The notes: generated by a model not told the origin, from the sequence alone. A stretch of DNA of 63,705 nt, filler included, from Fonticula-like sp. SCN 57-25 (GCA_001724245.1; 3 parts of 3 records of this genome joined end to end with filler, not necessarily neighbours in it), one strand, 5' to 3'. Positions 1 to 63,705 are shown, counted from the first letter of the whole stretch. Program-made: numbers and translations.

Positions 1-36
1 AACCTAAACAATTACCTAAAAGCTACTAGCACTAAC

Positions 37-477
37 CTAGAATGGATATACTTGCCGCAGATGGCAGCTACTAGAACATTCGCTTGCGCATCTCTGTTGA
101 TCCTTGTCAGCTATCGATGTGGAAGAATCTGATTGGTCGATGCAAACTGACAAATCTGTCAAATCAACTGGCGGCTGTCCTATAGCCCTACACGTCCAAG
201 GAATCTTAAGAGCCTCAGCTTCACAAACCTGCAATTAAGTCAGTTCGGGTCCAGGCACAGTAGACTGGAGATACTGTACGTACGTGAGCCTCGTCGAATT
301 CTGGTTTACCTCGATCTTTTTTTTTGCCAGCCGCCACGAATGTACCTAGCGGCAATCATCTTGCACTATGTCAGCCGCATCACATTAACGCAGTCCATTC
401 TCTCCTTCCGCTTCCAGGAAAGACCACGGGACAACCACTTTCACCAACGCGGCTTCCTACCCCATCGTGATCATCAT
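37..477 (-). pseudogene. Frameshifted paralog of the ubiquitin-like-header gene at 2266-2947
   Basis: The 5' part aligns with 2947-2710. A 1-nt indel after ATGATGATCACG gives an early TGA. The same intron follows the ...EFDEAH codons (gtacgt...actgac...ttgcag). The 3' end is approximate. Confidence 0.65.
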
Positions 478-1010
478 CGTAGGAGACACCTCACGCACGC
501 ACACGCGAAAGAAAAAACGGGCGGCAAAGCGCAGCATGGCAGATTGACATTAATTGCGTTTTCCCGCGCACTTTTTCCGGATAAGGGCAAACGGGTTGCG
601 CGTTCGAATCCCGCAAACGCACGGACACTTTTGATTGGCTGGCAAATCATCTTGACGAAATCGCATGCGATTTTTTGTCCGAGGACCTCTTTTCTTCGTG
701 TGCCCACAGCTCTGTCAAATAATTTTAAAACGCAAAACCCTTGATAGGGCCAAAAGTTCTCACGGTTCTCTATGTTCTGTGAACGTTTCAAGCAACGCGC
801 AGGTAATTTGGTGAAGCGCGGGGCGCCCAAACTTTAGGTGGACAGAACGCGGGCGTTAATCCTACGTGGCAGTGCAGTACCCGCATTCTCATGCTTTCTT
901 GTTACAATTCAATTTATTTGTTAAGCAGTTGGGTTGGTTATACTGCGCCCGTTGGTATGAATACAGGTTGAACATTACAAGCAAACAAAATTAATACACA
1001 ATTATCAATA

Positions 1011-1884
1011 TTAGCGATACGAGGAATTTAAAATATACGTGTAACAACAATGAAAACAAGGTTCCAAATTCATAAAGTCTTCTTCGTCATGTATCTCATC
1101 CGCAAAAAAACATCCTTTTTCCATATGAAAAAGACTCCCCTTTTTCGTCTTGTACCATATGATTGGCTTTTCGCTCTTCCGCGATTTCCTAGCTGTTCCT
1201 TCATCAACCACGCGTCGCTCCTCAGCACCCTCGGTAAACCCGTGGGGGGACAGGCGGGAGAAACACTGCGACTCAGAAAAAGAGAGCGCGTTGTATAGCC
1301 GAGCTCCACGTTTAGAGCGATGCACGAGGCCCGCTGGCGGCGCTGGGGAATCGCACAGCAGGGCAGGCCCAACCACGCGCGAAAACGGGGACGTCGTTCC
1401 ACTGACCGTCAAGTTATTACGAGCTACAGGTTCTGAAATCTGAAGACCTCTAAAGTTATGGAGAAGTGCCCTTTCTAGTGCGGCAGTTAGCAAGGGTTAC
1501 GTATGGTCCGTTATGGACGAAAAAGAACAGGTGCCGGCCGTACCCAACCTTTCCAAATCGTAGTAATCAACTTCGACCGACAATACACCGTCTTCGTCCA
1601 TGAGGTCCTGTAGCCACTTATCCCTAGTCAACTCCGAAAGAGAGCCGGGTTTCCTTACCTGAGGTCCAAAGGTCAGTTTTAAAGTGGCCAAGGTACTGTC
1701 AGTAGATGCGCACATGGAGGTAGTTTATGTCACACCTGCCATCCTCCCAGGTACTCGATATATGCTCGACAATGTCTTGTACTGCCGAATTAGCCGGAAA
1801 ATCCTTTACACCATCCTCTTTTGAAAGGTCGGGAAACGTCCACTGGACGCGGATCATCGTTGGTGTGCCAGTCGCCGGTGTCAT
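1011..1884 (-). CDS. Ubiquitin-like N-terminal domain + linker + C-terminal small Zn-finger (H-x4-C-x17-C-x2-C); 3 exons
   Basis: Introns 1659-1713 (phase 0) and 1475-1543 (phase 1) join three ORFs into one frame: IRVQWTF..GVKDF..SAVQDIVEHI..LH|VRKPG..ELTRDKWLQDL..GVLSVEV (beta-grasp pattern), then WYKTKKGSLFHMEKGC..LEPCFHCC. Confidence 0.75.
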
Positions 1885-2265
1885 ACGTCATACACGTCGG
1901 CTGATCAAAACTGGTAATCACCTGATTGGTCCTCGTGAAATTTACAAATTAGAAGAAATTGAGTCGTGCATCCTTGCACAACCCAAACGGACGAATAATA
2001 CTGTATGCCATAAACAAATTATGATAATGCGTATGAGCGCGTCACTTGTTTGGGGAGCTGGCGTCCAGTGAGCGTTACCTGTATGTTACCACTATGAGGC
2101 CATGGGCCGAGCGGGGCCTCCCGGAGGAAAGAGAAAAGCATAATTATATTTATTATCATGGATGAAAGAGCTGGTACACTCGTGGCAGCGTTGACCTGGG
2201 GAGTCTGGAAAAACGCTTAGGATCCAAAGGACCAGCGGCTTTCATTCCGCTCGTCCTTGAGACCC

Positions 2266-2947
2266 TTAGCGGTTCTCCAGTTGCTTCAGGTATAAGTCGC
2301 CCTTGCGCGACTTATACACCTCCACAACAACGCTGGCCACAGAGATTGCCAGGCTGAGGATGCCACCTGCAACCTGCCAACCAACGGCAACCTCAAAATA
2401 AAAAAAGAAAATCGCGAGAAGGTGCAGACCGGACCTGGTCAGCCCCAGCATCGCAAAGACAATTGGAAAGCCTTCCAAATGCCTTTGGACGCCGGCGAGC
2501 CACAGGGTCGGCGCCATCAGCCACACGCGGTAGCCGGGGAAAAGCGGGCCCTACTTTGAAGGTTAGTATGGTTACCTGGAAAGCAACAAAAAGGGTATCG
2601 CACCACACGGCAGACGTCAATGGAAAGCGCCACCTTTCCATCGTCGCCCACGAGGTTCTTGAGCGGAACCTGAAGCGGCAACTCGAAGCGAGCCCCGACT
2701 TCTCGAACCTACAATTCTAAAGTCAGATCCGGCTCTGGCACAGTGATCTGGAGATACGCACGTGAAACTCGTCAAACTCCGGTTTCTCTTGTTCAGCCGG
2801 CCAACCGACGCTACGGATGTACTTGATGACATCCTCCACCGTATCAGCGGCCTCAAACGCACGCTTACCATTACGTCCCCCTTCCGCAAAGGACCACGAG
2901 ACAGCCACTTTCACCAACGCGGCTTCCTGCCCCTCCGTGATCTTCAT
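2266..2947 (-). CDS. Ubiquitin-like N-terminal domain + C-terminal membrane-spanning region; 3 exons
   Basis: Introns 2709-2761 and 2551-2603 give MKITEGQEAALVKVAVSWSF..DTVEDVIKYI..EFH|VREVGARFELPLQVPLKNLVGDDGKVALSIDVCRV|GPLFPGYRVW.., followed by 2-3 hydrophobic segments. Confidence 0.72.
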
Positions 2948-3484
2948 CGTAGGAACACCTCACGCAAGCACACACGAAAGGCTGAAAGCAAAATGGCGGC
3001 AAAGCGTAATGCGGCAGATTGTCATTTATTGCGTTTTCCCGCGCACTTTTTACCGATTAGGGCAAACGGGTTGCGCGTCAAACGCACGGACACTTTTGAT
3101 TGGCTGGCAAATCATCTTGACGAAATCGCATGCGATTTTTCGTCCGAGGACCTCTTTTCTTCGTGTGCCCACAGCTCTATCAAATAATTTACAAACGCAA
3201 AACCCTTGATAGGGCCAAAAGTTCTCATGGTACTCTATGTCCTGTACACGTTTCAAGCAGCGCGCAGGTAACTTGGTGAAGCGCGGGGCGCTCAAACTTT
3301 AAGTGGAGGACGCTACGTGGAATTGCAGTACATTGTGCAGTACAATCGTGCAGTACCCGCATTCTCATGCTTTTTCGTTACAATTCCTCAATTTATTTGT
3401 TAAGCAGTTGGGTTGGTTATACTGCGCCCATTGGTATGAATGCACGTTGAACATTACAAGCAAACAAATACACATTTGTCGATA

Positions 3485-4333
3485 TTAACGATACGAAGAC
3501 GATAAAATATACCAATAACAACAACGAAGACAAGGTTTTAAATTCATAAAGTCTTCTTCGTCATGTATCTCATCTGCAAGATAACATCCCTTTTCCATAT
3601 GAAAGAGACCCCCCTTCTTCGTCTTGTACCATATGATCGGTTTTTCGCTCTTCCCCGCTTTCCTACTAGTTGTTCCTTCATCAGCCACGTTTCGCTCCTT
3701 ATGAGAACTCTCTGAAAACTCGTGGGGTGGCAGGCGAGAAAAACAATGTGACTCAGAAAATGGGAGCGCATAGTATTGCCGAGCTCCACGTCCAGAGCGG
3801 CGCACGAGACCCGCGGGCGGCGCTGGAGAATCATACTGTTGGGCAGGCCCAAGCATGCGAGACAACGGGGACGTCGTTCCACTGACCATCGGCCCCGGGT
3901 TGCTACGAGCTACAGGTTCAGAAATTTGAAGACCTCTAAAGTTATGGAAAAGTGCCCTTTCTAGTGTGTCAGTTAGCAAGGGTTACGTATGGACGAAAAA
4001 GATCAGGTGCCGGCCGTACCCAACCTTGCGAAGTCGTAGTAATCAACATCAAGCGACACTACCCCGTCGTCGTCCACGAGGTCCCGTAACAGTTTATTCC
4101 TACGCAACTCCGAGAGAGAACCGCGTTTTCTAACCTGAGGTCCAAAGGTCAGTTTTAAAGTCGCCAAGGTACTGTCAGTAGATGCGCACATGGAGGTAGT
4201 TTTTGTCACATCTGCCATCCTCCCAGGTGCTCGATAGATGCCTGAAAATGCAGTGTACTGCCGCGTCAGCCGGAAAATCCTTCACGCCGTCCTCTTTTGC
4301 AAGGTCGGGAAACGTCCAGTGGACGCGGATCAT
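3485..4333 (-). CDS. Paralog of 1011-1884: ubiquitin-like domain + Zn-finger
   Basis: Same two introns, open spliced frame MIRVHWTFPDLAKEDGVKDF..YLH|VRKRG..DFARL|ERALFHNF..WYKTKKGGLFHMEKGC..LKPCLRCC. Confidence 0.75.
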
Positions 4334-4382
4334 CGTTGGTGCGGTTACCAAAGTCGCCGTCGAGTTTTGACGAGCTACAGGT

Positions 4383-4839
4383 TTAGAAACCTCTCAAGTT
4401 CTGTACATGTGGCTTTTCTAGCGTGATAGTTAGCAAGGCTTATGAAAGGAGGAAAAGTCTAAAAAAGAACAGGTGCTGCGGTGCGGCGCTCCGGCGAGGT
4501 GCCGTACCCAACCTATCCAAATCGTAGTAATCAATTTCGAACGACAGAACACCGTCGTCGTCCACGAGGTCCCGTAGCCGCCTATTCCTAGTCAACTCCC
4601 AGAAAGAACCGGGTTTCCTGACCTGAGGTCCACCGGACCACCGTCCAATGGTCAGTTCCAAAGTGGTCGGCCGCGGTCGGTCAGTCGATGCGCACGTGAA
4701 GGTGTTTCATGTCACATCTGCCATCCTCCCAGAGGCTCGAAAGATGCTCGACAATATTATGCACCGACGCATTCGCCGGAAAATCCTTCTCGCCGTCCTT
4801 TCCCTCCCCTTTTGTGAACGTCCAGCGGACGCGGATCAT
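4383..4839 (-). CDS. Header-only ubiquitin-like paralog (about 97 aa), or the broken 5' half of a Ubl-Ubl-ZnF gene
   Basis: MIRVRWTFTKGEGKDGEKDF..HLH|VRKPG..DLDRL|EKPHVQNLRGF*. A small deletion relative to the paralogs creates a stop about 50 nt before the next header's ATG. Confidence 0.6.
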
Positions 4840-5120
4840 GTCACCATTGTTGGCGCATTCAAGAGGGTGCAGGATGGTGACTAGCCGAGCCAGCCACCTG
4901 ATTGGTCAATCCAATTTTACAAACTTTCAGCCTTCTATAAGACGATGCGGCGCGGTATTAAGCAGCAAATGAGCAGTTTGGCGAAGCGGATATGATATGT
5001 TTGTATATATTGGATAGTTTACAGTGTTACAAAGCAGAGAATGAGCAAAAAAGAAGCAAATAATGGCCGCTAAACTGAAAGATACATGAGCTAATACCAA
5101 GTCTTGAAAGAGCAAGAATG

Positions 5121-7313
5121 CTATTCAAAGGCTTGGCTCTCCATTGTGTTTGATCCGTTCCAATGCGCAACCCACGTGCCTTTAGCGCCGTCCACCTCCG
5201 CTCTCTTGGCGTGAATCAGTCGAATAAACTTTGATGCAGCCGACGCCGCTAGCTTCCTGTTACTTGCTTCCACGACTCGCAGCGGCAACAGCGAGCAGAG
5301 CGCCGCGCCATGCCAGCCAGCATTTGCAAGGGAGGCATATGCGCTACCCAAAGACTTGATCCATGCTGTAGTCTCGCCTACTGTCCATGACAAAACACTG
5401 TCTTTTGGAGGTTCAAATGCAGGGCCGTCCCCGAGCTTGTGCTGAGCAATATAGCCGCGAAGTTGCAGGGCGGCCGCGTCATTGTACGAGACGCCGCACT
5501 CCATCGCCTGATCGACATTAAAGAGCGTGAGTGATTCGCCGTCAACTTCCTCCAAATTCGAGATCAGCTTTCCCATTCCAATGTCAAAGAGCCATTCGCG
5601 GAATGTCTCGCCTTTCAGGTCGGCCAAACCGGTAACAGAGAGGCAATCCGTCAAGCTGTCAATTGACTGGGTGCACTCATGAATGATGCCCCGCAAAACT
5701 TCATGGCGCTCCATTAATTTGGAAAGGTTTTTGGTCTGTTCAACGTAGGCATTCGTTCGCAGCTTTTTGAGGTTTGCATTTTCGACCGCAACTATAAAAT
5801 GATTAGCTCTCAAGCATCGAGTATCGTTTCAAGCACGTACGCTTTGACTCGAGGTCCTTGATAGATGCCTTCAGCGCTACCTCGCGTTGCATCTCGTCGC
5901 GTAGCTTGCCATCCAGCGAGTCCAACCTGGGCTTGATATCGCCAGCTTCATTGAGCGCGTCCTCCAATCGCCCGCGAACGCTCGTGTATGAATTTGGCTT
6001 GTACGGCCGCGTTGTCCAATGGTCAATCTGGCCGTTATCAAGACCAACGAGGATGTTGCCCGAAAGTGCGTGGTAAGCGAGCGAGAATGGCTACAATCCA
6101 CCGTGTGAGCATCGCGTGGTAAGAAAGACGAAGGGTACCATTGCTGAGCATGGGTAGGTTGCAGTTTGCGCTCCGTCGCGAACGCGATATACAGCAAGAG
6201 TCGAGCTGTCAAACATTCCAACAACAATATGGGACTCGTCGCCAAGAAAGACAGCGCCAGTAAAGTCGCCGGTCTGTTGGACGGTCATGGTGGGAGAGGA
6301 AGGCCACGCTGTCCCATTGAGAGGGGCTTTCCAAATAGTGACGGTTTCGGCGCTTGTGACCACGAGCATGCGGCTCGAGGGGCTGAAGGAAATGCATTGG
6401 ATCTAGTCAAATAAGCAACTCAAATCGAAGGTGAAAAGCGCACTTTGGCAGAATGATTTTGGAGGCGAGCAAATAGAGTCCACTGTCCATTATTTGCTCT
6501 ATAAATAGAAGAATGTCCATTTTCGCACCCAGCAGCCAAGAAATGACCGTCCGGGGAAAAGGCGATGCTGCTCACCTAACAAGCACGTGAGGACAGGAGA
6601 CGCGGAGAGCAAAAAGCGTACATAATGCGGCAGCCCTGAAATTGTTTGGACGACAGCGAAATTCTTGCCAAGATCCAAAAGCGTCAATGATTGATCCGCC
6701 CCACCAATGGCGAGCACTCCATTCGGACTAAATGCAGCAGCATAAAGCTACAGAGATGGCAATTTCTTTAGCACGAGACAATAATGATTCTTGCCGCGCA
6801 CCTGTATCCCAGAGTGGTACGGCCTCGCATGCGTTTGCTTGTTTGATATTTGCTCGATGGTACCTTGGCCAGACACACCAATGGCGGTTTTCCCATCCGG
6901 CGACCAAGCGATACAATTCAACTAAAAGATCGTGTGTGAATTGAGGGCGAACACACAGATAGGCACAGCGCTCGCACAGCATAGTGGCATTGCGGGTTGT
7001 AAATAAATGCCTGAGAAGCGACATCAATGATGCCTAAAAAGCCGCTGCTGCTACCTGTGGCAACAAATTTTCCGTCAGGCGAGAGGGCAATGCAGGTGCC
7101 TTCCGCCGGTTGCTGGAGGCGTCGGGCCGGCGATACTCGTAAACCAACGCGCGCCTGGGCGGCGGCGGCCCGGAAGGAGGCGGCCCGTTTGGGCGCATGA
7201 TGATGCCCATATTGCGCCTGGTGTGCCTAGAAAAAACAGGTCAAAAACGTATGATAATAACTAATACATACATCACCATCAAAGGTCCCTTTTTTCGTCA
7301 GCGTGAACGCCAT
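5121..7313 (-). CDS. WD40 beta-propeller + coiled coil + two SAM-like domains; 8 exons
   Basis: Spliced WD motifs CIALSPDGKFVATGS, LNCIAWSPDG, LYAAAFSPNG, VSSIAFSPDGHFLAAG and IQCISFSPSS. SAM-like segments FREWLFDIGMG..EVDGESL and VLSWTVGETTAWIKSLG..GWHGAALCSL. Confidence 0.75.
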
Positions 7314-7385
7314 GACACGGGGCGTCGGTCGTGTTGCAAGTTGCCAACTCCTAGAAGGCGCCGCACCGTGACTGTGCAAAACTGT

Positions 7386-7404
7386 TCACGTGATCCTCAC
7401 GTGA
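7386..7404. promoter_or_regulatory. Double E-box CACGTG-N5-CACGTG in a roughly 120-bp bidirectional promoter
   Basis: tCACGTGatcctCACGTGa lies between the divergent ATGs at 7313 and 7433. Confidence 0.6.
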
Positions 7405-7432
7405 TCTCATTGACGTCGTACAGTTCGCAGAG

Positions 7433-8159
7433 ATGGCGGACGTTTCAGCTGCTGTTGCGAGGCTCACGGAAGCGTTCTCGGCGCCTGACGTTGCCGACGC
7501 GCTGAGCAAGCTTAAAATCGACGGTTTCATTCCCGATGTGCATCTGTGGTCTCCCGAGTACTGCTCGGGCGAGACCAAGATCGTCGGTCCGGCGCACACT
7601 ATCCAGATGGGCGTGCCTGGCTGCACCCCGCAGTACAAGGGCGCGTCGCACCATGTCGACACGGCGCCCGATGGCTCGGTCATTGTCATTGCCAGCCCTG
7701 CGGGTACGTACATGCCAGTTTTTTTTTCCCTCTCTTTTCCTTGTTTTCCCCTTGCTGATCCCGATGGTAGTCAAGGGCGCGGTCTGGGGCGGACTCATGG
7801 CGACGCGCGCGGCGACCATTGGCGTGCGCGGCGTTGTCACTGACGGCCGCTGCCGTGACCTTGGCGAGCTGCGCGAGAAGAGCTTCCCCGTCTTTGCCGC
7901 CAACATCTCGTGCCACGGAAGCGGCGGCTTTGCCGTCCCGAGCACTATCGGCGAGCCCGTCGTGCTCAATGGCGTGACCGTGCAGTCGGGCAGCATCGTG
8001 ATCGCCGACATGAACGGCGTCGTTGTGATCCCGCTCGACCGCCTGGCGGACGTCATGGCAGAGTGCGAGCGCGCAAAGCCCATCGAGGAGGCGTGCATGC
8101 GCGACCTCGAGGCGGGCAAGCCGCTCGCCGAGACCTTTAAGCTGCACCGCGGCAAGTAA
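7433..8159 (+). CDS. RraA-like / 4-hydroxy-4-methyl-2-oxoglutarate aldolase family protein
   Basis: DVADAL, GPAHT, AVWGGLMATRA..GVVTDGRCRD and IVIADMNGVVVIP motifs. One intron at about 7704-7775. Confidence 0.88.
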
Positions 8160-8679
8160 ATCGGGTCTTTATTGCTATCGCAGGATCATGTAATATCAAC
8201 GCACATAATAAAGGTCCCTGATAAGGCGCGTATCTTTTTGCTGCCGAGTAATATATTGATTGGCTCGAAACACGACCAATATTCAAAATTTTCTTTCTGC
8301 TTCCGATGCAGAAGTGAACCAGGAGTGACGATTGGCTGACCACGAGGCCACAAAAATTGGACTCTACAAGTATTGGGCGTGCTCAGGGGATTGCAGGATA
8401 GGGTTTATTAAACTGGGAATCGTTGCACAATGTATAAATAGAACAAAAATACAAACGCGGCGAGCGCGTCGGGGCTGATACAAAGAAAACGTCGTCACAT
8501 CGCAAAGCAAGCAAGGGGTACGGGCCCGTAACCGCCCCCAAGCCCACCAAAGCCCTAACAAAAAGGGGCAAAAACGAACCGGCAAAGGTCTGGGAAAACT
8601 GGAGAGCGCAAAAACCACAAAGGATATGGGAGGGGGTAAAAGTGAATAAAAACGCAGGTATAAAACTGGCAGTGCGCGT

Positions 8680-10110
8680 CTAATAGTCGCAGCGGTACAT
8701 GTACACGTGCGACGCCTCGACGTAGTAAAACACGAAAAGGGTGTAGTAGCCGCAGGCGGTCAGGATGTGCCAGACCGCGTGGCCCTGGTACCACGACTTT
8801 GGCCAGCAAAGTATGCGGTGCATATCCGTGAGCCAGATGGCGTAGGCGACAATGATGCACATGCCCGCCAAGAGGAGCAGAAAGTAGGCGTTGCGCGACT
8901 GGTTCGCGGGCTGCTGCGCCGACCACTGGCGCACGCCAATCATGACAAACTCCCACAGGAGCGCGCCGACGAGGCCAACGCCAAAGATGACCGTCGTCGG
9001 GTCGAACGGCGCCCACACGCGGATGGCAAAGCACACGAGGTACAGCACGCAAAAGGTCACCCAGAAGAAGAGCGAGCGCACGCTCTCGGGCCACGGCTTG
9101 AGCCACGGGCGCACGAGGTTGTCGCGGCGGTCGACCCACGCGCCAAAGCGACCCGGGAAGCGCGTGCGGCTGATCGCGTACGTAAAGGCAAAGAGCGCAA
9201 TGGAGAGCATGCCGGCAAAGTCGGCGTAGCCCGAGGCCTCGGTGAACCACGCGTGGAAGAGGAAAGAGCCAAAGCCGAGCTCGACACCAATGAAGGCGTA
9301 CAGCATCGGGATCGTCTTGGAGGCGCGGAACGACCAGCGCAGCTCGATGAGGTAGCGCTGGTTGTCGATGATGATCTCGTGCGCGCTCGAGGGGGCAAAG
9401 TCTCCCACGCTCACCGTGTAGTCAATGTGGCGCAGCTCGAGGTCGACATCGCGCGAGCCCTCAAACATGGGCTGCGACATGGCGCTGCCGCGCGGCGAAG
9501 GCATCGGCGAGATGGCGCGCGACGGGGGGACAGAGTCGAGCGGCATGCCAGGGGCCGAGTAGCCCTCCAACTCGAGATCAACGGTGCTGCGGTACTCGAC
9601 ATTGAGCGGCGTGCCGCAAAAAAGCGAGCGGAAAAAGACGCTCCACGAGTCGCTCTTTTGCTTCTCCTCGTCGACGCGGTCGCGGAACACGGCGCTCTGC
9701 ACCTGCTCCGTCGTGTACGCCTTCACGTTGCGCACGCCGATGAGGAAGCGGTAGTTGGCAATCGTGCAGAGGATAATGGCCGAGAAAACAATGTAGGCGA
9801 GGGATGTCCACGCGTTGATGGGCTCGAGGATGGGTCCGACCGTGTCCTTGTACTCGCAGTAGCCTCCCCATTCAGGCGCCGGGAAGCGGTATGGCGAGTA
9901 CTGCATAAAAGCGATGCCGAGTCCGATCCACAGCCCGACGGTAATCAGTGCAAATGCGATGAGCGACGCCTGAAAAGCCCGAAGCCACCACTTTCTCCGC
10001 TTGAGCACATGGATCTCACAGCGCGGCTGCTGGCTCTGGTTCTTGTCGTACATAAAACTCCCTGGGTCCGTGAACACATACTTTTCTATGTTTGACGGTA
10101 GGTCTGCCAT
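8680..10110 (-). CDS. CREST-superfamily membrane hydrolase (alkaline ceramidase-like), intronless
   Basis: YCE..EPINAWTSLAY, GFGSFLFHA (SxxxH), the conserved D in ADFAGM and GHAVWHILT (HxxxH); about 8 hydrophobic segments. Confidence 0.8.
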   Translation of the reverse strand: MADLPSNIEKYVFTDPGSFMYDKNQSQQPRCEIHVLKRRKWWLRAFQASLIAFALITVGLWIGLGIAFMQYSPYRFPAPEWGGYCEYKDTVGPILEPINAWTSLAYIVFSAIILCTIANYRFLIGVRNVKAYTTEQVQSAVFRDRVDEEKQKSDSWSVFFRSLFCGTPLNVEYRSTVDLELEGYSAPGMPLDSVPPSRAISPMPSPRGSAMSQPMFEGSRDVDLELRHIDYTVSVGDFAPSSAHEIIIDNQRYLIELRWSFRASKTIPMLYAFIGVELGFGSFLFHAWFTEASGYADFAGMLSIALFAFTYAISRTRFPGRFGAWVDRRDNLVRPWLKPWPESVRSLFFWVTFCVLYLVCFAIRVWAPFDPTTVIFGVGLVGALLWEFVMIGVRQWSAQQPANQSRNAYFLLLLAGMCIIVAYAIWLTDMHRILCWPKSWYQGHAVWHILTACGYYTLFVFYYVEASHVYMYRCDY

Positions 10111-10698
10111 GGCGATCCACCGTGGCGCTGGGCCTCGAGCTCGTGCGAGGAAGGCTTGCTCGACCGGCCGCGTCCAAGAATGTTGTTGACGGGGCCCGCG
10201 ATGGAATTTACCAATGTTTTGGTCGGCCTGCCTTTTCGGGGCAAGGGCGAGCTTCGCTGATTGGCCAACCTGCCATTTTTGGCAGCCTGGTGATCGGATC
10301 TATTCCCCCAAATGGAGCTCAAAAGGCCCCATTTGGCGCGTGGCAGCCGCATTGGGCAATCAACAGAGAGCAACCCAAGCAGCGGATGCGTGGCGACGGG
10401 ACGCTTTTGGCAAGGGGCCGGCGTGCCCAGCGCAAGGAACGAAGGCGCCCTGGGCAAACAAACAATCGGGCTAAAAGTAGTCGATCAATGGTGACCCCGG
10501 CAATCTGACGCCAGATTGAGCGATTTTCCAGGGTTCCAAAAGCACCATTGAGATTCGGATCTCGGGGCGTGAAAACCGTTTGAATTCATGGAAAAATTCC
10601 ATGGAACGATCGAAGCGGGATCAAGGCCAGTTTGTCTATTGAATGGTAATTGGATACAATGCTCAGGTTGCTACGGATACATGCGGGTTGCCTCGGCT

Positions 10699-11733
10699 CT
10701 ATACAGAAATGCTGAGCGTGGCCAGCAAATCGGTTAGCCGCGTCTCGGGAAACACTTGGTCGGCGGACGCGTTCAGCACGCGCGTCACGCGAACGTCGCC
10801 GATCGTTTCACCTTTCAAAGAGTCAGCAATAGGGGCAACAGGATGGCCTGCGCGTACTGTATGATAATAGCCCGTAGTACTGGCAGACTGCGTGCGCCAG
10901 GTTGCGCGAGAACGAGTCGAGCAGCGTCCAGACGAGCGCCTCGACCGAGTCCTTGTCGGCCGAGCGCGCCGCCGCGTCGCTGTCAAAGTAGCTGCGCACA
11001 TCGCTCTCCAGCTGTTCCAAAAATAGAGTAGAAATATTGGCCTTGCGCAGCAAGCGGCGGGTCGACCGATCAATCCGCTTGTAGCGCTGCATCGGCGTCT
11101 CGGCCGCGCTCTGCTTGGTGCTCTTGGCGTTGGGCGCCAGCAGTGCAAGCTGGCGCTCCTCTGACTTTTGCAAAAAGTTGTTCCACGTCTCGAGATACAC
11201 GGGGTTCATAAGCAGCTTTTCAAACACCGAGGTCGACTGCTGCGACGGCGCCACATCGCTGGGCGTGATCTCGTTCTCGGAAACGAGCGTTTTCACTAGA
11301 GAGATCGCTCGTGAGCAAAGCAAATATAGTTAATTAAGCCGCACAGTTCTCCCACCGGCGCAGCTTGCGGTTCGACTTGTTCTGCTTGACGCTCTTGCGG
11401 GGGCCCTTCTTGACTGGCGTGAGCGGGCGCGTCAGGTAGGCGAGCTGCTCCTTGTGCGTGATCGAGTTGGAGCGGTGAAGCTGCTTGAGCGGCTCCTTGG
11501 TGCCGGCGTCTTCCTGCTCAGAATCGCTGTCGTCGCTCACCGTATCTTCGCTCGCAAGCCGACGCCCGGCCCTATATCGTCCTGATTAGCACGCAAAACA
11601 AAGGCGGCCAATCGTACGCGTAGGCAGCGTCGCCGTTGATGAAACGCAACAGTTCATGAACGTTGCGCTGGCCCTGCGCCTGAATCGTGTTCTCGCTGCG
11701 GTTATCGCGCAGCGAATCGGGTCCGATCGCCAT
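10699..11733 (-). CDS. R3HDM4: R3H domain protein (R3HDM4-like)
   Basis: R3H-associated RKLRRWEN motif and R3H core DSFSRNLAHAVCQYYGLLSYS; 3 short introns. Confidence 0.78.
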
Positions 11734-11956
11734 GGCTTAGCTCTGGGGGTGATGTCCGTTGGGTGATGACAGGGTGTTGCGCCCTTTTTCCCGCCTATTC
11801 CGTCTAATAAACGCGCGGGCGTGGGATTGCGTCACCAGAGCATGTGACATTATAAAAATCGCATGCGGGTATCTGATTCTCTGATGGTGCCTGATTTCGT
11901 CTGATTGTCGTGAATCTGGTTCGAGTTCGTCTTGCCACAGGTAGCACTGCGGCACG

Positions 11957-13050
11957 ATGATGCTCCGTCCGGTTGGGCCATTGCGGCGCTTGGCGACGGC
12001 CAATCTGGCCGCTGCCGCTCCGTCGGCAAAGACGGCGGCGAAAAAGTCGGCTTCGCCGGCCGCCGCGCAGGGTCCGCCCAAGGATCCGACCGTTCTCTAT
12101 GTCGCCCCGACCGGCGTGAACAGTGCCTACGATGTGCTGAGCGCGTGGTGGAGCCAGAAGCGCGCAGCCGGCGCCCAGGAGGCCGCCGAGCTCGCAAAGG
12201 TGAGCAGCCCCGAGGCTGAGGCTCGCGTGCGTGATATCAACGCGTGGCTCAAGCGGACGGATCCGCTCAAGGAGCAGCGCGCGCGCTTTGATAAGGGCAC
12301 CAAGCCCAAGAAGCTCGCCGCGGCCGATGTCGACAATAAGACGTACCAGTCGCTCGGATGGGGCGTCGATGTACGAATATTTATCGGATTTCTCCTATCT
12401 AAACGTGTTTTCTCTAGACGGTCAGGTCGCTCGAGTCGTTTGGCGGCCGCCTTGGCCAGCTTGTCCCCGCCGGTTTCGGCGCGTCGATGCTCCGCGTGCA
12501 TCCTGTCGTCGAGTTTGCCGGCAAGCGCGTGATGAGCGATGCCACCGCCAAGATCGCCAGCAAGCACACAACGTCGGGCGCCCCGTCCGTCACGTTTGAG
12601 GCGCTCCCTGAATTCAAGCACTACACGATCGCCCTTGTTGATCCCGATGCCCCCGACGCTGCGTCGCGGACGCTTCAGCACCGCTTCCACTGGGTCGTGA
12701 GCAACATCCCCGCCGGCGAGACCGGTCGCGCCGACGCCAAGAACGGCCACGTTGTTGTGCCGTATGAGCAGATTCACCCAGAAAAGGGCTCGCTGGCGCA
12801 CCGCGTCGTCCTGGCCGTCTATGGCCAGCACGACCAGGTCGACCTTGCCGCGCCCGCCGCCGGCGCCCTTTTGCAGCCGCTCGCCGCCTCGGCCAACCTC
12901 GAGCTCGTCGGCCTCGTGATGCGCGAGTTTGAGTGGGACGAGTCGGTTTCCATGTTTTACGACGACGACGAGCCGCTCTTTGGCTCTGCGCAGCGCCCGG
13001 TGAACACGCGCGAAAAGTTCAAGTACGTCGCCCGGCCGTCGTCGGTATAG
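11957..13050 (+). CDS. MRPL38: Mitochondrial ribosomal protein mL38 (PEBP family)
   Basis: Basic, Ala-rich N-terminal targeting peptide. PEBP motifs YTIALVDPDAP, HWVVSNI, HPEKGSLAHRVV and EWDESV. One intron at about 12371-12426. Confidence 0.8.
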
Positions 13051-13162
13051 GACCAAAACACGATACAATAAGGTAAAAGTAATATAAATAAACGCAATAC
13101 AAAGCACTCGCTAGTTTGAATATTATAAGCGCCGATTTATTCATTACTAAAAGGGCAAATTT

Positions 13163-15620
13163 TCATGCAACGTAAATGTAAGTGGACGGGTCGTCCTTGT
13201 GGCGCTCGAGGTATTCGCGCTCGATAAGCGACTCGATGCGCTTCTTGAGGTCGGCCGGGCGCGCCGGGAAGCGCAGCAATGTGTAGAGCTCACTGAGCAG
13301 CTGCTCGTGCTTGAGCGACTTTCTCGTCTTCATGATGCGCACAATGGCCGCGTCGACCTGGTACTGACGATCGAGGAAGATCTTTTCCGTCGTGTCGTGC
13401 TGCTCCTCGGCCTGCAAAAAAATGTGAATAAACACAAAGAAAAAGAGGGCGCATGCGCACCGTTTCCTTGAACTGGACCTGGTTGACCTTGATGCGCATG
13501 AGCGTGTTGGTAAAGTCGGCGTTGTACGCAAACACGTCCTGGTCGGCGACCGACGGCACGCCGCTCGCGTCCTTTTTCGGCGACGACAGCGGCTTGAACA
13601 GCAACACGCGCACCTTGCCCACCGACAGGGAGAATAGCGTGCGGAGCAGCTCCTTATCATCTATGCACGCGGTTAGCCAAAAAAAGAGGCCCAAAAGGCG
13701 CCGTACCGATACTGAGGGCCGCCTTGATCTCGGCAAAGGTCATTGTGTCGCGGTCGTTGAAGAGAAGCAGGACGAGCGCCTGGAACTGCGACACGGAAAG
13801 CTCCTTCTTTCCTCTCCTAAAGCTTGCCTTGATGACGCACGTCCCGAGCGAGCTCTGGAAAGTGAGCCTGCGCCCGCCGTGCTTTGAGAGGTAAAACTGC
13901 GAAAACACCTCCTGGGCGGCGACCATGTCGGGCGGCAGGGCGACGTTGACCGGGAGGTACGTCGGCCAGAAGCCGGCGGTGAGGACGGTGACGTCGAGGT
14001 CGAACGCGCGGACGGCGCTCGCGTACTTTGCCTGCTCCTTGAAGGAGAGCATAATGTCCCGCGAGAGCTCGATGTCGCGGAACATTCCCTCGAGGTTGTT
14101 TGTAAACTGCGAGCCGCACTCGGCCTTGAGCTTGGAGAGCAGCACCTTTTCGAGGTCGGCCGACGCGCTCTTGGCCATGAGAAGCCGCTTGGCAAGGTCC
14201 TTTTTGTAAAACGCCTCAAACACATCCTTGCCGTGGATCGACCGGAAGAGCACAAGCGCGCGGTCGAGCAGCGACTCGAGCTCCTGCTCGCTCGACTCTT
14301 TGTTGCCCTGCCGAAGCTTGCCGTCCAAAAACTTTGCGATGAGCTCGGCGGGCTTGTTGGGGCGGATGTTTAAAAAGTACTCAAAGGCCTCCTGAATCAC
14401 GTGCGCAAAAGCCTCGCGCTTGCCAAACGCCGTGTCGGTGACGGTGTTAAGACGCTCCTTGAACGCAATGAGGTCCTCGACGAGCGTCGCGTCGCGCGAG
14501 GCGTCGCCGGCGAGCTCGGCGCCGCGCTTGCGCACATACGCCTTGAGGTGGTCACGAAGAACGTCCGTGCAGCCGACGCGCGAGAGGAGCGCGTGAAGAA
14601 CAGTAAGGTCAGACATGCGCGTGTCGTCCTGCACACGCGGTGAGCAAAAGACAAGATAAAGAAATGCGCACCATGAGCGACTCGAACGATTTTTCGAGCA
14701 GCGCGACGGCGTTCTGGGAAATGAGGCGCTCCTCGACGACGCGCAGCAGCTGCACGCGCGAGCTCGGGTTGAGGCAGAGGTTGACGCGGTCCGCCTCCTC
14801 GCGCAGCCGCTGCTCGCAGAGGGCGATGTAGGCCGAGCCGTCGAGCTCCACGATTGAGCGCTGGGCGAGCTCCTTGTAAAAGTCGCCCGTCGCGCTGAGC
14901 AGCTGGACCTCAAACTGGTCGTAGGTCTGCAGCGTTGTCATCATGGCGACGAGGTCCTTGATGGTCTGGCGGTCGACGGCCTCGCCGCGGCGCTCCTGCA
15001 GGATGAGCTGCAGGAGGCCGCCCGTGAGTGGCCGCTGGACGTCTGGCCGCGTGGCAATGATATTGCGGAAAAACGAGAGGCCAAGATCAAAGATGGGCGC
15101 GAGGCCGGGCGTGTGGAGCACATACGTGCGGTCGAGGTAGAGAAAGATTTGCCGGATGCTCTGCAGCTGGTCGATAAAAAGATTCCACTGGCGGAGCAAC
15201 ACGCCGAGAAACGACAGCTCGTCCGTCGTCGTCGCTACAAGCTGTTGGCATATATCCTTGACGTGCGATTCTAGCTCGAAATGAAGGCGCTCGTAGACGA
15301 TGGGGCCCTTGTCGAGGCGGCAAATGTCCTCGCACGCTGGGATCGAGTTAGAGAGACGGCGGCACAGCGAGCGGCGCACCCCGAAAGAGAGTCTGTGGGC
15401 TATTATCTACGGGCAATTGCTTGTGAATGGCGGTGACCGCCTGTTGAAGCTTGGCCCACGCAACATCAAAAAAGTTGTCATCCACGACGGGTTGGTCTTT
15501 AAAGCAGGGGATGAGCATCGAGGTTGGCGCCACGATCGTGGCCGCACCTTTAAAGGGAACGATAACAATGCGCTTGGGCTGCGCCGATCTTCCCGGTACG
15601 CTTCGTCCGTGTACCGACAT
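13163..15620 (-). CDS. CUL4: Cullin-4
   Basis: [56 protein letters not shown] and the neddylation motif [12 protein letters not shown]. Several short introns. Confidence 0.95.
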
Positions 15621-16015
15621 GCTGTCGCCTATTATGTTTTCTACGCCAAAGTGCTGTTGACGGTTCTTGGTGTCGGCCGACGCGTCAGCCGCTCGAAATC
15701 TGACAAGTTTCCCGCGATTCCGCTCGCTCTTCAAACCAAAACAGACAAATCAGACCAACGCGTACACTAAAAGTAACCAAATGACACGTACAGCCGGGTC
15801 GTCCTGTGTCTGCGGTTCACTGATCTGACTCGCGAGGCTGCTCGGCGATCGCCCGCGTCAGATGCTGTGGAGCTGGCGCGGAAGGACACTCGACCAATCA
15901 AGATCAAGATGTACAGTCAGCATATCATTTTTGGCGATGGGCAAGCCGATGTGTTGATGCTGATCAGATTGTGGGCAAGGAAAGAGGTGGAGAAAGATAC
16001 ATTGGATACAAGGGA

Positions 16016-18439
16016 TTACCCGGTGAAGAGGACAGTAAAGTAGCCGATAATTCGAAAACCGACAAAGAAGCACAAGAGGTAGATGATGTAGATGCCCGGG
16101 ATCGTGCCGAGGTTCTGCGAAAGGACCACCTCGCGTCCATTCAGGAACTCTGCTCCGTTCTGGCAACTCTCAAACTGCGACACACCAGACTGGGAGCAGA
16201 GGAAAAACGTGTCGCTGGTAAACTGCGAGTTGGCGAGGATGTCATATGAGTAGTATGTTGGCGACGTATATCGCGTCCAGCGCAGCCAGCTCGGGAAGAG
16301 GCGGATGTAAAAGCCGCCAAGCAGCAGGAAGGTGAGCATAAGCGTCGAGGCGAGAACAACCGCTAAAGCAAAAATTAGTCAAATATAAGGGCAAAGTATT
16401 GGCGCACCGCGCTGGAACTGAGGAACAAAGCCGCCGATCACGATCGCCAGCGACTGGTAGATATAACCCGTCAGTAGAACAATACCTATAAATATGCCAA
16501 ATGCCACCGCGCTAAAACAAAAAGTCAACAAAAAAAACTCACTAAAATCGACGTACTCGTCCTTGAGGCCGGCCATCCAATACACAATGCATATAAACAC
16601 GAACGGAAGCGGCGTCACCAGCCCAATCTCAACGACCGTTTTCGCCAAAAAGTAGGACGAGACGCGATACATAAACTCTTTTCGCTCTTTCCACGTCACC
16701 CCGCGCTCGAGCGGGTCTAACAAGAAAAATGAGTGGCAAGCTCTGAAAAGCGGGTCGTACATGTTGTGATGGTGGACACGAGCGGGGTAAAGCTCCAAAA
16801 GACAGACACAAAGAAAATCTGCTTACGTCATCAGCATTTAAGCAAGCCAACAAATGCGCGCACCAGGCCATATCGGTCAGCAATGGCTTCCTCGATAGGC
16901 GGAGTCTGGAGCCACAAGAGTCCCGCGACGACGGCGATGACAAGCATCTGGATGATGTTGAGCGGCGACATGATCACGCTAAACTGCTGGCGCGTGCCGC
17001 GGTACGCTAGCTGCCAAAACTGCTGCCACCACGTGGCTTCCCACCGACGCTCGCGATGCTTTCGGTTGTGGAACCGCCGGATTTGCTTCTTGATCCAGCT
17101 TGAGAAAAGTAAGGATTGTGAAAGAAAAGGATTATAAAAGGCGCACGACACGTTGTCGGCCTCGATCTGCGGCTGCGCGGCCTGCTCGCGACGCTCCAGT
17201 ACGGTCCACAATTCCTTAAACTCTTGCGAATCGGCGTACTGGTCGACGAGTTTCTGCCTGGCGGTCGGCTGCTCGACGATGACTTCGACTGCGTTGTGCG
17301 TTAGACGACGTGCCAATCAGCAATGGTGCGCACGAAGGTGGTCGGCAACGTTGTAGTTTGGCGGGCACGGGTAGCCGGCGCTGGCATAGTAGTCGGCCAC
17401 CTGGTTGCACGGCCCGCAGTAGACGATGCTGCCTTCGCTGAGCAGGTAGAGCTTGTCAAAGGTGTGAAAGATGGGCGTCGACGGCTGGTGGATCGAGCAG
17501 ATGATGGTACGGCGCTCGTCGTTGGCGAGGCGGCGGAGAATGCGGACAAGCGATAGGGCAAGGCTGGCGTCCAAGCCTGTAAACGTTGTCGTTTAGCGCA
17601 AAAAAAAGCATAATATAGGCGCACCGCTCGTTGGCTCGTCCATAAAGATGATGCTCGGGTTGCCGAGCAGCTCAACGCCGATGCTGACGCGCTTGCGCTC
17701 GCCGCCCGAGACGCCGCGCTCAAACTGAGAGCCAATGCGGGTGTTCTGACAGATATGGAGGTCAAGGAGTTCGATGACCTTGTCGACCATGGCGAGCTTC
17801 TCGGCCTTTGGCATCTCTCGCTGGAGGCGCATAAGGGCGGCAAAGGTGAGCGTCTCGCGCACAGTGAGGTTGTTGAACAGGATGTCTTCCTGCATAACAA
17901 AGGAAATATGCCTAAACACGGTATTAGACCATGAAAATCCGCTTTAAAAAACCTACTTTTCCATGTCGCGCGTGAATGGCTTGCCGTTGATCAGCACCGT
18001 TCCGTCGATCTTGCCGCCCATGAGCCGGTTGGCGAGCACGTTCAGCAGCGACGTCTTGCCGCATCCCGACGGTCCCATCAGCGCAACAAACTCGCCCGGT
18101 TGGATGTCTCCCGCCATTCGCTTCAATATAACGCGTTCCCCAACTTTGCTCCTGTACGGCTTCCACCACTTGTTGTCGTAGAGGGGGACGCGCACTTCGC
18201 GAATGATCCAGCTGACTGGCCACGGCTGATCCACGACGCCAAGCGAGTGGCCGTGACGACGTTGTAGCTCGGCTTCGTCGTGCGCGCGTCGCTCGCGGAG
18301 CCACTGCGAGTCGCGCCGGGCGCCGTCAGAGTGCTCATCGCTAAGGGCGCCGTTAGCACATTGCACGCACGGCACACGGATCGTACGAAGAAACGGGTTC
18401 CATGGCGGTATCCGCCTGCGACGATTGCGTAACGCCCAT
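16016..18439 (-). CDS. ABCG (White-like) half transporter
   Basis: Walker A GPSGCGKTS, signature VSGGERKRVSIG, DEPTSG|LD, ICSIHQPS and a C-terminal TM domain; many introns. An extra 3' exon reaching about 15768 is possible. Confidence 0.92.
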
Positions 18440-18749
18440 GCTCACAAAGTACAGTGGGCAGCAGCAAACTCCGTCATAGAGGAAAGCGGCCCGCTTGGCC
18501 GTGCCCACCGCCCCTGGGCAGGGCCGAGGGGTCCCTCGCCTCCTTCATCGGCTGGGCACGATTGTGATTGGTCGACAAGAATCGATTTTCCCGCGCAAAA
18601 TGGCCGATGCACGAAGATGGCGCCGAGATGCGCAGAACAGCCTATTGCAGCGTAATTAAAATAAAGAAACACGTAAAAAAACACAAATGCATGTTTGTTT
18701 TATTAAGGGTATGTTCATTGTGATATAGAATTTTTTCTCCGTCGCGCAT

Positions 18750-19753
18750 CTACCGGCTCTTCATGTACGACACAAAGTCGTCAATGATGCTCGGCCACGC
18801 GCCATCGCTGTCATAATTCGAAAAGTCGGGCTCGACGGTTCGAGCAAACTCTAGGAGCAAATTCCACGTGTCCTTGTTGACGGGCCGTTTGTGCTGCGTC
18901 TGACCACCGAGGTGAGCGAGCAGAGTAGAAACAAGATCGCGCGTACCTCGAGAAATTCGCACCACGCGTCGAGATGAACAAAGCGGCCAGTAAGAAGCAG
19001 CTGAAACAAAGGTACAGCAACTTCCAGAGCTATTAAACAGTAGTTTAGCGCAAGTGCTGGGAACGAGTGCTTGGGCGCGCACAGAGAGATCGCTGGGCTG
19101 CCTCCTTGCTGTACAAAAAGGTGAAATTGTACACTTCCTTGAAAACGTCAGGTTTCTCCAAGTCGCGCTTCCACTTTGGTACTGCGCCCTTTATGGCCGC
19201 GATAGAAAGAAGACTGTGAAAACGGTCAGAAAGAGAACGCGAGAATCGAGGTGCGGCGTACCCGAGTGCGGCGAACCCGTTAACAAACTCATCTTTCGTG
19301 AATTCAGCCGCGTGACTGGCGCGCAAATAGTACGCCATGACGAGAGCCGCTGGGTCTGTCGGGTCGAGCTCGATGTCTTCGCAAAATTGCCCGACGCCGT
19401 CCATGCCCATCATGTTGGGATCAGCGGGATCACGGTACTTTTCAAAGATGGCCGCCACGGCCGCCTTGTCAGCCTCTGACACCTTTGGGATGCCGCTAAA
19501 CATTTCAATGGCGTCACGCACACTCCATGATGAGGCCACAAGGCACCGGATTGCCGTCTGATCCCTATCAACCAACGAGTGAGCGGGGCGAGGTTGACCG
19601 CACCGGTACGCACTGGCATCGCACACGGCGCTTGAATTCTTCTAGCTTGCTCTTTTGCAGCTGCGACAGCGACTGAAAAGCGCTAGAGGTGAGCTATACG
19701 CGGTGAGCGAGAGCAAGGAGGCGCACCGCGACGCTCGGGATTCCCGCGCTCAT
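18750..19753 (-). CDS. DCN1: DCN1-like cullin neddylation protein
   Basis: UBA-like N-terminus and PONY domain motifs GVGQFCEDI, FKEVYNFTF, NKDTWNLLLEF and DGAWPSIIDDFV. Confidence 0.92.
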
Positions 19754-19836
19754 TGCTGGCCACCAAGGGTCGTATCACGTGATATCCAAAATTGCGCGCC
19801 GGTGGTCGGGTCAAGGCGTCGTGAGGGCCGGCCGGG

Positions 19837-22800
19837 ATGGCGACGACGGCGTCGACCGCGGAAGACGACTCTTCTGTGCGCGTGGCGCTGCGCATTCGCC
19901 CTCTTGTGGCGAAGGAGAAGAGCGACGGGTGCCAAGAGATTGCGCACCAGGTCGGGTCGCTGCCGCAGGTGAGCATCCGCGACAAGTCGTTTCAGTTTGA
20001 CTATGTTTTCGGGCAGCGGGCTGCTCAGGATCAGCTGTACACGACTTCTGTGCGGCCACTCGTTGACGCTTTTTTTGAGGGTTACAATGCTACGGTACTT
20101 GCCTACGGCCAGACCGGGTCGGGGAAGACGTTTACGATGGGGTCGGCGAACGAGGCCGCGCAGCCTACGGATGAGCTGCCTGCCGCGAGCGCACAGTCTG
20201 TCGGCGCGAGCAAAGGAGTCATCCCGCGCGCAGCGCTCGACATTTTTGAAAAGATGCGGGTGGCAAAGTCGCAGCGGGATGGCGATGGCGAGCCGCCATC
20301 GTTTGAGCTAAAGTACTCTTTCCTGGAACTCTACAATGAGGATCTCGTTGACCTGCTCAACCCGCGCAAGCGGGACGATCGCGAGCCGCTTCGCATGAGG
20401 GAAGCGCCACTAGGTGTTGAGCTGGTTGGAATAATAGAGGAGAGGGTATGCTCTTTATTTTCTTTTAGTTGCCGCGTTCTCACTTTGCGTGGCCAGATAG
20501 AGACAGCGGCCGAACTAGCGGCGTGCATCGCCTTTGGAACGCTTAACCGCACGACGGCAGCGACCGATATGAACGCCACGTCGTCACGATCGCATGCGAT
20601 TATTACTCTATTTTTGCGTCAGCGTCGGACTGTGCTGGTCCCAACCGGCGAGTCGTCCGACGGCGAGGAGTCGGCCGAGCCGCGCCGGCGTACCGAGGTC
20701 CTTTCGTCGCGCTTCCACTTTGTCGACCTCGCTGGCTCGGAGCGCCTTAAACGGACCAATGCCGTGGGCGAGCGCGCCAAGGAGGGAATCAATATTAATA
20801 TGGGCTTGCTCGCGCTGAGCCAGGTGATCAGCTGCCTCGGCGACGAGACCAAGCGCGGCGGGCACATTCCCTACCGGGACTCCAAGCTGACGCGGCTGCT
20901 GCAGAGCTCGCTCGGCGGCAACAACAAGACGCTCATGATTGCGTGCGCCAGCCCGGCTGACTCGAATTTTCTCGAGACCATGTCGACGCTGCAGTACGCC
21001 AACCGCGCGCGCAATATTAAGAACAAGGCGGTCGTCAATCAGGATATCGAGTCGCTCGAGCTGGACGATCTCCGGCGGGAGGTTCGCGAGCTCAGGCGGC
21101 AACTCCGGCGCAAGAGCGGCGGAGCCGGGTCAGATATGGAAGCGGCGGCCGAGCGTCAGCGGCTCGCCTTTTCCGTGTCGCAGCTTCAGGAGCAGCTCAA
21201 GTGCGCCACGGCAGAGATCGCACATCTCAAGGCATTGTCCGTTGGTCTGACGGGCAACCGAGACGAAGCAGTCGCAGGCCTTCTCGAGGACCAGCTTTCG
21301 CAGATCTCCACGCTCCAGTTTCAGCTTGCCGAGGCGCGGTCACGCCAGGCGGTCGCCCTGCCGCCAGGTTTGCCCGATTCGAGCGTCCAGCCTGCCACGC
21401 TGTCGGATGATGAACTGTCGGAAGCCGAGGAGGAAGAGGAAGAGGACGCGGACGACTCGCAGCTTGACCAGTCGTTTGGCGTCGACGATGATGGCGAATC
21501 TGACCGCAGCTCAGGCGACCAGAGTGCTGGCGCATCCCCTCTTTCCTCTGTTTCCCAAGATGGCGAGGATTCGGTGACGCGTCGTCTTGCCGCGCTGCAG
21601 GCAGCCATCACTGACAAGCAAGAGCTCATGGCCGAGCTTGAGGCGCGCGAGCATCAGCTCAACGAGCTTCGAGCGACCTTTGACGCGCGAATCAGCGAGC
21701 TGCTTCAAGAAAAGGTTCACCTGCTTCGCGCGCGCGATGACGCAATTGCTCGTGTCAAGATCGCCAAGGGCGCCGACCGCTCCCAACTCGAGGCGGCGCG
21801 CGAAAAGTATGAGCGCCAGATCAAGGCTCTGTCTGAGCAGATCGGCGCGCTCAAGGTGCAGGCGGCCGAGCAGGCGCGGCAGATGCGCGCGAAATCTATC
21901 CAGGACGGGCAGCTGTCGCAAATGCGGGCTGTCGTGGAAGATCTCAGGCGGCAGCGCCTCGATCTGCTGCGAAAGGTCCGCGAGGAGCAGCGGTCAATGC
22001 GCGCGGCCAAGCAGGAGATTGAGCGGGAGCTGAAGGTTCTACATGTCCGCGACGTGGCACGGTCGGCTCAGCTGCGGCGGCTCGAGCGCACGCATGAAGC
22101 GACGCGGGAGCAGCTTCGCCGCCGCCTTGAGGAGACGCGCGTCTATGCGAGGCAGAATTCTGATCGGCGGCAAGCTCCGTCCGCGCCCGTTTCCTTTAGC
22201 GCGCGTCGTACGGCCGATATTGATGCTCGGATGGAATCCAAGATGAACGTGATCCGGACCGAGACTGGGCGGGCCGCGTCGGCGCGCGAGCTCGAGCGGC
22301 TCCTGGACGACCTCGTTCGCCGGCGGGAGGAGCAGCTGGCAGGCCCAGCAGAGGCGTCTCGCGAGCAGCGCGTGTCGGGTCTTACTGTTCAGATGGCCGA
22401 GATCCAGGAAGCAATTGCGTCATCGGCGCCTGACATGTCGTCCGCATACAACAACGCGCTCGCGGCGCTCAATGGGCTCAGCTTGCAAGAGAGTCGCAAG
22501 TTGTTGCAGCTGTTTGTGGCGGAGCAGGTGTCGCTGAACGTGGCGCTGCGGCAGGCAGGACGGCGCGGAGGCATTACTATCGAGCCCGTCGCTTCTGCCG
22601 ATCGCACCAAGCCACCGCGTCCGCCGCTGGCAGGAGCGGCCGCTGCGTTGCCCGTCGTGAATGTGGAGCCGTTCCCGTCGACTGAGGCGGACGAAAAGGC
22701 GGCAGATCTGGCCTTGTTGACGGCGCCCATGACATCGCGATCCCGGTCGTCCAGCTTTACCGACGGCGTCTTTTCCCGTCTGACGTCTGCGCTTCCTTCT

Positions 22801-23835
22801 CCGTCGTCGTCTGCGGCGGCGCAGTTTGTTTCACGGGCTGCTCTCTCGAGCAAGGTGGGCGGCCCGCGGCGCGCGCTCGAGGTGGCCGGCACACTCTCTG
22901 GCCACTCGCACGCGGTGACGTCGGCCGTTTATATCGGCGATATTTTGGTTTCTGGCTCGCGCGATACGACTGTGCGCATTTGGGATTTATCACGAGGCGA
23001 GCCTGTCGCGACGCCGCTCGAGCACGATGGCCCCGTGCGTGCCCTTGCGTCACGGTCCACTATGCTCTTTGCGCTTCTCGACAATGGCATCTCTGTGTGG
23101 GACACGACCGCGCCGTGTCGGCAGCTCCGCACGATCCCGCTCGCATTTCATACCAAGCCGAGTGTGCTTCACGTCACGCCCGATGAGCGCTATCTTTTGG
23201 CGCCGACATCGACCGAGCCTGGCGTGCAGGTGTACGACCTGCGCATGCTATCGCCGCTGCGCACACTAAGGGGCCACTACCGGGATACGCCGCGCGGGTT
23301 TGCGTTTCTGCCGGGATTGCTCTTTACCGGGGCGCGCGACCGCCTCGTGCGCGCATACGATTTGCAGACGTTTGACCTTGTGGAGACCCTGCAGCCGCCC
23401 ATGCACGATCACCTGTTATGCATGTCTGCCGCTGGTGCGTTTTAGGTTTTGTCTCATATTTAACTGACATGTGGGCATGTGGGTGTTACAGATGGCCATG
23501 TCATTGTTGGAGGCGGCCACACGACGGGCTTCCTCAAACGCTGGGCCATCCCTAATGACTATCTATCGCGGCCAGCAGCGGGCGCGCCGATGAGCGTCAC
23601 GACCAAGGAGACGGTGAGCGCCCTGGCGAGCCCGTCATCTGCCCGCGGCTTGCTCCTTAGCGGCACACAAACGGGCGTGCTTCGGCTGTGGGATGCGCAG
23701 CGCATGGCGTCGTCGTGGGAGGCGGCGGCCAAGCACGAGGGACCTATCACAGGTATCGCTGAGCATTCCGAGAGGGCGCTGATCGCCACCGCATCGCAGG
23801 ACCGCACCCTTAAATTGTGGCGCTGGCGCGACTGA
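19837..23835 (+). CDS. KIF21: Kinesin-4 family motor with C-terminal WD40 repeats (KIF21-like)
   Basis: YGQTGSGKT, SSRSHA, FVDLAGSER and HIPYRDSKLTRLL motifs, a long coiled coil and WD40 repeats. Introns at about 20446-20496 and 23435-23490. Confidence 0.9.
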
Positions 23836-23989
23836 ATGTTACTGTTGTATTATAAGCATGTTTGTGTATTTGAAGAAATGATAGTTCAACATTCAATTTT
23901 ACACCACGTCTGATAACGACAACACAAAAATGCATCGGCTTTAATATGTTGAAAAATGAACGACAGCACAAAATGCCATACAGCGGCAG

Positions 23990-25420
23990 TCGTTAGTAAG
24001 CAGGACGGCGCTGCCATCTTGCGAGGCGAGAGCGCGCATAACGAACATATGCTTGCTGATATGTCGGCCTGGCATAAAGCCTACTTGGTCTGTCATCAAG
24101 CCGACTTGATCCGGATGAACAACGACCTTGAGGTAGCCCTGAAGGCGCCGGTTTACCAGGTGCGCGTATAGCTTCATGTCGCAGTCGAGCGGGCGTGAAG
24201 GGACGCCAGGACGCGATGTGCTTGGAATCGCGGTCGGCCTTACGAAAAGAACCACGGATTCCTTCATACCGCGAGGAAGATTGCCACAGCGTAGCGAGTG
24301 GCGGATGCCTTGAACAGCAACAGCCCCACTTGCGTCCACAACTTGCGATAAAACTGCCATGGAAGCCCGTCGGGGCCGGGAGCCGCGCCGAGGTCGGCTC
24401 GCGACAGCGCGTTATGTAGCTCGAGGAGAGTTAAGCGTTTCGCGAGCGCCTTCCTTGCTGCCTCGTCGAAATCGGGCCGATAACACTATGAGCAAGCTCG
24501 TGGTCAAATAGATCATCAACGGCGACCTCAGCCAATAGCTCCTTGAAAAGCCCCGTGAAACGCGCAACGGCGCCGCCTTGCTTTGCGGGGATTCGTACAA
24601 CTCCTGCGGGTACGTTGCCTTGCTCATGGGCGCACAACGGACACAAGTGCAGACGCATAGAGTGTACAAGCATCTTCATGCAGGCGCACGACGTGGAAAG
24701 CATAGACACGCGCTTCGGCCTACGTCGCCGTCCAAAGGTTCTTGGTCGATGCCGACGTACAGAACGCTGCCGTCGCGCGCGCCAGCTCCGGCTTCGCCGA
24801 AGCAAGCGCATCGTAGCGAGCACGCGGTGCCTTGATGGCGGAAATTTCGAGTAATGGCGATCTCGCGCTTAAGCTTGGGCCAGCTCGACCAGGCGGCGCG
24901 TAGTCAACAAGAACGCAGTTGCACTCGAGCAAAATGCGTACGGCCGCGCATGCCTCCTCGTCGGCCAAGACAGACGGGTGCATACGCCATAAACGAGAGC
25001 TCTTGTGAGACGCCGTCAATTCCCCCTTTGGCGTCATCCGCCAAACACACGTTAAAATCGCCGTCAAGTACGACCCGTCCTCGAAGGTGCGGCCGCAGAT
25101 CTAGCGCTTCGCGTACATGCTGGTGCGGAAGACAAAAGGCGATCCGTTAGTGCCGCTCAGTCGGCTCGTAAGCCCTGGCGACGAGCATAGGCGGCAAAGA
25201 CGGCGCGGTGAACTCGGCCAGCCGCCAGCCGGTCGGCATGGAGCAGAATAATCGGCGTCAGCACCGACTCCGAAATTCGGCAAACAATAGCCACGCCGCA
25301 TGACAAATTAGCCGAGAGACGATTCGGGGCACGCACAGACAAGTGTGACAGGCGGCATCCGTTCGCGGCAGCCGGCCGCAATCTGACCTCTTGATGAACG
25401 CCAGAAAGAGGGGGCTGCAG
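23990..25420 (-). mobile_element. Degenerate L1/Tx1-clade non-LTR retrotransposon ORF2 fragment
   Basis: Motifs appear in the expected order across frames: endonuclease CGVAI and GDFNV, WRMHPSVL, APGPDGLPWQFYRKLW, DCDMKLYAHLVNRRL..HPDQVG..FMPGRHI. Frameshifts and deletions are present, and the RT is truncated. Ends are approximate. Confidence 0.88.
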
Positions 25421-25687
25421 CCAAACATTAAAACCGTGGCGCGACAAACAAAAAACTAAACGTACATTTAATGAATTAAACGAAACTGAAGCCTCATGAG
25501 CGCGCGGCTCATCTTCAACGCGGCCCGACCCCACAACAGGGGATACAAGAAACTTGCACGCCGATAGCATGATATCCATACGGTACGAGTCATATGCAGG
25601 GGTGGATTTGAGGGCTGACGTATCATGACATAGGAATCGTCTCCCACTAAGGGTTTGATTTGAATATGGCACGTCATGTCACACTAT

Positions 25688-25787
25688 NNNNNNNNNNNNN
25701 NNNNNNNNNNNNNNNNNNNNNNNNNNNNNNNTTAATTAATTAANNNNNNNNNNNNNNNNNNNNNNNNNNNNNNNNNNNNNNNNNNNN
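25688..25787. other. Artificial contig linker N44-TTAATTAATTAA-N44
   Basis: Exactly 100 nt with a six-frame stop cassette; identical to 51289-51388. Confidence 0.97.
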
Positions 25788-26104
25788 CAAGCGATCAGAA
25801 AAATCAGACATGGAAAATTTTAAATCATGTAAATCAGAACATGTATTGATGCGAAAATCTGGATTGGAAGTGGAGTCTACCCTTAACGGGTATTTTTAGA
25901 CGATCCAATCGAACGGTCGAGCTGGGAGCGAAGGCAGGAGATCGAAGTGCCGCTGACGAGTCAGCTGTGACAGCGCTGTGGATCGCGGAAAGTATAAATA
26001 ACATACATCGAATGATAAAGTGGTAGCAAAATATAGGTATGTATTGAGTCTATGTGAATATTATGGATATAGCCCTTTAATGAATATTGAACAAAATGGC
26101 CGCC

Positions 26105-27515
26105 TCAATTTGATTTGACGTTGGGCCGGCGACCGAGCGTGAGGCAGAAAATTCCCAAAAACTCGCAAATTTGGTTGATGACGGACGTGACCAGAACGCC
26201 ATAGTAGCAGACGGACAACCCCAAAGTAAAGTACAAGAACGACAGCTCGGCGCTCGCCGAAATCCCAGGCAGACTAAAGGGTGTTATTACCGCAGGGAAA
26301 GCGCGCGCCTCAAACGTACCCGACATAGGGCGCCGAGACGGCAGCTGCGATAAAGATTAGCATGGCAAAGCCCGGCTGCCACATGGGGTACGGCGCGTGC
26401 GTCAGGTGGTTCACGATGACGCGTGCCTAGCGATCACTGTGAGAGAGCGAAAGGCGGCGAGGCGGCGCGTACGACTGCCATGCAAAACTCGGCGCCGACG
26501 ATGCCTGTGAACGCGACCATGTGGTTCTCGAGGATGCCCGCGCCGCTCAGGGTAACCCAGATGCACGACGTGGTGATGATGATGACGATCGGCGCGAGGC
26601 GGCCAAAGGACGTGATGAGGCCGTCCTTGGTGGACCGCGCGAACCCGATCATGTTGACAATGCTGGACAGCATCATAAAGACAGAAATGGAAAAGAAAAT
26701 GACCGAGCTGACCTGGTTGATTGGCCAGGTGCCGACGGCGCCATACCCGTCGCCAATGATGGTGCTCATCGGCAAGAACCACGCGTCGCGGCCAATGAAG
26801 CCCGTGAGCATATATACGAGGCAAATGGCCAGTGTGCCCTCCACGGGGCCGTTAATGTAGCCAAGATATAGCGTGCCGGTGTGGTAGTTTTCCCACGTCG
26901 ACACGTAAAAGTACGCGATGGCTAGGGAGCGCTGCGTGAGTAGGGCGGCAAGTGCGACGGGCCGACCGTACCGACAAAGAGGAACAGGAGGTGGCCCCAG
27001 CTGTTCTGGACGCCAACGGTGTGCGACGTCACTATTGTGCCGAGCTGGCATGTCATTGGGTCAGGCGACATCAAGAACTAAAGCGGCAATGCGTACGACA
27101 GTGTTGAGCGCGTCGCAGCCGTGATCAAACAGCTCGCCGAGCGGGCTGGACGAGTTGGTCCTGCGCGCCTGCTTGCCATCAATGGCGTCAAAGGACGTGT
27201 AGGCAAAGAGGCCGAGCGCGAAAGAATAGTACACCCACGTCGGGCACGACTCGTCGAGCGTCGGCGAAAAGTAGAGCAGCGTCGCCACGTTCGTGGCAAC
27301 AAAGGAAAGGCCCAGGAGCGTGATCAGATTAGGACTGGAAAGAGGATTAGGCAAACACACGCATGCAAAGAGGCGTACGCCATCCAAAGAGGGAACAGGA
27401 GCACAAGGCGCGTCCAGTACGGCTGAAGAACATACTTGGAGATCAGGGACTTGTCGACGCTGCTGTACTTGTACGAGTTAAGCCCAGTCAAACGGCCGCG
27501 CTCGATAAACTCCAT
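26105..27515 (-). CDS. CEPT1: Choline/ethanolamine phosphotransferase (CDP-alcohol phosphatidyltransferase)
   Basis: [43 protein letters not shown] and [13 protein letters not shown] motifs; 4 introns. Confidence 0.93.
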
Positions 27516-27694
27516 CTCGCCGTTCGTTCACTAGAGGTATGAAACAAGTTTAAAGTGGTACACGCCGCGCGATTCGCGTCTGCGATCTAGTGGTTAACGG
27601 CAGCCGATCGTTGGATCTTGGATCCGCTGCCGGTTGACGCGCGCGAGGTGGTCTAAAAAGATTGCAGTTTGCATTGTTCCACGTGGCCATCATC

Positions 27695-28929
27695 ATGGAG
27701 GGGCGCGTGGTGCCGTCCGAGATCAAGAACAAGATCAAGCGGTCTATTGTGTACCGCGAGCAAAAGGCAGACAAGAAAAAGATCAAGCGCGAGGAGAGGA
27801 AGAAGCGTCAGCGCGAGACTGAGGAAGCCGGCGAGGATGCGGTACGCCTATCGCGCACATCGTGTTTGACTATTTGCTCACCGTGGCGCACCGCACGCAC
27901 AGCCGCCCAAGAAGGAGACCCGCACTATTGAGAGCGTGCGCGAGTTTGACGAAACCATTGTGAGGCCGGACGACCAAGAGGTGCGTACTTTGCCCATGTT
28001 TTAGTTTAAAGGGCCCTTTCTGACACGGGCTCGGCTGCGTAGGTGCTGCAAGATGAGGCGACCGATGAGCTTGCCAAGAACTACGCGCACACTGGTATCC
28101 CCAAGATTCTCATCACGACGAGCCCCAAGCCTGTTGGCGTACGCTCTAGCGTGAGTGTACTATAGTATTCTAACCGTGTATGCTTTCCAGGAGACGTTCC
28201 AGTTTTGCAACTACCTCCTCTCCATTCTCCCCAACTCTCAGTTCAATGCCCGCGGCAAGTACGACATCAAGGACATTGTGCAGTTTTGCAAGAACCGCGA
28301 TTTCAGCGCCATCCTTGTTGTGCACGAGGAGAAGAAGGTCCCCGGTACGTCTCCTCAGGTAGGTTGCGCGGTGTGTTCCTGATGCCATGTGTAGATTCCC
28401 TCACGGTGATCCACCTTCCTGATGGGCCGACGGCCTTTTTCAAACTGACGAGCATTCGCGGCCCCAAGGAGATCGCTGTACGCCTCGTCGGCTCTTTTTA
28501 CTGTGCGTTGCTTACATGTCTGTTGCGCTGCAGGGCCATGCCAAGGCGAGCGACCACAACCCCGAGCTCATCATCAATAACTTTAACACGCGCCTCGGCC
28601 ACACGGTAGGGCGGCTCCTCGGCAACCTCTTCCCGCACCAGCCGCAGTTCACGGGGCGTCAGGTGGTCACGTGGCACAACCAGCGCGACTATATCTTTTT
28701 CCGCCGCCACCGGTATGTGTTCAAGCAGGACGGGAAGCGCGCCGGCCTCCAGGAGATCGGGCCCCAGTTCTGCCTCAAGCTCCAGTGGCTCCAAAAGGGA
28801 ACATTTGATACACAGTTTGGCGACTATGAATGGCACCACAAGGTACGCACGCCATATCTTTTGCTTCCTGTTGCTTACATGTGGGCGCAGCCCGAGATGG
28901 ACACGAGCAGGCGGCGCTTCTTTTTGTGA
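27695..28929 (+). CDS. RPF1: Brix-domain ribosome production factor 1
   Basis: [61 protein letters not shown] and [10 protein letters not shown]; 6 introns. Confidence 0.95.
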
Positions 28930-29228
28930 GCATCATGTTATTTTGGTCATTTTGTTGTGAATATATAATATGGATCGTGCATCAATAGTTGGCGCAATAC
29001 ACGCATTAGACGTACACACGGATGCCCGGCGGCCTGCAATATAATATTATAGCTCTTTCCATCGACCACCGATATACTAGTTAACAACTTGTATCATTTG
29101 GCAAAGTGGCCAATCGCCCCCTGACGACCAACCGCGGGAAACGATACCGGCTAGCGGGGTCGGCTGTGCAGGACCCGATAACTGACCTGCCGGGGGTCCG
29201 GGGAGGTAGGCAGGCCGGTGCAGAGGTC

Positions 29229-31274
29229 ATGGCTCCGTGGGTAAAAGCGGCGGCTGCGATTGTCTGCTGGTACTCGTCGAGCTATCTGCACAGCTTGGAA
29301 TTGTTTTCTGCGCTCTCGCTGCATGCCAATGTACCCCTCCTGCTTGCAGGAAGCTGCGCGGTGCAGCTTGTAGTGAGTGCGCTTGCGACATCGGCGACGC
29401 TTCCCTTCCGCCCTGGCGAGCCCGGCACGCTTTGGCAAGCGCGGACGTGGTGCCTCGGATCGCTGCGCTTCTTTGTCGCCATGGGCATGACGGCGGCATG
29501 CGCGGGCATCCCGATGGCCCTCGCCCAGTCGACACGAGCAGTGGAGGCGCCGATCGCCATGCTGATCGCGGCCATTCTGCGGCGAGAGGTGACGCTGCCA
29601 TGGGATGCGGCGGCGCCGGTGCTGTCGGCGCTGGGCGTCGCTGTGATCGTGTGGCGCTCTTTCAGCGCGGCTGTTGCCCTTGGCCTCATGTCGAGCGTGT
29701 GCGCCGCGCTACTTCGCCTGTTAACGTCGGGGCAGAATTTATTGGATGCTCGTCCGCCAGAGGTGCGCGTGGAAATCGCCGCAGCTGCTCTTGGAGCCCT
29801 CGTGCTCCCGCTCGTTGCGCTGCTTTCGCCACTTCCCGGCACGCTGGACGTATCGTTTTACGCTTTTGCTTCTGCCTCGGCTGCCGCCGGCGTGCTGTCC
29901 TTTGTCTCCGCCGAGTCATCGCTTTGGGTGGACACGAGCCTTGCTGCTGCTACGCGGGCGTTTGAGCGGCCACTTCTCGTGACTGTCGCGGCAACCGTCG
30001 GCGGGTGGACGCGGCAGCTCGCCGTCGGCTCTGCTTTGCTGTTTGCCGGCGCGGCATCCCTGGTAGTGGCGCTGACCGGCAAAGCGATGAGGATGTGGGG
30101 TATAGACACGCCGCGCGGTCTGAGTGTTGCCGCTGTTGCCGTCGCGCTTCTCTGCGTCGCTGCGCTCATGGCGATCCAGCCGGCGGGGTCGGCGGACCCA
30201 ATGTCGTTCTCTACAGTTGATCGACTGTCGCTGGCGTGCATCGGCCGCGACAAGATATTCCTTGCCGTGTGTTCTGGTATGTTTTCGCGTGCGGCATTGG
30301 ACGCAAACATGACGCTGCGCGTGGCGACCGTCAAAGACCATGTCGGCAACGACGAATTTGACTTGGTGGCTGTGGAAGGGCGGTCGCTTTCAGATATTCG
30401 CGCTGTATTGTTAGCACGCTCGGCTCGCCCCGACACGGTTTTCCTCTTTGGTGGCGGCATTGTGAGCGACGACATTGAGTGGGCCTCGCCCGACCACGGC
30501 GCCGAGCTTCGCCGCCTCGTCGCGTCGGGCAATGTGTCGCACGCAATGCTTGACGCGGTCGCGCTGCACGGCGGCGTGCGAGGACCGCTCTCGGCGTCTG
30601 CCACGGGCGTCGCGGCGGTGCTCGGCGACCCGCGCGTCCTCGCCGCCGACTATGTAAACGCGACGCGCGACGCGATCGATTCTATCCGCGGCAACGGCGC
30701 GCGACTCCCCATTGCCGTCGTGCTGCCGCGGTGGTCGCAGGAGGCCGCGCGTTCCGACACTGAGCGCTCGATCGATGCAGAGCTGAATGTGCTTGAGGCC
30801 GTGACTGTGGCCATAGCGATGCGAAAGTTTCCCGTTGTCGTCGTGCAGCCGTCAGCAAACAAGAGCGATGTTGAGACCGCGCGTGCCATGGTCGAGCGGG
30901 CCGCGTTCCAGCTCGAGCCAGAGCAAGAAAAGCTTGTTCACGGCCTTTTTGGACCGACGCTCGGCGACCTGCTCGGCGTCATCAGGGGCGTCGGCGCGGT
31001 CGTGTCGCTCGACGAGGCCGCCGCGCTGCTCGCGAGCGCAGAAAGGAAGCCATTCGTTTCGTACACGCGCGAGCTCGCGCACTTTGATTGGGCAATGGCG
31101 GCAAACGTGACGGTCGCGGTGCGGCACGTCGATAGCCTCACGCTGACGACGGCGATGGATGCCGTCAAGCAGGCGCAGCCCAAGGATACGAGGGAGGGTG
31201 CCGCCAGGGGTTTCGCGGCGGCTGCGGCAGCTTTCTTGGCGGCAGCGAGACGCGGGCGTCATGCCGGGGACTAA
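29229..31274 (+). CDS. Fusion of a TPT/SLC35-like DMT transporter with a polysaccharide pyruvyltransferase-like domain; intronless
   Basis: About 10-11 TM segments with IVCWYSSS, AQSTRAVEAP and RAFERPLLV. The C-terminal domain has FLFGGG, GGVRGPLS, VLGDPRVLA and KPFVSY. Confidence 0.65.
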   Translation: MAPWVKAAAAIVCWYSSSYLHSLELFSALSLHANVPLLLAGSCAVQLVVSALATSATLPFRPGEPGTLWQARTWCLGSLRFFVAMGMTAACAGIPMALAQSTRAVEAPIAMLIAAILRREVTLPWDAAAPVLSALGVAVIVWRSFSAAVALGLMSSVCAALLRLLTSGQNLLDARPPEVRVEIAAAALGALVLPLVALLSPLPGTLDVSFYAFASASAAAGVLSFVSAESSLWVDTSLAAATRAFERPLLVTVAATVGGWTRQLAVGSALLFAGAASLVVALTGKAMRMWGIDTPRGLSVAAVAVALLCVAALMAIQPAGSADPMSFSTVDRLSLACIGRDKIFLAVCSGMFSRAALDANMTLRVATVKDHVGNDEFDLVAVEGRSLSDIRAVLLARSARPDTVFLFGGGIVSDDIEWASPDHGAELRRLVASGNVSHAMLDAVALHGGVRGPLSASATGVAAVLGDPRVLAADYVNATRDAIDSIRGNGARLPIAVVLPRWSQEAARSDTERSIDAELNVLEAVTVAIAMRKFPVVVVQPSANKSDVETARAMVERAAFQLEPEQEKLVHGLFGPTLGDLLGVIRGVGAVVSLDEAAALLASAERKPFVSYTRELAHFDWAMAANVTVAVRHVDSLTLTTAMDAVKQAQPKDTREGAARGFAAAAAAFLAAARRGRHAGD

Positions 31275-31836
31275 AATCGTCGCTAGACACATGGATAGTT
31301 ATGCCTTTTTTTGTGCTTTGTGTGCTGTTTTCTGTGATTTCTTATCAGTGTACAATAGTTGACCGTGTACAATATTTACCCACAATGCAGCTGGCAATGC
31401 AGCCTCGTGTACAGTCTTGTCCCAATAATATACTCTCTTAATGCAGTCTTGTATACGCTCGTTTGCGGATGCTTCTGTGGCCTTTTGTCTCCCTGGTCTC
31501 AACCTCAGAAACGCGTGGCCGCGTCCAGTCCCATGCGGTCAATCGGGCGGACCGTCAATATGTCAGGATGTCAATTGAGGTGCGATAACGCATGCGATTT
31601 GCCACGTCGGCGCGATCCTATTGGCCAGACGCCGCTCCTTTTATGGAAGGTGCCATGACAAACCGTCACTTTGAGCCTCTTTTCCTTTCATTGGTGGCGT
31701 GGGCGTCGGTCTGCGTTGGCTTCCACGGCGGGCATCTGTCGCGTTCGGATCTACTTGGATCTCGGCTGCGCGCGTCCTCCTAGTTAACGGAATCGCTTGT
31801 CCGCATCGTTCCGCGTTTGTGGTTGCTTTCTGAGAA

Positions 31837-33088
31837 ATGGCTGGCGGTGGCGAGGCTACCGGATCGTCGATGCAGGACTATGTCCGGTCGCTTCCGTACG
31901 TCGTGATCTGGATCTTCTTCTCGTCGTCGACCATTTTGTTCAACAAGTGGGTGCTCGCGAGCACCGAGTTCACCTTCCCGATCGCGCTCTCGTGCTGGCA
32001 CATGCTCTTTGCGTCCGTGCTCACGCACGGCCTCGCGCGCACGACGACCGTGATCACACCGCCCGAGATTAACCGCGAGTTTTACATGTACCGCGTGCTG
32101 CCCATCGCGCTCGCCTTTGGCGTGTCGCTCATCACGGCCAACAGCGCCTACATGTACCTCTCCGTTGCGTTCATTCAGATGATCAAGGCGTGCACGCCGA
32201 TGGTCGTCCTCCTCCTGAGCTTTGGCGCCAAGCTCGAGCAGCCGTCGCTCGCTCTCGTCGGCTTTATCGCCGTCGTCTGCACGGGCGTCATCATCGCCTC
32301 GGCCGGCGAGGTGCTCTTCAACATGACCGGTTTCATCCTCCAGGTGGTCGCCGTCGTCGTCGAGGCGTCGCGCCTCGTCATGATCCAGATCCTCGTCTCG
32401 GGATCCGTCAAGGTCGACGCCCTCGGCTCGCTCTACCTCTACGCGCCGGTACGCAGCGGCTGCAAAAGTAGCTGTGGAAGGGAAATTGTTGGGGAAGAGT
32501 TAAAAACATGGAATTTGAGAATATTTGCTGTTATTTTGTGTTCTTTTAATTTTTTTTGGTACCGCCTTATTTTGGTCGTTGGATTGTTGTTTTTCGAAAC
32601 ATTTTCATGTTTTTCGCGAACTTTTTGGTGTCCTTTTCGATGTTTAAACGATTTTTGACGTTGCCCGTTGCTAATTCTCTTTTTTCCAGGCCGCCTTTGT
32701 TGTGACCTTTGTTGCGTTCCTCTTCTTTGAGCTCCCGTACATTTCCGGCGCCGCCTTTGCGTCGGTTGGCCTCCCGCTGTTCCTCATGAATGCAGGCACG
32801 GCGTTCTGCCTCAACCTCGCCTCTGTGACGCTCGTCAAGAACACGTCGTCGCTCGTGCTGACGCTCAGCGGCGTCGTCAAGGACATCATCCTCGTGGTGC
32901 TCTCTGTGATGCTGCACGGCGCGCTCGTCTCATCCCTGCAGTGGGTCGGCTTTTCGATCTCCACGGTCGGCATCTTCCTCTTCAACATGTACAAGAAGCA
33001 CCGCAACGAGCTCAACGCCGCCATCGCGTTCGTCCTGGCCAAGCTCTCCTTTGGCCGCGCGCGCGAGCAGAACCAGTCGATCGCCTAA
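31837..33088 (+). CDS. TPT-family nucleotide-sugar / sugar-phosphate transporter (SLC35)
   Basis: WIFFSSSTILFNKWVL, FTFPIAL, NSAYMYLSVAFIQMIKA and TSSLVLTLSGVVKDI. One intron at about 32448-32689. Confidence 0.92.
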
Positions 33089-33531
33089 TCAGCGGTTGGT
33101 ACAACATTCGCGCATTAAAAAAGTCTTTCGTTCTTCTTTTTGTTTTGCGTTGCACAAAGTTGTTGTGGGAACAAGGACAGCGTTGGTATTTACTTTGCCC
33201 TGTCTGTGCGTTGGAACCCGTTTTTTCTGTTTTGTATTTGCATTTCTCTTCAATCCATCATGCTCTATCGTATACTGTCTGTGTGTGTTGGGCGGTGCAA
33301 CTCGCCCGCCGTAAAATATGTTCCTGTTGCTGCAGAAATGCTATGCTCCACCACTATAACCTATATTCGATAGATAATAGTCACAATAAAATGGTAAATA
33401 TGATATACACGCCGTGGTAAAATGCCGTGCCAAAACGATATGTGTGCCAATATGAGCATCATGCCAATATGATATGTGCGCCAAAATAAGCGCCATGCCA
33501 ATATAAAAATGTGCCAGAAAATTCCGCAAAA

Positions 33532-35157
33532 TTACGTCTTCTTGATCGGCTCTCTTCTTCTAAACACGACCCTCGTCCCGCCCAGGACGTGCTCGTCCGC
33601 CTTGACGAACCCGAGCGACTCGTAAAAGACCTGCGGAATCGGCTTGTCGGTCGTGTCCTCGAGGTAGCACGGCAGCCCGCGCTCGTCGGCAATGCGCAGC
33701 ATCGGCTCAACGAGCGCGCGCGCATAACCGGGCACTACCGACGCTAGAATATTCAAGTGAAGATACTGAGGCGCGTCGCCCATAATGCTAAAGCAAGTGT
33801 CAGTAGGGCGGAAATTGGCGGGAAACAGTTAGGGAAAATAAGATAAAGATACTATTTACGAATATAACAAGAAATTTCGCGTACCGCTTCTCCATTTCGT
33901 CAAAAACGCCCCCCAAAAGCGCCGCTCCATTTTTCGTCTTCTTCTCATCAAACAACAACTTTTGCGAGCTGGTCGCCCACGCGGCCACCGCCTTGAACCC
34001 ATCAATCTCACAGATATACCCCCACGTGGCCACCTGCCTGATGAGCGAGTCGCACAGTCTCACAATATACTCGATGCGGTCGCTTGGACGGTCCGAGCCG
34101 GCGCACCACTGCATGATTGGCTCGCCGATAAACGCCGCCATCACAACATCCACGACGCGCTGCAGCTCGTCGAGCGGGACGGCGCGCACGACCGAAGTGG
34201 CGCCCTTTCGGTCCACGGTCCACGTGGTGCCGGTGAAGTCGCCGAGGAAGGTGGGCTGAGCGGGGGGCGACCAGGGGATCGCGTGCCATAGGGAGCACCG
34301 GATGGAAGGCCGCTCGCGGCGCATGCCGAGGACGGGGAAGCCGCCGGGGGACGCGCTGGAAAGGGCGCAAAAGCCGAGCGACTCGTAAAAGGCGCGGACG
34401 CCGGCATTGCCTGGCAAAAGTTGGTTAAAATGGTCAGACGAACATCAGAAGAAAAAAGACGAGAATAGTCCAAAGCGTGCTCATTAAATGACCAAGCAAC
34501 ACATACAACAAATGACAAATTCAGACACGCTATTCAATGAACATTCGTGCAAAACAAGGTGCAGAACACAATAGTACAGGTGCCATTGCCCACATGGTGC
34601 GCACCTGTGACGTCATCGAGGTAGCAGGGAAGGTCGAGCTCGTCTGCGATCTGCAGGATCGGCTGCAGGACGGCGCGCGCGTACCCCTGCCGCCGCACGC
34701 AGCTCACGAGTGAGACGAGATAAAAGTACACCGGGGCGTCGTCCATCACGCGCTTCTCGAGCGCCACGTGCTCATCGCGCGCAATAATGGCGTTCGGTGT
34801 CGTCGGCGTCGGGTACGATAGCGGCATATCGCTCCGCATCCACGCGCACACCGCCTTGTAGTCGTCGGCCTCGAGGACGTAACCCCACGTGCCCGGCTGC
34901 CGCCCGAACGAGTCGCCGTAAAGCAGCGTCTGGAAGGCGATGCGGCGATCGTCATCGGGATCGCTCCACACCGCCGCCGGCGTCGATCCCATCGCATCTA
35001 CAATGATATCGACGGCGCGGCCCATCTCGGCGGGCGGGACGGCGCGCACGACACAATTCTGTCCCTTGCGTTCAACGTCCCATTGGCGCCCGCTCAGATC
35101 GGGAAGGCCCGCGGGTGGTGGAGGAAACTCCCACGGCAGCTGCGCCCATGCCGCCAT
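33532..35157 (-). CDS. Tandem double GNAT N-acetyltransferase
   Basis: Two homologous domains: VVRAVP..KAVCAW..YARAVLQP..LPCYLD..FYESLGF and VVRAVP..KAVAAW..YARALVEP..LPCYLE..FYESLGF; 2 introns. Confidence 0.85.
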
Positions 35158-35282
35158 GATTGTCAGCAAATGAAATGGTCACGTGGCCCAAGATGGAAGC
35201 GGCGGTCAAATGATACCCTTGTGTCTATCAAAAATTACTCTCATGCAGCTCATAATATGCATTCTATAATAAATATGTACAA

Positions 35283-36399
35283 TTAGGCCAAGTACTTGAA
35301 CACACGGCTCTTGATGAGGATGTTTCCCCTTTCCGCCGCGTGCATCAGCAGCCGCCTGATCTCTGCGGCATCGTCCACCAGATCCCGCGCTATCAACGTG
35401 AGCGCATGTACGCCGTCGCTGTTTGCCGCAAAATGGCGCATGTCGTCGTCGGCGCGCACGCTCTCAACGTGCCGCGCCGCCTCGGCGGGGTCGGCCAGCG
35501 AGGACACGGCGGCGAGGCAGTGGCCGAGCGCATTGATCTCGGCCGACGCGACGCGCGCCGGGGCAAACGGCGTGGCGGCACCGGCAGAGGCAAACGAAGT
35601 AATACTATTTTACATAAATTGAGTCACTGTCGAGAGAGCGCATGAAACAGGCACACACAAACTTACATTGCCAATAGGTACATGCACACACATTCATTCC
35701 AACCATATTACGCACGTTGAATTGAGCCAGCGGATCCATTGGACGTAGAGCGCCGAGACGACGTCATCTTGTTCAAGCTCGCTTACCATATCAGAAATGT
35801 CCCACTCGACGCGACGCTCGTGCGGCACCTCATCGGGATCGCTCACAAGGGCCTGGTACAGCGCGTCCTGCGCGAGGCACGCGGCCCTCAGTCGCGCGGC
35901 AGCCGACGGGCGCATCGCGGGCAGGTCTGCGCTACGCGTCAGCAAGACCAAAGAGAGGCAAAAAGTGACAAGGAAACGCACCCATTTCGTCATCCGGCTC
36001 GGACTCGAACGAGGCGAGCGCCTTTGCGGCATCGCGGCAAGCGTCGAGGTCGAGATCGAGATATGCGGCGTCCAGGAGGGCCGTGAGCTGCGGCGCGCTC
36101 GGGCCGAGCACGTCACCCCAGAGCAGAGCAGCCTCTTTGGCGTCCGTCGTGCGGCGCAGCGCAACAAGCGCGGTGAACAGGAGATGAAGCGTGTCCGCCT
36201 CAACTTCGGCGCTCAGCATCGCCTGGATAAAAGGGAATCAGAAACGACAGGACGGGCAACGCGCGCGGCGTACGAGCTGAAGCTTGTTGACAGCGACCTC
36301 GTAGGAGCCCTGAAACACAAGCTCGGACGCCTCGCACACAAGATCGTCCACATCAGCGGCGGCCGGGAGCACAACCGCTCCATCATCGACCGACGGCAT
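35283..36399 (-). CDS. Uncharacterised alpha-helical protein
   Basis: GC-rich coding-like exons are joined by 3 introns with canonical donors and branch points. No family recognised. Confidence 0.6.
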
Positions 36400-36581
36400 G
36401 TCTACAATGCAAACTGCAAACTGATCGATGTGACAGAGGGATTTTGCAGGGATTTTGTGTAATATATTGGTACTTAATTGATATTCATTCTGTTACAAAG
36501 GTATATAAACTCGAGTGATTTGTGTAGCTAACATGACTGTAAATTAACTGCGCGAACCGCACATCGCTATTGATATGTCCC

Positions 36582-61643: not shown

Positions 61644-61649
61644 TTTTTT
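61644..61649 (+). terminator. Pol III T6 terminator
   Basis: TTTTTT begins 3 nt after the tRNA discriminator base. Confidence 0.7.
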
Positions 61650-61844
61650 CATGCAATGCTAGGTTTAGATCAGGAGGAGGATTGTTTCTTTTGCTTTTTT
61701 ATTGTTTATGTTTGAAACTCCGCGCGGGCACCTGGCTCTTGAATTCGCTCATGGGACAGCTGCTGCTGCATGCTTTTTCAGATAGTTTATTGAATACAAA
61801 GGGGGTGAGAAATTGTCTGTGTATATCTTTTGTACAGAGTGCAA

Positions 61845-63185
61845 TTAGTCGATCCATTTGAGCGAACCTACCAGCAGGGGCTGCTTGGGGATCCTACCGT
61901 TGACCGGAGCAAGGACGCTAATTCTGCTCTTTGCAATGTCCACCTCGTCAACAAAGAGAAATCCCTGCGACGGCGCCCCGATGAGTTCATCCGTGTTTGT
62001 AGTGGAGGAGACGCTGATGACGCGATGCAAAAGGTCGGCCGACGGCGTGAGGGGGAGGCACTTTGTCTCGTCAATCTTCCTTGTCTTTCCAATGGGCAGC
62101 GCAGTGGATGGTGCGACATTCGCTTGCCCGTTGTGGAAGAGGCTCAAGTCCGAAAATGGGATCGTCGCGCGTCGGGGGTAGAGCTCGCCGTCTCGCCCAT
62201 AAAAGTAGGCGCGAATGCTCCCATTCCGCTGCTGCTTCCTAAAGCGCGAATCACGGTTCACACTGCCTCCGCTGCGCGTGAGCCTGATAATATTGACCGG
62301 CGGCGACTGCTGCTGCGGGTCCGACCCTTGGGAGTTTTGAAAATCGCGCTGCAGTTCACTGTGAAGGCGCTCGTCGCCGAGTACGAGGATCGTGTCCACC
62401 TGAAATGCGTGCACCGCATGGACAATGGCTTGATAGCCAATGCCCTCCGTGAAACCGCACGTGTTGATGATCACGCCGCTCGCCTGCGCGTCAGCATCCA
62501 CGTCGAGCTTGCCCACCACCTGGCGCGCGAGCGACGACAACAGCGTCATGTACAGCTTGGAGTTTTCAGACGGCGAAGTGTGGCCATAGTAGTACACTAG
62601 AGGCACAAGAGAGTCGTAGGCCGTCTGTGCGTCAAGCAGGCGCTCGACCGTGGCCGCGCAGAGCGTGCCAGGGATGCTGATCGAGCCAACCCCAACGTCA
62701 AGATCAACGTAAGTGACGCGACGACCGTGACGAAAAGCGTAATTGAGAAGAATGCGGCAGCAGCTCGACTTGCCAACGTCCATGGGACCTACAACGAGCA
62801 CGCGGGGACCACGCGAGCCCGACGCTGCAGCCTGCGTCCTCAGACCTTCCAGGGCCAGATGCAGGTTTAGATACAGCGCCATCTGAGTGTCCTCGGCAAC
62901 GTAGACATGAAGACAGTCCCCGGCCACAGAGAGCGTGCACCCATGATACGTAAATATTGACTGCTTGCACATAGAGAAGCTGTACTCCACACCCAGCGCA
63001 AGTTCCGCGCCAAAAAGTTCGCCAAGGCCGGAAACGAGTGTGATCTTCACCGGACTTTCTCCGACCTCAAAACGAAGTTCCTGCCCCGACTCTAACGTGT
63101 ATTCAATCTTTTTGGGCTCCTATCATGCGGTACCCACGTTAGTATTGGGAAAATGCAGGCGGAGGCGACGCACCGCTGACGACAT
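61845..63185 (-). CDS. CLP1: Clp1 polynucleotide 5'-kinase / cleavage factor
   Basis: ELRFEV, ELFGAEL, IFTYHGC, Walker A GPMDVGKS, DLDVGVG, PLVYYYG and INTCG. One intron near the start. Confidence 0.95.
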
Positions 63186-63388
63186 GATGTTGGATGCCGC
63201 TGTCGCACAAGGCGAAAAAACAACCAATCAACAGTGGTGAATTAACCGCTAAATTCGCGCTTTGACCAATAGCGATCTTGCAACACTGTTTTAATTGTAA
63301 TAACATTGGTAATATGGAGAATGTTATTGTACAAATGCGCTATCCATACATGCATAATTAAATACAATTCGTACAACCCTCCCCGTCT

Positions 63389-63705
63389 TCAATTGGTCTC
63401 CTCAGTGTGCGACTCTGACCAGGTGATTGACGGCTTCGCATCCATGAGAAGCGTGGTGTCTTCCATGGAATGGCCAGTGAAAGTCTCCGGACCCGAAGAC
63501 GGAAGCGATGAGTTTGACATCGATGCCTCAGCTGCGCTAGCCTCGCTTGGGATTGTTACACTTGATACGGTCATCGGCGATGACGTCGTGATTGGCCGTG
63601 CCGGAGTGGCCGGCGTCGCCTTCGTAATTGGCGTCGCCTTCGTAATTGGCGTCGCCTTCGTAATTGGCGCCGGCGTGGTTATCGGCACTGGCGTGGTCAT
63701 TGCTG
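63389..63705 (-). CDS. C-terminal part of a Thr/Pro/Ser-rich (mucin-like) protein, truncated by the window edge
   Basis: Open frame running to the window edge, with TPITKA repeats. Confidence 0.55.
   Translation of the reverse strand, partial: AMTTPVPITTPAPITKATPITKATPITKATPATPARPITTSSPMTVSSVTIPSEASAAEASMSNSSLPSSGPETFTGHSMEDTTLLMDAKPSITWSESHTEETN
63612..63665 (-). repeat. 3 x 18-bp perfect coding repeat (ITKATP)
   Basis: ggcgtcgccttcgtaatt x3. Confidence 0.9.

Follow-up and report, generated by a model that had tools for sequence, protein, structure and literature searches.

A lineage-restricted array of minus-strand genes with a probable ubiquitin-like header and two tail architectures

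At the left end of the window, by which we mean the whole stretch of 63,705 bases that was analysed, tblastn and a header profile locate five copies of a header-encoding sequence, all on the minus strand at 210-4839 (Table 1). A sixth was found neither by tblastn across the 63.7-kb window nor by a profile built from the four spliced headers and run against its 2040 six-frame ORFs, in which eight exons matched at E<=8e-12, two weak fragments of copy A followed and the rest were not below E=2.7. An earlier reading made from the sequence alone (hereafter the sequence-only reading) had described five co-oriented genes; the five copies and their common strand stand, but only B, C and D are complete with tails, E amounts to a header only, and A, as that reading had also recognised, is a pseudogene, broken by three in-frame stops and a frameshift. 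Plus-strand ORFs at 151-744, 2747-3187 and 2766-3209, lying over A/C and the spacer, were considered as genes and set aside, their frame not being kept between the duplicates. A search of positions 1-6000 against Rfam returned a single sub-threshold lncRNA match (E=0.34), and no ncRNA accounts for the conserved introns and spacer. The composition of the locus is distinct, at 48-51% GC, and the host is a eukaryote without a close sequenced relative, the nearest named relatives of its CLP1 being 38-43% identical. A CCAAT-type 10-mer that we infer to be a promoter element occurs exactly three times in the 63,705-base window; D lacks the upstream copy that B and E possess, so its expression is uncertain.

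Table 1. Features of the array, in coordinates of the window
Feature	Position	Strand	Description
Copy A	210..477	-	pseudogene, 5' fragment of a C-type gene
Copy A exon-1 remnant	284-477	-	from sequence reading
Copy A intron	229-283	-	55 nt, GTACGT..CAG; then ~19 nt of exon 2, where similarity to C stops
Gene B	1011..1857	-	type I, 240 aa, single open frame when spliced in silico
Gene B exons	1714-1857, 1544-1658, 1011-1474	-	exon 3 = Cys/His tail
Gene B intron 1	1659-1713	-	55 nt, GTGCGC..CAG
Gene B intron 2	1475-1543	-	69 nt, GTACGG..TAG, phase 1
Gene C	2266..2947	-	type II, 191 aa, single open frame when spliced in silico
Gene C exons	2762-2947, 2604-2708, 2266-2550	-	exon 3 = hydrophobic tail
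Gene C intron 1	2709-2761	-	53 nt, GTGCGT..TAG
Gene C intron 2	2551-2603	-	53 nt, GTGCGA..TAG, phase 0, donor inferred
Gene D	3485..4333	-	type I, 244 aa, single open frame when spliced in silico
Gene D exons	4190-4333, 4020-4134, 3485-3960	-	spliced model
Gene D introns	4135-4189 (55 nt), 3961-4019 (59 nt)	-	spliced model
Copy E	4383..4839	-	partial type-I duplicate, 97 aa, header frame intact
Copy E exons	4696-4839, 4508-4622, exon-3 remnant 4383-4417	-	spliced model
Copy E introns	4623-4695 (73 nt), 4418-4507 (90 nt)	-	spliced model
A/B spacer	478..1010	.	duplicated as 2948-3484 between C and D
CCAAT-type 10-mer GACCAATCAG (gene sense)	1922..1931	-	65-74 nt upstream of B ATG
Further copies of 10-mer GACCAATCAG	4898-4907; 129-138		59-68 nt upstream of E ATG; beside A

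A predicted phase-0 GT..AG intron follows a conserved His codon in all five copies (55, 55, 55, 53 and 73 nt), just as had been proposed. The companion claim, that the four intact copies share a second intron at the header end, survives in part: such an intron does lie near the domain end in both gene types, but its position and phase differ, being phase 1 in B, D and E and phase 0 in C. A hydrophobic tail in C requires the phase-0 GTGCGA donor (a 53-nt intron); a GTAACC donor just upstream was rejected, as it would leave a 25-nt intron and a non-hydrophobic frame where all other introns here span 47-95 nt. The splice signals, namely GT[AG]CG donors, a CT[AG]AC branch motif and a YAG acceptor, are the same as those of ELP3 in the same window, two of whose introns (67 and 47 nt) are pinned down by unbroken alignment with solved Elp3 chains, a further ELP3 stretch at 39926-39976 being excluded from the comparison as not resolvable as an intron.

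Exon 1 measures exactly 144 nt and exon 2 exactly 115 nt in each of B, D and E, and the introns of the same three vary in length (55/55/73 nt for intron 1, 69/59/90 nt for intron 2). Coding indels between B and D (6, 3 and 3 nt) are all multiples of three; the non-coding ones are 10, 5, 3, 11, 10, 6 and 1 nt. Three copies have kept their frames through exons 1 and 2 despite 13-27% nucleotide divergence, with changes commonest at the third codon position (19, 27 and 26, the first and second positions having 8-19), and the comparison of paralogs suggested by the sequence-only reading gives a dN/dS of 0.32-0.38 in the header and 0.36 in the tail, or 0.37 for B against D. In every one of the eight header exons and in the C tail, which has no paralog to compare it with, the model frame is the only one whose codon log-odds exceed zero (in the C tail, +0.41 per codon for the hydrophobic frame, -0.59 and -0.47 for the other two); the values for the B and D tails lie near zero (+0.007 and -0.116). 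The constancy of exon length, the in-frame indels, the codon bias and the dN/dS together favour a coding reading of the predicted spliced models. The copies might instead be duplicates in decay and without function, or non-coding sequence wrongly modelled as genes, as the dead A, the shortened E, the indifferent codon scores of the B/D tail, the want of homologs found outside the organism and the better conservation of introns and spacer than of exons would suggest; yet frames maintained through such divergence, coding indels held to multiples of three, the low dN/dS, the excess of third-position changes and positive scores in every header exon make this very unlikely.

The history of the array can be read from its own repeats. 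By blastn, 210-1865 matches 2690-4341 at 81.8% over 1698 columns, with the similarity of A to C beginning at 210/2690: a type II 5' end, the spacer and a type I gene were duplicated together as a 1.7-kb segment, and on this alignment D is a duplicate of B. The two spacer copies are identical at 458 of 517 aligned ungapped sites, identity being 90-98% in most 50-nt windows, and each should carry the promoter and 5' UTR of the C-type gene and the 3' UTR of the B/D-type gene. Similarity of E to B and D ends ~25-40 nt upstream of the D ATG. The array would have grown by the copying of the 1.7-kb segment and by an older partial duplication of the type-I 5' half, events that would have left behind A, the dead remnant of a type-II gene, and E, a gene reduced to its header. 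The birth-and-death turnover envisaged beforehand is seen in the segmental duplication, the two partial copies and the pseudogene.

The evolutionary side of the locus is its more interesting one: after a recent duplication the exons show ~5 times more change per site than the introns, a figure drawn from the single paralog pair B/D. Since the split, copy-specific changes have affected 36 of 259 sites in exons and 3 of 114 in introns (p=0.0007), and B and D are identical at 614/723 exon sites against 110/114 intron sites (p=0.0003). Synonymous sites are raised as well (dS 0.36), and the copies group differently in exon 1 and in exon 2. An excess of exon over intron change is generally associated with gene families in an arms race, or with conversion from a larger family. 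On one alternative reading this would be a fast-evolving conflict locus (for example immunity, toxin-antidote or drive-like), with a membrane and a soluble protein as a pair and exons diversified by an arms race or by conversion from a larger unseen family. Both measures of exon excess, the discordant grouping of the two exons, the duplication of type II and type I as a unit and the distinct composition would all suit it, as would the precedent of venom multigene families, which in the parts of one account bearing on them combine conserved introns with divergent exons (PMC2711939). The likeness to venom-type families ends with exons diverging beyond introns and flanks after duplication (PMC2711939): dN/dS here is ~0.35 where theirs is at least 1, a secretion signal and a toxin fold are absent, and one paralog pair only is involved. 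A dN/dS well below 1, an elevated dS that selection on the protein does not explain, the failure to find any toxin-like or immunity-like domain, and small counts at a single locus leave the conflict reading little chance. We give as slim a prospect to a broader conjecture, in which a new ubiquitin-like family of a deep-branching eukaryote belongs to a larger unseen set, its exons renewed several-fold faster than its introns through patchwise conversion or targeted accelerated evolution, and forms a conflict-type pair of membrane and soluble proteins (immunity, toxin-antidote or drive) unrelated to Crinklers.

The header itself is about 86-97 aa long. Headers of B-type and C-type are identical at 25-28 of 82 residues and give local scores of 88-116, where shuffled sequences average 24 (sd 4.4) and none of 2000 shuffles reaches the observed value; on these scores the two are related. 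AlphaFold2, applied to an exon-1 alignment and therefore modelling exon 1 alone (residues 1-48 of the 86 in the B header), places strands at 2-6 and 16-20 and a helix at 26-35 with a mean pLDDT of 78.1. A Foldseek comparison of this model with the PDB, one of the checks suggested at the outset, gave 0 matches at E<=0.001; a ubiquitin-like module is named in the title of 31 of the best 50 structural rows, usually with the N-terminal part of the module covered. Among Pfam families, PF13881 matches exon 1 of E (E=0.024, residues 2-40 on profile 3-40) and of C (E=0.17, residues 16-55 on profile 5-43), at 12.4-15.2 bits for these single-exon peptides and so under its 23-bit cut-off, and it is the only family matched by two header copies, which are 30% identical and align in the same register. 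UBX reaches E=0.23 on exon 1 of C (12.1 bits, cut-off 21). Ubiquitin-family Pfam matches were absent for B/D exon 1 and for the four exon-2 peptides, and no curated ubiquitin-family profile matched the single-exon peptides significantly (best 15.2 bits against a cut-off of 23).

Sequence searches of the PDB with exon-1 and exon-2 profiles and with the last 59 tail residues returned chance-level matches only (E 0.2-1.6), and exon-1 and exon-2 peptides folded as two chains scored an ipSAE of 0.02 in both runs, a value that weighs neither for nor against the packing of the two halves. The beta-grasp has the topology beta-beta-alpha-beta-beta-(helix)-beta, its helix packed over a mixed sheet, and the alignment of exon 2, with a hydrophobic pattern and, after an invariant Asp-Gly, an alternating strand, is one that we take to be compatible with strands 3-5 of that fold. 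The header could also adopt some other small strand-strand-helix fold, its ubiquitin-like matches reflecting a common supersecondary unit only; the preponderance of ubiquitin-like titles among the best rows, the agreement of two divergent headers on one ubiquitin-fold family in one register, and the exon-2 pattern as we read it render this unlikely. The sequence-only reading was right that a C-terminal GG is lacking: it occurs in 0 of 4 proteins, the headers lie at the N-terminus and finish with ..RL or ..RV, and the header is thus not a conjugatable modifier. Hydropathy maxima over 10 residues are modest within residues 1-35 (0.43-1.62, from a crude hydropathy check that is not a signal-peptide predictor). 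From the model and these matches, the header is most likely a ubiquitin-like (beta-grasp), non-conjugatable docking module.

Behind the header, tail type follows header subtype exactly in all copies of the window, B and D having Cys/His tails of 153-157 aa and C a hydrophobic tail of 94 aa. Four kinds of tail had been counted, and these reduce to two real ones and two truncations at duplication breakpoints (E and A); the supposedly all but missing tail of E is really the start of a B/D-type tail, an exon-3 remnant that runs for 11 residues past the split junction codon before it meets a stop. As for the zinc finger assigned to two copies, the conserved spacing of Cys and His between B and D is confirmed, with H116, C121, C139, C142 and C143 invariant, together with C70, H77 and H128, and the C-terminal cluster of type I, spaced H-x4-C ... 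C-x2-C-C, may bind zinc; the finger itself finds no match in Pfam, NCBIfam or the PDB and no confident model, AlphaFold2 leaving the B/D tail mostly unstructured at very low confidence (pLDDT 39.8). Pfam holds no family for the tails at E<=1 and none for the last 49 residues at E<=10, NCBIfam 0 families for five peptides at E<=1, and the ESM Atlas no usable match for the B tail. The C tail exceeds 1.4 in Kyte-Doolittle windows of 19 residues over residues 125-178 and is read as a putative membrane anchor; the ESM Atlas leads for it, all <0.9 and to small phage or bacterial membrane proteins including holin families, were not relied on.

No relatives were found outside the organism's own contigs, either in protein sets or in metagenome contigs. 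The exon-1 profile drew five matches from 1.84 billion representative proteins, two of them the locus's own ORFs and the other three repetitive proteins hit through many weak repeats and judged spurious; B exon 1 had no homolog among longer proteins, a homolog search with the B tail recovered the locus's own ORF only, and the two loci seen in metagenome contigs correspond to window positions 568-2273 at 100% and 4148-5367 at 99.7%. These searches bear on the central proposal of the sequence-only reading, a Crinkler-like design in which the header recombines at the second intron with interchangeable C-termini to yield a modular family of effectors or defence proteins. Crinkler (CRN) and CR-RHS proteins do resemble the present ones in a probable ubiquitin-like N-terminal header joined to differing C-termini and in multiple copies with turnover. 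According to the portions of a published account drawn on here, LxLFLAK is the CR header motif, CR headers without it exist in other eukaryotes, the tails are enzymatic toxin domains and CRN N-termini are ~130 aa (PMC5289972), against about 86-97 aa in this family. A plausibly ubiquitin-like header, a tandem array with turnover, an intron near the domain end in both types, exons that diverge faster than introns and that latitude in the CR header motif would all accommodate the proposal.

Against it, 0 of 4 spliced proteins match L.LFLAK, a relaxed LFLAK-like pattern, HVLV..P or HV[LIV]V, the want of an LxLFLAK/HVLV motif having been remarked by the earlier reading itself; the DWL domain, HVLVxxP, an enzymatic toxin tail and tail shuffling are likewise absent. 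The tails carry no Pfam or NCBIfam domain where those of CR proteins are enzymatic toxins (PMC5289972, in the same portions), the two extra tails are breakpoint truncations, the phase of the second intron differs between types, and no further members were found in the 1.84 billion representative proteins or in the metagenome contigs. Each header subtype has its own tail type without exception, so nothing points to recombination at the second intron, and no header joined to recombining tails was found in this window or in public protein sets. The swappable-tail design is therefore not upheld, a Crinkler/RHS-like modular family is highly improbable, and an effector or defence role is speculation; as it stands, the locus is a small lineage-specific family and not a new effector system.

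We lean, with slightly more confidence than doubt, towards the reading that the left 4.9 kb of the window encodes small proteins, probably intracellular, of a lineage-restricted family with two architectures, whose shared header is most likely a non-conjugatable ubiquitin-like docking module. Type I (B and D) would consist of the header, ~100 residues for which the model is of very low confidence, and a C-terminal Cys/His cluster, and type II (C) of the header followed by the 94-aa hydrophobic tail as a membrane anchor. By analogy, the header would recruit a partner able to recognise ubiquitin folds. For type II the recruitment would take place at a membrane, as it does when MUB/UBL3, held there by a prenyl group, recruits E2 enzymes; for type I it would take place at whatever site the Cys/His tail binds. 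Should the fold be borne out, this is an orphan ubiquitin-like family with two simple architectures, from a eukaryotic lineage without a close sequenced relative.

MUB/UBL3 (PF13881, Rad60-SLD_2) joins a Ub-fold to a membrane anchor, binds E2s and bears a C-terminal CAAX prenylation box, as given in parts of PMC10511055. It is alike in being a small, non-conjugated ubiquitin fold at a membrane whose Pfam family is matched by two of the headers, although at the sub-threshold scores given above; it differs in its prenyl group, in place of which type II has putative hydrophobic helices and type I no anchor at all, and a CAAX box occurs in 0 of 4 proteins here, which end in SSYR, LENR, SSYR and LRGF. 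HERP, TMUB1 and Dsc3 are integral ubiquitin-like domain proteins with membrane segments. Sequence similarity to proteins of this kind was not detected in the searches made here, and by architecture alone they offer a likeness to type II, hydrophobic segments coming after a ubiquitin-like domain at the N-terminus.

The header, a shared N-terminal domain, occurs in five minus-strand copies at 210-4839 (A to E, left to right), as the sequence-only reading had proposed, and these are all the matches that tblastn with exon peptides found in the 63.7-kb window; scanning its 2040 six-frame ORFs with a profile built from the four spliced headers returned the same copies alone. B and D are type I (Cys/His tail), E is a partial type-I copy, C is type II (hydrophobic tail) and A is a type-II fragment whose stops and frameshift bear out its description as a pseudogene. 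Each spliced model has one open frame with one terminal stop.

Header genes and neighbouring features (B, D, E and C as coordinate-built spliced models)
Feature	Position	Strand	Details
A	210-477	-	three in-frame stops, one frameshift
B	exon 1 1714-1857; exon 2 1544-1658; exon 3 1011-1474	-	240 aa; introns 55 and 69 nt
C	exon 1 2762-2947; exon 2 2604-2708; exon 3 2266-2550	-	191 aa; introns 53 and 53 nt
D	exon 1 4190-4333; exon 2 4020-4134; exon 3 3485-3960	-	244 aa; introns 55 and 59 nt
E	exon 1 4696-4839; exon 2 4508-4622; exon 3 4383-4417	-	97 aa; introns 73 and 90 nt
Cullin	13660-14937	-	
KIF21-like kinesin with WD40 repeats	19825-23442	+	single 1206-codon ORF
Kexin-like subtilase with P domain	53183-54823	+	
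tRNA-Lys	61568-61641	+	one gene
CLP1	61848-63119	-	

The reality of genes and introns was judged from comparative evidence, using B, D, E and C together with ELP3, another gene of the window. In B, D and E exon 1 is always 144 nt and exon 2 always 115 nt while intron lengths vary, and the open frames depend on splicing because introns of 55, 59, 73 and 53 nt are not multiples of three, an argument that does not extend to those of 69 and 90 nt. Indels between B and D measure 6, 3 and 3 nt within coding sequence and 10, 5, 3, 11, 10, 6 and 1 nt in non-coding sequence, and header pairs have dN/dS values of 0.38, 0.32 and 0.37, the B-D tail 0.36. In a codon log-odds score whose training set was six conserved genes from the window, each of the eight header exons and the C tail is positive in its model frame and in no other, whereas the tails of B and D score about zero. 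Donors (GTGCGC and GTACGG three times each; GTGCGT, GTACGT and GTGCGA once each) and YAG acceptors, each with a nearby CTGAC or CTAAC motif, match the signals of ELP3, whose 67- and 47-nt introns, fixed by contiguous alignment of adjacent ORFs to solved Elp3 chains, both read GTACGA..CTGAC..YAG; two further ELP3 introns (95 and 47 nt) were read off the sequence. For intron 2 of C, the phase-0 GTGCGA is the sole donor that leads to the hydrophobic frame, with an intron of 53 nt; GTAACC, which would make a 25-nt intron and a different frame, was rejected. ELP3 also carries a 51-nt in-frame stretch (39926-39976, minus strand) between Cys 2 and Cys 3 of its radical-SAM motif, with no frame-keeping GT..AG boundaries, which could represent either an atypical intron or a genuine 17-residue insertion.

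That the header is shared was upheld: type-I and type-II headers are homologous, with 25-28 of 82 aligned residues identical, local scores of 88-116 where shuffled sequences average 24 (sd 4.4; the observed score was reached by 0 of 2000 shuffles), and a first intron placed after one and the same invariant His in each of A-E. The proposed beta-grasp fold fared less clearly in tests on single-exon peptides, and we hold it to be the likelier case by a modest margin. An exon-1 AlphaFold2 model from the four-sequence alignment (mean pLDDT 78.1) has strands at 2-6 and 16-20 and a helix at 26-35, and PF13881 (ubiquitin fold of the MUB/UBL3 type) is matched below threshold at the same profile positions by exon 1 of E (E=0.024) and of C (E=0.17); against this, Foldseek of the model found no PDB match at E<=0.001. 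UBX was matched at E=0.23, and exon 1 of B and D and all exon-2 peptides gave no ubiquitin-type Pfam match. The header is N-terminal and, as had been noted, ends without Gly-Gly; neither a CAAX box nor a Crinkler motif occurs in any of the four proteins (B, C, D, E), and residues 1-35 reach only modest hydropathy maxima (0.43-1.62 in 10-residue windows, a crude check rather than a signal-peptide prediction).

The tails were said to be interchangeable, and here the earlier interpretation fails. Self-blastn aligns 210-1865 with 2690-4341 (1698 columns, 81.8%), and the match of E to B and D, at 70-72%, spans the header plus roughly 90 nt at the start of the tail. A single segment, in which a spacer links the 5' end of a type-II gene to a complete type-I gene, was duplicated; A, whose similarity to C ends about 19 nt into exon 2, is the type-II fragment within the copy, and E an older, partial type-I copy. 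The tail of E, read as essentially nothing, consists of the first part of the B/D tail (28/35 and 34/35 nt identical), stopped after 11 residues, and similarity breaks off just upstream of D's ATG. The duplication analysis of A and E therefore reduces four different tails to two real ones, each staying with its own header subtype, and two truncations, with no sign of tail exchange at the second intron among A-E. That intron is present in B, D, E and C as claimed; it is not one common boundary, its phase being 1 for type I and 0 for type II. An open frame upstream of D's ATG (4334-4393, minus strand, in ORF 4175-4393) prolongs the tail frame of the E remnant; lacking E's stop, or with another acceptor, E and D could form one two-header protein. 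The 10-mer GACCAATCAG (gene sense) occurs just three times in 63.7 kb: at 1922-1931 and 4898-4907, 59-74 nt upstream of the B and E ATGs, and at 129-138, in A's left flank with no header after it; it is absent before D.

The B/D tail keeps H116, C121, C139, C142 and C143, as well as C70, H77 and H128, which is what survives of its reading as a zinc finger; as it has no relative in Pfam, NCBIfam, PDB or Atlas and its model has a pLDDT of 39.8, that name is a guess from residue spacing. The C tail has 19-residue windows of hydropathy >1.4 spanning residues 125-178, with weak Atlas leads to small membrane proteins.

The single feature here meriting follow-up is an excess of exon over intron change. 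B and D are identical at 110/114 intron and 614/723 exon sites (Fisher p=0.0003), and at 568/631 of all non-coding sites (p=0.005); polarised by E, changes private to B or D fall at 36/259 exon and 3/114 intron sites (p=0.0007), whereas the older E branch shows no such excess (exons 34/259, introns 21/114). Protein selection alone is insufficient, since synonymous divergence (dS 0.36) also far exceeds intron divergence. Exon 1 supports grouping B with D (28 sites versus 7 and 9) and exon 2 does not (6 versus 13 and 7). Exon patches may have been converted from unseen paralogs, the introns and spacer may have been homogenised, or the exons may have undergone venom-style accelerated evolution, as described in PMC2711939.

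The array lies at the edge of the window, where base composition is distinct: GC is 48-51% over 1-6000 and mostly 53-66% elsewhere (two dips, 47.5% and 49.6%). The first 40 bases contain degenerate CCTAA-like repeats with no clean telomere, and four 44-N blocks lie in two pairs at 25688-25787 and 51289-51388. The other tabulated genes are housekeeping neighbours. The adjoining gene (5121-5828, minus strand), with sub-threshold SAM-domain matches (E=0.018 and 0.12), is unrelated to the header family. Word-based searches returned nothing apart from the locus's own ORF; a profile run against 1.84 billion representatives gave five matches, two own-locus ORFs and three repetitive proteins judged spurious, and a metagenome scan gave two contigs, both the same locus. 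Host CLP1 is 38-43% identical to its closest named homologs (insects, green algae, kickxellalean fungi), a sign that its eukaryotic lineage may be poorly sampled, so this dearth of relatives is weak evidence.

The family is thus real, small and lineage-restricted, with a probably ubiquitin-like head and two architectures in an array grown through ordinary segmental duplication. Crinklers, according to PMC5289972, have a ~130-aa N-terminus with LxLFLAK, a DWL domain ending HVLVxxP, enzymatic toxin tails and headers ubiquitin-like by later prediction. Of these defining features, none that can be tested is seen in the array proteins, and tails are bound to header subtype, so a Crinkler-like design with swappable tails is not supported. 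By analogy alone, the header would be a docking module, held at a membrane in type II and, in type I, joined to a Cys/His tail. Type II was not filed with MUB/UBL3, its match being below the Pfam cut-off. As PMC10511055 describes them, MUB/UBL3 proteins join a CAAX anchor to a ubiquitin fold and bind E2 enzymes in plants; type II would share a similar logic with a different type of anchor.
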